DNA of 48,018 bases. Source: Desulfobacterales bacterium (GTDB taxonomy: Bacteria > Desulfobacterota > Desulfobacteria > Desulfobacterales > C00003060). The notes under the pieces are model-generated. The model ran no database searches. It was not told the origin of the DNA and worked only from the letters and a program-made list of their open reading frames with translations. Position numbers and translations under genes: made by a program. Shown in pieces: positions 1 through 48,018 of this stretch. The stretch spans positions 1 to 48,018 of the forward strand of contig JAQBAU010000263.1 in NCBI GenBank assembly GCA_032126655.1, in the 5' to 3' direction. Positions within the stretch are counted from its first letter, which is position 1. Each line of letters starts with the position of its first letter.

Positions 1-1
1 A

Positions 2-1429
2 GGCTCGCCCTGTATTGGTGCGGGCGCGGGCGATTTGGGCCCGTATACCGGTGACTGTGTCCCGTGCGAGGGCGTAAGCATGCCTGATATGGGGGCAACG
101 AGTTGTGAACAAGAGCCTTCAAACAATCCACCAACAGCCAATGCCGGCCCTGACGTCACCATTACCGAGGACGACGTGGATACCACGACAATCCAGGGGT
201 TGGCTTCAGATCCGGATGCTGCCGATGTCCTTTCTTATCGTTGGTCGGAAGGCGCGGTGGTTCTGCTTGATTGGACAGAAGTAACGGCTGCCGGTGGCTA
301 TTGTCCTTTGGCCCTGAGCGGCCTTGGACTCGGTGTGGGAACGCACACTCTGACCCTGGAGGTTAAGGATGCAGAGTTTACGGTGTCGGATGACATGCTA
401 CTCACCATTGAGGAGGTCAATCATCCACCCGTGGCACATGCTGGGGATAATCTCCAGATTCTGAGTGAGGACCAGGCCTACACGGTCATTGAGGGAACGG
501 CTTCGGACGAGGACGGCGATGCGCTAGAATACCGATGGCTTGAAGGTGCTGCAGTCCTTGCTGATTGGTTTTTGGTGGGAACACTTGGTGAGGCTTATCT
601 CGACCTCGCTGGGGTGCCGTATTTCTCCGTTGGAGATCATGACCTGACCCTGGAGGTCCGTGAGACGTCGACGCCAGAGCAACTCACCGCCTCAGATACC
701 ATGGAGCTAACGGTCAACAACTCGCCACCTGATGTCAACGCCGAACCCGACACTCAGACGGTCGAGATCGGTGTTGACCCGATTGTGGTTCAAGCTCAGA
801 TTTCCGACTTCGACGGGGACATCGTGTCATACGACTGGTTCCTGGGGAGCGAGAGTCTTGGGTCTGGCAGCGTTGCAACCGTCCTGGGTGGAGATCCTAT
901 TTCCATCCCTGATCTTTACATCGCAGCAGGTGATGGGCGGTTCCCCTTGGGCGACCATTTCATTGACCTTGTAGTAAACGATGGGTCCATCGATCCGGTC
1001 AGTGATCGGGTAAAGGTGACGGTCCAAGACACAGGAGGCCCGAGCCTCGGTCCCGTGACCTGTCCGCCCATGGGCATCCTGTGGCCACCGAATCACAAGC
1101 TGGTGCCTATTAACATCTGTGCCTATGCTTTTGACAACGACTTCAGCGGAGATATTACGCTGGCTGTTCGGGTTGAAAGCAGCGAGCCGCCGAATGCGAA
1201 TGCAGATGGGAACACGATACCTGATGTTGTCTACATTCCTGACCAGGAAAACTGCTGGAGTTGGGACCCTGAAACCGGCGGTACCATTAACCTGGAGCTT
1301 CGCTCTGAGCGACAGGGAACCGGCGATGGCCGAATCTACACGATCTTTATTACTGCAACCGATGCAAGTGGGAACTTTGCTGAAGCATCGCTGACCGTGC
1401 TTGCACCGCACGACAAGCGGAAGAAGTAG
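2..1429 (+). CDS. Secreted/cell-surface protein with three tandem Ig-like (PKD/cadherin-like) repeats plus a conserved C-terminal module; 5' end cut by the window edge
   Basis: The frame is open from nt 2, with no stop upstream of the TTG at 35, so the gene probably starts outside the window. There are three repeats of about 95-100 aa. They open NNPPTANAGPD / NHPPVAHAGDN / SPPDVNAEPD and carry SYRW/EYRW/SYDW and HTLTLEV/HDLTLEV motifs. The C-terminal LWPPNHKLV...GDGRIYTI...APHD module is typical of bacterial surface-protein ends. Confidence 0.75.
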   Translation, partial: GSPCIGAGAGDLGPYTGDCVPCEGVSMPDMGATSCEQEPSNNPPTANAGPDVTITEDDVDTTTIQGLASDPDAADVLSYRWSEGAVVLLDWTEVTAAGGYCPLALSGLGLGVGTHTLTLEVKDAEFTVSDDMLLTIEEVNHPPVAHAGDNLQILSEDQAYTVIEGTASDEDGDALEYRWLEGAAVLADWFLVGTLGEAYLDLAGVPYFSVGDHDLTLEVRETSTPEQLTASDTMELTVNNSPPDVNAEPDTQTVEIGVDPIVVQAQISDFDGDIVSYDWFLGSESLGSGSVATVLGGDPISIPDLYIAAGDGRFPLGDHFIDLVVNDGSIDPVSDRVKVTVQDTGGPSLGPVTCPPMGILWPPNHKLVPINICAYAFDNDFSGDITLAVRVESSEPPNANADGNTIPDVVYIPDQENCWSWDPETGGTINLELRSERQGTGDGRIYTIFITATDASGNFAEASLTVLAPHDKRKK

Positions 1430-1476
1430 AAAGCTGTCGTTGCAGTAGTCGTGCAGTTGAGTTCAGATATCCAAGG

Positions 1477-1512
1477 CTGCGCGGGGAGCTTTTCCCCGCG
1501 CGGCCCGTTTTT
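1477..1512 (+). terminator. Probable rho-independent terminator after the surface-protein gene
   Basis: Perfect 9-bp GC-rich stem GCGCGGGGA (1479-1487) / TCCCCGCGC (1493-1501) with a 5-nt loop. It is followed by GGCCCG then TTTTT, and lies about 50 nt after the stop at 1429. Confidence 0.6.
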
Positions 1513-2172
1513 CATTGTGCCACGACAGTGGGTGCAAAACGACTCAAAGCCCCTTGAAACTGTTGTGTGAAATGGTGTGCTAGGCATGACGAATATTGGG
1601 GGACATATCTTATATGCACAGAGGGATGTAGTCCCCATCATCAGATGATCCGCCACATTAATCGTATTTGACGTAAGGCTTCAGAATACCACAGATTGGG
1701 ATTCAAAGATTTTCCCCAAAACTTACGGTTACTGCTATAGATCTATACTTCACCCTCTCCCGGCTACCGTTTCGATAGGAGTTTACAATCTTCAGGAGTA
1801 GGATTTCACCGGAAGAAGCTGACGCAAGACTCGCGATAACAAGAAAAAATCCATAGAATAGCCAAATTCAAGATACTGCCATACAAGATCTCAAAAATGG
1901 ACGCTGAAAAACTTATCATTTGCAACTGCTATCTCTAAATATGGCCTCAGAATGAGTGGCCAGCCTTGATCAAAACCATACGGCTTTTTCCCATGTTTTG
2001 TTGGAATAGCCACTTCCTTTCCACCCGCTGGTTTTCCTTGACATTTTTCTGATTGTGCTTACTTTGCGAAGCTTGATTCTTCGATTGGGAGAATCCAAAG
2101 GATAGAGATAAATACGTTAACAACCTCATATTAGAGTTACGGCTCTGCTAGAGGGACAGAAAGGAAACGCAT

Positions 2173-2607
2173 ATGAAGCCTAAAAAGAGAATCGCTTTAG
2201 TCGCTCATGACCAGAGAAAAGAGGATTTGGTCAGCTGGGTGAAATACAATGCTGAGCGGCTGACGGAACATGAACTCTATGCCACTGGAACAACGGGGCA
2301 AATCATATCTGAGAAGTGTTCACTGGAAGTTCACAGACTGAAAAGTGGTCCACTGGGTGGCGACCAACAGCTTGGTGCCATGATAGCCAACGGCGAACTT
2401 GATGTTCTGATATTCTTTTGGGACCCTATGACCACCCAGCCACATGATGTTGACGTCAAAGCATTGCTCAGGATGGCGGTATTATACAACATACCAGTGG
2501 CTTGCAACAGATCCACCGCAGATTTCATTATATCAAGCAGCTTGTTTAATGAGCAGTATGACCCAGTAATTAAGGATTATGGTAAATACATAGGCAGAAA
2601 ACTATAG
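2173..2607 (+). CDS. mgsA: Methylglyoxal synthase
   Basis: 144 aa. Motifs IALVAHDQRKEDL, YATGTTG, GPLGGDQQ and PHDVDVKALLR are characteristic of MgsA. AAGGAA Shine-Dalgarno lies before the ATG. Confidence 0.92.
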   Translation: MKPKKRIALVAHDQRKEDLVSWVKYNAERLTEHELYATGTTGQIISEKCSLEVHRLKSGPLGGDQQLGAMIANGELDVLIFFWDPMTTQPHDVDVKALLRMAVLYNIPVACNRSTADFIISSSLFNEQYDPVIKDYGKYIGRKL

Positions 2608-2958
2608 TTTTACGGAGTTTAGCAGCGTCCCCAAAATGAGTGGCCTACCAAGGTCACGGCTATTGGTTCCACCCTGAATTTTCGGCCAAAGAGTCTTCGT
2701 TTCCCAGAATCTTCCCCGACAGTTTGAAAAAACTTATCAAGGGTTTCATATCTTTGACTGCGGTCTTGCGTCAGACGGAATGCCCGCCAATTCACAATAT
2801 CAAGAAACGATCTCTAAGATAGCCAACTGTAATACTACCCAGTGTTATGTTGTAGTTCAGCCGACCTCCTAAATCTAACGACTTGTCACAGTTATCCTCA
2901 ATTGTCACTGAAGTAACGCTATGACAAAAATCCGGGTTGTACCCGGTTGATTTAGTGC

Positions 2959-2988
2959 TTGACAAGCCCCTGATTTTCCTAATATACT
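2959..2988 (+). promoter_or_regulatory. Sigma70-type promoter candidate for hisB
   Basis: TTGACA (2959-2964), 18-nt spacer, TATACT (2983-2988), about 85 nt upstream of the hisB ATG. Confidence 0.5.
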
Positions 2989-3074
2989 TACACGTTACGG
3001 CATAAAGAACCACAGGCGGACGCAGAATCATAGTCTGTTTGTGATTGGCAACCCATCACCGAATCGAGAAGAAA

Positions 3075-3680
3075 ATGGCTGCAAGAAAGACAAAGAAGCG
3101 TTCCGCCAAGGTGACACGTACCACTAGTGAAACAGACGTCAAGCTCCAGTTGACCATAGAAGGGAAGGGCAAGTGCGCCATTTCCACTGGCATACCGTTT
3201 ATGGATCACATGCTCACCCTGATGGCTGCACACGGTTTCTTTGATCTGACCCTCAATGCCAAGGGTGACGTTGATATAGACGATCATCACACAATTGAAG
3301 ACGTAGGGATCGTATTGGGTGAAGCCTTCAGCAAGGCACTTGGAGACCGGAAGGGAATCAAAAGGTACGGGAGAGGGCTCGTCCCGATGGACGAAGCCAT
3401 TGGCTCTGTGGTGATTGATTTCTCAAACCGGCCATTTCTTGTCTACAATGTGAGGCTAAAACGCGAAATGATCGGGCGCTTTGACGCACAGATCTGTGAA
3501 GAGTTCTTCAGGGCCTTTGTCAACCGAAGCGGCACTACGCTTCATGTGAATGTCATGTATGGCGAGAACACGCATCACATAGTAGAAGCTGTGTTTAAGG
3601 CCTTTGGCCAGGCGCTCGACGAGGCCTCCACGTTGGATAGCCGGATTGGAACGGTGCGGTCAACCAAGGGCGTGTTATAG
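3075..3680 (+). CDS. hisB: Imidazoleglycerol-phosphate dehydratase
   Basis: Motifs TRTTSETDVKL, GIPFMDHML and DIDDHHTIEDVGI, plus the HHIVEA...FKA signature. The ORF opens at a TTG at 3045, but the ATG at 3075 (MAARKTKK...) fits better. Confidence 0.9.
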   Translation: MAARKTKKRSAKVTRTTSETDVKLQLTIEGKGKCAISTGIPFMDHMLTLMAAHGFFDLTLNAKGDVDIDDHHTIEDVGIVLGEAFSKALGDRKGIKRYGRGLVPMDEAIGSVVIDFSNRPFLVYNVRLKREMIGRFDAQICEEFFRAFVNRSGTTLHVNVMYGENTHHIVEAVFKAFGQALDEASTLDSRIGTVRSTKGVL

Positions 3681-3694
3681 GAAGGGGACTCGGT

Positions 3695-4390
3695 ATGTAT
3701 CGATCAGGTCATAGAGGATCTTGTACCAAAGCTGCACTGTACGTGTTGATTGTTGTGAGTTTGTCCCTTGCGGGGTGTGCCAGCAGCGAACCAGCACCCA
3801 GTGCTCCACATCCGAAGGTGTCGAATGTACAAACGTTGCTGGTGGTGCCCTTTGGAATTGCGTCCGAAGGATACCAGGTGGGGACGACCGCGCGGTGTTC
3901 CATGTGCGGTACCATCTTTATCACCGGCCCCAGCGCTCCGAACGACGGCACGTACATGACAGATCAACTGTTGGCCTACCTGAGGACCAAGACTGACTAT
4001 ACTTTGATTCCTCCCGGGTCAGGTGCAGGGGTTCGAGCCCAGATTCTTTCAGAAACCATGGATATACCGGAGAGAGATCTCCTGCTCCAGATGGGCCGAA
4101 AGCTGGGCGCCGATGCCGTGGTCAGCGGCAAGATTTTTCGCTTCCAGCAGCGTGTGGGGACCTCCTATTCGGTCGAGACCCCAGCCTCTGTTGCCTTCAG
4201 CATGTATTTGCTGCGAGTAGTGGACGGGGACATGATATGGGCTGGAAATTTCGATGAAACCCAGCGACCTCTCAGTGAGAACCTTCTACAGATCTCCACA
4301 TGGGCCAAACGTGGGGCCCGTTTTCTTACCTCAGAAGAACTGGCCCACTCCGGGCTGACTAAGGTGATGGCCGCTTTTCCTGTTCCCTAG
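3695..4390 (+). CDS. Putative lipoprotein of unknown function
   Basis: 231 aa with an N-terminal signal peptide and lipobox LSLAGC. GGAAGGGGA Shine-Dalgarno. Inserted between hisB and hisA, where hisH usually sits. Confidence 0.7.
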   Translation: MYRSGHRGSCTKAALYVLIVVSLSLAGCASSEPAPSAPHPKVSNVQTLLVVPFGIASEGYQVGTTARCSMCGTIFITGPSAPNDGTYMTDQLLAYLRTKTDYTLIPPGSGAGVRAQILSETMDIPERDLLLQMGRKLGADAVVSGKIFRFQQRVGTSYSVETPASVAFSMYLLRVVDGDMIWAGNFDETQRPLSENLLQISTWAKRGARFLTSEELAHSGLTKVMAAFPVP

Positions 4391-4420
4391 TCACAAGCTG
4401 TTCCTTAGGAATATTCCCAG

Positions 4421-5152
4421 ATGTTGATTATCCCAGCGGTAGATATCAAGGGTGGGCAATGCGTTCGGCTCCTTCAGGGGCGTGAAGATTCAGAGACGGT
4501 CTTCGGGGACGATCCCTCTGCCATGGCAGCGAGATGGGAGGCGGAGGGCGCTCAACTGCTGCATGTTATCGATTTGGACGGTGCTTTTAACAAGAGTCCT
4601 CAGAATATTGAAGCCATCGAACGGATCGTGGATTCGGTCGACATACCCATCCAGCTTGGCGGCGGGATAAGGAACATGGAAACAGTGTCGATGTTCCTTA
4701 ATCTTGGGGTGAGGCGGGTTATTCTTGGAACCGAAGCGATCAGGGATCCTGGCCTGGTTGAACAAGCCTGTGAGGCATTTCCAGGTCAAATTATCGTTGG
4801 CATTGATGCTCGTAAGGGGATGGTAGCCATAGAGGGTTGGACCGAGACGACTGAGCGGGAGGCCATTGAGGTGGCCAGGCGTTTTGAGGGACTCGGGCTG
4901 GCAGGTATTGTGTTTACGGACATACACAAAGACGGTATGCAGAGTGGCCCAAACATCGAAGAGACAAAAAAGATTGCCGAGTCCGTGTCGACACCGATTA
5001 TCGCATCAGGAGGGGTGAACGATATCAATGACATAAAGGCCCTTGCAGAACTGGAACCTGTGGGTGTGATTGGGGTCATCACTGGAAGGGCGCTGTATGA
5101 GGGGTCCTTGGTTCTCAAGGATGCCCTGGAGGTGACGCGGGCGAAAAACTGA
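4421..5152 (+). CDS. hisA: ProFAR isomerase (1-(5-phosphoribosyl)-5-[(5-phosphoribosylamino)methylideneamino]imidazole-4-carboxamide isomerase)
   Basis: N-terminus MLIIPAVDIKGGQCVRLLQG, plus LHVIDLDGA and GGGIR motifs. 243 aa. Confidence 0.92.
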   Translation: MLIIPAVDIKGGQCVRLLQGREDSETVFGDDPSAMAARWEAEGAQLLHVIDLDGAFNKSPQNIEAIERIVDSVDIPIQLGGGIRNMETVSMFLNLGVRRVILGTEAIRDPGLVEQACEAFPGQIIVGIDARKGMVAIEGWTETTEREAIEVARRFEGLGLAGIVFTDIHKDGMQSGPNIEETKKIAESVSTPIIASGGVNDINDIKALAELEPVGVIGVITGRALYEGSLVLKDALEVTRAKN

Positions 5153-5169
5153 ACACCAACATTTTTGGG

Positions 5170-5198
5170 TTGACAATCCTTCCATAAATAATTATAAT
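5170..5198 (+). promoter_or_regulatory. Perfect-consensus sigma70 promoter
   Basis: TTGACA (5170-5175), exactly 17-nt spacer, TATAAT (5193-5198). The next gene on this strand, yqeY, starts at 5398. Confidence 0.6.
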
Positions 5199-5397
5199 TT
5201 AGGTTTCACAAAAAAACCCTGATCGGGTGGCCAGACCCCTTCTTGGAGCGAATTATTCGAAGCCTTCCATCCGTCTTACACTTGACGCATCCTTTGTTCA
5301 GAATAAGCTCTATAGATTTGTCTTTACTTGCCATTTGTCCCGATCTGCTTTTTCGCCTATCAAAACAGAGAGTTAACTTGCCTTTTTCAGAATCGAG

Positions 5398-5856
5398 ATG
5401 TTTTTAAAGGAAACTATTGCCCAGCAACTTGCTGGGGCAACAAAAGCAAAAGATGCGGTTCGGATGAACACGCTTCGTATGTTGCGTGCGGCGATCAAGA
5501 ACCGGGAGGTCGAGCTTCGGGCTGAACTGGAGGACGAGGAAATCTTGCGTGTCATTGGCTCCCAAATCAAGCAACGCAAGGAGTCCATTCGTCAATATGA
5601 AGAGGGGGGGCGAACCGATCTCGCCAAGAAAGAAGAAGACGAACGGGACATATTGATGTCCCTCATGCCTGAGCAGATGTCCGAGGAACAGGTCACCAGG
5701 ATGGTCTTGGAAATCATCGAGGAACTCGATGCCAAAGAGATGAAGGATATGGGCAGGGTGATGAAAGCCGCCATGGCCAAGTTTGCTGGTTCGGCCGACG
5801 GCAAGATGGTGAACGAGATTGTGAAGAGGAACCTGAGTCCTGAGCCGCATTCTTAA
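5398..5856 (+). CDS. yqeY: GatB/YqeY domain-containing protein
   Basis: 152 aa. LKETI...AMKAKD..R..TLRMLRAAIKNREVE is a typical YqeY N-terminus. It sits directly upstream of dnaG-rpoD. Confidence 0.85.
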   Translation: MFLKETIAQQLAGATKAKDAVRMNTLRMLRAAIKNREVELRAELEDEEILRVIGSQIKQRKESIRQYEEGGRTDLAKKEEDERDILMSLMPEQMSEEQVTRMVLEIIEELDAKEMKDMGRVMKAAMAKFAGSADGKMVNEIVKRNLSPEPHS

Positions 5857-5891
5857 AATGGGTTCGGGACTACTGGTAGGAGTAACCTCCC

Positions 5892-7646
5892 TTGGCGGGA
5901 TTCATACCCGAAGACATCATTGACCGCGTTAGAGAGGCGACAAACATCGTTGATGTGATTGGCGAATGTGTTGCCTTGAAAAAGACAGGTAAGAATTTCG
6001 TTGGGTTGTGCCCATTTCACGCAGACACAACGCCTTCTTTCACCGTAAGTGAGGAGAAACAGATATTCCACTGTTTCGGTTGTGGACAGGGGGGCAATGT
6101 TCTGACGTTTCTCATGCAATACAACAATCTGAACTTTCCGGAAGCTGTAGGGTTTCTGTCACGAAAGTGCGGGATCGATATACCGAAGAAGAAGATGTCC
6201 CCAGCTCAGAAGAAGGAGTTGGAAGAAAGGGAACTGTTACTACAGATCAACAGCGAAGCAGCCATATATTACAAAGCGATGTTATCGGATCCCTCCTCGG
6301 GTAAGCAGGCAAGAGATTACTTGAAAAAGCGGCAGATGAAGCCGGAAGTGATTGATCGCTTTATGCTCGGGTATGCTCCGGCGTCATGGACCGGCCTGAT
6401 GCAGCACCTCTCAAGAAGAAAAGTTTCGGTGGATCATCTACAAAAAGCAGGGCTGGTGGTTGCCAAAAACGGCAAGCGCTATGATCGGTTTCGTGATCGG
6501 ATCATATTCCCTATCGTTGATATTCATCAGAAAGTTGTGGGCTGTGGGGGGCGCAGCCTGGACGACAGCCTCCCCAAGTACCTCAACTCTCCTGATACGC
6601 TCGTTTATAGCAAGAGTAGAACACTGTACGGATTGCACGTTGCCAAAGACGCTTGTCGCCAGAGTGGGCAAGCCTTTATCGTCGAAGGTTACTTTGATCT
6701 CCTGGCTCTTCATTGTCACGGCGTAGAAAACGTCGTCGCCACGCTTGGCACAGCACTTACACGGCAGCAGGTGCGTATAATGAAGGGGTATGCCCGGCAG
6801 ATGGTTCTCGTGTTTGATTCAGATGAGGCCGGCATAAAGGCTGCGGAACGGAGCCTCTCTTTATTTATGGAAGAAAAGGTTGACGCTCGCATATTGGTGC
6901 TTCCCGGGGGGCAAGATCCGGATTCCTATATCTTTGAGGTTGGTGCCGAGGGTTTTATAAAGGCAAGTGACAAAGCTCTGGGAGTCATGCCATTTTTGAT
7001 TGCCTCTGCCATCGAGCGACACGGTCTTTCTCTGGAAGGCAAAGTGCGCATTATTGAGGCACTCAAAGGTCCGGTTGGGTCTTTGCAGGATAGTGTGAGT
7101 CGATCTGTCTACATAAAGGATTTGGCGGAACGCCTTGACATCGATGAATCGGCTATCTTGGAACAGGTCCGAGTTTCGGCATCCAAGGGGAAGAAGGCGG
7201 GCGGGGAACCAAAGCCGCGGCATGGATCAAAGCTGGAGGAGGCACTTGTTGCAATTATGCTGCAGTGGCCCGAGATTCTGTCTGCCCTGAATCCAGAGGA
7301 AATTGTGGAAGGGTTTGAAACCGTGGAGTTTAGGAAATTAGGCCGCCTGATCTTAGAAAAATCAACGCCGGAAAAGCCCGTGACGGGTGCTGATCTGATG
7401 GCAAACATAGATGATCCCCGGATCAGGAATTTGATGTCTTCACTCTTATTGGAAGAGATTCAGCAGGATCGCGACAGTTGCCACAAGATTGTGAAACAGT
7501 ATCAAACCCACCTCAGGAAACGCCAAATCAAGGTGCTTTCAAAGAAGATTAAAGAGGCGGAAAGGACGAACAATCAGGAATTGTTGAATCAACTCCTTGT
7601 TGAGAAACAACAGTGGGCTGAGCAGCAGATAGAAGCCTCTTCATAA
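5892..7646 (+). CDS. dnaG: DNA primase
   Basis: Zinc-ribbon CPFHADTTPSFTV...FHCFGCGQGGNV and Toprim EGYFDLLAL...VLVFDSDEAG. TTG start with TAGGAG Shine-Dalgarno. Confidence 0.95.
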   Translation: MAGFIPEDIIDRVREATNIVDVIGECVALKKTGKNFVGLCPFHADTTPSFTVSEEKQIFHCFGCGQGGNVLTFLMQYNNLNFPEAVGFLSRKCGIDIPKKKMSPAQKKELEERELLLQINSEAAIYYKAMLSDPSSGKQARDYLKKRQMKPEVIDRFMLGYAPASWTGLMQHLSRRKVSVDHLQKAGLVVAKNGKRYDRFRDRIIFPIVDIHQKVVGCGGRSLDDSLPKYLNSPDTLVYSKSRTLYGLHVAKDACRQSGQAFIVEGYFDLLALHCHGVENVVATLGTALTRQQVRIMKGYARQMVLVFDSDEAGIKAAERSLSLFMEEKVDARILVLPGGQDPDSYIFEVGAEGFIKASDKALGVMPFLIASAIERHGLSLEGKVRIIEALKGPVGSLQDSVSRSVYIKDLAERLDIDESAILEQVRVSASKGKKAGGEPKPRHGSKLEEALVAIMLQWPEILSALNPEEIVEGFETVEFRKLGRLILEKSTPEKPVTGADLMANIDDPRIRNLMSSLLLEEIQQDRDSCHKIVKQYQTHLRKRQIKVLSKKIKEAERTNNQELLNQLLVEKQQWAEQQIEASS

Positions 7647-7670
7647 AGATAGATCGAAAAGGAGAATCTT

Positions 7671-9416
7671 ATGGGCGGGAAAGCCAAGGTTGAGAATCTG
7701 AAACAACTGATAACCAAAGGGAAGAAACAGGGCTACCTGACCTATGAGGAGCTCAACGATGCCCTGCCGGAAGGCAGGGTCTCCTCCGATCAGATTGACC
7801 AGATGATCATGGTCTTTGATGAGCTCGATATCGAGGTGATCGATGAGAGCAAAATCCAGCTGTTTGAGCTGGAAATAGAGAGGAAGGTTTTAGAAGAGGA
7901 GGCCGCCACACCGCCGCAACCAGAGCGAGATCTATTTGGCAGGGTTACCGACCCAGTCAAGATGTACCTTCGTGAGATGGGATTGGTTTCTTTGCTTAGT
8001 CGAGAGGACGAAGTCGAGATCGCCAAGCAGATAGAAGTAGGGGAGCAGGAAGTGTTGACGGCTCTCGTGCATTCAACTGTTGGGGTAGAGAAGCTTGTCC
8101 GTCTCGGCACCCCTCTTTCGAAGGGCGAACTTCGTCTGAGAGACGTTTTGCGGGACGTAGATGAAATCGATACGTTTGTCGAAGAATCGGTGCATACGGA
8201 AAAAATCTGTAAGATTATTAACGCTATTAGAAGAGTTCACCGGGAGAATGACAAGCATAGGGAGTCCCTCTTCTTGACTAAGATGGATGCCAGCGCTCGT
8301 CGCAAAGTGAGGCGTTCAATAAATCGTAGGAACCAGAGAATTTTCGAACTGATCGAGGATTGGAGGCTCGATGCCAGATTCATTGCTATGATTGTAGAGG
8401 CCATTGAAGACCGTATCGCCCGGTTTCACAGCCTAGAGCGTGAGGTGGCACAATGCGCTTCACAGTTGGGAGAGACATTGACCGACCTGCGCGCGGGCTG
8501 TAAGAGCAAAACAAAGTACATTGCCAAGTTGGCAAAGCAGCTTGACCTTAAGAAGACTGAGATTACAGCCATTATTAACCATGCCATCCTGACGATGGAG
8601 ACCATCCAACAAGAAGAGCTCCAGGTGAGAATGAATGGCCAGGCGTTGAAGCGCGTATTGGCCCGGATAGAAGAGGGTCAATACAATACCAGAATTGCCA
8701 AAGGGAGGATGATCAATGCCAATTTGAGGCTGGTCGTTAGCATTGCCAAGAAGTATACAAATAGGGGACTTCAATTCCTGGATCTGATCCAGGAAGGAAA
8801 CATAGGCCTTATGAAGGCTGTGGACAAGTTTGAATATCGAAGGGGATACAAATTCAGCACGTATGCTACGTGGTGGATTAGACAGGCTATCACGAGAGCC
8901 ATTGCTGATCAGGCCCGAACCATTCGGATCCCGGTCCACATGATCGAGACAATAAACAAGCTGATTCGGACTTCTCGCTATTTGGTGCAGGAGTTGGGCA
9001 GAGAGCCGAGGCCTGAGGAGATTGCTGAAAAAATGGAGTTTCCTCTGGAGAAAGTGCGGAAGGTTTTGAAGATTGCCAAGGAGCCCATATCTCTTGAAAC
9101 ACCTATCGGTGAAGAAGAGGACAGTCATCTCGGGGACTTTATAGAGGACAAGAAGATCATGTCGCCTTCTGAAGCTGCCATCACCCTGAATCTGGCCGAA
9201 CAGACCCGAAAAGTCCTGGCAACGTTGACGCCTCGTGAGGAGAAGGTTCTGCGTATGCGATTCGGGATTGGTGAGAAGTCGGATCATACGCTTGAAGAAG
9301 TGGGAAAGGATTTTACGGTAACCCGGGAACGTATTAGACAGATTGAGGCAAAAGCCTTGAGGAAGCTGCGTCACCCTACGAGGAGCCGCAAACTGAAGGC
9401 GTTCTTGGAGATTTGA
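7671..9416 (+). CDS. rpoD: RNA polymerase primary sigma factor
   Basis: 581 aa. Regions 1.1 to 4.2 are recognisable: [44 protein letters not shown] and the [33 protein letters not shown]. Confidence 0.97.
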
Positions 9417-9430
9417 TCGGTTCAATTTTC

Positions 9431-9459
9431 TTGACAAGTGGAGCCGTTGTGGCTACAGA
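9431..9459 (+). promoter_or_regulatory. Weak promoter candidate for the CAU tRNA
   Basis: Perfect -35 TTGACA (9431-9436), 17-nt spacer, and a poor -10 TACAGA (9454-9459). It lies 20 nt before the tRNA 5' end. Confidence 0.3.
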
Positions 9460-9479
9460 TTGGCTCAACGCGATTTTTT

Positions 9480-9555
9480 GGGCCCATAGCTCAGCTGGCA
9501 GAGCCACCGGCTCATAACCGGTAGGTCCCTGGTTCGATCCCAGGTGGGCCCACCA
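9480..9555 (+). tRNA. tRNA with CAU anticodon (Met, or Ile2 if the anticodon is lysidine-modified)
   Basis: 76-nt cloverleaf. Acceptor stem GGGCCCA/TGGGCCC, anticodon loop CTCATAA, T-arm GGTTCGATCC, encoded CCA. The C4-G69 and C5-G68 acceptor pairs resemble E. coli tRNA-Ile2, so Ile(CAU) is possible. Confidence 0.9.
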
Positions 9556-9646
9556 TGAAGAAGAAACAAGTATGGGGCGTGGAAAGGTATATAAAGGGCG
9601 TGAAGCCAAAGGGCCTGCCGCAAAAGGTGGGCTCTGGCTGCTAAAT

Positions 9647-9686
9647 GAAAAGGTGTGATCTTTTGATCACGCCTTTTCACTTTTTT
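9647..9686 (+). terminator. Rho-independent terminator downstream of the tRNA
   Basis: 14-bp stem (9647-9660 / 9665-9678, one G-U pair) with a TTTT loop, followed by AC and TTTTTT. Confidence 0.8.
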
Positions 9687-9756
9687 GGGGAGGACCTTTC
9701 ATGGCAGGATCAGGAGACATGCTGGGTCGGACATTGGGTACACAGGAGAGTATATT

Positions 9757-10476
9757 GTGAAAAGACAGGTTGACCTTTTGGTAGAACTTCAGGAGAAAGA
9801 TAAGAAGATAGACCGGTTGAGATGGCAAATACGTCAAGGCCCTGAACGGCTCAAAGGACTTGAGACTCAGTTGCAGACGCTTGAACAAGTTATTGAAGCT
9901 GATAAGAAGCGGGTCGAAGAGCTTCAGCAGGCACAACGCGAGTATGAAAGTGACATAGAGGACGGCGTAGCGCACATCAGGAAAAGCCGGGGACGCCTTA
10001 TGGGCATCAAGAATAACAGAGAGTACAAAGCCCTGCTGAGAGAGATTGAGGATACCGAAAAAGAAAACGCAAAGAAAGAAGACAAAGTCTTGGAGTGTCT
10101 GGAGGAGATTGAAGGGCTTAGTCAGGGATTTGAATTGAAGGAAGACGAGCTGTCGACAAGGCGGGATGAGCTTGAAAGCGAAAGAAAAGCGGTTGACGAA
10201 GAAGTTGCCCGCATTGAGGAAGATCTCGCCGATATGGAACAGGGCAGGGAGGAGCTGACGCAGACCATAGACTCTAACCTCCTTGGAAAGTACAAACAGA
10301 TTAAAACAACGAGCGGCGCTATAGTACTTTCGCTGGTTAATCATGCCACTTGTGGCGCATGCCACCTGGGTATTCCTCCGCAGATGTACAATGAGCTTCA
10401 GAGACAAGACACCCTACAGTTTTGTCCTCATTGCCAACGCATTATCTACTGGAAAGAGGCTGAACCTACACCCTGA
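9757..10476 (+). CDS. COG1579-type coiled-coil protein with C-terminal zinc ribbon
   Basis: Long charged coiled coil, then CGACH...17 aa...CPHCQRI (two CxxC pairs). The GTG at 9757 is preceded by GGAGAG; the upstream part of the ORF (from 9685) looks non-coding. Confidence 0.8.
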   Translation: MKRQVDLLVELQEKDKKIDRLRWQIRQGPERLKGLETQLQTLEQVIEADKKRVEELQQAQREYESDIEDGVAHIRKSRGRLMGIKNNREYKALLREIEDTEKENAKKEDKVLECLEEIEGLSQGFELKEDELSTRRDELESERKAVDEEVARIEEDLADMEQGREELTQTIDSNLLGKYKQIKTTSGAIVLSLVNHATCGACHLGIPPQMYNELQRQDTLQFCPHCQRIIYWKEAEPTP

Positions 10477-10614
10477 CCGGCGGGTTCCCCGAGCAATGCC
10501 CACCTTTCGAGACTGGGGATTTCAGAAAATATGTTGCGTGTTTCTTGTGGGAAGCGTAATATAGCCATACCCAGTTCTTGACGTAAATGCAGTCCAACAG
10601 CTTTTCCGCCTGTG

Positions 10615-11004
10615 TCAGAGCAGGCCAAACGATCGCTCGCGTCTTCAGCTGTTTGCTGGCGATGCGGGAGGAAAGTCCGAGCTCCGGAGGGCAAGGTGCT
10701 CCGTAACGCGGAGTCGTGGCAACGCGAAGGAAAGTGCCACAGAAAAGATACCGCCTTGTGAAGAACTCACAGGGTAAGGGTGAAAAGGTGCGGTAAGAGC
10801 GCACCAGTTCCTCGGGTGACTGGGGAAGCTTGGTAAACCCCACCTGGAGCAAGACCAAATAGGGAAGCGCTTGAGGGTGGCCCGCCCAAGCTTCCGGGTT
10901 GGTCGCAAGAGGTATTGGGCAACTGATACCCAGAGATGAATGATCGTTGTTCCGTAAAGGGCGACCGATACGGAAAACAGAACTCGGCTTATGGCCTGCT
11001 CTGA
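10615..11004 (+). ncRNA. rnpB: RNase P RNA, bacterial type A
   Basis: Conserved blocks GGAGGAAAGTCCGAGCTCC, CCACAGAAAAGATACCGCC, GGTAAGGGTGAAAAGGTGCGGTAAGAGCGCACC, AGCAAGACCAAATAGG and ACAGAACTCGGCTTAT. P1 is a perfect 12-bp pairing, 10615-10626 with 10993-11004. Confidence 0.93.
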
Positions 11005-11037
11005 CTCTCATTACTGTTCAGGGAGACCTAGTAGGTT

Positions 11038-12351
11038 ATGACGAAGAAGATGGCAGTTCACGCCAACGTTGCCTTCGGTGAGAAGGTTAGTACATTCTCC
11101 AAAGAATTCCTCAAGTGTTGCCTCTATATCTCCAAGACTGAGCCCACTCGTGAGACATTTACTAAGAAGTTGTACGCCAAAATGGTTTCAACCTCCAAGC
11201 TACTGGAAGATTTCCTGGACATTCATGGTGCGAAGAACAATGCTCACTGGTATTACTATCGCGAACTCGTTTCGAGTGTGAGAAATCTGTCCGAAGCGAG
11301 CTATTCACAGAAACACATTGCAAAGCGATTCCCTATGTACGGGTTGGAAGAGACCGAGGGATTTAAGGAGAACGGATATGCCACACACAAGTTCCTGATA
11401 GACTCTTTGAGAAAAATATCCCGCACTGCATTGACCGAAGCGGGGCGGCTTCAAATCGAGTCACCCAAAAGTCGTTTTGAGTGGGACGATTTTCCGGGTA
11501 TATCGACGGAGAGTTTCCTCGAGTTTGACATCGATGATCAGGACTTGGAGGAAGAGAAGAAGAACCTCGTCAAGATAACCACCGAGTTTCTTAGGGTGGC
11601 CCAGGAATTTGAATCATTGGGTTTTTATGAGGTTTACAGCTTGGATGAGATCAGAAGAATCATTCCTTCCTGCTTCAATGAACAAGAGGCACGGCGATTT
11701 GAAACGGTCGTTCATAGCCTTCAGTCGTCCTTTGACACCTATGTGAACAGAAGTGGCGCGAGGTTTGACGATGTCAGACGCAAGGAGCTAAGGGGGTATA
11801 TTTCGGTCGTTCTTCACCTTTTAGAATTGACACGTCGTCTGTTGCACTACTACGAACGGCATCTCCATGAGGTAGGATACAGGAATATCTACAAGGGGGT
11901 ACGTGACAAATTGGCCACAGCCGTCAGTCCCGAATACATGCTTGATAGAATCGTGAATTACGGCCTTTACTATATCTCGCATTTTCTGGTGCAAGGTCAG
12001 GATGTCGCCCATGAGGTTCTGAACGAAAACATAGAACGTAGCTCCGTTTCAGTGGGGATACCCCAAGAACTCGGTTTTCATAGTCGGCCGTGCATGTTGG
12101 TCGCAAAGATCGTCCAGTATTACGGCGGTCAAGTGGAACTTTTGGTGGACTCCGATCAGTTTGATGCCAGCAGTGTTTTAGACCTTCAGTGGGCCGGGGG
12201 GAAGATTCAAAAAGAAGGGATCAAGGAGGTTGTCTTCAAGGGTGATCTTCGCGCTTTGAGGGACATCAAAATTCTTGCAAGTGTGAACTACGGTGAAGAC
12301 ACCATGGGCAAAGACATTGCGTTGCCGAAGGAGCTTTCCTACCTGAAGTAA
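11038..12351 (+). CDS. Protein of unknown function with a C-terminal HPr-like (PTS phosphocarrier) domain
   Basis: 437 aa. Residues about 335-415 align to HPr (GFHSRPCMLVAKIV..., His at nt 12079-12081, DASSVLDL, and G-x-x-V...KGD). I do not recognise residues 1 to about 330. Confidence 0.75.
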   Translation: MTKKMAVHANVAFGEKVSTFSKEFLKCCLYISKTEPTRETFTKKLYAKMVSTSKLLEDFLDIHGAKNNAHWYYYRELVSSVRNLSEASYSQKHIAKRFPMYGLEETEGFKENGYATHKFLIDSLRKISRTALTEAGRLQIESPKSRFEWDDFPGISTESFLEFDIDDQDLEEEKKNLVKITTEFLRVAQEFESLGFYEVYSLDEIRRIIPSCFNEQEARRFETVVHSLQSSFDTYVNRSGARFDDVRRKELRGYISVVLHLLELTRRLLHYYERHLHEVGYRNIYKGVRDKLATAVSPEYMLDRIVNYGLYYISHFLVQGQDVAHEVLNENIERSSVSVGIPQELGFHSRPCMLVAKIVQYYGGQVELLVDSDQFDASSVLDLQWAGGKIQKEGIKEVVFKGDLRALRDIKILASVNYGEDTMGKDIALPKELSYLK

Positions 12352-12434
12352 TAGAGCCCGTCTGTTTAAATTACCTCTCATCCGGCATCAGGCGATAAGC
12401 AACTTTTATATCTCCACATAATACAGATTGAACT

Positions 12435-13139
12435 ATGACTGTGCCAAACAAGAAAGTTGCGGCCATCGTTGTTGGGGCAGGAGAGGGCATCCGGATGGGG
12501 ACCAGCACGAGGAAGCAATACATGATGCTGGGAGACCGTCCTGTTCTGGCCCATGCCGTTCTTGCCTTTGAGAAGTGCGATGCCATTGAAGAGATATTCC
12601 TGGTTATTCCGGCGGGAGACGATGTGCTCTGCAAGAAGGAGATCATCGATCCGCTCAAACTCCGCAAGCCGATCACGCTGGTACCAGGAGGGAGCACAAG
12701 GCAGGAGTCAGTGTTCAATGGCTTGCGAGCCATTGACGGTCAATGTGAACTCGTTGCCATTCACGACGGTGTGCGGCCGCTGGTGCGGATCGGGGACATC
12801 GCTGAATGCGTCAGAATAGCAGACGAATACGGGGGCTGCATCCTGGCCCTGCCGGCGAGTGATAGCATAAAGACGGTTGACGTCGAGGACCGTGTGGTCG
12901 TGACGATGAAGCGCCACATAATCAGGATGGCCCAGACACCGCAGGCCTTCCGCTACGACCTCATCCTTGGAGCCCATATCACTGCACAAGAAGAAGACTA
13001 TGTGGGGACGGATGACGCTGAACTGGCAGAGCGTTGCGGCGAGGTGGTAAAAGTGATGCCGGGTGATCCTTACAACATCAAGATTACTACACCGGAGGAT
13101 CTGAAGCTGGCTGAAGTCTTACTGATAGGAAGGGTGTAG
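12435..13139 (+). CDS. ispD: 2-C-methyl-D-erythritol 4-phosphate cytidylyltransferase
   Basis: VAAIVVGAGEGIRMG...KQYMML, IHDGVRP and AQTPQAF motifs. 234 aa. Confidence 0.9.
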   Translation: MTVPNKKVAAIVVGAGEGIRMGTSTRKQYMMLGDRPVLAHAVLAFEKCDAIEEIFLVIPAGDDVLCKKEIIDPLKLRKPITLVPGGSTRQESVFNGLRAIDGQCELVAIHDGVRPLVRIGDIAECVRIADEYGGCILALPASDSIKTVDVEDRVVVTMKRHIIRMAQTPQAFRYDLILGAHITAQEEDYVGTDDAELAERCGEVVKVMPGDPYNIKITTPEDLKLAEVLLIGRV

Positions 13140-13143
13140 ATTC

Positions 13144-14079
13144 CTAAGTCTGTAGCGTCCCCACGATCTGGCCGATATCGTCGATATCATTCTCCTCGAG
13201 ATAACTACTCAGGCCGTTGATAATCTCCATGGTTGCTCGCGGATTGACAAAATTCGCGGTACCCACCTGCACGGCGCTGGCGCCTACAATCATGAACTCC
13301 AGCACGTCATTGGCGTTCGCAATACCCCCTATGCCAATCACCGGCACACGGACTGTCTGTGCTACCTCCCACACCATTCTTAGCGCAATCGGCTTTATCG
13401 CAGGTCCGGAAAGCCCTCCTGTGATGTTGCCAAGCTTTGGCTTTCGCTTACAGATATCCACGGCCATTCCGGTGATAGTATTGATCAGAGAAACCGCATC
13501 AGCTCCGGCTTCTTCTACACTCCGCGCAATTGTCTTAATATCAGTGATATTTGGCGAGAGCTTGACGATCAATGGGAGACTTGTTTTTTCCCTCACTGCC
13601 CTCACTACGGCAAAGGCGGCCTTTGGGTCAGTCCCGAAGGCAATCCCGCCGGCCTTGACATTAGGACAAGAGATGTTGACCTCAATGGCGGCTATTCCTT
13701 CTATGTCTTGAATCCGTTCAGCCAACTCTCCGTAGGCCGTGGCCTCGTGACCGTATATGTTCAGGATGACGGGGGTGTTCAGAGTCTGTAGAAACGGGAG
13801 CTTGTCCTGGACAAAGGCTTCCAGTCCGATGTTCTCAAGGCCGATGGCATTTAACATCCCGGCGGCTGTTTCTACTGTCCTGGGCGGAGGATTGCCGGTT
13901 GAAGGCGTAAGTGAAAGGCCCTTGACGATGATGCCACCCAGACTGTTCAGATCAAACAGTGACGCAAATTCCTCTCCGTACCCGAATGTGCCTGAGGCGG
14001 TCATTACGGGGTTTCTCATGTGGATCCCGCCGATGTCTACAGAAAGACTCTTCGAATGCGGAGTTTGGAATTCGGGCAT
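13144..14079 (-). CDS. pyrD: Dihydroorotate dehydrogenase, class 1 (Cys active site)
   Basis: NPVMTASGTFGYG, NISCPNVKAGG and GIGGI motifs. 311 aa. Convergent with ispD, leaving only 4 nt between the stops. Confidence 0.92.
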   Translation of the reverse strand: MPEFQTPHSKSLSVDIGGIHMRNPVMTASGTFGYGEEFASLFDLNSLGGIIVKGLSLTPSTGNPPPRTVETAAGMLNAIGLENIGLEAFVQDKLPFLQTLNTPVILNIYGHEATAYGELAERIQDIEGIAAIEVNISCPNVKAGGIAFGTDPKAAFAVVRAVREKTSLPLIVKLSPNITDIKTIARSVEEAGADAVSLINTITGMAVDICKRKPKLGNITGGLSGPAIKPIALRMVWEVAQTVRVPVIGIGGIANANDVLEFMIVGASAVQVGTANFVNPRATMEIINGLSSYLEENDIDDIGQIVGTLQT

Positions 14080-14297
14080 GTTTTCAAGCCTCTAGGCGCA
14101 ATTCGGGAATGTTTTGCGCCAGGCTTCACTTCGTGCCAAGCCGCCAGGCGCAATTGACTCAGACATCATTTACTCTCGAGATTGACTATTCGACTATTCA
14201 GCCATATCCCTGACTGGTTCCGCAATAGCAGGGCTTCGGAATTTGGGCATGTTTTCAAGCCGCTAGGCGCAATGCGGAGTTAATTAGGACATCATTC
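14054..14297. repeat. Decayed tandem repeats of the pyrD translation-initiation region
   Basis: A 36-nt unit, GGAATTCGGGCATGTTTTCAAGCCTCTAGGCGCAAT, lies at 14067-14102 and contains the pyrD start codon. It recurs at 14238-14273 with 34/36 identity. A third copy at 14103-14154 carries a 21-nt insertion. AATGCGGAGTT (14055-14065, 14271-14281) and GACATCATT (14162-14170, 14289-14297) are also duplicated. Confidence 0.85.
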
Positions 14298-14317
14298 TGA
14301 CGGCCTCAAGGAGTCAA

Positions 14318-16189
14318 CTATTTCAGCATGTCTTTAACTGCTTTCACAATAGCAGGTGCATCAATGCCATAATTGGAGCGCAGTATCTTCTGGGAACCGT
14401 GTTCAACAAACTTATCCGGGATGCCGAGCCGTACGACTCGGCACGATGTAACACCGGCGTCAGCAAGGCACTCAAGAACGGCACTGCCAAAGCCACCCTG
14501 CAGGACGTTTTCTTCAACGGTGATGATGCGGGGTATCTCCCTGGCAAGCCGGGTGATCAACTCAGTATCGAGAGGTTTTACAAAACGGCTGTTGACTATC
14601 GTCACGGAAATGTTTTCAGCTTCGAGTTGTTTGTTCGCTTCGACCGCTTCCCTGACCGTGGCGCCGACAGCCAGGATCGCCACATCAGTTCCGGTGGTTA
14701 GAACCTCTCCTTTACCCATAGGAAGGGTGTGGGTCTCATCATCCATGGGTATCCCGAGGCCGTAACCTCGTGGATACCTGACAGCAATCGGCCCGGAATG
14801 TTCGAGAGCGGTCCGCAACATGTGTCGCAGTTCGTTTTCGTCTTTAGGTGCCATGACAACCATGTTGGGCAAGCTGCGCAAATAGCTCAGATCAAAGAGG
14901 CCATGATGGGTAGGGCCGTCTTCACCAACAATCCCTCCCCGATCTAAGGCAAAGACAACCGGATGGGCCTCAAGACATACGTCATGAAGGACCTGGTCAT
15001 ACGCTCGCTGCAGAAAGGTGGAATAAATAGCCACCACAGGGCGCAATCCCTCAGTGGCCAAGCCGGCTGCAAAGGTCACTGCATGTTGTTCGGCAATACC
15101 GACATCCACAAAGCGGTCAGGAAAGGCCTCTGAAAAGGCTTTGAGCCCGGTTCCTTCCGGCATGGCTGCGGTTACGGCGACAATCTTTTCGTTTTCGCGG
15201 GCAAGTTCAAGCAGGGTATCCCCGAACACTTCAGTATAGGTCGGCGGTTTCTCTTTTGATGAGATACCGTTACCTGTTTTGATTTCAAAAGATCCGACCC
15301 CATGAAAGTAGGTGGGGTTGCGTTCTGCCGGGGCGTAGCCTTTGCCTTTCGTGGTTGTTACATGAAACAAAATAGGTTTTTTCATGTCTTTGACATTATG
15401 GAGTGTTTCGATCATATGGTCGAGCCGGTGGCCTTTTATGGGTCCAAAGTAATTGAACCCAAATGCTTCAAAGAGCATTCCGGGCGTAACGAATGCCTTG
15501 AATGACTCCTCAGTGCGCTTGGCCAGATTGTACACGTCATCTCCAAACTTGGGCACGGACTTGAGCAAGTCTTTGACTTCCTCCCTGAGGCTCACAAAAT
15601 GCTTTGCCGAAAGTTTCCTGCTCAAAAACGAGGAAAGCACTCCCACATTTCGTGCGATAGACATCTCGTTGTCGTTCAAAACGACGATGAGGCCTTTTTG
15701 AAGATCACCTGTCTGATTCAACCCTTCATAGGCAAGGCCACCCGTCATGGAACCATCGCCAATCACGGCAATGACCTTTCCCTCATCCTTTTTCAGGCAT
15801 CTTCCGTAAGCAATACCGAGTCCTGCGGAAATAGAGGTGCTGGCATGCCCTGTTGAAAAGGCATCATAAGGACTTTCGCTCATGCGAGTGAAGCCACTCA
15901 AGCCCCCGTGTTGGCGCAGGGAATGAAAACGATCCTTTCGCCCGGTGAGCAGCTTGTACGCGTAGGACTGATGGCCGACATCCCATATAATCTTATCCTT
16001 GGGCGGATCGAAGACATAGAGCAGTGCGATAGTCAACTCGATCACTCCCAGGCTTGGGGCCAGGTGTCCCCCTGTCCGGGATACGGTCTCGATGATCACC
16101 TGGCGGAGTTCTTTCGCCAGTTCGGGAAGTTCTGAGCGCTCTAAGCGTTTCAGATCTTCGGGAGAATCAATTTTGTCCAGGTATTTCAC
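14318..16189 (-). CDS. dxs: 1-deoxy-D-xylulose-5-phosphate synthase
   Basis: 623 aa. [36 protein letters not shown] and the transketolase C-terminal domain. GTG start. Confidence 0.96.
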
Positions 16190-16334
16190 GACGGCATATT
16201 GTCCTTCAGATCCCTGACCGCGTAGAACAGCGAGAAGAAAATATCATGCCTCTTTATAAGGCGCAGCCGCAAAACACGTAATGTTCTCAAGGCGTAAGCC
16301 GCAAAAGAAGAAGAAAGCACGAAAGTATGTCTGG

Positions 16335-17228
16335 TCATTTCCTTCTTTCAATTATGTAGCGGGCCAGAGCGGCGAGCGGCTGCCCTCTCATATCAAAGAC
16401 TTCCAGTTCTTCCAAGGCGGAATCTACCAGTTCAAGGGCGCGGGCCTTGGCCTGTTCCAATCCAATCAAAGAGGGACCGGTTATCTTGTGGTGGGCCTGA
16501 TCGCTTCCCACTGGCTTGCCGATTATCTCGGGTTTGCCCTCAACATTAAGTATATCGTCTGCCAGCTGAAAGGCAAGGCCGATGTGCTGACCATAGGCGG
16601 CGAGGGCAGCAACTTCCTGAGGGGTGCCTCCTCCAAGGAGTGCTCCAGCCTTCACAGAGATTTCAATGAGTGCCCCGGTCTTAAGCTGTTGAAGCGTTTC
16701 TAGCTCTTCCAGGGTAATGGCTTTTCCCTCAACCGAGAGATCCATCATCTGCCCCTGCACCATTCCAGTGCATCCGGCAGCCCGGGCAATGAGATACGAA
16801 ACCTCCAACCATTTCAAGGGATCACTGCCCCGGGTTCGTCCTGCTGAGGCCAGAACCTCAAAAGCAGCTGTCAACAACCCATCGCCGGCCAAAATAGCGG
16901 TTGCCTCATCAAAGGCCTTGTGACACGTCGGCTTTCCGCGGCGAAGGTCATCATCGTCCATGGCCGGCAGGTCGTCATGTATGAGCGAATAGGTGTGAAT
17001 AAGCTCAAGTGCGCATGCAGCAGGCATCACATCAGCGTCAGATCCCCCAACCGCTTCTGAAGCAGCAAAACACAACATGGGTCGCAACCGTTTGCCCCCA
17101 GCCTCCAGAGAGTAGCGCATGGCTTGGATCAGCGGGGTAGGGAAGGGCTCTGTGTCGTCCCAGAGCCTCTCAAGGGCGGCATTAATTTCCTGTTGTTTTG
17201 CTTTCAGGTAAGCCTTAAGATCAAACAT
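16335..17228 (-). CDS. ispA: Farnesyl diphosphate synthase / (2E,6E)-polyprenyl diphosphate synthase
   Basis: Both Asp-rich motifs are present: LIHDDLPAMDDDDLRRG and FQLADDILN. The ATG at 17228 (MFDLKAYL...) matches typical IspA N-termini; the ORF also opens at a TTG at 17246. Confidence 0.9.
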   Translation of the reverse strand: MFDLKAYLKAKQQEINAALERLWDDTEPFPTPLIQAMRYSLEAGGKRLRPMLCFAASEAVGGSDADVMPAACALELIHTYSLIHDDLPAMDDDDLRRGKPTCHKAFDEATAILAGDGLLTAAFEVLASAGRTRGSDPLKWLEVSYLIARAAGCTGMVQGQMMDLSVEGKAITLEELETLQQLKTGALIEISVKAGALLGGGTPQEVAALAAYGQHIGLAFQLADDILNVEGKPEIIGKPVGSDQAHHKITGPSLIGLEQAKARALELVDSALEELEVFDMRGQPLAALARYIIERRK

Positions 17229-17263
17229 GAAAGGGCTTAACGCCAAATGAACCCGGCAAACGC

Positions 17264-17512
17264 CTATGCCGAGTCATCGTTTGGATTGTTATCCGGCGAG
17301 AAGGGTTCCGCGCGAATCTTCCCATCTTCGTCTTTCAGCAGTATGGAGACCCTCTTCTCTGTCTCATCCAGCATCTGTGAACACAGGCTGGACAGCTTCA
17401 CACCCTCTTGAAACTTCTTCATCGCCTCGTCAAGCGTCAGGTCTCCGCTCTCCAGATCCTGGACGATGGCTTCGAGGCGTTTCATCGCATTCTCAAATGT
17501 CTGCTTGGCCAT
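17264..17512 (-). CDS. xseB: Exodeoxyribonuclease VII small subunit
   Basis: 82 aa. FENAMKRLEAIVQDLESGDLTLDEAMKKFQEG signature. Overlaps the xseA stop by 20 nt. Confidence 0.9.
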   Translation of the reverse strand: MAKQTFENAMKRLEAIVQDLESGDLTLDEAMKKFQEGVKLSSLCSQMLDETEKRVSILLKDEDGKIRAEPFSPDNNPNDDSA

Positions 17513-18860
17513 GCTTCTCTTTCCTCTCCACGCGGCACAGCATTCCGCCCAGGGATAGAGTCACTTGCACTTGCTGTCCCACGCTGACTTGCTGCACATC
17601 CTTGACCAGGGCATAACCTGGCAAGGCCCGCGTGACACTGTAACCACGATCCAGGATTGCCAATGGGCTCAAAGCATCTAACCTCGCCATGGCGGTCTGC
17701 AGTGAGCCCCTATTGGATTGCACATATAATTGCATTGTAGAAGAAAGGTTAAGAAGGTTATGTTTGAGCTTTACATGAAGTTTTTCAACCAGGGATTGGG
17801 GGCTGGCTCGGAAGAGTCGGCCTTTCAGTAGATCCTGACGATCTCTCATGGTGCCCAGGTTCCTGGACAACCCTTTAACCATTTTCTCGGTGGTGTCGTC
17901 GAGGCGCAGGCGATAGTCGGCAATCTGCCTCTCGGGGTGTACAAGGCGGCGAGATACCTGTGCAGTCCTTTCTCTCAAGAACCGAAGCCTCTTCAATAGA
18001 CTGGTTTTCAAAGCTCCCGAAACCTGCTCCAAAGTCCTTACAAGGTCTTCTTTTACAGGGACAATCAGTTCGGCAGCTGCGGAAGGCGTGGGAGCACGCA
18101 CATCGGCCACAAAGTCAGCAATGGTGAAATCTGTTTCGTGACCCACAGCGGAAACCACTGGAATTGAGGAGGAAAAAATGGCACGAGCCACGACCTCTGA
18201 GTTGAAGGCTTGGAGGTCTTCCAAAGACCCCCCACCGCGGGAAACCACAATGACCTCGGCAAGGCCACGCTCATTGATCAAGTTCACCCCCTCGGCGATC
18301 TCTTCGGGGGCTTGTTCCCCTTGAACCCTGGCCGGGGCAATTTCCAAGTCCACATTGGGATACCTGCGATTGATGACGTTTAAAATGTCGCGAATAGCAG
18401 CCCCGGTCGGGGAAGTCACAACAGCAATCTTTCCAGGCAAGAAGGGGAGGGGTTTCTTGAATCTTTCGTCGAACAGGCCCTCTTCTGCCAGCTTGGCCTT
18501 AAGCTTCTCAAAGGCCAATTGCAGAACGCCCACCCCTTCAGGCTCCAAATACTCAAGGATGATTTGATAAACCCCCCTGGGTTCGTAGACGTTAAGGCGC
18601 CCCATGGCAATGACCGAGAGTCCATCTTCAGGCGTGAATCTGAGGGTCTTGTTCTGGGCACGGAACATCACCGCGCTGATCTGTGAGTCGGGGTCCTTTA
18701 ACGTGAAATAAAAGTGCCCGGATCCCGGAACCCGAAAGTTGGAGATCTCCCCTATTAGCCAGACAAACGGATATGCAGATTCCAGCAGCGACTTTATTTT
18801 GTGCGTGAGCTCGGTGACTGTAAAGATGTGTCGCTCTGAGGCTGGTGGATCGGTTTGCAT
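17493..18860 (-). CDS. xseA: Exodeoxyribonuclease VII large subunit
   Basis: 455 aa. N-terminal OB fold (VWLIGEISNFRVPGSGHFYFTLKD) and the GRGGGSLEDL motif (here SRGGGSLEDL). First gene of the xseA-xseB-ispA-dxs operon. Confidence 0.93.
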   Translation of the reverse strand: MQTDPPASERHIFTVTELTHKIKSLLESAYPFVWLIGEISNFRVPGSGHFYFTLKDPDSQISAVMFRAQNKTLRFTPEDGLSVIAMGRLNVYEPRGVYQIILEYLEPEGVGVLQLAFEKLKAKLAEEGLFDERFKKPLPFLPGKIAVVTSPTGAAIRDILNVINRRYPNVDLEIAPARVQGEQAPEEIAEGVNLINERGLAEVIVVSRGGGSLEDLQAFNSEVVARAIFSSSIPVVSAVGHETDFTIADFVADVRAPTPSAAAELIVPVKEDLVRTLEQVSGALKTSLLKRLRFLRERTAQVSRRLVHPERQIADYRLRLDDTTEKMVKGLSRNLGTMRDRQDLLKGRLFRASPQSLVEKLHVKLKHNLLNLSSTMQLYVQSNRGSLQTAMARLDALSPLAILDRGYSVTRALPGYALVKDVQQVSVGQQVQVTLSLGGMLCRVERKEKHGQADI

Positions 18861-19181
18861 GGGGGATGCATAGCACAGGCTGGATTTGTCGACAATGCCT
18901 TTTTCCGGGGTTAAGGTAGGAGAAGGGGTCTCTTTGGGAAGCTGCTTGGAGAAGGGGGTTCTTTGTGTCAGTGTATGACTGGTGCTGGACCTATCTATAC
19001 ATAACGTCTGATAATATATATTATGTAAACAAACGGATCTATCTGGGCCAGGTCAGCCAAAACAATGCCCGACCGTTTTCCATTGCGCAATTCCTTATGC
19101 CCTACCCCTGCGATGCAGCCCAGAGAAAGCAACAGATTGGTGAGCAGCATAAGTTTGAAGCTTGAGGGCTCTATTCGATTA

Positions 19182-19448
19182 TCAGGATCGAGCCCTTGCC
19201 AGGAGTTCTCGGACAGCAGGAACCACATAAATCCCCTCGAGGTCGATGCTGGCAAGACATTTGGACAAGGCTGCGATTCTTTTGGGGAGGTCTTGTGAGG
19301 TGTCCATAATGTAGATGTTTTTCCCCTTGATCCTGCAGAGTCCACTTCTCACGCCATATTCAGAACCTTTCAGAGCCTCGTATCTTATTGAAATACCTGC
19401 CTTTTCTGCCAGTTCTTCGAGGTGTTGGTAGGTCTTTTCCGGGTCCAT
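19182..19448 (-). CDS. Small hypothetical protein (88 aa)
   Basis: Clean ORF 18 nt downstream of the HD-domain gene on the same strand. I recognise no family. Confidence 0.5.
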   Translation of the reverse strand: MDPEKTYQHLEELAEKAGISIRYEALKGSEYGVRSGLCRIKGKNIYIMDTSQDLPKRIAALSKCLASIDLEGIYVVPAVRELLARARS

Positions 19449-19466
19449 TGCTCTATCTTAGGGGCC

Positions 19467-20648
19467 TCAGAAGCGGTTGGTAATCCTGCGCGGACGGAGT
19501 TCCTCGGGAACCTGTCTCAAGAAGTATTGGTCAGTCATGCCGGCAATGAAGTCTCGAACGATCTCAGGGGCCTCGGTGTTGGTGATATATTGCTCAGACA
19601 TGTCACGGAGATATTCCTTAAAGATAATGGAGGCTTCCTTTCCTTCCTCCAGATCTTCAAGATAACGTTCAAATAGAACATAAAATAGTTGCCTTATCTT
19701 GTCGGAATCAGGTTTTATTTTCTTATTAAGATAAATGTTGGTTAAATTGAAGTCCTTGAGGCGCTTGAGGGCATCTGATGTGGCAGGGGTGAAGGCGATC
19801 GCCGGTCTTTCGTAGCTATTTCGAATCAGGTCGGTTACCAGGTTGTATACTATAGTCCCATTGGTGTTTCCCAGTTGTTGGACACATGCGCTGGGCAGCT
19901 GATCCCGCTGGATGAGATTGAGGCGTATGGCATCTTCAATGTCGCGACCAACATAGCTGATGGTGTCAGCCATCCGCATCACACACCCTTCGAGGGTCAT
20001 AGGCGTCAACGGAATCGAAGGATCCCGGTCTTTACAGGCCATTTCTTCATCGAACGTGTCAAAGGTCTTGTCGCGCTTTGGGGAGAGCTCTGAAACGTGA
20101 ATCTCGCCGTCGTGACACATGATTCCATCCAATGTCTGAAGGGTTAGATTCAACCCCCTACCCTTTCGTTCGATTTTATCCATAGAACGGACGCTTTGAA
20201 GATTGTGCTGGAACGGTGTGATGCCGTGTGCCTCACAAAGTTCAGAGAGATACGTTTCGCCGTCATGACCGAAGGGGCAGTGGCCCAGATCGTGACCGAG
20301 GGCAATTGCTTCGATGAGGTCTTCATTCAGGCCGAGGAAACGGCCGATCGTACGAGAGATCTTAGAAACCAGTTGGACGTGAAGAACCCGGTGGGTAATG
20401 TGGTCATTGTCTACGAGGTAAAAGACCTGCGTCTTATCAATATAGCGGGTGTACGAAAGTGAATGAAGGATGCGATCTGAATCCACGGCGTAGTTCTGCC
20501 TGTGCCCCGCATCGATGCGTTTCTCAGCAAAACGGCGGACAGCATCCTTGCTGTGAGCAGCCAGGGGAGAAAAGAAGCGCTCTTCCAGCTCGTTCAAAGA
20601 CTCTCGAATTTTCTGCAGGTCAACTGAATCAGATCTGTCCATTCTCAA
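19467..20648 (-). CDS. HD-domain phosphohydrolase, dGTP triphosphohydrolase-like
   Basis: HRVLHVQLVS...ALGHDLGHCPFGHDGE metal-binding signature and a C-terminal DFIAGMTDQY motif typical of Dgt-like proteins. Confidence 0.85.
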   Translation of the reverse strand: MRMDRSDSVDLQKIRESLNELEERFFSPLAAHSKDAVRRFAEKRIDAGHRQNYAVDSDRILHSLSYTRYIDKTQVFYLVDNDHITHRVLHVQLVSKISRTIGRFLGLNEDLIEAIALGHDLGHCPFGHDGETYLSELCEAHGITPFQHNLQSVRSMDKIERKGRGLNLTLQTLDGIMCHDGEIHVSELSPKRDKTFDTFDEEMACKDRDPSIPLTPMTLEGCVMRMADTISYVGRDIEDAIRLNLIQRDQLPSACVQQLGNTNGTIVYNLVTDLIRNSYERPAIAFTPATSDALKRLKDFNLTNIYLNKKIKPDSDKIRQLFYVLFERYLEDLEEGKEASIIFKEYLRDMSEQYITNTEAPEIVRDFIAGMTDQYFLRQVPEELRPRRITNRF

Positions 20649-21438
20649 TCAAGTCATCCATGAGCTTGTAGTAGTCAATTCCTGCCCGCCTGAGTCCTTC
20701 TCTGCCAAACTTCATGTTTGCCTCGAGGACCCAGTAACGACCATTGGAAAAACAGACGTCGAGTCCCACGTCGTCCAGCTGGCAAAGCCGAGCCGTGTTC
20801 TTGGCAACGTCGAGGCCTTCTTCGGGAATGTCGTCAAAGCTTATTGTTGCACCCTGCGAGACATTGCTGCGAAACTCACCTGACGGCGCGATACGCCAGT
20901 AGGCGAGGATGATCTGGCCTCGAATCAACACCACGCGAAGATCTCGGTCGATCTCAAGATATTCCTGTATGTATGCTGGACGGCCGAGTTGGTTGTATTC
21001 CTCAAGATCGGCTTCATTGCGAATCAGGTATATCCCCCGGCCGAGCGCTGACCCGCGACCAATTTTTGCTACAAAGGGAAATTCAAAGTGGTCCAGTATC
21101 TTTGTCTTTTGATGGTTACCATAGAAAACCCTTGTTTTTGGGTGCGGAATCTTGAGGAGGTTGAAAAGGGCAGTCTGCTTAATCTTGTCCATCGTGTATT
21201 TATAGGTATGATAGTTAGGAAAAGTCCGCTTGCCCATGGTGTCAAAGATGTCAGCATAAAAAGCTGTGGGATACAGAATGACATCAGACTCCCGAATCAG
21301 TTCTCTTTGCCAATCCTCATAGTCAGACAGATTTGTGCGGACACCGAGCGTGAGTACATTCTTGCAGTGTCGCAGCCTTCTCTCTAGGGCTATCTTGGGT
21401 TTAGTTATCATAGTCAGGATGATGTGCTCATTAGTCAA
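20629..21438 (-). CDS. ATP-grasp (RimK-like) ligase family protein
   Basis: 269 aa. [36 protein letters not shown] and VLEANMKFG fit the ATP-grasp fold. Overlaps both neighbours. Confidence 0.7.
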
Positions 21439-22111
21439 AGAATCTGAATCTTATGATATGGAAAAGCGCTGCTAAACCGTCTCTCCAGGTGATCTTTTTC
21501 CCTTCATCATAATTTCTGCCACTGTAGGATATCGAGACTTCATAGATGCGGCATCTTTGTCGGGCGAACTTTGCGGTGATCTCCGGCTCGAATCCGAACC
21601 GATTCGACTTGATTGTGATCTTTTCGAGGAGGCTGGAACGAAAGACCTTGTAGCAGGTCTCCATGTCAGAGAGATTTATGTTCGTGAGCATATTGGACAA
21701 AAGCGTCAAGAATCTATTCCCGACATAGTGCCAGAAAAAGAGGACGCGCTGCGGCCCGCCAGTAAATCTGGACCCATACACCACATCCGCACGGCCATCG
21801 AGAATAGGCTCAATGAGACGACCGTATTCGCCTGGGTCGTATTCCAAATCTGCATCCTGAATGATAATGATGTCGCCAGATACCTGCCCAAAACCGGTTC
21901 TGACAGCGGCTCCTTTGCCTCTATTCTGTTCATGAAACAGGACAGTCGTGTTCTCGTCGGATATCTGACGCAACCGCTCAGTGCTCCCGTCAGTGGATGC
22001 GTCATCAACGACAATGATCTCTTTGTCATAGGGTACTGACTGTACCCGTTTCAGGATTTCATTGAGGGTGGCCATTTCATTGTAGACGGGAATAACAATA
22101 GATAGCTTCAT
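21431..22111 (-). CDS. Family 2 glycosyltransferase (soluble, DPM1-like)
   Basis: [20 protein letters not shown] and [12 protein letters not shown] motifs. 226 aa. Confidence 0.85.
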
Positions 22112-22131
22112 GATTGCTCTTTCTCTTCCGG

Positions 22132-22161
22132 TTGACTGTTACTAAATCGCACCACTATAAT
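22132..22161 (+). promoter_or_regulatory. Near-consensus sigma70 promoter pointing antisense into the Mut7-C gene
   Basis: TTGACT (22132-22137), 18-nt spacer, TATAAT (22156-22161), on the plus strand. All flanking genes are on the minus strand. Confidence 0.35.
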
Positions 22162-22182
22162 GATAGACAGCACTGATGTGTT

Positions 22183-22662
22183 TTACTCCTCCAAGAGGCG
22201 CTGTATCTCCAAGCGACTTCGTTCTATATGACTCCCCTCCCAATACACCTTTCCGCAAGCTTTGCATTCGGAGAAGCTGTTGTGTCGAGTCCATATGTGG
22301 TCTGGAACTCTCTCAACCACGTCTTGGGGCTCCGCTGGGTCAAGAAGCCCGTTGCATGCTGTGCAACGACTGAAGAACTTGTCCGGATCAGGTTCTAGGC
22401 CGAGAAGACGAACAACGCTCCGGACCTGCACCTTGGGATCGTTTGCCTCCACAAATATCAGCCCGCCTGGAGCCGCTTTGCCCACAAGCCTGGTATTGCG
22501 TGAGAGAAGAATTCGACCTTCGTTTGCGAGCCCAAGGAACTCGTCGGTGGCAAGGCTTCGGGAATAGAGCGTATCGTAGCCGAGAATACGAAGCCACTTC
22601 GCCAGCTTTCCAAGCATTCGATCAGCAGCAAACCTCATGGCATAAAAGAACTTCGTTATCAA
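22183..22662 (-). CDS. Mut7-C RNase domain (DUF82) protein with C-terminal zinc ribbon
   Basis: FAADRMLGKLAKWLRILGYDT N-terminus and CTACNG...CKACGKVYWEGSH zinc ribbon. 159 aa. Confidence 0.8.
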   Translation of the reverse strand: MITKFFYAMRFAADRMLGKLAKWLRILGYDTLYSRSLATDEFLGLANEGRILLSRNTRLVGKAAPGGLIFVEANDPKVQVRSVVRLLGLEPDPDKFFSRCTACNGLLDPAEPQDVVERVPDHIWTRHNSFSECKACGKVYWEGSHIERSRLEIQRLLEE

Positions 22663-22670
22663 GAGGTAGC

Positions 22671-23465
22671 TCAGGAATTGAGATCAGTCACCTCTTCTCC
22701 AGAAACGTCCAGATTGTAGGCCCCGTCAGGGATCGAAACATTTGTCCAGAACCTTTGCACCATGATTGACCAGAGCGGTCCATCAGGATCTGAAATTTCG
22801 ATTCTGTGCGGAAGGAGAAAGGATTCCACCTGATGAAACTCGCTGAATGCGACCCTGTATTGAAGTTGACCCCATCCGTCGAATACCTCGATTTGCTCCA
22901 CGGTTGTTTCATCGTCCTTCAGCCAAATCTTCTCAACGAGGCGCCCCCATGTTTTGTAGAGGCTTATCAGCCAACCCCCTTCTTCTGTTGAAGCCCGAAT
23001 CTTGGCTCGATGAAACGGAAGGATCGGAGGCTGTCCAGACAAGAGCGTAAAGAGATCTTCGGGCCTAACAGGCATGGATACGAAACGTGACAGGTTGCGA
23101 GCATTGGCATCACCTTTGACATAGCGGTTATCTTGACGGGAATAAAGGGAGAAAGCCACCTCATTCACAACCAGGGTGAGGGTGGGCTGACCCCATGGTC
23201 CCAATGTTTCCACTCGGAGATTCTGCGGTTGAGACCCGATCCAAACTGCACGGAAGGACTTAACGCCGGTTCCGCGAAGGGCCTTTAACCTTCCCGTTCC
23301 TCTAAAACTCTTGAGTTCACTATTGTGCTCTTCCAAGGACGACAGAATATGACTGGCGTCAGGTATTGGTTGGGTTGGGAGGGTTTTCGGTCTGGGAACA
23401 CATGCGCAGAAAGATAGTAGAGAAAGGAAGGTCGCAAGCGTAACTAGCGGGTAACTAGAAGCCAT
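22671..23465 (-). CDS. LolB-like / DUF4292 outer-membrane lipoprotein
   Basis: Signal peptide ending in a Cys-containing box (LLSFCAC). The body resembles DUF4292/LolB-type proteins. Located downstream of a TPR lipoprotein. Confidence 0.65.
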   Translation of the reverse strand: MASSYPLVTLATFLSLLSFCACVPRPKTLPTQPIPDASHILSSLEEHNSELKSFRGTGRLKALRGTGVKSFRAVWIGSQPQNLRVETLGPWGQPTLTLVVNEVAFSLYSRQDNRYVKGDANARNLSRFVSMPVRPEDLFTLLSGQPPILPFHRAKIRASTEEGGWLISLYKTWGRLVEKIWLKDDETTVEQIEVFDGWGQLQYRVAFSEFHQVESFLLPHRIEISDPDGPLWSIMVQRFWTNVSIPDGAYNLDVSGEEVTDLNS

Positions 23466-23622
23466 TTCAAAGCCTCAGATCGCCGTTGGCGGGATGGTCC
23501 TAAGTACAGAGCGAAGCGAGTACTTAGGGGCGCCATTAGGCGCTTGGGTTTATGTTTTGCACAGCAAAACAACAGGCTCTCAACACAGCCATCGGGCGTT
23601 AGATGGGGTTTTGAAATGGCTT

Positions 23623-25344
23623 CTACGCATCCTCGCCCAACTGCTTTTCGACGGATTGAATCTTCTGTTCAAGAACCTCTGTATCTGTGTCTTCTCCCTT
23701 AATCTTGAGTGCCTCTTTGTAATGTTTCAGCCCCTTCTCGGGATTGTTTGCCTTAACATAAGCATCCCCCAGGTGCTCTATAATGGTGGGATCATCGGGA
23801 GCCAGTTTAGTCGCTTCTTCGAGGAACTTGATAGCCTCCAGATATAGGCCTTTCTTGTAATAGACCCATCCAAGGCTATCAGTAATGTAACCATCGTTTG
23901 GTTGATGCTGCATAGCCCGCTTGATCAGGCCCTCAGCCTCGTCAAGATTTGTACCCTGCTCTGCATAGGTGTAGCCAAGATAGTTCAGAGCCTGCGCATT
24001 GCTCGGCTCTAATTCAATGACTGCCTTCATCTCTTTAACACAGGCGTCCTTATTGCCGGTCTTGTCATAAACCACACCGAGCCGAAAACGAAGCCCTGCA
24101 CTGTCCGGTTTAACTTCTAAGCCGTTCTTGAGAGTAGCCAATGCTTCGTCATATGACTCCATCTCCTCATACAGGGCTCCCAGGAACAAATAGAGCTCGG
24201 GATCATTGGGGGCCTGGCCAACTGCTTCCTTCATCACTCGGATTGCTTTTTCTGTTTCACCCGCTTCGTTGTACAGAAAACCCAAGTGCACAACAGCGCT
24301 TCGCTGATAAGACGACGTTTCAGGAATTCCCTCAAAAGACGATATTGCCTTGTCAGTCTCGTTTAATCCCTCGAAAGCCATCCCTAAGAAATAGAGGAGC
24401 TCAGGATTGTCAACATCGTTTTTCAGAAGTAGCTGGAAGGTAGTCGACGCCTCCTCATACCTCTTCTCGTCGAGGTATATGAGGGCAATCTGTTTGATAA
24501 TGTGAGGGTTTGCCTTGCTGCGAAGCTTTAGCTCCTCGAATGTTCGTTCGGCTTCCTCGGTTTTTCCCAATTTAAGGTAAGAACGGCCAAGCCCAACTGC
24601 TGCTCTGAGATTTTCTGGATTACTATCCAAAATGTCCTTATACGTTTGAATGACTTTCTTGTGTTTGCCAGTTGCCTCGTAGACATTAATAAGTTCGAAA
24701 AAAGTCCGTTCGTATTCAGGGTTCAGTTCAATCGCTTTCATTAAAGAGGCTTCTGCTTGGTCGTAGCGCTTCAATGATGCATTGAGTGTTCCGAGATAGA
24801 AATGTCCAGCAAATGAAGAAGGATTGGTCTGGATCAGGCTTTGGTAAAGCTTCGTAGCTTCGTCTGGCCGTTTGTTCTTGACATACTCCGAGCCCAAGAG
24901 AAAGTGAATGTTCTCGGACTTCGGATCAAGTGCGAGCGCTTTCTCGTAGAGTTGGATTGCATCTGTGGGCTGATTCAGTACGGAGTAAATCCCTCCAAGA
25001 ATCACTAAGGAAGAGACATCTTCGGGGTGCTTCTCGACGATATCGAGTGCAACGCCCAAGGCTGCATTGAAGTCTTTCTGATGAAGATAAAGCCGCACCA
25101 GTTCGTTCTTCAGAAACATGGAGCCCTCATCCTTTACCACAGCCTCTTTCAGCGAACCTGTGGCCTCGTCAAGCTGCCCGTGTCTTCTCATTAGCCGAGA
25201 CTCGGTGTAGTAATAGTATCCCCCAGGATCTTTGATCGGGCCTTCAGGCGACTCCGCCGACACAGGTGCCCTCTGTTGAGGCACGGTACAGGCAGCCAGG
25301 AACAATGTCACGGTAATGGATATGAGTAACTTGATGACCATCAT
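23623..25344 (-). CDS. TPR-repeat lipoprotein
   Basis: More than 10 TPR units. Probable start is the ATG at 25344 (MMVIKLL...FLAAC lipobox) with GGGGAG upstream. The longer ORF, running to 25437, would overlap rpoH. Confidence 0.8.
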   Translation of the reverse strand: MMVIKLLISITVTLFLAACTVPQQRAPVSAESPEGPIKDPGGYYYYTESRLMRRHGQLDEATGSLKEAVVKDEGSMFLKNELVRLYLHQKDFNAALGVALDIVEKHPEDVSSLVILGGIYSVLNQPTDAIQLYEKALALDPKSENIHFLLGSEYVKNKRPDEATKLYQSLIQTNPSSFAGHFYLGTLNASLKRYDQAEASLMKAIELNPEYERTFFELINVYEATGKHKKVIQTYKDILDSNPENLRAAVGLGRSYLKLGKTEEAERTFEELKLRSKANPHIIKQIALIYLDEKRYEEASTTFQLLLKNDVDNPELLYFLGMAFEGLNETDKAISSFEGIPETSSYQRSAVVHLGFLYNEAGETEKAIRVMKEAVGQAPNDPELYLFLGALYEEMESYDEALATLKNGLEVKPDSAGLRFRLGVVYDKTGNKDACVKEMKAVIELEPSNAQALNYLGYTYAEQGTNLDEAEGLIKRAMQHQPNDGYITDSLGWVYYKKGLYLEAIKFLEEATKLAPDDPTIIEHLGDAYVKANNPEKGLKHYKEALKIKGEDTDTEVLEQKIQSVEKQLGEDA

Positions 25345-25393
25345 ATGAGAATAGTTTCTCCCCTCAGCGTAGAAGTCGAACCTGTGTACTTCG

Positions 25394-26383
25394 CTAATCC
25401 AGGTGTCCGAGGAATGATTCAAAATCCGGAATCTCACGTTGGAAATGTGCTTTGATCTTCTTTATCATCCCATTTTCAATCTGGCGAACGCGTTCTCTTG
25501 TAATGTCGTAGCGCTCGCCAATCTCTTGAAGAGTTGACGGGCTGTCAGAAAAGACGCGGTTTTCAAGGATATAGATTTCCCGCTCACTCAAGTCCTTCCT
25601 CAATGAAGCAAGCTTTTCGTGAATGATGGCCTCCATCTGCTTCTTGCCTACCTGTGCCTCTGCAGATGGTGCCTGGGTGGGGACAAAATCGATTCTCTCG
25701 TCGTCTGACCCTTCCTTGATAGGGGCATCGAGTGATACCTCCCATCTATCTAACCGCTGATCCATCTCTGTGACCTCTCGTTCGGAGACTCCCAGCCTTT
25801 CCGAAAGGAGTTTTGGCTTGGGATCAAACCCCTCAGAGGCCAGCTTCTGTTTTTCTTTTTTCAGCCTGAAGAAAAGTTTTCGCTGGGCTTGGGTCGTTCC
25901 GATCTTGACAAGTCGCCAATTGTCCATAATGAATTTCAGGATGTAGGCCTTGATCCAAAAAGAGGCGTAATAGGAGAACTTCACCCCTTTGTACGGATCG
26001 AACTTCTGGACGGCTTGCATGAGGCCGATATTCCCCTCCTGGATCAAGTCAAGCAGATTTTGCATCCACACCCGCTGGAAGTCTATGGCGATCTTTACCA
26101 CCAGTCTAAGGTTTGAAGTAACAAGCCTGTAGGCGGCATCCCGATCCCCCTGCTCTCTTACCCTGATGCCCAGTTCTATTTCTTCTTCTCTTGAAAGGAG
26201 TCCGTACTGACCCAGATCCTGAAGGTATTTCTGGAGGGGGTCGTACTTGACAAGAGCGGACTTCGCCGGAGTCTGGAGGCTCTTAACTTCCGAATCGTCC
26301 TTGTTTCGAGCCTCTTTTCTGGGTTTGCCGGGGGCGGCTTTTGGCCGTACCGGTTTCTTCTTATTCTTCTTTGTCTTCTTCAC
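25394..26383 (-). CDS. rpoH: RNA polymerase sigma-32-like factor
   Basis: Regions 2-4 of the sigma70 family plus the RpoH box (TQAQRKLFFRLKKE). Has an unusual Lys/Pro-rich N-terminal extension of about 45 aa. Confidence 0.85.
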   Translation of the reverse strand: MKKTKKNKKKPVRPKAAPGKPRKEARNKDDSEVKSLQTPAKSALVKYDPLQKYLQDLGQYGLLSREEEIELGIRVREQGDRDAAYRLVTSNLRLVVKIAIDFQRVWMQNLLDLIQEGNIGLMQAVQKFDPYKGVKFSYYASFWIKAYILKFIMDNWRLVKIGTTQAQRKLFFRLKKEKQKLASEGFDPKPKLLSERLGVSEREVTEMDQRLDRWEVSLDAPIKEGSDDERIDFVPTQAPSAEAQVGKKQMEAIIHEKLASLRKDLSEREIYILENRVFSDSPSTLQEIGERYDITRERVRQIENGMIKKIKAHFQREIPDFESFLGHLD

Positions 26384-26575
26384 TGGATTGGAAACTCACA
26401 CCAGTACCCATCACTATGAGACTGATTCATGGATGGGCACCACTTAGGTTGTTGTTTTTGCAGTAGGATATCAGATACCTACGCTATTATCAAGACGTAA
26501 ACAGGTTTATATGTACAAGCAGGGGTCACTGTACGAGGCTTGGCGGAAAGCCCCTGACAGAGTGCTGAAAACGGC

Positions 26576-26604
26576 TTGTCTGAAAGCTGAGATTGGTGTA
26601 AAGT
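26576..26604 (+). promoter_or_regulatory. Promoter candidate for tRNA-Arg
   Basis: TTGTCT (26576-26581), 17-nt spacer, TAAAGT (26599-26604), about 25 nt before the tRNA. Confidence 0.35.
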
Positions 26605-26628
26605 CGTTTCACGTTCCTGACTGAATGT

Positions 26629-26705
<77 letters not shown>

Positions 26706-26743
26706 AATGATTTCGCCCACTTACGCAACACAAGCCCCCTGCC

Positions 26744-26953
26744 CTATTTCCACTTTATTTTCGTTATTCTAGCGATTGCCCATACTGTCAGCCTCACTAA
26801 ATAGACCAAGGCAATAGGAGATAAGATGACATAGACACTCAATGGCAAGGATTCTCGAGGGCGGACGCCAACTGATAACAGGACAACAGCAGTCAGGACG
26901 CTCAGAATGAGGGCCGCCATCAACCACAGCCACTCTTTAGTTACATCGTTCAT
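26744..26953 (-). CDS. Small two-TM membrane protein (69 aa)
   Basis: ATG at 26953 preceded by GGGAG at a good distance. Two hydrophobic helices. No family recognised. Confidence 0.45.
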   Translation of the reverse strand: MNDVTKEWLWLMAALILSVLTAVVLLSVGVRPRESLPLSVYVILSPIALVYLVRLTVWAIARITKIKWK

Positions 26954-27741
26954 TACCAACTCCCATCGACCCTATTTTCCCCACTTTCGTGCGATCCGTG
27001 AATCCCCTTGAACGTTTGCTATCTCGATGCAGGGGACCTATCCAATAGCACAGAATCTGGATAATTTGGCACTTTATGGTTGCATTTTAATCCATTTCCT
27101 ATTCAATGAACAGGAAATTACTGTCCCGCCCTGCAGGATGGCAGGCTCTTCTCCGCATTCCCGGAGATCTTTGGGGGAATTCTGGGTCGGCGGGAAATCT
27201 CTCGCCGCACGACAAGAAGAAGCTCGGGTAGAGCTGATGGCACCGATTTCGGATTCCCCATTTGATCTTCATACTCCAAGTCCACAGTCACTGACAACTT
27301 CCTGTGCGGCCTTCTTGACTTCCCTGCCTATATGCTTATTCTTATACATAGGATTGGCCGTTGAGCCATCTGAAACGCGGTCATAATCCTACCTCCCAAC
27401 CCCCGGGGACTTGGAAATGTGGAATGGCATAGGGTCTCTCCCTTATCTATGTGTTCCCCGGTTCCCGGGGGTTATTTTTGCAGAAGTATGCCTGCCGGGT
27501 GGGCCCGCCCAAAATGGAGAAAATGGCAGATATCAAAGTTTGTGCATACATTGCTATTTCTCTGATCTATAACCCCGTTCAAGACCAGATGCGGTCTTGA
27601 GCCTGGACGTGCTTTCAAATCCTGGCTCCACTTTTGAGGTTGACTTTTCTTGAAAAAACCCAAAAAATGACATGATTTTCCATGTATTTTCACAGCGCCC
27701 TTTGGACCAAGAGAGGCACATGATAAGAGAAATGAGGGCTG

Positions 27742-28068
27742 TTGCGTCATACATGGTTGTACCAGGCTTTGCCTGGTCATCATGCTGTTTCAGCGCTGCT
27801 GCTTGCCACTTTAGGATTTCTGATGGGAATGCCCTTCCCCATCGGCATACGCTTGGCAGATGGTACTGATACGAAGCTGGTTCCTTGGTCCTGGGCCGTC
27901 AATGGCTGCCTGTCTGTTGTAAGCTCAGTATTAAGCGTCATCATAGCCCTGGGCTTTGGGTTTTCTGTGGTGCTGAGATGTGCTGCAGTTTTGTACCTTT
28001 TGGCTATGCTATCCATGCAACGAGGACCCCGTCTGTTTTCGGTTCGAGGCTCTTCAGAAGTCGTTTGA
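27742..28068 (+). pseudogene. C-terminal remnant of a polytopic membrane protein (resembles the last TM helices of fused membrane/spermidine-synthase-like proteins)
   Basis: LGFLMGMPFPIGIRL...LVPWSWAVNGCLSVVSSVLSVIIALGFGF resembles the C-terminal about 90 aa of much larger proteins. A stop lies 3 codons upstream, there is no RBS, and about 780 bp of non-coding-looking DNA precedes it. Confidence 0.45.
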
Positions 28069-28141
28069 GGCATTCTTTGCGCCTACCTTTCAGCCACCCG
28101 ATACAAAGACAAGTGCTCACTTGAAACTCGTAGCGAACAAG

Positions 28142-28816
28142 ATGAAAGTACTATTCGCAAAACCCCACATCCGTTTTCTCCTTTTGCTGCTTCTTGTGAT
28201 TGCCCTTTTGCTGCTTGGAACACTTGTGCCAATTGACAAAGAAGCGATTGACGACTTCTTGAAGGGTATTCCCCTTGCCTATTCATCTGTAGCATTTGCT
28301 TTTCTGTATGTTGTTGGAACCTTTGTTGTCTGGTACCTAAAAGACCCCCTGAAGGTAGTCGGTGCTATTGTTTTCGGCGCCTATCTGAGCACGCTGCTTA
28401 TCTACATAGCGGAGATAATCAACGCGTGCATATTTTTTCAGATAACTAACAGCCTTGGTAAGGATTATGTAGAAAAGACTCTGCGAGGAAGATTCAAGAG
28501 GTTTTACGAAAGAATTGATGAGATAAATTTGGGTTGGATTTTCTTGCTACGAGCAGTTCCGCTGATTCCTTATCGCGTTTTGGATATTAGTTTTGGTTTG
28601 AGCAAACTCCCCCTTAAGAAGTACATTCTGATCGTGATTCTGGCATCCTGGCCGAGGATATTCTGGGTGCAATTTGTCCTGGCCGGCATGAAAGGGTTTT
28701 CCATAAACAGTGCCGTCGCCTACTGCAATGAGAACAACGTTGTTTTCTTCCTGAGCCTCGCTTACTTTGTGATCACCTTAATCGTTGCGTTCAGAACCAA
28801 GAAGAAATTCGAATGA
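28142..28816 (+). CDS. TVP38/TMEM64 (DedA-related, VTT-domain) membrane protein
   Basis: Multi-TM protein with VPLIPYRVLDISFGLSKLPLKKY. The ATG at 28142 (MKVLFAKP...) is a more plausible start than the ORF opening at 27980. Confidence 0.75.
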   Translation: MKVLFAKPHIRFLLLLLLVIALLLLGTLVPIDKEAIDDFLKGIPLAYSSVAFAFLYVVGTFVVWYLKDPLKVVGAIVFGAYLSTLLIYIAEIINACIFFQITNSLGKDYVEKTLRGRFKRFYERIDEINLGWIFLLRAVPLIPYRVLDISFGLSKLPLKKYILIVILASWPRIFWVQFVLAGMKGFSINSAVAYCNENNVVFFLSLAYFVITLIVAFRTKKKFE

Positions 28817-28859
28817 TCCCCGTACCGCTTTGGACCCTAGTTGGGCACAAAGCCTATTG

Positions 28860-29285
28860 CTATGGTGCTAACCCCGTTGTGTGGGTTTCGAGGAAGTGCC
28901 TCAATTGAGTGGCTTGCTCTTCAGTGAATTCCCCGAATTGAACAGCACAGCGCCTCCTCTCGACAAAAGGATTGAAAGTGTAATGATCATTGCCGACGCT
29001 GCAGTCATATACGGTCTCGGCAGGTATTCGAGACAGATGAAAACGTGCTCCAGATACAAAGAGGTCTATTTCTCCGGAGTCCTTTTTTGCCCCTTCAAAG
29101 GTCACGTACTCAAAGGCCATGCCACCCTTGCTTATATCCTTGATCTTGCCCAATTTCGTGAAATGGGGTCTGAATACGGCAAAAGCCATGTCCTGCGCTA
29201 TAAATCGCCTAAACTTTCTATTCTCCGTTTCCACTTGTTCACCTTTCTCCCACACAAATTGCCGACTCAAGTTCGAGATACTCAC
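28860..29285 (-). CDS. PilZ-domain protein (putative c-di-GMP receptor)
   Basis: RKFRR (RxxxR) followed by DISKGGMAF (DxSxxG). 141 aa. Confidence 0.75.
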   Translation of the reverse strand: MSISNLSRQFVWEKGEQVETENRKFRRFIAQDMAFAVFRPHFTKLGKIKDISKGGMAFEYVTFEGAKKDSGEIDLFVSGARFHLSRIPAETVYDCSVGNDHYTFNPFVERRRCAVQFGEFTEEQATQLRHFLETHTTGLAP

Positions 29286-29348
29286 ACCATCACCTAATGG
29301 ATGCTTCGGCCAAAGGTCCAGTACTTAGAGAGGATGACCTATCGTTCT

Positions 29349-29364
29349 TAATAAGATCTTATTA
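29349..29364. promoter_or_regulatory. Perfect 16-bp palindrome, candidate operator upstream of the PilZ gene
   Basis: TAATAAGA|TCTTATTA at 29349-29364, 64 nt upstream of the PilZ start codon. Confidence 0.35.
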
Positions 29365-29535
29365 TGGAACTTCAGGAAAATGGCAAGGGGGATTTTGGGG
29401 GGTACAAAGTGGGTATAAGCCATCCTCCCTCTTGTCCAACCAAGCGATATTAAATACCTTATAATCAGTAAGTCATGGCGCAGCCATCTGCTAGATAATG
29501 ATCAGAATCCAAGATGTGGGTCAGTGCGAACAGAC

Positions 29536-30471
29536 TCAGTGTACGGCATGCCTCTTTCTCAAATTCGCTTCAAGGAAACTCCTCAGGCCCTGGCCTGAAT
29601 GCTGGATATTGAGTTTCCTGCGGATGTTTTTCCGATGGGTTTTCACTGTGCTTAGAGAGATGTGGAGTTGGTTGGCTATCTCCTGGCTGGTCAGTTCGTT
29701 CATAATCATGGATGCGATGCGCAGCTCGGTGGAAGAAAGGTTGCCGGCTATTCTCGTGTCGCGGCCGAGGTCTGGGGTCAGCTCTTCTATGTGACCCATC
29801 AGGGTACTCAGATCAGCTTGGTACCTGGACAGGGTTTTGTCTCCTTGGAGCTTTTCAACAATAGGCACGATCAACGACCTGACTTTCAGCACGATTCGCT
29901 TTTCCGACTCTTCCCGCGTCCTTTCCAGGTTTTCCGCCAGAACTGACAAGGCCTTATTGGTTTCTAAAAGCTGCTCGTTAATGTCCCCCAGGCGATGTCC
30001 GTAAGCGAGGCACTCACCCTGGCTGTGTTCCAACTCTCTGACGGTTCTCTTCAACTCCTCTTCCATCATGTGGGTGTGCATGGCACGCTTAACGGCATGA
30101 GAGAGGACCGTCATATTGATCGGTTTGTCGAGAAAGTCAAAGACACCCAACCTGATCGCGGTGACAGCCTTTTCCTTGTCGGCATAGCCGGTCATAATGA
30201 TAATTTTTGTGTCCGGACAAAGTTCGTGTATCTCCGGAATCAGATCAAATCCGGACTTGTCGGGCATTACAATATCCAGCAGCACGATGTTGTAACACGT
30301 CTTCTTCATGTGACTGATCACCGCGTTAGGCCTCGTCATAGCCTTGGTTTCGATTCCCCATCCAAGGAGTGTTTCCTGGAGGGCATCACACAGATTACGG
30401 TCATCGTCAACAACGAGAAGACGAGAATCTTTGTAGTCCATTGCGTCAAGGTTATCTTGCATAATCTTCAA
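29536..30471 (-). CDS. Response regulator: REC, helical linker, LuxR-type HTH
   Basis: LLVVDDD...LLDIVMPD...IIMTGY...KP receiver domain. C-terminal LSSTELRIASMIMNELTSQEIANQLHISLSTVKTHRKNIRRKL. Confidence 0.88.
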   Translation of the reverse strand: MKIMQDNLDAMDYKDSRLLVVDDDRNLCDALQETLLGWGIETKAMTRPNAVISHMKKTCYNIVLLDIVMPDKSGFDLIPEIHELCPDTKIIIMTGYADKEKAVTAIRLGVFDFLDKPINMTVLSHAVKRAMHTHMMEEELKRTVRELEHSQGECLAYGHRLGDINEQLLETNKALSVLAENLERTREESEKRIVLKVRSLIVPIVEKLQGDKTLSRYQADLSTLMGHIEELTPDLGRDTRIAGNLSSTELRIASMIMNELTSQEIANQLHISLSTVKTHRKNIRRKLNIQHSGQGLRSFLEANLRKRHAVH

Positions 30472-30655
30472 TTATATCAGATAGATTTGCTTTTCCGACC
30501 AATCCAGACCAAACGTCAGGTTGAAATATCAGAGATTCCGTAAACCTGTACTACGATTTTATTACGCTGAAAATACGGAGTAGAAACCAGTATGCCCTCT
30601 GTGGCCAAGTGCTGGAATGCCCAGTGGTTTGGATCTCGCAGGAACCCTAAAGGGC

Positions 30656-30811
30656 CTATTTGGTGGCTGTGGGTTCATGATAGAGAATCGTCATGACCAG
30701 CCAGGCAAGCACGATCAGTGCCGGGACCACGATGACTACAAGGGACACAATCGTTTGCTTTCGTGAGCTTTTTCGCATCTTAGGAGTCTTCTTCTTAGAT
30801 GGAACTGCCAT
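30656..30811 (-). CDS. Candidate small membrane protein (51 aa), below the ORF-track cutoff
   Basis: ATG at 30811 with GAAGGA 7 nt upstream. Translation is MAVPSKKKTPKMRKSSRKQTIVSLVVIVVPALIVLAWLVMTILYHEPTATK: a basic N-terminus plus one TM helix. Confidence 0.35.
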   Translation of the reverse strand: MAVPSKKKTPKMRKSSRKQTIVSLVVIVVPALIVLAWLVMTILYHEPTATK

Positions 30812-30967
30812 AGGTCTGTCCTTCAACCATTAGTTGAATGTATCAGTTTCTTGACTCATTAGATAGGTCCTGTCAGTTGTCGGGCATATAGTAGGGAGCA
30901 AGGAGTAAGCAGCTGAAGAACGGCAAAGCTCAACTTCTTGTTATGTTCACTGCTTACTGCCTACTCC

Positions 30968-31633
30968 TTACTGTTTTTTGTCAAAGGTCCACACAGCAAG
31001 ACTGGTCAAGAAAAAAGCAATGATCGCGGCAAGGCCCAGGCCACGCCATGAAGTTCTGGTCGGTATTAACCCGAATGCAAGAATGAAGACCAGAACCCAG
31101 CAGGCAACATGCCAAGGCTTCACCAAGCTTGCTACAAACCGCCCCACCAGTCTCTCCCAGCTTCTTTGCTGCTTGTCTTTTTGAATCTGTCGAACTATGT
31201 CCCTTGCCTCAAAATCTGTGTGAAGGGAGTATCCTCTGTCCTGCTCGTGACGGTGATCATAATCCACGACTTTTTCCTGGGTGCCGTGCACATTCCACGA
31301 CGTCCATTTCCCATCCCTCTTGCCGAAATACCAGTGACTTTCCTGTGCCTTCTGCCCGTTCACATACCAGTCGGTCCACTTCCCATGCATCTTTCCATAA
31401 AGAAAGTGACCCTCAACGATCTTTGTTCCGCGCTCGTCCAATTTGACCCAGGGGCCTGTTTTCTCCCCGTTGGAATATTCACCTTCTAATTGCTTTTGGC
31501 TATTTTTGTACCAAAATAACCATGTGCCGTGACGCTTCCCGTTAAGCAAGGTCCCCTCAGCATATTTGATTCGGGGTTTCCAGAAGCAGAGCCCTTTTGG
31601 CCAGTATAATATGGTTGTTTCAGTTTTTGACAT
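30968..31633 (-). CDS. YwqK/MORN-repeat-like protein with C-terminal TM helices
   Basis: Repeated G-x-x-H/D-G-x-W-x-x-W-Y units (GKRHGTWLFWY, GEKTGPWVKL, GKMHGKWTDWY, GKRDGKWTSW), then two hydrophobic helices. Confidence 0.7.
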   Translation of the reverse strand: MSKTETTILYWPKGLCFWKPRIKYAEGTLLNGKRHGTWLFWYKNSQKQLEGEYSNGEKTGPWVKLDERGTKIVEGHFLYGKMHGKWTDWYVNGQKAQESHWYFGKRDGKWTSWNVHGTQEKVVDYDHRHEQDRGYSLHTDFEARDIVRQIQKDKQQRSWERLVGRFVASLVKPWHVACWVLVFILAFGLIPTRTSWRGLGLAAIIAFFLTSLAVWTFDKKQ

Positions 31634-31658
31634 AAGCGATGAGTCTCCACATAAAGCG

Positions 31659-32216
31659 CTAATGAAAGCTCAGTTCAATTTGTTCAACGTCGCCCACCGT
31701 GAGGTTGCCCAGGGATCTAAACTTCAAGGGGATACTCTTAGTAATTGCCCACGCGTTGAGGTCCGAGTCGTACTCAAAAAAGAGCGGTTCGGTATATCTG
31801 AAGATGGGTATACCAGGAATTCTGTAACGGACTGCAAGTTTCATATAGAAAGGTTTCTGTTGCGTAGCATGCTTTTCAGGTATAGGAATATCCGGAATCT
31901 CCAATCTCACGGCGCCTGCCCCCGACTCCACTCTTTGGTGAACGCCTGGCATGTTTGCTATAAAGGCCACCTGCCCTGCCCAGTACCAGAAGCCGTCAAC
32001 CTTGTGAATGAGGGCATCCACGCCGCCCGTGTTCTTGACAAAAATACCCCCCTCATCCGTATCCAGGACAATGAGAGGCCTAAGAACTCCCGAGCTTCCT
32101 AACCCCACCAGGATCAGGAACAGGACAAGACCCCCCCCAACTGCCCATTTTTTGTCTAGGCTCCTGAGCTTTTCCTTCAGATAGGCAAACGTCTCAGGGT
32201 GTAATCCTACAGACAT
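31659..32216 (-). CDS. Hypothetical membrane-anchored protein (185 aa)
   Basis: One N-terminal TM helix (VGGGLVLFLILVGLG) followed by a soluble domain. No family recognised. Confidence 0.5.
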   Translation of the reverse strand: MSVGLHPETFAYLKEKLRSLDKKWAVGGGLVLFLILVGLGSSGVLRPLIVLDTDEGGIFVKNTGGVDALIHKVDGFWYWAGQVAFIANMPGVHQRVESGAGAVRLEIPDIPIPEKHATQQKPFYMKLAVRYRIPGIPIFRYTEPLFFEYDSDLNAWAITKSIPLKFRSLGNLTVGDVEQIELSFH

Positions 32217-32533
32217 AATTCCCGCACAATCTTACGACAGACGAACCTTGAAGTGAGGCTTGAGTTTTTACATCTTCTTGACGATACCGCCATATTCCAG
32301 TTCAGAGTAGGGTAACATAGCGGCCCCAGAAAAACCCTGTTTTTTGATTTCATAGGTTTTGCGCGAAACCTTTTTCCGCACATAATCCCAGAACGGATGG
32401 TCAAAGGCGCCGGCACACCTTCCGGCAAAGGGGGGTCAAATACGTGGATGAGTTGGCTGAAGAAATCGCGTTGGCATTCGTTAGCCCTTTGGATCTGCTG
32501 TTCAGTTGGCTTTTTGGAGGTGCCAGCAGACAA
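32207..32533 (-). other. Doubtful or possibly frameshifted small ORF downstream of the GGDEF gene
   Basis: The first about 40 codons look protein-like (TEQQIQRANECQRDFFSQLIHVFDPP). After a C6 run (G6 on plus, 32430-32435) the protein-like reading moves to another frame (FDHPFWDYVRKKVSRKTYEIKKQGFSG...VKKM*). Confidence 0.25.
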
Positions 32534-32573
32534 GCCTATCTCCGGTCAGGCAATATCCCCTAATCGTATACAA

Positions 32574-33485
32574 TCAACTTTCATAGGACTCGACCCGGTT
32601 TCGTCCATTCTCTTTGGCTTTGTACAGAGCCTGATCCGCAAACTCAATGAGCTCTTTTGAATCGTGGATTTTCTCATGTGGAAATGTGGCAACTCCGACG
32701 CTGATAGTAACATGCAGGACATTACCATTGTCCTTAATCTCATGGCTTTCCACCATATGTCGGAGACGTTCAGCTGCCTCTATGGCTGCTGTCTGGTCTG
32801 TATGGTACATGATGAGCGCAAACTCTTCGCCTCCGTATCTTGCTGCCAAGTCGCTTTCCCTTATTGAGCGCTCAATGACTTCTGCGAGCGCCCTCAAGAC
32901 GACGTCGCCTGTCTGATGGCCATAGGTGTCGTTGAATTTCTTAAAGAAGTCTATATCTAACAAAACGCAGGATATAGTCTCATGATACCGTCTTGCACGC
33001 AAAAAATCCTGTGACAACTGTTCGTGGAAATATCGGTGGTTGTAAAGTCCTGTCAGTCCATCCCGATTAGCCATTTCCTGAAGTAGTCGATTCTGCTCCT
33101 GCACCTCTTGATAAAGTTCTCTGAGCTTCAGGTGAATATTCACACGAGCAATTAACTCCGCTTCATCAAAGGGTTTGATCACGTAATCCAGGGCCCCCAT
33201 CTGAAGACCTTTTACTTTGTCGGAGGTTTCTGCCTTTGACGTAACCATGATGATGGGAATCTCTTGAGTTGCTTCGTCCGCTTTAAGGTGTTCGCACACC
33301 TCGTAGCCATCCATGACCGGCATGATCAGATCCAACAGGATGATGTCGGGCTGTCCAAATTTGGCTGCTTCAACGCCGGCCTTGCCATCCTGAGCCAAAA
33401 TCACTTCGTGTCCCTGTTTGGTCAGCATGGTCTTGGCGACATGGGCTATCAACTTGCTATCGTCTACGATCAGTATTTTGGCCAT
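32574..33485 (-). CDS. Response regulator-diguanylate cyclase (REC-GGDEF, WspR/PleD-like)
   Basis: ILIVDDS...LLDLIMPVMDG...KP receiver domain. GGDEF domain with an intact GGEEF active site and an RESD (RxxD) I-site 5 residues upstream. Confidence 0.92.
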   Translation of the reverse strand: MAKILIVDDSKLIAHVAKTMLTKQGHEVILAQDGKAGVEAAKFGQPDIILLDLIMPVMDGYEVCEHLKADEATQEIPIIMVTSKAETSDKVKGLQMGALDYVIKPFDEAELIARVNIHLKLRELYQEVQEQNRLLQEMANRDGLTGLYNHRYFHEQLSQDFLRARRYHETISCVLLDIDFFKKFNDTYGHQTGDVVLRALAEVIERSIRESDLAARYGGEEFALIMYHTDQTAAIEAAERLRHMVESHEIKDNGNVLHVTISVGVATFPHEKIHDSKELIEFADQALYKAKENGRNRVESYES

Positions 33486-33537
33486 AAGACAATCCCCTGT
33501 ATCAGTAGTCTATTTCATAGATTTGTACAGAACCTCG

Positions 33538-34578
33538 TCATCGCTCAGCTAGCTTCGAAAGAACGATGCCCAAGATGTCACCGAGCGGAGCCACCACGTC
33601 AGCGGCACCAATCTCGATAGCCGCTCCGGGCATGCCAAAAACGACCGATGTGGCTTCGTCTTGAGCAATGGTAAAAGCCCCGGCCTGCTTCATTGCCAGG
33701 AGGCCGTCGCTCCCATCATTACCCATGCCGGTCAAAAGCACGCCAATAGCCTTGTCTCCTGCGGCCTTTGCAACCGAGTGGAACAAAACGTCTACCGAAG
33801 GCCGTTGATACTTCACCGGTTCGCCATGGTGCAGTCGGACGAAATATCCTTCGTGATCACTAACCAATTCCAGGTGTAATCCCCCGGGCGCTAAAAAGAC
33901 CTTCCCTCTGACGACGCGGTCTCCGTCTTCGGCCTCCTTGACGTCGAGCGCACAGGACGCGTCCAAGTTCTGTGCAAAGGTCTTCGTGAACCGAGGCGGC
34001 ATATGCTGTACAATAATCATTCCGTTCATATTTGAAGGCATAGCGACGAGAAGCCTATGGATAGCGCGTGTGCCGCCAGTCGAGGCTCCAATTGCGATGA
34101 TCCTGTCGGACGGGCCAATGAGAGCCTCAGGCACAGGGGGTTTTTCAGGCTGTCGGAACAGCACGGAGGGTTTGATTTTGGCCTGTGCAGCTGCCCGGAT
34201 TTTTGTCACGATTTCGTGTTTCAGTTCCTGAAGACCGGTCTTTAGGTCGTCAGTTGGTTTGGCAACGAAATCGACGGCCCCAGCGTCCAGGGCTTCTAAG
34301 GTGCGTACGCTGTTTTCACGGGTGTAAGAGCTGATCATGATTACTGGCAAAGGACGGAAGCTCATGAGGCGTTTCAGAAAGGTGATGCCATCCATTCTAG
34401 GCATCTCAATATCCAGAGTAATTACATCGGGTTTTTTTCGGACAATCAAGTCCTTAGCTTCATATGGATCAGAAGCCGTTCCCACTATCTGAATATCAGA
34501 TTCCTCCGCGAGAATGTTCTTCAGCACGGCCTGGACTGTAGGAGAATCGTCAACTATGAGTACGCGAATCGGTTTCAT
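33538..34578 (-). CDS. cheB: Protein-glutamate methylesterase/deamidase
   Basis: REC domain (IRVLIVDDS) plus the methylesterase domain (IAIGASTGG, LTGMGNDG, VVFGMP). ATGA overlap with the cheD stop. Confidence 0.95.
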   Translation of the reverse strand: MKPIRVLIVDDSPTVQAVLKNILAEESDIQIVGTASDPYEAKDLIVRKKPDVITLDIEMPRMDGITFLKRLMSFRPLPVIMISSYTRENSVRTLEALDAGAVDFVAKPTDDLKTGLQELKHEIVTKIRAAAQAKIKPSVLFRQPEKPPVPEALIGPSDRIIAIGASTGGTRAIHRLLVAMPSNMNGMIIVQHMPPRFTKTFAQNLDASCALDVKEAEDGDRVVRGKVFLAPGGLHLELVSDHEGYFVRLHHGEPVKYQRPSVDVLFHSVAKAAGDKAIGVLLTGMGNDGSDGLLAMKQAGAFTIAQDEATSVVFGMPGAAIEIGAADVVAPLGDILGIVLSKLAER

Positions 34579-35165
34579 GTCTTGAACATTATTACTGGGG
34601 ATTTTTCGAGTCGTTTCTGGAAAACCCTTGCCTTATAAGCCTGCTCATTCCGAACGAATCCTCGTTCTCTTCTTATATCAAACCGTTTCACAAGGACGCG
34701 AGTAGTATCACTGTAGAACATAATCTTTCTCCCCTTGTTTCCTCCAACATCTTCATTCACAGTAGGGATCCCCTCCAGCTCCAGAAACTTCCTTGCAAAA
34801 CGAATATTTGATGTGGTGACGTCGCCATCATCCCTTCTGAATTTAAGTACTTTGCCGCCCCCGAACAGTTTTGCCTTAAGGTCGTTTCTGCGAGCGCCAA
34901 GTTTGATCAGTTCGCCAATCAACAGTTCCATGGCATACATACCGTAACGGCCGACATCGCAAGAAAGCATCTCATCAGGATGTACCATTCCGGGAAGTAA
35001 AAAATGGTTCATCCCCCCCACTTTCCGTTCCGCGTCGTAGATACACGTGGCGATACAGGATCCTACGATAGTGTAAAGCACCTCACCATTTTGCGTTGCA
35101 AAATACTCTCCTGACGTGAGCATAATGAGAGTTTTCTTCAGTTTCTCGCTGTAAAACCGGTTCAA
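34575..35165 (-). CDS. cheD: Chemoreceptor glutamine deamidase
   Basis: LTSGEYFAT...TIVGSCIATCIYD...GGMNHFLLPG...LFGGG motifs. The start is uncertain. TTG at 35165 lies just after the cheR stop; the alternatives are TTG at 35234 (overlapping cheR) and ATG at 35123. Confidence 0.85.
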   Translation of the reverse strand: MNRFYSEKLKKTLIMLTSGEYFATQNGEVLYTIVGSCIATCIYDAERKVGGMNHFLLPGMVHPDEMLSCDVGRYGMYAMELLIGELIKLGARRNDLKAKLFGGGKVLKFRRDDGDVTTSNIRFARKFLELEGIPTVNEDVGGNKGRKIMFYSDTTRVLVKRFDIRRERGFVRNEQAYKARVFQKRLEKSPVIMFKT

Positions 35166-35181
35166 GCGCGTGTCCCGTTCT

Positions 35182-36012
35182 TTATCCCTGCTTCTGATAG
35201 GTGGAATGACCCACCAAGGCAAAGCGTTTATCAACGCCGATTAGCGACTCTGAGGCCCCTATACACAGAAAACCGTCTGTATCCAAAAGGCGGTAGAAAC
35301 CTGCAATGAGCTTCTTCTTGAATTGGGAATCAAAATATATCATCACGTTTCGACAAAAAATTATATCTACAGGACTCTTGAAAGGGAATTCCGCGCTCAT
35401 GAAGTTAAGCCTGCGAAAGACGATGTTTTTTTTCAGCTGTTCCTTAGCTATGTACAGTCCCTTATCCCTTCCCTCTCCTTCTATGAAATATCTCTTGAGG
35501 TACTATGTCTGAATCACTTCGATATCGCGGTTCGGATACGATCCTTTATAAGCAAGTTTAAGAGCGTCTGTATCAATGTCAGTGCCTAAGATCTTAATGT
35601 CCCAGTCCTCTTCGGTTGCAAGGGCGTCGTCTACTATCATGGCAATACTGTACGCCTCTTCGCCTGTTGCACATCCGGCGGACCATATACGCAGTTTCTT
35701 CGTAATCTTGTGTGCGGCAATCTGTGGCAGTACGATGTTTGCCATATGTTCAAATTGTCTTTTGTGCCGGAAGAATGCAGTCTGGTCAATGGTAATTTTG
35801 TTAATAAGTTGCCTAAGTTCCAATCCGCCATCTTTGTCATGAAGCAGGTGTTTATGATATGCACGGTACGAGTCCAATCCCAACTGGTTCATTCGTGAGG
35901 ATAACTTCCTCTGCAACGTTGCTAAATTTCTAGGAGATAATGAAATGCCAGCATGCTTGTTGATAAGTCGTCTGAATAGCTCAAACTCCGTCCTGGACAG
36001 GGGGGAGTTCAT
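35182..36012 (-). pseudogene. cheR: Chemotaxis methyltransferase CheR, full length but interrupted by one in-frame TAG
   Basis: ORFs 35503-36012 and 35182-35400 are in the same frame, and the 34 codons between them are also open. Read through, the sequence is ...IEVIQT*YLKRYFIEGEGRDKGLYIAKEQLKKNIVFRRLNF...IIFCRNVMIYFD. This aligns colinearly with E. coli CheR (...SPQLLQRYFMRG...AIFCRNVMIYFD). The TAG is at 35503-35505. Confidence 0.85.
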
Positions 36013-36030
36013 AACAGCTGACCGTGCGGA

Positions 36031-36483
36031 TTAGGTGGCATCAAGGATTTCGAGTTCCTCGGGACTCAAGAGTCGATCCGCATTCAATAAGACGATAAGC
36101 CCTTGATCTTTCTTCCCAATGCCTTGTATGTATTCCACGTGCACACCAGGAGGGAGACTGGACGCCGCCTGGACTTCTTCAGGTAAGAGTTCCACGACGT
36201 CGGAAATTTCATCCACAATCACTCCCATCATCCTTCCCGATATCTCCATAACAATAATCGAGTGGAAAGGGGTGTAGGTGGTTTTCGGGAGTTTAAACTT
36301 ATCTCTCAGATCAAATACAGGGAGAATTATTCCCCGCAGGTTGATGATCCCCTTGATGAATTCCTTCATGTTGGGCAGCGGGGTGATCTTCTGATAACTC
36401 ACAACCTCTTTTATTTTGAGGATGTCAACCCCGTATACTTGCTCGTTGATCGAGAAGATCACATATTGCTGCATTTCAGACAT
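36031..36483 (-). CDS. cheW: Chemotaxis coupling protein
   Basis: 150 aa. FSINEQVYGVDILKIKEV...INLRGIILPVFDLR signature. Its ATG overlaps the MCP stop (TGATG). Confidence 0.93.
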   Translation of the reverse strand: MSEMQQYVIFSINEQVYGVDILKIKEVVSYQKITPLPNMKEFIKGIINLRGIILPVFDLRDKFKLPKTTYTPFHSIIVMEISGRMMGVIVDEISDVVELLPEEVQAASSLPPGVHVEYIQGIGKKDQGLIVLLNADRLLSPEELEILDAT

Positions 36484-38795
36484 CAGAATTCCTCAAATCC
36501 TTCGTCCAACTCTTTGTCTATTGAGTCCTCCGGATTCTCTTCCATTGGTTGTTGGACGATAAGATCTTCACGTAAAGATTTTATGGTAGGAGGTACAGTG
36601 CCCCGCCTCTCTGTCTTTGAAAGGCGGAGGCTTTTTGAGAATCCGAGCTCTTCAATTTCGATATCACCCTCATCGCCCAAATTAAACTTTTCAGTCATAT
36701 GTTGCAGCTGGGCTGATTTTTGATTCAGCTGCTCGGTAGCACTGGCCAACTCGTCCACGAGTGTTGCATTGTGTTCAGTGACATCACTCAACTCCTCCAT
36801 CCCTTGTCCAATTTGCTCAATTCCACGTGAGCTTTCCTGAGTGGCTAACGAGACTTCGCTGAGTGCATCAGATACTTGTTTGATGGTCTGGATAATCTCC
36901 TTGAATCCGGCTTCGAGTTGGGCGACCCATTCCTTACCGGTGTTAACCTGGTCCATGATGTTACGCACAAGACTTTGAATATCCTTGGAGGCATCAGAAC
37001 TCCTCTTTGCAAGGCCGCGCACCTCGTTTGCGACAACGGCAAATCCCCGCCCCTGCTCTCCGGCACGGGCAGCTTCGACCGCCGCATTGATTGAAAGCAG
37101 ATTGGTTTGAAAAGTTATCTCGTTGATCAAATCCATCATCTCAACGATTTTGCGGCTACCCTCTGCCATGTCATTCATGGCCTGGGTTGTCCTTTCAACG
37201 GTCTCTCCACCGTCCACGGCCACAGCCACCGCCTCCTTTGCAAGAGCGTCGGCCCGTTGCATATTTGAAGCATTTTGGTTGACGTTGGATACGAGTTCTT
37301 CCACGGTTGCGCTTGTCTCTTCTACAGTAGCGGCCTGTTCCTGCGTTCGCTGCGAGAGCTCCTGGTTTCCCTCAGACATGTGCTGGACTCCCCTGACCAC
37401 CGTAAGCGCAGACCTTTTGGTTTGACTGATGAGCTCTTTCATCTGATCAAGGGTTGCGTTGGTCCTCTTCACCAGATGGTCCATTGCATCGTCTTCACCG
37501 CTCATCTCAGCTCTCACCGTGAGATCCCCATCAGCAACCTGTTCAAAAATGTCTGTCAGATTCTCAACTCTGTTCTGCAACTTCTTCTTTGCCGCCGCTT
37601 CCTTATGGATTGACTCTTTCAGGACCGATTCTGCTTCAACTTCTTTGGAGATGTCGCGTAAAAGTTCAAAACCGCCCAGGATGTTGCCATCAGAGTCCTT
37701 CAGGGCGGCCCCACTCACCATTATAGGAATTTCCTTTCCCGAAGCATCTTTCATGATAACCCTTTGACCTACGGTGGCCCGTCCCGTTTCCATTGCTCTT
37801 TTTATGGCGCAGGCAGTCTCACACACATCGCTATCAAATACCTCTCGACAGGTCATTTTTCCCTCAACATCCTCGGGCCGAACACCTGCAGCTTTTGCAG
37901 CAGCGTCATTCATATAGGTTACATTCATATCCGTATCCACCATGAAAAAGGGCTCTGAAATACCCAATTTGAGGCTGTTGGCGTACTCCATCCGGTCGCG
38001 AATGTTTCTGATCATCTGGTTAAAGTTGCCGGCCAGCCAGCCAATCGAGTCTCTGGTATCATCGTGGACTTCAACCGTGACATCCCCAGCTGAGACCTGC
38101 CCCGTCTTTTCCGCTAAGGCATGAATTCGCCGTGTCACCAGGCGATAAAAGAGGAAGTTAATAAGAAGAATGATCCCAACGATCTCCACCAGGGAAAATC
38201 CGATGAGGCGATTTCTGGCTGACGCCAGCAACGAATAGAGATCTGTGACGGAGCGTTTGACAACCATGGCGCCGAGCACTTTTCGAGTGGCTCCATGGCA
38301 GTGATGACATTGTCCTTCGTTTAAGAGGGGCCGGATCGTAACCAGGAAGGATTCATCGTCTTTGGACTCCGCGAAGGACTGGTCGGGCGACAGCCCCGAA
38401 CTCATGGCATCTCTGAGGGCTTTTTGGGTCTTTTCCTCCGACAGATGGTGCATGATGTTGGTATGAATAAGTTCCTCTTCTGAGGCATAGGTGAGCCTGT
38501 TGTCAAAGTCAGATATATAGACTTGCACGCCCTCCATATGACTTTTCATATCTTTCAGCTGCGCCTCAACAGTCTTGCTGTCTCCAATCGACATGGGATA
38601 TTTAATGGCGCTGTACGTGCTCTCGAGCAGGTCATGGCTCGACCGGTCCACTTGGTCTAAAGCGCTCCTGGTATGAAAAGACACGGTCTGATAAAGGAAC
38701 CCAGCCGTAAAGCCCACCACCACGGTAATTGTGGCAATGAGGATCTTGACGCGAAGCCCGGTTCCCTTGAGCAATCTGTCAATCCAGCTTATCAT
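36483..38795 (-). CDS. Methyl-accepting chemotaxis protein: TM, periplasmic domain with CXXCH, TM, HAMP, PAS, MA domain
   Basis: 770 aa with two TM helices (about aa 16-36 and 197-220). The periplasmic domain has a CHHCH motif (nt 38295-38309). HAMP follows, then PAS with C316/C325/C329. The highly conserved signalling hairpin is present (EITFQTNLLSINAAVEAARAGEQGRGFAVVANEVRGLA). GGAGGTG Shine-Dalgarno. Confidence 0.93.
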   Translation of the reverse strand: MISWIDRLLKGTGLRVKILIATITVVVGFTAGFLYQTVSFHTRSALDQVDRSSHDLLESTYSAIKYPMSIGDSKTVEAQLKDMKSHMEGVQVYISDFDNRLTYASEEELIHTNIMHHLSEEKTQKALRDAMSSGLSPDQSFAESKDDESFLVTIRPLLNEGQCHHCHGATRKVLGAMVVKRSVTDLYSLLASARNRLIGFSLVEIVGIILLINFLFYRLVTRRIHALAEKTGQVSAGDVTVEVHDDTRDSIGWLAGNFNQMIRNIRDRMEYANSLKLGISEPFFMVDTDMNVTYMNDAAAKAAGVRPEDVEGKMTCREVFDSDVCETACAIKRAMETGRATVGQRVIMKDASGKEIPIMVSGAALKDSDGNILGGFELLRDISKEVEAESVLKESIHKEAAAKKKLQNRVENLTDIFEQVADGDLTVRAEMSGEDDAMDHLVKRTNATLDQMKELISQTKRSALTVVRGVQHMSEGNQELSQRTQEQAATVEETSATVEELVSNVNQNASNMQRADALAKEAVAVAVDGGETVERTTQAMNDMAEGSRKIVEMMDLINEITFQTNLLSINAAVEAARAGEQGRGFAVVANEVRGLAKRSSDASKDIQSLVRNIMDQVNTGKEWVAQLEAGFKEIIQTIKQVSDALSEVSLATQESSRGIEQIGQGMEELSDVTEHNATLVDELASATEQLNQKSAQLQHMTEKFNLGDEGDIEIEELGFSKSLRLSKTERRGTVPPTIKSLREDLIVQQPMEENPEDSIDKELDEGFEEF

Positions 38796-38812
38796 GACTT
38801 CACCTCCACCGG

Positions 38813-39292
38813 TTAATGGGCACCACCGTGTACCATTGGTTTGTATCGAAAGGCGCTCACCCTTTCTTCAGTGTGACATTTCTGACAAATCTCTATGGTT
38901 ACCTTGGTAACAAGATCTCCCGGGTCCTCGCTCTCAATGTGTCTTCCACCCGGGCCATGGCAAACCTCGCAACCAGCGTCTTTCATTTCCGGGGTTTCTT
39001 CAAGACTGACAAAGCCACCGGGCTTGCCGAATCCGGTCGTGTGGCATACATAGCATCCCTTGATTTGATCGGAGGCAAGCCCCTTTTTCATTTTCAACAC
39101 ACTCTGAAACGAGTGGCTTTTTCGGGCATACTTGGTGAAGTTCTCGTACTCATGTTCGTGGCACGGCATGCAAGAATCGGACCCCACGTAGTCTATTGGA
39201 TCGTCTTCAGCCAAAGCCGGGAGGCACATAACAAAGAAAAAAACTATGCACACAAACCCCTTAGCCTGACTTGCCCTCTTTCTTGCCTTCAT
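38813..39292 (-). CDS. Periplasmic tetrahaem c-type cytochrome (cytochrome c554-like family)
   Basis: Signal peptide (VCIVFFFVMCLPALA) and four CXXCH motifs (CMPCH, CYVCH, CEVCH, CQKCH) in 159 aa. Overlaps the cheA 3' end by 32 nt and ends 17 nt before the MCP start. Confidence 0.9.
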   Translation of the reverse strand: MKARKRASQAKGFVCIVFFFVMCLPALAEDDPIDYVGSDSCMPCHEHEYENFTKYARKSHSFQSVLKMKKGLASDQIKGCYVCHTTGFGKPGGFVSLEETPEMKDAGCEVCHGPGGRHIESEDPGDLVTKVTIEICQKCHTEERVSAFRYKPMVHGGAH

Positions 39293-41432
39293 GGTTCATT
39301 TCTCCTTTAAGGGAATCCTTGAAAAAGATCTCCTCGAGTCCCAAAAGATCCAAGACCAGTGAGACCGAGCCGTCCCCCAAGATCGTAGCACCGGAAAGCC
39401 CCTTAACGCTGCGGTAATTGGTCTCGAGGGTCTTGACAATGATTTGCTTCGGTTCCAAAAGCTCATCAACAGCCATACCAAAGGCTTTTGTCCCCGTGTC
39501 CACGAAAATCACCACGCTACTGTGCCCATTTGTTGACGACGTTCCAGTGTCAAGAATCTTCGCAACGTTGACAAGTGGAAGATAGTCGCCCCGGAATGGA
39601 TAGACCCGTTCCTCCGATCCAACCTGTTTGACGAGGCTCTCTTCAAAGCGTTGAGTCCCGACAACGACCTGGACCGGCACCAGGTATGACGTCCCTTCAA
39701 CCACTACATGCAAGACTTCCATAAGGGCAGATGTCAGGGGGAGGCATAAGATAAAAGTTGTTCCCCTATCCTTTTCCGTCCGTACCTCTATGGTGCCTCC
39801 CAGTTTATCAAGCTGCGTTTTGACCACGTCCATCCCAACCCCCCTGCCGGAGAGCTCGGTGACTTCAGTGGTTGTGGAGAATCCGGATCTGAAAATGAAG
39901 TCGAGTAGTTCCTGTTCACTCGGGACCTGGTTGGGTTGAATCCAACCCTTCTCCAGAGCCTTTTGGTGGATGCTCTGTAGATCAATGCCTCTACCATCCT
40001 CTGAAATCTCAACGAAGATCCGCCCTCCCCTCTGGTATGCACGAAGTTCAACTGTTCCTTCCGGCGGTTTTCCTTTGGCCTCTCTTTCTTCCGGCGTTTC
40101 TATGCCGTGATCAACGCAGTTGCGGACGAGATGTTTCAGAGGGTCTGTACAGTATTCTATCACCTCTTTGTCCAGTTCAGTGTCAAGTCCGGCCAAGATC
40201 ACCTTGATTCGCTTGTTTTGTTTGAGGGCCAGATCTCTTGCCATGCGTTGAAATCTGCGAAATGTTCCTTCCAGAGGAAACATGCGGACCCTTGCCACAC
40301 GTTCCTGAAGCTCACGATTCACTTTCAGAAGGTTTTCCATCTCTTCCAGGATTTCCATGCGCTGGGAGCCAAGAAGTTTTTCTAGGAGCGACTGCGCCTT
40401 AGAAAGACCAATCCCCATCTCTTCACCCAGGTTCACGAGTCTGTCTATTTTATCCACGTCAACTCGAATGGTGGTTTTGCGATAGATTTTTCTGCTTTCT
40501 TCCTGCGCTGCAATTGCTTTCTCGAGTTCTTCGGGCTGAATCTTTCCGTCTTCAACCAGAATTTCACCGAGCATTTTCTGTTTCTTCAGGGCACGGGTCA
40601 ATGTCTCCTCGGTGATCTTGCTTTCTCCCACAAGAACTTCACCGAGTTTCTTGTCAGCCAGTTTTGTGTCGATGCCTTCCCTGTAGTCTTTGGTGATGTC
40701 TTCAATACGAATGTCATTGTCATCCATTACGAACATGAAGATATCATCAATGTCCTCTCTGGGCATCTTGGTCTTGATGATGATTTGCCAGGATATGTAG
40801 AGCTCGAACATGGAAAGGTTTTCGAAACCCGGAAGCTCTGAAAGGTTGGGCACTACTGAAACAAATTCGGCTAATTCAGAAAGATTGAGTAAAAGGAGGA
40901 GCGGATCCTGCCCGGAATAGAAGAGGTGTTTTTCGAAATTCAGATCAATCTTGTAGAAGGAAAACTTCTCTGCAGGTTCCTCGAGAGGTTGTGTCAGTGC
41001 TGCCTCGACTTCGTCTTCACGTGGAGTCGCAGCTTCCACGCCCAAATAGCGCTTTACCTGCCCCTGTCGCTGACTGAGAACTTCAGGGTCGGCTTCAGCT
41101 TCGCCTTCAGCCACCCGATCAAGCATGGATCGAATGAAATCGATGGCGTCCAGAAGGAAAGTAATCAGGTTATTTGTCACGGCCAGCTTGCCGGACCTGA
41201 GACGCTCCAGGAGGTTTTCAAGGAGGTGGGTGTACTCTGAAATACCCATAAACCCGACCATGGCCGCGCCACTCTTCATGGTATGAACAGACCTGAACAG
41301 TTGTTCTATGTCTTCGGTGGATTCAGGAGTGGATTCAAGCGCCAGCAAGCTTTCTTCGGCCGACTTTACCAGCTCATCCGTCTCGGAGAAGAAAATCTGC
41401 AGGGTTTCGTCCAGTTCACTCATTTCGGCCAT
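39261..41432 (-). CDS. cheA: Chemotaxis histidine kinase
   Basis: Hpt (FRSVHTMKSGA), dimerisation domain (IRVDVDKIDRLVNLGEE), HATPase (NCVDHGIE...DGRGID...GRGVGMDVV) and a C-terminal CheW-like domain. Start is ATG 41432 or ATG 41423; the latter forms an ATGA overlap with the cheY stop. Confidence 0.95.
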   Translation of the reverse strand: MAEMSELDETLQIFFSETDELVKSAEESLLALESTPESTEDIEQLFRSVHTMKSGAAMVGFMGISEYTHLLENLLERLRSGKLAVTNNLITFLLDAIDFIRSMLDRVAEGEAEADPEVLSQRQGQVKRYLGVEAATPREDEVEAALTQPLEEPAEKFSFYKIDLNFEKHLFYSGQDPLLLLLNLSELAEFVSVVPNLSELPGFENLSMFELYISWQIIIKTKMPREDIDDIFMFVMDDNDIRIEDITKDYREGIDTKLADKKLGEVLVGESKITEETLTRALKKQKMLGEILVEDGKIQPEELEKAIAAQEESRKIYRKTTIRVDVDKIDRLVNLGEEMGIGLSKAQSLLEKLLGSQRMEILEEMENLLKVNRELQERVARVRMFPLEGTFRRFQRMARDLALKQNKRIKVILAGLDTELDKEVIEYCTDPLKHLVRNCVDHGIETPEEREAKGKPPEGTVELRAYQRGGRIFVEISEDGRGIDLQSIHQKALEKGWIQPNQVPSEQELLDFIFRSGFSTTTEVTELSGRGVGMDVVKTQLDKLGGTIEVRTEKDRGTTFILCLPLTSALMEVLHVVVEGTSYLVPVQVVVGTQRFEESLVKQVGSEERVYPFRGDYLPLVNVAKILDTGTSSTNGHSSVVIFVDTGTKAFGMAVDELLEPKQIIVKTLETNYRSVKGLSGATILGDGSVSLVLDLLGLEEIFFKDSLKGEMNHEGKKEGKSG

Positions 41433-41803
41433 ACCACCTTTTTGACGGCCCACAGGAGCTGCTCCGGTTGGAAAGGCTTCAGCAGCCACCCGGAAGCCCC
41501 TGCAGCTCGACCCTCTTCTATCAATGACTCTTCAGATTCCGTGCTAAGAACCAGTATGGGGATGAATTTGAATTCGGTCTCTTTTACTTTCGTTATGAAA
41601 GTGATCCCGTCCATTCGCGGCATATTAATGTCGGTGATGATGAGAGCAAGGGGCTGCTCCTTGTCTTTTATGGACTGTAGTTTGTCGAGGCCATCCATTC
41701 CGTCTTCGGCCTCTGTCACCCTGTATCCTGCATTGCGCAGGCAGAAGGTGACTGATGACCTCATCGTCGGGGAATCATCTACAAACAGGATAAGCTTTTC
41801 CAT
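41420..41803 (-). CDS. cheY: Single-domain chemotaxis response regulator
   Basis: 127 aa. LFVDDSPTMR...ITDINMPRMDG...LSTE...KPF. Confidence 0.92.
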   Translation of the reverse strand: MEKLILFVDDSPTMRSSVTFCLRNAGYRVTEAEDGMDGLDKLQSIKDKEQPLALIITDINMPRMDGITFITKVKETEFKFIPILVLSTESEESLIEEGRAAGASGWLLKPFQPEQLLWAVKKVVWPK

Positions 41804-41815
41804 CTTGGCACACCA

Positions 41816-42118
41816 TCAAAGGAATGCGGTTCTAAGCCCCGAGAGGGACAAGATGTCCTCTACCTCAGCAGAGAGGGCAGAGATCTTCAACTCGGTATCA
41901 GGCTCTATCCACCTTTTAAAGGCAATGAGGAGTTGCAGGACAGCAGTATCTATAAACCCAACTTCCGCAAAGGAAATAACGATCTTCTTATTCTTTCCGC
42001 TTTTTAGGGACTTCTCTAGAAAATCTTTGAGCTCTTCCAGTTCATGGATAGTGAGCTCACCTTGAAGGTGGTAGGTGCCGCGTTTGTCTTGGTTTAAGCT
42101 AAAGTTTTTTGAAGCCAT
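41816..42118 (-). CDS. STAS-domain protein (anti-sigma-factor-antagonist-like)
   Basis: 100 aa. L.GELTIHELEELKDFL...ISFAEVGFIDTAVLQLLIAF is a typical STAS/SpoIIAA-like pattern. Located 12 nt upstream of cheY. Confidence 0.7.
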   Translation of the reverse strand: MASKNFSLNQDKRGTYHLQGELTIHELEELKDFLEKSLKSGKNKKIVISFAEVGFIDTAVLQLLIAFKRWIEPDTELKISALSAEVEDILSLSGLRTAFL

Positions 42119-42174
42119 TTGGCAGGACTGTCAGTTTATGCCCGTAGGATAGGTGTAAATTTTTTTTGAGCCTA

Positions 42175-42855
42175 TCACAGTTTCTCTCTATTTACAAATC
42201 CATTTAAGGAATCCGTCCTCGACAATTCAGGCACAAAATCAAACAGATCAGTGGCGAGGCAATATGAGAAGTCGTCTTCCTGTCCTAGGAGCCTGAGGCG
42301 TGCAGCCCCTTCCCCATCCATGATCCTTTTTATCATAGCATCGGGATTCTGGGGTTTTCCTTCCGCAATTCCCTTCAGATACTGCGCACAAAGATCATCT
42401 TCAATTGCCCTGGATACGCCTTCGGTGCCCACCGCCAGCCAAGTCACAAAGGGCGAATCGCTTTGGCTTAGCATGCCCACGAGTGCACGTGCATTAGCAA
42501 AGCTCCCGACAAGAATTCTTTCTGCATGTCGGGCATGCCATGTTGCCCGTGTGCCGCCGGAAGTCGTCAGAATAACGTTCTTACCCACAAGGTTCATCTG
42601 AGAGGCGTCGTGCGGGGAGTTGCCCATATCAAATCCGTCAATCGTTATTCCTTTACGCTCCCCGGCCAGCAAGCATTCAGGATGTAGCTTCTTTAGATCA
42701 AAAGCTTCCTTTACCTTCATTACGGGAATGACAGACGATGCTCCTCGAGCAAGTAGCATCAGAATCGTGTTACTTGCACGGAAGACATCGATGATGACAA
42801 CAGTGCCACCGGCAGTCTCGGCACCATCTATACCATGTCTGATAGTGGTCTTCAT
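42175..42855 (-). CDS. comB: 2-phosphosulfolactate phosphatase (ComB) family protein
   Basis: VVIIDVFRASNTI, LLAGERKG..I.GFDMGNSP, ILTTSGGTRA and EDDLCAQYL match the ComB family pattern. Confidence 0.8.
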   Translation of the reverse strand: MKTTIRHGIDGAETAGGTVVIIDVFRASNTILMLLARGASSVIPVMKVKEAFDLKKLHPECLLAGERKGITIDGFDMGNSPHDASQMNLVGKNVILTTSGGTRATWHARHAERILVGSFANARALVGMLSQSDSPFVTWLAVGTEGVSRAIEDDLCAQYLKGIAEGKPQNPDAMIKRIMDGEGAARLRLLGQEDDFSYCLATDLFDFVPELSRTDSLNGFVNREKL

Positions 42856-42910
42856 TCAGGTTCATTTCCGCGAGAACGGCAAACGAGCCCGTGCCCCCGG
42901 TACTCTCGTC

Positions 42911-43267
42911 TCATAACAACCCCTTTTCTTTGAGAAAGGTCATGGCTTTGTTGCTGATAGTTGTCGCATAAGTGATGGCTCGTGAAAGATTGTCCAGGGC
43001 ACCGTGGGAGACTTTCGAATCGACCATGACCAGACTCCCGTCAAGCTGCTCCCGAATTTTGGCCCACCCATCTTGAGGAGAGATCTTGTGGGCCAACCCT
43101 ATATCTCCATACAGGGTTCTCAAGAAGGTGGAGAAAACCCGGTTTCCGCCTGCTCTTTCATGTTCCGGAAGCCCTTCAATGAGCATGGCCATTTGTGTCC
43201 CGACGATGAGGGCTGCTTTCATTCTCTCCCCCATCATGAAGTCGAGGATAGCGTCTCTTTCCGTCAT
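42911..43267 (-). CDS. Hypothetical protein (118 aa)
   Basis: Its ATG forms an ATGA overlap with the stop of the upstream PRAI-like gene, implying translational coupling. No family recognised. Confidence 0.55.
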   Translation of the reverse strand: MTERDAILDFMMGERMKAALIVGTQMAMLIEGLPEHERAGGNRVFSTFLRTLYGDIGLAHKISPQDGWAKIREQLDGSLVMVDSKVSHGALDNLSRAITYATTISNKAMTFLKEKGLL

Positions 43268-44061
43268 AATCGTTTCCTTCCGCCAAGTGATTCGGGTTCG
43301 TTTTGTCCGCTGGAAAGATCAATTTCAGCCTGTCGCACTGCTTTAACAAAAGCCCTTACGGCGTTTTTGTCCTTACGAAACCGAATCGGTCTTCTGTCTC
43401 CGTCAACCGCATTTGTTCTTGTGCAGCTATCCACACCAAACGGCCGAACTTCCATGATAGCCTCATAAACATTTTGCGGGGAGAGCCCGCCCGCCAAAAT
43501 AACTGGCAGGGGGCTCGTTTCTATGAGCTCCCGGGCCACCATCCAATCGCAGGTGTGCCCGGTGATGCCAACAAATCCATGAACAGGCTCGTTACCCAGA
43601 GAGGTGTCCACAAGGAAATAGTCGCTCGCTGCTTCAAAACACTTCGCCACATCAAAGGTCGGAATGATCTGTTCACCTTTAGAGGCCCGCACAGGAATAG
43701 TACGCATGATTTCGATCTCAGGAAATCGTTCTCTGATGGAGATCTGGAGGTCAGCAAGGGCTTCCCCCGACATCTTCAAACTTGCTTCATCAGCGAAAGC
43801 CTCGCAGAAATGGATGATGTTTGGTGCGTAGTAGTCGACGGAGTGAAACAAGGCTTCCTTTGTGACGAAAAGCGGGATCAGGCTGTGTTTCACCCCGGCT
43901 TCCTTTGAAACTATGACCGCCTCTCTAATGGCAGGGACTTTCCAGTCTTTTTCAGAGAGAATAACACTGCCAATCCGATCAACCCCAAGCGCAATTATCG
44001 CCTCAGCCTCCGCAGGATTCTGTATTTCGTATATCTGCACTACAATGCTATGCGTTGCCAT
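43264..44061 (-). CDS. Phosphoribosylanthranilate isomerase (TrpF)-like protein with C-terminal extension
   Basis: VQIYEIQNPAEAEAIIALGVDRIG..., GITGHTCDW, ILAGGLSPQNVYEAI and PFGVDSCT fit the PRAI TIM-barrel pattern. No other trp genes are nearby. Confidence 0.65.
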   Translation of the reverse strand: MATHSIVVQIYEIQNPAEAEAIIALGVDRIGSVILSEKDWKVPAIREAVIVSKEAGVKHSLIPLFVTKEALFHSVDYYAPNIIHFCEAFADEASLKMSGEALADLQISIRERFPEIEIMRTIPVRASKGEQIIPTFDVAKCFEAASDYFLVDTSLGNEPVHGFVGITGHTCDWMVARELIETSPLPVILAGGLSPQNVYEAIMEVRPFGVDSCTRTNAVDGDRRPIRFRKDKNAVRAFVKAVRQAEIDLSSGQNEPESLGGRKRL

Positions 44062-44130
44062 TCGTACAGCGACCCTTTAACGGCTTACACCCCGGACACC
44101 AAGCGCTGAGGCTCAGCAGAGCCCCTTTCT

Positions 44131-45243
44131 TCAAGACGGGGAGGCTTCAAAAATTCCTGACCGCACCGCCTGTGGGCGGTTCTCCTTGTTAAGATGTTCC
44201 TTGAGTTTTTGGAAGACTGCTTCCCCCTCTTTTTGCCAACCGAGCTGCGTCTGATATGATTGATGGGGTTTGAACGGATGCCGGCATTCCTCAAGCGGGG
44301 ATCCTATGATTCTGATAGTGTCGATGTTGCCTTCTCCCAGTCCATCCTGGCTGCAGAAGCTCAGATAACCGATCGATTCGGGATCAAACCCCATCAGGTG
44401 CGCAGCGACTGTGTCGACCGCTACCCCATCTGTACCGGCGACAGCCACGCCCCAGTCAACCTTGTTTCCGGAGACCGGCCCATTTCCTTCCATGGCGGCG
44501 AAACCATCCAGCACACACAAGTGGGGAGGGATGATGCGGACAAGCTGGTAGAGAAACAAATGTATCCTCAGGTAGCCCTGGTGCAAGCGGACCTTGTCGC
44601 TGCCCGAGAATTTCGTAATACCCATTCGACTCAACCCCTGGAAAGAAAACAGGGGTTTCAGGCAGGACGGAACCACTTTGATGAGTCGATCCACAGCGCC
44701 CCCCATGAGGTTCACCAGGTTGAATCCCATATCACGAATGAGACTGCCAACGACCATATTCTTGAGACTCAGGGTCACCACCGCGGCATCATGGGTCTTG
44801 GGGATCGAGAGGGAGATTCGGTGGTCACTCTCCATCATCGTTTTTGATATGCGAAAGGGTTGGGGCTTTAGTTCTTCATCGTAGAGTGCCACAGTTTCAT
44901 AAAGATCCCTGTTCAAATCGAAAAGTTCAACGTCTCCATATCTTTCCGCTAGTGTGGTAAAGCCAAAATGCTTGTAGCCCTCAAATGTGTCGGAGGCGGC
45001 AGCGCCTTCGGCTATGATCACCGGATGGTCACTCTCCGTGCGGATATGATCGATTACTGCCTTTGCGGCGTCTCGATGGGTAGCTGCCAACTGAACCTTT
45101 GTGGACACAAAGTTCGGTTTCACAATATGTTTCTTCCCAAAGACTGCTTTTTCACCCAGGAGGGCCAAAGCCTCTCTGATATTATCGTAACGGTCTGGAC
45201 CCTTAACAAGGGCTACGGTACTGGAGCTTGGTGTTGTCATCAT
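44131..45243 (-). CDS. DUF362-domain protein
   Basis: 370 aa. V.KPNFVS....ATHRDAAKAVIDHI and the later LSIPKTHD / MEGNGP blocks resemble DUF362 proteins. Confidence 0.6.
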   Translation of the reverse strand: MMTTPSSSTVALVKGPDRYDNIREALALLGEKAVFGKKHIVKPNFVSTKVQLAATHRDAAKAVIDHIRTESDHPVIIAEGAAASDTFEGYKHFGFTTLAERYGDVELFDLNRDLYETVALYDEELKPQPFRISKTMMESDHRISLSIPKTHDAAVVTLSLKNMVVGSLIRDMGFNLVNLMGGAVDRLIKVVPSCLKPLFSFQGLSRMGITKFSGSDKVRLHQGYLRIHLFLYQLVRIIPPHLCVLDGFAAMEGNGPVSGNKVDWGVAVAGTDGVAVDTVAAHLMGFDPESIGYLSFCSQDGLGEGNIDTIRIIGSPLEECRHPFKPHQSYQTQLGWQKEGEAVFQKLKEHLNKENRPQAVRSGIFEASPS

Positions 45244-45263
45244 TGTTCAACAGAGGGTTTGCC

Positions 45264-45548
45264 TCATGTTCGTTTGCGCGTTCTCTCAAGTGAGGGATGG
45301 AACTTTCCCCGAACCCCTCCGATCTTCCTGTCGGCTTTCTTGTGCTTGTCGTAATGCTCGTCCTTCAAGATTTTCAACTGGACGTCCCTTAACCTGGCCC
45401 TTTGTGCCTGTTCAAAAGAGCACTCCTCTCTAGGCCAGTTCGCCTTTTTTGCCTGTGACATCTTTTGACTGGCGAGTTGGAGTTTGTGAAGCTCTCTGGA
45501 GATCTCAGGATTCAAAGAGGATTCCGTCTTTTTTCCTTTTTGTGGCAT
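45264..45548 (-). CDS. Small basic hypothetical protein (94 aa)
   Basis: Strong GAGGAGG Shine-Dalgarno 5 nt before the ATG. Lys/Arg-rich. Lies 10 nt downstream of malQ. Confidence 0.55.
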   Translation of the reverse strand: MPQKGKKTESSLNPEISRELHKLQLASQKMSQAKKANWPREECSFEQAQRARLRDVQLKILKDEHYDKHKKADRKIGGVRGKFHPSLERTRKRT

Positions 45549-45558
45549 AGTACCTCCT

Positions 45559-47850
45559 CTATGCTACGTGTTTGTTTCGTCCGGATTTCTCGACTACCTT
45601 CCTAAACACCTCGCAAAATCTCCTCACTTCCGAGTCACTGCTGAGTTGTTCCACCGTATGTTTCATCTTTAATGACCAGTTTGGGTATTCCGATGTCGTT
45701 CCTGGCAGATTTTGCTGGTCTGTCTCTTTGAACAGATCTTCTTGGCTTACAAGAAATAATTTGGCGGGTGTCATGGCAAGAAAGCCTATCACCGCAGTAA
45801 GGATCTCCTCACTCACTTCTTCATGGGCGCTTGTATTATCGCTATAGGCTTCAGGAAGGAGCTCAAGGACCTTCAGAACATCGAACAGTCTCCGCTTGTC
45901 AGATTCTCTTTCGTTAGATGCATTGATCACAGCCTGTGGGTCGTTGAACATGCCCGCTTCCTCCCGAATCTTAACATCGGCATGCATCCAAAATCCGGCC
46001 AGCGTGGGCAGATCATGGGTTGTGATCGTTACAAGCGCCAGTTCAGGGTAGTTCTGTGGAAGTATGAAATTCTGTTGTTCATCCTTTTCAAAATAGAGGA
46101 GCCTGTATGACAGCACATTTGCCTCAGCCAATGCATCTCGTATGTACGGTGGCACCGTCCCCAGGTCCTCACCGATAATCACGACTTTATTCCGAACGCT
46201 TTCCAAGGCGATAATCCTGAGTAAATCCTGAAAAGGTTGAGTTAGGTAGGCCCCGTTCTTAGGCAGGTCGCCTTCAGGAACACAATAAAGGTGGAATAAC
46301 CTCATTACGTGATCAATTCGCAACGCTCCGGCGAAAGCGCAGTTCTTCTGGATCTCTCTAACAAAGAAGTCATACCCGGTCTGACTAAGCTTCTCCATGT
46401 TGGGGAGGAGGAGGCCCCAATCTTGGCCTTGTTGGGAGAAGGCATCCGGCGGGGCTCCCAAGCGTAGTCCAGGGACAAAAGAATCCTGATACGCCCAGAA
46501 GTCAGCACTGAAACGGTCAACCCCCAGAGCCAGGTCATGATAAAGCCCAAGAGACATCCCAAGTCCCTTCGCGTGCTCCTGCACGTGTGCGAGCTGTTCC
46601 TCGAGCTGCCATTGGATGAACTTGTAGAAAAGGACCTCTTCCCAACGAATCTTTTGAAACTGCCTCACTGCTTCCGTGTCGGGTCGATGGTATTCCGGTG
46701 GCCATTGTGACCAGACCCACATCTCCGGATCCTGCGAGCGGAGGACTGAATCAAGGGCACAGAATGTGGCAAAGTGGTCCAATGGGGCCCCTTCCCTTTC
46801 CATATAGTCCTCAAAGTCCTTTTGCCGGTCGGTCTTGGCTTTGCCCCCATTCCAGTGTTTTCCAAGAAAACTCCTGAAGACTTTCTCAAGCACCTTGTGC
46901 TTCAACGCTGCCACCTTCTCGTAGGCGACCGTGTGCGATGCCCTGACTTCGTCGAGCAGACGTCGTGTCTCAGGAGCGTTGACCAGGTCTTGGGCCTTTG
47001 GCGAATCTTGATAGTCCTCCATGGCGGGCACATCAAGGTAGATGAAGTTACGGTAGAATCGGCTCATTGGGAGATATGGACTCGTATTGAATGGCCTGCG
47101 GTTGAAGGTGGCGTGGAGAGGATTCAAACCGACCAGGCTGGCATGCAAGTCGTGAGCCGCCCAACGCAGAATTTCCTTCAAATCGCCCAAGTCACCGATG
47201 CCCCAATTTCTCTCAGATCGCACTCCGTAAAGGCTTATGCCAATACCGGCCACGCGTCTTTCGCCCTCCAAGGCGGGAGGGGTGTAAGCCTGTCTGGGGC
47301 ATACGGCAACCGAGATCACCTGCGACCACCGCTCATTTCCAGTGCTTGCAGATAGATGAAACTTGTAATAGCCCAGAGCTTGGAGTCTTGGGAATGGAAG
47401 GCCCCAGTGTTCGTACACCCTTTCCCCTACGGTGTTGCTCTCACGCAATGCCAAGTCCTTGTGAGAAAAATGGAAGCTTTGGACATTACCGTTTTCGTGT
47501 GTGACTTCCAGGGCCACCTCTATATGCGGCGTTGACGGATCTTCGGAAGGGCCTTGCCGGGTACGGGGGATTTGAAACAGCAGCTCGTTGGGGAGGCTGG
47601 CGAGGCAGGCCACGATGGCGGGTTCTGTCAGTTGGGCCCGTTGATTTTCCTGCCGGACATGCCATGCCTTGCTTGCACGTGCCTCTGTGTCAATGTCAAC
47701 GCCGAGTGCTTTGAGGATATTTTGGTTTGTGTCGAGGGAGGGGCGTTGGAGGGTCCCCCAATTGTCCGTGTACTCTTGCTCAATGCCCAGAGACACGGCC
47801 AATGCGTTTATGATCTGTTCGTGTGACAGTCTGGACAAACCACCTTTCAC
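45559..47850 (-). CDS. malQ: 4-alpha-glucanotransferase (amylomaltase, GH77), long form
   Basis: 763 aa. GIGISLYGVRSERNWGIGDLGDL, DQDWGLLLPN, LRIDHVM and ITTHDLPT are GH77 signatures. Confidence 0.9.
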   Translation of the reverse strand: MKGGLSRLSHEQIINALAVSLGIEQEYTDNWGTLQRPSLDTNQNILKALGVDIDTEARASKAWHVRQENQRAQLTEPAIVACLASLPNELLFQIPRTRQGPSEDPSTPHIEVALEVTHENGNVQSFHFSHKDLALRESNTVGERVYEHWGLPFPRLQALGYYKFHLSASTGNERWSQVISVAVCPRQAYTPPALEGERRVAGIGISLYGVRSERNWGIGDLGDLKEILRWAAHDLHASLVGLNPLHATFNRRPFNTSPYLPMSRFYRNFIYLDVPAMEDYQDSPKAQDLVNAPETRRLLDEVRASHTVAYEKVAALKHKVLEKVFRSFLGKHWNGGKAKTDRQKDFEDYMEREGAPLDHFATFCALDSVLRSQDPEMWVWSQWPPEYHRPDTEAVRQFQKIRWEEVLFYKFIQWQLEEQLAHVQEHAKGLGMSLGLYHDLALGVDRFSADFWAYQDSFVPGLRLGAPPDAFSQQGQDWGLLLPNMEKLSQTGYDFFVREIQKNCAFAGALRIDHVMRLFHLYCVPEGDLPKNGAYLTQPFQDLLRIIALESVRNKVVIIGEDLGTVPPYIRDALAEANVLSYRLLYFEKDEQQNFILPQNYPELALVTITTHDLPTLAGFWMHADVKIREEAGMFNDPQAVINASNERESDKRRLFDVLKVLELLPEAYSDNTSAHEEVSEEILTAVIGFLAMTPAKLFLVSQEDLFKETDQQNLPGTTSEYPNWSLKMKHTVEQLSSDSEVRRFCEVFRKVVEKSGRNKHVA

Positions 47851-48018
47851 GGTAGCAATGAAATCTGAACCCAGTCTGTGTGTCTATAGGTAAGAAGCAA
47901 GGTTGACAAAGATGATGCGTGTTTTGGATTGCCCTCAATGATTTTCTAATAATATCAATTAAGCGATGTGGCGTCAACCGAGAAAGGAGTCCCTGATCCA
48001 CCGTCTGTCAAGTTTGCC

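Follow-up and report, generated by a model that had tools for sequence, protein, structure and literature searches.

A conserved chemosensory operon of a Desulfobacterales bacterium combining a putative c-haem receptor, a tetrahaem cytochrome and a predicted diguanylate cyclase

The 48,018-nucleotide stretch of Desulfobacterales DNA analysed here (the window) contains a signalling operon that is real and conserved, belongs to bacteria of the sulfate-reducer type and has not been characterised before. All its parts come from known families, and its novelty appears to lie in their combination and in the pairing of the receptor with a cytochrome. We favour, with a probability of about 0.6, the interpretation that this one operon encodes a dedicated chemosensory pathway of the ancestral F7 type, distinct from Wsp, that would translate a redox or small-gas signal in the periplasm into c-di-GMP.

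Operon organisation and conservation

An ORF check and Pfam searches recovered the ten minus-strand genes of the initial annotation at the positions claimed, each with the expected domains (Table 1), and bore out that they overlap or are separated by at most 52 nt, the widest gap being that between cheB and the REC-GGDEF gene. Direct reading of the junctions likewise verified the proposed 32-nt overlap of cheA with the cytochrome gene, whose ATG is preceded by AAAGGAGA, and the 17 nt between the cytochrome TAA and the MCP ATG, which contain the ribosome-binding site GGAGGTG. Promoter-like and terminator-like sites inside the operon showed no excess over shuffled sequence. The longest cheA ORF spans 39261-41489; its start is most likely the ATG at 41423, which shares an ATGA with the stop codon of cheY and yields a product of 720 aa, the same length that an independent gene caller gave to the orthologue at a related locus (L316). 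For cheD, similarity to relatives starts at about residue 24 of the longest ORF (tblastn coverage), which makes 35165 or 35123 the probable start. The STAS protein also resembles the NCBIfam anti-sigma factor antagonist (E=2.7e-11, under the model's cutoff), and its gene keeps its position among relatives.

Table 1. Features of the operon and their coordinates in the window
Feature	Position	Strand	Evidence
STAS-domain protein, anti-sigma-factor-antagonist type (operon gene 1)	41816..42118	-	Pfam STAS_2 45.9 bits, STAS 43.1 bits, both above cutoff
CheY-like single-domain response regulator	41420..41803	-	Pfam Response_reg 89.7 bits
CheA histidine kinase (Hpt, dimerisation, HATPase, CheW-like; without REC)	39261..41423	-	Pfam
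Tandem 24-residue MshE-type (MshEN-like) predicted c-di-GMP-binding motif pair, CheA P1-P3 linker	40503..40649	-	NF053729
Tetrahaem cytochrome c, c554 family, secreted	38813..39292	-	Pfam PF13435 64.3 bits
Methyl-accepting receptor (MCP)	36483..38795	-	Pfam Mcp40H-20_sensor, HAMP, PAS, MCPsignal
CHHCH haem c attachment motif, receptor aa 163-167	38295..38309	-	Alignment to sensors
C-terminal pentapeptide GFEEF of receptor, CheR/CheB tether motif x-[HFYW]-xx-[HFYW]	36486..36500	-	Alignment
CheW coupling protein	36031..36483	-	Pfam CheW 122 bits
cheR methyltransferase frame, broken by in-frame TAG	35182..36012	-	Translation; Pfam CheR_N and CheR on two ORFs
CheD receptor deamidase, longest ORF	34575..35234	-	Pfam CheD 98 bits; NCBIfam CheD models
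CheB methylesterase (REC, CheB_methylest)	33538..34578	-	Pfam; NCBIfam PRK00742 424.9 bits, cutoff 293
REC-GGDEF diguanylate cyclase (final operon gene)	32574..33485	-	Pfam GGDEF 177.8 bits, Response_reg 105 bits

The genome search suggested with the initial annotation recovered the order STAS-cheY-cheA-(cytochrome)-MCP-cheW-(cheR)-cheD-cheB-REC-GGDEF in 39 distinct genomes of relatives, with identities as low as 35-48%, a recurrence for which chance is not a realistic explanation; one independently annotated metagenome contig has the same order. The REC-GGDEF gene follows cheB in all 11 clusters in which that end is visible, and the stand-alone CheY, with 62-95% identity across orthologous clusters, is kept in every one. 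In most cases the cytochrome gene belongs to the operon, lying between cheA and the MCP gene in 24 of 32 clusters; it is missing from eight, whose receptors retain the haem motif, and is thus a usual accessory rather than an obligatory part.

Of 33 clusters, 20 contain cheR and 13 lack it. The in-frame TAG of cheR in the window (35505-35503, codon 170) had been overlooked. Five relatives have Glu at this codon, the closest relative (L001) having GAG, and TAG is the ordinary stop of five of the 32 genes of the window, so that cheR is here either a nonsense pseudogene or the victim of a sequencing error. Given this inactivation and the 13 clusters devoid of cheR, classical methylation-based adaptation may not be operating. 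The receptor ends in a pentapeptide of the kind defined as a tether (PMC7184735): all aligned full-length receptors of the orthologous clusters have a GFEEF or GFEEY tail, which is absent from the aligned stand-alone MCPs adjacent to cytochrome genes.

The putative haem receptor and its cytochrome partner

The receptor is laid out as TM1, periplasmic c-haem sensor, TM2, HAMP, PAS, HAMP, 36H-length signalling domain, linker and GFEEF, and its signalling hairpin aligns without indels with Tsr 221-516. The sensor matches Pfam PF21563 (Mcp40H-20_sensor; 32.9 bits, cutoff 27), and the CHHCH motif, flanked by hydrophobic segments at about residues 17-37 and 190-212, is therefore placed in the periplasm. 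Residues C163, H165, C166, H167 and G168 are invariant in alignments of 68 and 74 sensors, and in GSU0935 and GSU0582 (PDB 3b42, 3b47) the haem motif occupies the same place in the alignment as CHHCH. Judging from these matches, the receptor falls within an already described family of periplasmic c-haem sensors (DcrA, GSU0582/0935, sCache_heme; PMC8396549, PMC12889525); the periplasmic CXXCH that had been singled out as its distinguishing feature is present, but it is not new. DcrA and GSU0582/GSU0935 likewise have two transmembrane helices that flank a periplasmic sensor with a single CXXCH haem, and DcrA also has a cytoplasmic PAS domain ahead of the MCP signalling domain. By contrast, the subfamily found here has an invariant N-[EDN]-x-x-C-[HFY]-H-C-H-G where the Geobacter sensors have CQSCH, and the receptor gene of the window lies within a che operon that also encodes a cyclase, whereas DcrA and the Geobacter receptors are encoded by stand-alone genes. 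The accessible literature on DcrA and the Geobacter sensors does not mention a dedicated cytochrome partner, and no receptor gene lies next to the cytochrome gene in the loci retrieved for Nitratidesulfovibrio, which represent the D. vulgaris group.

The cytochrome (159 aa) has a signal peptide and four CXXCH motifs, all invariant in 80 homologues, among which only H118 and H159 are invariant non-motif histidines, H60 being found in 76%. Its homologues fill at least 1093 database clusters with generic names only. It is similar to Nitrosomonas europaea c554 (PDB 1bvb, E=1.5e-7), which is also tetrahaem (1bvb/1ft5) and belongs to Pfam Cytochrome_C554, the alignment covering haem motifs one to three and the G-P-G-x-x-H region. 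However, it is much smaller, with about 130 residues in the mature protein where N. europaea c554 has 211; its score of 35 bits falls short of the equivalog cutoff of 400 bits, and it has a sensor as genomic partner instead of hydroxylamine oxidoreductase.

Cytochrome and sensor genes are adjacent in 73 of 77 cytochrome-first loci, in 65 of 75 loci of a Desulfovibrio-centred set and in 58 of 72 sensor-first loci. The pairs share a strand and occur in several orders and in two phyla, regardless of the surrounding genes, with gaps typically of -17 to +130 nt, many of them start/stop overlaps, in the cytochrome-first loci. Among 68 sensors, 61 are MCPs and five are histidine kinases. The c554-family tetrahaem cytochrome and the CxHCH-type sensor thus form a portable two-gene cassette, a new finding; the receptor-cytochrome link of the initial annotation is borne out in a more general form than proposed, since the two are neighbours in most genomes that have either gene. 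The cytochrome also stands alone in Nitratidesulfovibrio, Halodesulfovibrio and one further locus (L317), which, together with its absence from eight orthologous clusters, indicates that it is dispensable for the sensor and can function without it.

Such absences and solitary occurrences would also suit an ordinary periplasmic electron carrier functionally unlinked to the receptor, and c554-type cytochromes appear in a list of the general carriers in the periplasm of sulfate reducers (PMC10553843). This explanation is nonetheless highly improbable in view of the same-strand adjacency to homologous haem sensors in all three sets of loci, with tiny gaps or overlaps, and of the 32-nt overlap with cheA, which is repeated in L316. 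A less remote, though still rather unlikely, alternative is that the receptor haem senses a gas (NO, O2 or CO) directly and that the cytochrome, instead of relaying the signal, maintains or protects the sensor, either by re-reducing its haem or by scavenging or reducing NO via a haem that, like haem 2 of Nitrosomonas c554, is five-coordinate. The conserved non-motif histidines are few for four haems, leaving room for an open or weak sixth ligand, the receptors of eight clusters do without the cytochrome, and sCache_heme domains fused to signalling modules have NO-sensor properties (PMC12889525). The sCache_heme proteins tested, however, come from Pseudomonas, are only distantly related and have another haem motif, while the sensor subfamily studied here has an invariant extra His within its motif (CxHCH); moreover, the pairing persists over MCP and kinase outputs, which a signalling partner would fit equally well.

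Pathway class and probable c-di-GMP output

Like Wsp (WspA-F, WspR), the operon would combine a Che-type phosphorelay with a REC-GGDEF diguanylate cyclase output. The label 'Wsp-like' is contradicted as a family assignment, and a Wsp homologue was ruled out: Wsp has a CheA-REC hybrid and two CheW, whereas here CheA lacks REC, CheW is single, and the operon also encodes CheD, a stand-alone CheY and a STAS protein. Receptor class and signal differ as well, and the systems are not orthologous. Instead, the operon matches the ancestral F7 class in the genes it contains and their order, in its receptor of 36H length and in the GFEEF tail. This class ('stage 1/2') includes Pseudomonas aeruginosa Aer2/Che2, Vibrio cholerae cluster III and Shewanella oneidensis Che1 (PMC7184735). 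In both, the anti-sigma-factor antagonist (STAS), cheY and cheA come first and cheR-cheD-cheB towards the end, and a dedicated 36H receptor has a cytoplasmic PAS and a C-terminal x-[FYWH]-xx-[FYWH] pentapeptide; a non-flagellar function, predicted for the operon, would be common to them as well. The differences are that our receptor spans the membrane and has its c-haem sensor in the periplasm whereas Aer2 is cytosolic with a b-haem PAS, that the operon has one CheW and no McpA-like receptor, second STAS or serine phosphatase, that it adds the tetrahaem cytochrome gene, the terminal REC-GGDEF and, within CheA, an MshE-type insert, and that its hosts are Desulfobacterota instead of Gammaproteobacteria.

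Alignment of the REC-GGDEF protein with PleD confirmed the intact GGEEF active site and RxxD I-site (RESD, five residues upstream) reported before, together with the phospho-acceptor residues of REC; its PDB matches include PleD (5e-73), WspR (3bre, 8e-60) and Leptospira DgcR (2e-54). These intact residues and the terminal position in 11 of 11 clusters support the view that c-di-GMP synthesis is the simplest output.

A second feature missed earlier is the motif pair in CheA, composed of KLGEVLVGESKITEETLTRALKKQ, a K and MLGEILVEDGKIQPEELEKAIAAQ, and kept in eight orthologues with the spacer fixed at one residue. It reaches 46.7 bits against NCBIfam NF053729 (curated cutoff 38), passing only as the sum of partial hits, and matches PilF (PDB 6f8l, E=3.5e-11), whose chains are named 'c-di-GMP binding domain of PilF'. 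Two tandem 24-residue [RK]LGxxLVxx[GS]xIxxxxLxxxLxxQ motifs are shared with MshEN (V. cholerae MshE, T. thermophilus PilF GSPII domains), and CheA is among the listed MshEN fusion partners (PMC5013675). The CheA motifs fit 10 of 11 and 9 of 11 constrained positions of the published relaxed motif but fail its exact regular expression at position 11, which is charged; the spacer is of one residue instead of five in MshE (5-7 in the MshEN domain), and only the pair of about 49 residues is present, the rest of the domain being missing. A single-sequence AF2 model of the region, with helices 2 and 3 fused, showed no MshEN-like fold and did not reproduce the four-helix bundle. The motifs suggest feedback by the pathway's own product.

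The CheY conserved in every cluster might instead be the true output, acting on flagellar rotation in an aerotaxis or redox-taxis pathway, as suggested for Desulfovibrio DcrA, with the REC-GGDEF protein as no more than a phosphate sink or minor side branch. DcrA, which the receptor resembles, is tied to oxygen/redox sensing and aerotaxis (PMC2886117, PMC8396549), and enterobacteria use the 36H/F7 class for flagellar control (PMC7184735). We consider this unlikely: ancestral F7 clusters with the same gene order are reported to be non-motility systems (PMC7184735), neither the operon nor the whole window contains CheZ, CheC, CheX or flagellar genes, the invariably terminal REC-GGDEF has an intact catalytic site, and a c-di-GMP-type motif in CheA fits a c-di-GMP circuit. 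Still, c-di-GMP may not be the sole or main output, since both the stand-alone CheY and the STAS protein are conserved.

Proposed signalling mechanism

In the pathway that we favour, the receptor would be a DcrA-type transmembrane MCP whose periplasmic Cache/PAS-like domain carries one covalent c-type haem at the invariant CxHCH, and the co-translated, secreted cytochrome would be its private redox partner, equilibrating with the periplasmic electron pool and setting or restoring the redox and ligation state of the sensor haem. The resulting conformational change would pass through HAMP-PAS-HAMP to the 36H signalling hairpin and CheW, controlling CheA autophosphorylation. Phosphorylated CheA would then activate c-di-GMP synthesis by the REC-GGDEF protein, as the main output; phosphorylate CheB, for adaptation together with CheD and, if intact, CheR, tethered at the GFEEF tail; and phosphorylate the single-domain CheY, which may serve as phosphate sink or, possibly together with the STAS protein, as a second branch. 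Binding of c-di-GMP to the MshE-type motifs of the CheA linker could feed back on kinase activity or localisation. In these bacteria, a haem receptor, usually with its own small four-haem cytochrome, thus probably controls the production of the biofilm messenger c-di-GMP.

A conserved ten-gene chemosensory operon

The operon is real and conserved. ORF lists and Pfam scans bore out the initial annotation of a row of ten minus-strand genes from 32574 to 42118, including its junctions: cheA and the cytochrome gene overlap by 32 nt, the cytochrome stop lies 17 nt before the MCP ATG with its GGAGGTG ribosome-binding site, and all intergenic gaps within the operon are 52 nt or less. The cheA gene probably starts at the ATG at 41423, which forms an ATGA overlap with the cheY stop and yields a protein of 720 aa, also the length of a CheA orthologue predicted by an independent gene caller. 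Promoter and terminator scans gave nothing above the shuffled expectation, so we infer the transcript boundaries from spacing and synteny. A gene for a 2-phosphosulfolactate phosphatase (ComB-like) ends 56 nt upstream of STAS on the same strand; its synteny is limited to the closest relatives (L001-L003) and it may or may not be co-transcribed with the operon. On the other side, the REC-GGDEF stop is followed by 357 nt of non-coding sequence in which a simple scan saw no terminator-like hairpin, and further downstream by genes for a 185-aa protein without Pfam match and a MORN-repeat membrane protein, both syntenic in relatives at variable distance. Around the operon, the window is ordinary chromosome (hisB, hisA/F, dnaG, rpoD, ispD, pyrD, dxs, xseA, and malQ), with three sizeable ORFs among these housekeeping genes lacking a Pfam match at E≤1e-5.

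Features of the operon and its surroundings, with window coordinates
Feature	Coordinates	Strand	Basis or remark
STAS	41816-42118	-	ORF list + Pfam
cheY	41420-41803	-	ORF list + Pfam
cheA	39261-41489 (longest ORF)	-	ORF list + Pfam
Cytochrome, four CXXCH, signal peptide	38813-39292	-	ORF list + Pfam
MCP	36483-38795	-	ORF list + Pfam
Receptor CHHCH	38295-38309	-	MCP aa 163-167
Receptor PAS cysteine triad	37809-37850	-	MCP aa 316, 325, 329
cheW	36031-36483	-	ORF list + Pfam
cheR	35182-36012	-	ORF list + Pfam
In-frame TAG of cheR	35505-35503	-	codon 170
cheD	34575-35234	-	ORF list + Pfam
cheB	33538-34578	-	ORF list + Pfam
REC-GGDEF	32574-33485	-	ORF list + Pfam
Non-coding stretch after REC-GGDEF	32217-32573		
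ComB-like phosphatase	42175-42855	-	
ORF without Pfam match	11038-12351	+	437 aa
ORF without Pfam match	10466-11011	-	181 aa
ORF without Pfam match	3695-4390	+	231 aa

Gene-order conservation, which the initial annotation had proposed to compare across genomes, was examined by scanning a GTDB set of one genome for each species, the cytochrome and the periplasmic sensor domain of the MCP serving as queries, followed by tblastn with all ten window proteins. The same order was recovered in 39 distinct clusters from Desulfobacteria or Desulfobacterales-type MAGs, with identities down to 35-48%. A JGI metagenome contig with independent annotation (L316) carries the identical ten genes with precomputed Pfam matches, and its cheA and cytochrome genes also overlap by 32 nt. 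A bacterial cyt-MCP-cheW-cheD cluster was also found on a 4-kb contig (L195, JAIWHJ010000249.1) of a MAG labelled ‘Promethearchaeota archaeon’, a placement probably due to binning contamination.

The window cheR is interrupted by an in-frame TAG at a codon that encodes Glu in five relatives and is GAG in the closest one. Recoding by pyrrolysine insertion or readthrough was ruled out on the basis of these residues and of the use of TAG as the normal stop of 5 of the 32 window genes; the codon is best read as a nonsense mutation or a sequencing error. Among 33 orthologous clusters, cheR is present in 20 (in L316 as an intact gene for 277 aa) and absent from 13, and receptors of the clusters without it still keep the CheR/CheB-tether pentapeptide. 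The nonsense codon is consistent with recurrent loss of cheR.

The haem-motif receptor and the cytochrome-sensor cassette

The MCP contains a CHHCH motif, predicted to be periplasmic because it is flanked by two hydrophobic segments, in a domain matching Pfam PF21563 (Mcp40H-20_sensor; 32.9 bits, cutoff 27 bits) and, over the haem helix, the Geobacter haem-sensor structures GSU0935 and GSU0582 (3b42, E=0.007). Its architecture, a periplasmic c-haem sensor followed by HAMP, a cytoplasmic PAS, and the MCP signalling domain, is that reported for DcrA of D. vulgaris (PMC8396549; PMC2886117), and the family has recently been redefined as ‘sCache_heme’, with NO-sensor properties proposed for its signalling members (PMC12889525). 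On the strength of these matches, the haem-motif receptor of the initial annotation belongs, with haem c predicted, to a known family of periplasmic sensors. All 74 aligned sensors contain CxHCH within the invariant signature N-[EDN]-x-x-C-[HFY]-H-C-H-G, whereas the Geobacter structures have CQSCH, devoid of the inner His; an additional His beside the haem motif thus distinguishes the cytochrome-paired subfamily. When the sensor alignment was searched against a protein database, the matches were limited to 17 short fragments without useful names. The cytoplasmic PAS of the window receptor also carries a cysteine triad C-x8-C-x3-C (MTCREVFDSDVCETACAIK), kept in about half (14-15/28) of the PAS-bearing cytochrome-adjacent receptors, that could form a second, cytoplasmic redox- or metal-sensing site.

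The 159-aa cytochrome matches Pfam PF13435 (Cytochrome_C554) with 64.3 bits (cutoff 20.8 bits), and its four CXXCH motifs are invariant in 80 homologues. Three haem motifs could be aligned with Nitrosomonas c554 (E=1.5e-7), of which it is nonetheless not an equivalog (35 bits against the 400-bit cutoff of NCBIfam NF043010). An AF2 model built with 40 homologues reached a pLDDT of 54.5, which is insufficient for a fold search. A large protein database contains at least 1093 homologue clusters, all under the generic names ‘cytochrome c family protein’ or ‘hypothetical’; Pereira et al. (2011) may comment on c554-type cytochromes of sulfate reducers. Among the non-motif His of the 80 homologues, only H118 and H159 are invariant (H60 is found in 76%; elsewhere, M68 is found in 68% and K58 is invariant). 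Because this leaves two invariant extra His for four haems, one haem may have an open site, and at least one may lack a His distal ligand, like haem 2 of Nitrosomonas c554. Such an open haem would fit a rival explanation in which the system senses a gas directly and the cytochrome serves for maintenance or scavenging.

Our main new result is that the cytochrome and the sensor form a two-gene cassette, in which a cytochrome gene and a gene starting with a homologous CxHCH sensor domain lie on one strand, typically -17 to +130 nt apart and often with overlapping stop and start codons. The two genes are adjacent in 73 of the 77 loci with room in the cytochrome-first scan, in 65/75 loci of a second, Desulfovibrio-centred set, and in 58 of 72 when the scan started from the sensor. 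Sensor loci number at least 524 in all. Members of Desulfobacterales, Desulfobulbales, Syntrophobacteraceae, Desulfovibrionaceae, Desulfomicrobium, and Nitrospirota/Thermodesulfovibrionales carry the cassette. It mostly has no che genes in its neighbourhood, and its outputs differ: of 68 sensors, 61 belong to MCPs and 5 to histidine kinases. Within the operon itself, the cytochrome sits between cheA and the MCP, as in the initial annotation, in 24 of the 32 orthologous clusters where this junction can be seen; the remaining eight have, about 40-280 nt downstream of cheA, a receptor that keeps its CXXCH. A passenger cytochrome with no functional link to the receptor is a less likely rival reading: the eight clusters without it speak for this, the adjacency counts, from loci mostly without che genes nearby, against it.

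The D. vulgaris group (Nitratidesulfovibrio and Halodesulfovibrio; L081-L087, L091) has either lost the pairing or never had it. Here the cytochrome stands alone, without a receptor neighbour, and an attempt to tie the cassette to DcrA itself failed. In one of these loci (L083 5839-6381), the gene next to the cytochrome is a convergent RNA-methyltransferase-like ORF. [quoted passage not shown]

An F7-like system with a candidate c-di-GMP output

The initial annotation called the system Wsp-like, which fits its probable output mode but not its family. What the two share is a cluster-encoded REC-GGDEF diguanylate cyclase as output regulator (Pfam REC and GGDEF), located after cheB in 11 of the 11 clusters with that end visible, including one without the cytochrome (L166). 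This linkage was judged only in loci with 10-kb flanks, because a genome scan with the REC-GGDEF query was swamped by generic cyclases and recovered no true orthologue. Wsp (ACF) membership was ruled out by a CheA without receiver, a single CheW, and the presence of CheD, a stand-alone CheY, and STAS. Whereas WspE is a hybrid CheA with a C-terminal receiver, the window CheA comprises Hpt, H-kinase_dim, HATPase_c, and CheW only, Pfam detecting no Response_reg match in it or in the L316 CheA. Likewise, Wsp has two CheW-like proteins (WspB and WspD) and neither CheD nor stand-alone CheY.

By gene order, receptor length, and C-terminal pentapeptide, the system resembles the ancestral stages of the F7 class. 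The ancestral ‘stage 1’ F7 cluster described by Ortega et al. has the order anti-sigma-factor antagonist, cheY, cheA ... receptor ... cheR, cheD, cheB (PMC7184735), shared by the window operon from STAS to cheB, although cheW precedes the receptor in the former and follows it in the latter, where cheR is interrupted by the TAG. The receptor is assigned to the 36H type by a length and alignment test rather than a class HMM: MCP aa 409-705 align with E. coli Tsr 221-516 without indel in the signalling hairpin, whereas T. maritima TM1143 (2ch7) would require indels (its alignment pairs 234 query residues with 255 of the chain). It ends in GFEEF, agreeing with the F7 pentapeptide x-[HFYW]-xx-[HFYW], and GFEEF or GFEEY is found in every full-length orthologous-cluster receptor aligned; the stand-alone cytochrome-adjacent MCPs have no tether pentapeptide. 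Instead of the cytosolic Aer2-like PAS-haem b receptor of F7, the operon encodes one with two TM segments and, in the periplasm, a c-haem domain. The McpA-like receptor, second STAS, and serine phosphatase of F7 were not found in the operon or the window, and the operon adds the cytochrome and the REC-GGDEF.

The terminal REC-GGDEF has the receiver residues DD/D/T/K and, as initially annotated, an intact GGEEF and RxxD I-site (RESD): its RESDLAARYGGEEF aligns with RAIDLPCRYGGEEF of PleD, comprising the GG[DE]EF active site and the RxxD I-site five residues upstream. The rival reading is a taxis pathway in which CheY carries the true output. The stand-alone CheY encoded by the operon is what this rival builds on; against it speak the REC-GGDEF, kept in every cluster where its position can be seen, and a surrounding window without flagellar genes. 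Partner-switching genes are likewise missing from the window. The literature search revealed no characterised Che-to-cyclase pathway in sulfate reducers.

A second possible connection to c-di-GMP lies in CheA, whose P1-P3 linker contains the motif pair KLGEVLVGESKITEETLTRALKKQ-K-MLGEILVEDGKIQPEELEKAIAAQ. The linker matches the GSPII/MshEN repeats of MshE and of PilF from T. thermophilus (E=3.5e-11; chains named ‘c-di-GMP binding domain of PilF’). CheA as a whole reaches 46.7 bits (cutoff 38, E=1.9e-12), as a sum over partial stretches, against the 53-residue NCBIfam NF053729 (‘cyclic di-GMP-binding domain, MshE-related’). Compared with the relaxed 24-residue MshEN motif of Wang et al., [RKPN]hGxxhhxx[GAS]hhxxxxhxxxhxx[QNKRYWST] (PMC5013675), the repeats agree at 10/11 and 9/11 constrained positions, neither being an exact match. 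The pair is conserved in all eight orthologues examined, along with its deviations (a charged position 11 and Met at position 1 of motif II). MshEN repeats are separated by a spacer of about five residues and form a four-helix bundle, whereas the spacer is of one residue in all nine CheA sequences; in a single-sequence AF2 model of the insert, of low confidence (pLDDT 70.7), helices 2 and 3 form one continuous helix. With that model Foldseek retrieved nothing below E=1 and no MshEN or PilF match, and Pfam gave no T2SSE_N/MshEN match on the linker, only a weak one to DUF4388. Because of the short spacer, the charged position 11, the partial-stretch HMM score, and the helix fusion in AF2, we consider c-di-GMP binding by this pair plausible and no firmer; speculatively, an inter-subunit site in the CheA dimer would reconcile the one-residue spacer. 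CheA appears among the MshEN fusion partners in a supplementary table of Wang et al. (PMC5013675), and we found no characterisation of an MshEN-CheA fusion in the literature.

Proposed mechanism and significance

From gene content, motifs, and co-occurrence we infer each biochemical step of what is most likely the mechanism. A periplasmic redox or small-ligand signal would alter the sensor haem, with the tetrahaem cytochrome as its dedicated redox partner, and would reach CheW and CheA by way of HAMP-PAS-HAMP and the 36H hairpin. Phosphorylated CheA would then act on REC-GGDEF, leading to c-di-GMP synthesis, and on CheB, for adaptation with CheD and, where intact, CheR; CheY, also phosphorylated, would drain phosphate or serve a second branch, perhaps involving STAS, and c-di-GMP would feed back onto CheA. 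In a bolder version, which we regard as tentative and rather unlikely to hold in full, the multihaem cytochrome would serve as a sensory ‘antenna’ and c-di-GMP would gate CheA in a closed loop. The tetrahaem cytochrome, sensory rather than respiratory, would couple the redox state of the periplasmic electron pool directly to the single haem of the transmembrane sensor, and the receptor would control CheA, which would sense the output of its own REC-GGDEF through MshE-type motifs that the CheA dimer may complete jointly, given the one-residue spacer. The pair of cytochrome and sensor would be an unrecognised and widespread ‘wired receptor’ module in Desulfobacterota and Nitrospirota.

What is new is a combination of known kinds: a cytochrome-sensor cassette, its insertion in a cyclase-ended F7-like operon, and a CheA with c-di-GMP-type motifs. 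Should the functional predictions fail, what remains is an F7-like che cluster with correct annotation and routine interest. Direct c-di-GMP regulation of a chemosensory kinase could be tested simply on the CheA insert, and the pairing of the cytochrome with a CxHCH sensor extends to hundreds of genomes. If it proves to be sensory, the cytochrome would be unusual among multihaem cytochromes and would provide a testable partner for DcrA-type receptors, described 30 years ago. Extracytoplasmic redox sensing and the choice between planktonic and biofilm life are poorly understood in anaerobes such as sulfate reducers, for which this operon represents a concrete, conserved candidate linking a periplasmic haem signal to c-di-GMP.

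Follow-up and report, generated by a model that had tools for sequence, protein, structure and literature searches.

The chemotaxis kinase CheA encoded in a stretch of Desulfobacterales DNA carries, behind a P2-like domain and just ahead of its dimerisation domain (P3), a compact module of two tandem 24-residue motifs which, judged by profile comparison, is a true homologue of MshEN_N, the c-di-GMP-binding N-subdomain of GSPII. We lean slightly towards reading this module (residues 281-329) as an MshEN_N-type c-di-GMP-binding input built into the kinase. Fusion of CheA to MshEN_N is not new, having been catalogued in 2016 and being found in many phyla; the layout HPT - CheY-binding - MshEN_N - P3 - P4 - P5 was already listed by Wang et al. 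(2016, Nat Commun 7:12481; Suppl. Tables 4 and 6). To that architecture the CheA of the window, by which we mean the whole 48,018-nucleotide stretch analysed, adds one member in a Wsp-like setting. Below we set out the evidence for homology, the distribution of the module among CheAs, and the competing explanations of what it does.

Architecture of the kinase and its operon

Features are collected in Table 1, and residues are numbered throughout from GTG 41489 unless otherwise stated. The true start of cheA is more likely to be ATG 41423, because this codon forms an ATGA overlap with the stop of cheY and yields a product of 720 aa, the length of homologues, which begin MSE..DETL; counted from it, the two motifs occupy residues 259-282 and 284-307. 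Pfam, together with an AF2 model and Foldseek for the P2-like part, gives the domain order Hpt - P2 - MshEN_N - P3 - P4 - P5, the P3 match clearing its cut-off of 23 with 25.0 bits. From the end of the module it is 10 residues to that H-kinase_dim match, and the initial annotation was right to place the module immediately before the dimerisation domain.

Table 1. Features of the cheA gene, its product and the surrounding operon in the window
Feature	Position	Strand	Basis and remarks
Chemosensory operon	32574..42118	minus	ORFs, Pfam, gene order shared with homologous loci
cheA	39261..41423	minus	Likely start ATG 41423; ORF also listed from GTG 41489
P1 (Hpt) of CheA	41109..41405	minus	Pfam PF01627, E 2.6e-16, residues 29-127
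P2-like domain of CheA	40695..40961	minus	Residues ~177-265; AF2 model and Foldseek
MshEN-type motif 1, KLGEVLVGESKITEETLTRALKKQ	40578..40649	minus	Residues 281-304; aligned to motif I of MshE, PilB, PilF
Spacer K305, one residue	40575..40577	minus	MshEN has 5 there; hhalign sets a 4-residue gap
MshEN-type motif 2, MLGEILVEDGKIQPEELEKAIAAQ	40503..40574	minus	Residues 306-329; translation
P3 dimerisation domain (H-kinase_dim)	40293..40475	minus	Pfam PF02895, E 2.7e-5, residues 339-399
P4 (HATPase_c) and P5 (CheW-like)	39336..40145	minus	Pfam PF02518, residues 449-586; PF01584, residues 591-718
REC-GGDEF response regulator, last operon gene	32574..33485	minus	Pfam Response_reg E 2.6e-30, GGDEF E 1.8e-52

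The same annotation had put the module where P2 normally sits, and here it must be corrected. Upstream of the module, AF2 (alignment A3) models a beta-alpha-beta-beta-alpha-beta domain with pLDDT 76-90, whose top Foldseek match in the PDB is the P2 domain of Thermotoga maritima CheA (1u0s_A; E 9e-3, probability 1.0, target TM 0.65). This match rules out the module as a replacement for P2; it is inserted between P2 and P3. Searched by sequence against the PDB, the P2-like part gave no match beyond the module. In some near relatives a low-complexity linker takes the place of the module while the P2-like domain stays, a swap that fits the module as an accessory input.

The operon runs STAS, cheY, cheA, cytochrome c, MCP (HAMP-PAS), cheW, cheR, cheD, cheB, REC-GGDEF, an order that recurs in homologous loci with different flanks and is conserved in 20/20 complete clusters of the window's own close clade, REC-GGDEF being the last gene in every one. 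As had been noted, the operon thus ends in a diguanylate cyclase gene, and its product is intact, with a GGEEF motif and a RESD I-site five residues upstream. The cheR gene of the window contains an in-frame TAG. By its Pfam content the cluster resembles the Pseudomonas Wsp system (WspA-F, WspR) in combining an MCP, CheW, CheR, CheB and CheA with a REC-GGDEF output, and goes beyond it in encoding STAS, a separate CheY, CheD and a small multihaem cytochrome c. The Wsp kinase, WspE, is of hybrid CheA-REC type, whereas the CheA of the window ends at P5 with no receiver and a separate CheY is encoded upstream; nor is WspE reported with the MshEN module that the window CheA carries. Feedback in the Wsp system is known at the I-site of WspR, not at the kinase.

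The tandem motifs

Translation of positions 40503-40649 on the minus strand gives exactly KLGEVLVGESKITEETLTRALKKQ-K-MLGEILVEDGKIQPEELEKAIAAQ, 49 residues in all, which confirms both 24-residue copies proposed from first inspection and sets them one residue apart. The copies are identical at 11/24 residues, and both satisfy a relaxed form of the motif pattern for which the chance expectation is 3e-6 per protein of the same composition, or ~1e-13 for the tandem pair; in a six-frame translation of the window, the pattern was absent outside the CheA segment.

Six residues of each MshEN motif contact the ligand, namely R1, L2, G3, L17, L21 and Q24 (Wang et al. 2016). The corresponding residues are K-L-G-L-L-Q in motif 1 and M-L-G-L-I-Q in motif 2, so that against the contact consensus as extended after Neissner et al. 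(2024), (R/K/L)1-L2-G3-L17-L21-Q24, motif 1 matches at 6/6 positions and motif 2 at 4/6 (10/12 literal matches), the exceptions, M for L/K/R and I326 for L21, both being conservative hydrophobic changes. Core positions 6, 7 and 12 fit the MshEN consensus. At position 11, where the consensus calls for a hydrophobic residue, both motifs have Lys, a deviation that the initial annotation had missed, and position 10, Gly in motif 2, is Ser in motif 1. That serine and a spacer of one residue instead of ~5 had been entered as caveats, and both are borne out: spacer and total length (1 residue and 49 aa) lie outside the MshEN norm of ~5 residues in a 53-residue domain. The replacement of Arg1 by Lys and Met is equally real, and as an objection it largely falls, for GSPII-B of PilF binds c-di-GMP with K and L at this position (Neissner et al. 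2024, PMC11731258).

Homology to MshEN_N

Searched against PDB sequences, a profile of the segment family matched PilF (E 1.4e-24), PilB (5zfr, 4.1e-8), PilF GSPII-C (6ejf, 4.2e-8), Vibrio cholerae MshE (5htl, 3.6e-6) and the c-di-GMP-bound PilF GSPII-B (8pdk, 4.9e-6), with alignments that cover both motifs in all these entries. When the family was aligned with nine MshEN_N domains by hhalign, the probability was 98.9% (E 3e-17, 53 columns); a 4-residue gap fell at the spacer, and alignment to the solved MshEN/GSPII domains required a gap of 4-6 residues. The MshEN likeness first proposed for the segment is well supported by these comparisons; its assignment to T2SSE_N is not matched in Pfam, where neither full-length CheA nor two cut-out segments hit PF05157 at E up to 10, a model that includes a C-subdomain not present in CheA. 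The Pfam scans returned a weak match to DUF4388 (E 0.005-0.09). AF2 places four helices where they are expected (pLDDT ~65-82), the last of them continuing into P3. Foldseek against the PDB found no MshEN structure, either with a 75-residue model, which gave two meaningless matches at E > 6, or with a 163-residue model, for which the P2-like domain dominated the list.

Three characterised domains provide the closest points of reference. MshEN_N of V. cholerae MshE has, like the CheA module, two 24-residue motifs, and L2, G3, L17, L21 and Q24 are kept between them save for I326; it differs in its 53-residue length and 5-residue spacer, in having R at position 1 and a hydrophobic position 11, and in its setting, ahead of MshEN_C and a secretion ATPase rather than inside a histidine kinase like the CheA module. 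GSPII-B of Thermus thermophilus PilF shares with the CheA module the absence of Arg at position 1, where its K167 and L196 lie stacked against the guanines, offering a precedent for K281 and M306; its KD for c-di-GMP is 6 nM, and that of its K167L variant 2 nM (Neissner et al. 2024). Its spacer of 5 residues and the W/L at its position 11 contrast with the single residue and Lys of the CheA module, and its C-terminal subdomain supplies an Asp contact from a part that CheA does not have. The nearest parallel is an Aeromonas CheA, with the same domain order and a tandem motif directly before P3, in which the motifs start MLG and KLG (position 1 is M, then K, where the window CheA has K, then M). 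Its spacer is ~9 residues as against 1 and its position 11 is Ala as against Lys; for a fragment comprising residues 261-390 the KD for c-di-GMP is 2.6 μM (Wang et al. 2016), a value reported with no accompanying kinase effect.

Conservation and spread among CheAs

Among 35 homologues G283, L286, A300, L301 and Q304 are invariant in motif 1, as are G308 and L311 in motif 2, where Q329 is nearly so. The one-residue spacer is equally stable, occurring in 118/119 close homologues. Modules with this spacer are present in CheAs of at least six phyla, and in a non-redundant set of 126 the spacer residue is Lys in 114. The pattern used to collect these 126 fixed G3 and required hydrophobic residues at L2, L17 and L21, so that the presence of G3 in 100% is not independent evidence and Q24 and position 1 were the only contact sites left free: Q24 is kept in 90% of first and 98% of second motifs, and 70-73% have K or R at position 1. 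Position 11 is polar in most of the one-residue-spacer family. A FastTree phylogeny of 118 CheA cores intermixed the module states, with weak support and with a strict pattern that scored degenerate copies as 'none'. In most of 80 module-bearing loci cheA lies behind a STAS gene, which a REC gene usually follows.

Outside the close clade the association with a cyclase all but disappears, a GGDEF gene being found in 1/33 complete distant clusters that carry the module; a further 'GGDEF' string proved to be a chance match inside CheR. Co-evolution of the module with the operon cyclase is rejected on this count. Since the same module is common in CheA clusters with no GGDEF gene, it was inherited from a broad CheA lineage, and feedback from the cyclase of the window is not what it evolved for. 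The initial annotation had allowed that the segment might be a generic helical linker common to CheAs of operons lacking GGDEF genes: the distribution is indeed as it described, and the generic linker gives way to a homologue of MshEN_N.

What does the module do?

If the module is a c-di-GMP input, its 49 residues would form two helix-turn-helix motifs with the usual 5-residue loop cut to one Lys, and one c-di-GMP would be bound across the two half-sites. Because, in the AF2 prediction, the last module helix extends into the first helix of P3, binding would alter kinase output, whether through the geometry of P3 and P4 or through delivery of P1. As the last operon gene probably encodes a CheA-dependent REC-GGDEF cyclase, the product of the pathway could then act back on its own kinase, with either sign. 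From the sequence features described, we put c-di-GMP binding by the module at about even odds, and feedback from the operon's cyclase onto CheA seems plausible. The complete loop, in which CheA would phosphorylate the REC-GGDEF protein, the c-di-GMP so made would reset the kinase through the one-residue-spacer module atop P3, and the compressed module would be a general c-di-GMP input in CheAs, is a tentative proposal that we consider rather unlikely to hold in its entirety. Counted against the c-di-GMP-input reading were the missing PF05157 match, the one-residue spacer, Lys at position 11 and Ser10 in motif 1, and further the modest pLDDT of the module, the lack of MshEN structures in the Foldseek results and the occurrence of the module mostly in clusters with no cyclase.

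The alternative that survives best, and which we regard as a genuine possibility some way short of an even chance, is that the module has degenerated into a relic of MshEN_N, unable to bind nucleotide, and serves as a rigid helical connector that fixes how far P2 lies from P3, or offers a docking surface to a partner, with the STAS protein or CheY, whose genes lie just upstream in most clusters, as a candidate. Its short spacer and polar position 11 fall outside all the tested binders compared: spacers in c-di-GMP binders with compared alignments run from 3 to ~9 residues, the shortest being that of Bd2402, which is listed as a binder (Wang et al. 2016) and has 3 residues as counted from the printed alignment. 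Neither PF05157 nor Foldseek recognised the module, a STAS gene, usually with REC, sits ahead of cheA in most loci, and many GSPII domains do not bind. XpsE is one such non-binder, with I19R at position 11 among its listed changes (Wang et al. 2016), and GSPII-A of PilF is another (PMC12002112), its aligned sequence having H for Q24 in motif 1 and A for G3 in motif 2, with the closing Q absent. Non-binding GSPII domains, however, typically lack G3, L17, L21 or Q24, all of which the CheA module keeps, I326 apart, and the conservation of Q24 holds across phyla. Two Gln and two N-cap Gly at fixed positions would be unneeded in a plain connector, and the disordered linker that replaces the module in some relatives implies that a rigid connector is not required.

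That the module binds some other small ligand, such as 3'3'-cGAMP or another cyclic dinucleotide, we consider improbable. MshEN does bind cGAMP, weakly (KD 330 μM vs 0.5 μM for c-di-GMP), and a shortened loop would shift the distance between half-sites; against this, all tested MshEN_N domains compared prefer c-di-GMP, the residues that contact guanine are retained, the operon has its own source of c-di-GMP, and no finding favours another ligand. Chance likeness of an amphipathic helical linker, suggested by a motif built of common helix-forming residues and by a weak DUF4388 match as the sole Pfam result, is refuted for practical purposes by the tandem expectation, by profile E-values of 4e-8 to 5e-6 on solved domains, by the hhalign result and by position-by-position conservation across phyla.

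Implications for chemosensory signalling

The c-di-GMP routes known to lead into chemotaxis are PilZ adaptors (YcgR, MapZ), CheY-like Cle proteins and PilZ-bearing receptors. Direct action of c-di-GMP on CheA rests on a single supplementary binding value, that of Wang et al. (2016), the one report found in our literature search on the subject, which returned neither binding nor kinase data for any CheA with the one-residue spacer. If the compressed module does bind c-di-GMP, then a large set of CheAs, drawn from across phyla, would be kinases gated by a second messenger, and the operon in the window would offer a convenient test case, its output enzyme making the ligand. Should the full loop hold, this CheA would be a chemosensory kinase gated by the second messenger of its own pathway.

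A tandem MshEN-type module in CheA

Translation of the minus strand at 40503-40649 of the window gives exactly KLGEVLVGESKITEETLTRALKKQ-K-MLGEILVEDGKIQPEELEKAIAAQ, two 24-residue motifs with 11 residues in common that, together with a single-residue spacer, occupy CheA residues 281-329 (hereafter the module). In a protein of CheA's composition, a tandem pair satisfying the motif pattern in both copies is expected ~1e-13 times. The initial annotation had likened these motifs to MshEN, and comparison with PDB sequences bears it out: the 85-residue single segment recovered Thermus PilF at 2.7e-11 along with further GSPII/MshEN domains, while a profile of 35 homologous segments matched PilB (5zfr, 4.1e-8; 5tsg, 5.7e-8), PilF GSPII-C (6ejf, 4.2e-8), c-di-GMP-bound PilF GSPII-B (8pdk, 4.9e-6) and VcMshE (5htl, 3.6e-6), every alignment covering both motifs and requiring a target insertion of 4-6 residues at the spacer. 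Aligned by hhalign with nine MshEN_N domains (the c-di-GMP-binding N-subdomain, drawn from Wang's supplement and the PDB alignments), the same profile scored 98.9% probability (E 3e-17), the alignment running across 53 columns and opening a gap of 4 residues at the spacer. By these sequence matches the CheA segment is a secure homologue of MshEN_N whose alpha2-alpha3 loop has been shortened. A match to Pfam PF05157, proposed earlier as a check, failed to appear for either whole CheA or cut-out segments (the latter at E up to 10), DUF4388 alone showing up, weakly; this is probably because the PF05157 model also spans the C-subdomain, which CheA lacks.

Residue numbers are counted from GTG 41489, which falls within cheY. 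As ATG 41423 shares an ATGA with the cheY stop and agrees with the start of 720-aa homologues, these numbers are 22 too high, and the motifs of the real protein are probably residues 259-307.

Features of the window discussed in the text (residue numbers from the longest cheA ORF)
Feature	Position	Strand	Remarks
CheA ORF	39261-41489	minus	longest ORF, starts GTG 41489
CheA Hpt	residues 29-127		Pfam
CheA H-kinase_dim (P3)	residues 339-399		Pfam
CheA HATPase_c	residues 449-586		Pfam
CheA CheW domain	residues 591-718		Pfam
Small cytochrome c	38813-39292	minus	Pfam Cytochrome_C554, E 2e-17; between cheA and MCP gene
cheR	35182-36012	minus	one 276-codon frame; single in-frame TAG at 35503-35505 (...DIEVIQT*YLKRYF...)
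REC-GGDEF	32574-33485	minus	GGEEF, preceded at exactly five residues by the RxxD I-site RESD

Position relative to P2

AF2 modelling of the 35-segment alignment predicted four helices (segment residues 16-22, 28-37, 41-47 and 53-74; mean pLDDT 70), the last extending into the dimerisation domain P3; a Foldseek search of the PDB with this small model gave no match. A longer alignment covering residues 173-335 (mean pLDDT 76) showed these four helices again, preceded by a beta-alpha-beta-beta-alpha-beta domain for which the top Foldseek match was the P2 domain of Thermotoga maritima CheA (1u0s_A, E 9e-3, probability 1.0, target TM 0.65), the remainder being generic ferredoxin-like folds. The suggestion that the motifs sit where P2 normally lies is thus not upheld: substitution for P2 is ruled out by the P2-like domain upstream, and the models place the module as an insertion between that domain and P3.

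Putative ligand contacts and departures from consensus

Six contact residues per MshEN motif were named by Wang et al. 2016 (PMC5013675): R1 stacks on one guanine; the second guanine meets a hydrophobic triangle built from L2 together with L17' and L21' of the partner motif; the Hoogsteen edge is bound by the backbone amide of G3; and Q24 contacts ribose and phosphate. The window CheA carries K-L-G-L-L-Q at these positions in motif 1 and M-L-G-L-I-Q in motif 2. Replacement of the leading Arg by Lys and Met had been raised as a caveat, yet it is no real objection, since PilF GSPII-B, with K167 and L196 at position 1, binds with a KD of 6 nM (2 nM for K167L), Arg at either position weakens binding, and the consensus has been broadened to (R/K/L)LG (Neissner et al. 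2024, PMC11731258). Three other departures lack precedent among the known binders examined: a spacer of 1 residue against 3 to about 9, Ser for Gly at position 10 of motif 1, and Lys at core position 11 of both motifs. In XpsE, which does not bind, Wang et al. 2016 (PMC5013675) list I19R at position 11 as one of several altered residues.

Across 126 non-redundant modules with the 1-residue spacer, Q24 is kept in 90% (motif 1) and 98% (motif 2), Lys or Arg occupies position 1 in 70-73% and the spacer is Lys in 90%; G3 is invariant (100%), although the search pattern demanded it while leaving Q24 and position 1 free. Conservation of Q24 and position 1 is what one expects of a retained, putative binding site; GSPII domains that do not bind, among them PilF GSPII-A (PMC12002112) and XpsE (PMC5013675), have lost such contact residues.

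Distribution among CheA proteins

CheA residues 170-345 match 146 proteins, all source-named ones being CheAs of Desulfobacterales or Thermodesulfobacteriota, and the spacer is one residue in 118 of the 119 motif-bearing close homologues. Scanning species-representative genomes with the motif-junction peptide QK[KMR]LG[EQ]IL[VL][ED] returned 155 relatives from several Desulfobacterota orders, Nitrospirota, Spirochaetota, Planctomycetota (Kuenenia), Bdellovibrionales, Clostridia and Ignavibacteriales. The strict-pattern tandem occurs in 48 of the 150 closest 50%-identity CheA cluster representatives (spacer 1 residue in 34, 2-14 in the rest); several sequences scored as lacking it are degenerate tandems with RAG or RTG for RLG. 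Others so scored keep the P2-like domain with a low-complexity linker in the module's stead. Five related CheAs among the representatives (P0126, P0130, P0133, P0153 and P0165) carry low-complexity, acidic or Pro/Gln-rich sequence at the module site, the end of the P2-like domain being visibly retained directly before it in P0126, P0133 and P0165; the module is therefore dispensable for the kinase core.

The operon and its diguanylate cyclase

The operon runs STAS, cheY, cheA, cytochrome c, MCP (HAMP-PAS), cheW, cheR, cheD, cheB and REC-GGDEF. Given its I-site, the cyclase itself is probably product-inhibited, independently of any effect on CheA. In loci mapped with HMMs made from the window's own proteins, REC-GGDEF is the last gene in all 20 close-clade clusters (45% identity or more) complete as far as cheB; with duplicate contigs removed, these represent 17 distinct contigs with differing flanking genes. 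Only 1 of 33 complete distant clusters carrying the same module has a GGDEF gene, by a model built from close homologues that very divergent GGDEF genes could escape; a motif search added none. The only distant che cluster with a GGDEF gene inside it is from Nitrospira (L080), where cheD and cheB are separated by a long ORF bearing GADEF and GGDEF motifs (8125-11322, plus strand). The module thus predates the cyclase output and does not depend on it. Of the link first drawn between module and cyclase, what stands is that CheA's own operon is predicted to make c-di-GMP; specificity of the module to cyclase-bearing operons is ruled out by the distant clusters. Feedback of c-di-GMP on CheA could operate in this operon, as a by-product of combining two parts.

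Neighbouring genes show features of their own. Ahead of cheA, most of 80 loci across phyla (L006-L085) have a STAS gene and, usually after it, a gene for a single-domain REC protein, as the window does at 41420-42118 (minus strand); this set consists of module-bearing loci only. The cytochrome c gene overlaps the end of cheA and is retained there in most close-clade loci, being absent from L004/L005. Pfam's match to the SAM-binding domain in the 169-aa cheR ORF is confined to the domain's first half, and homologues are intact at 245-277 aa; the interrupted frame could be a pseudogene, could be read through, or could stem from a sequencing error.

Standing of the finding

Fusion of MshEN to CheA was stated by Wang et al. 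2016 (PMC5013675), who measured a KD of 2.6 uM for Aeromonas CheA fragment 261-390 (Supplementary Table 6); its motifs start with MLG and KLG, and its spacer is longer than the single residue of the window CheA. In our literature search, no study after that one dealt with an action of c-di-GMP on CheA. The architecture is therefore not new, being already catalogued with one measured binder. We put binding of c-di-GMP by the compressed module at an even chance or slightly better. Among CheAs this variant, a putative c-di-GMP module with a one-residue spacer and a polar residue at position 11, is widespread.
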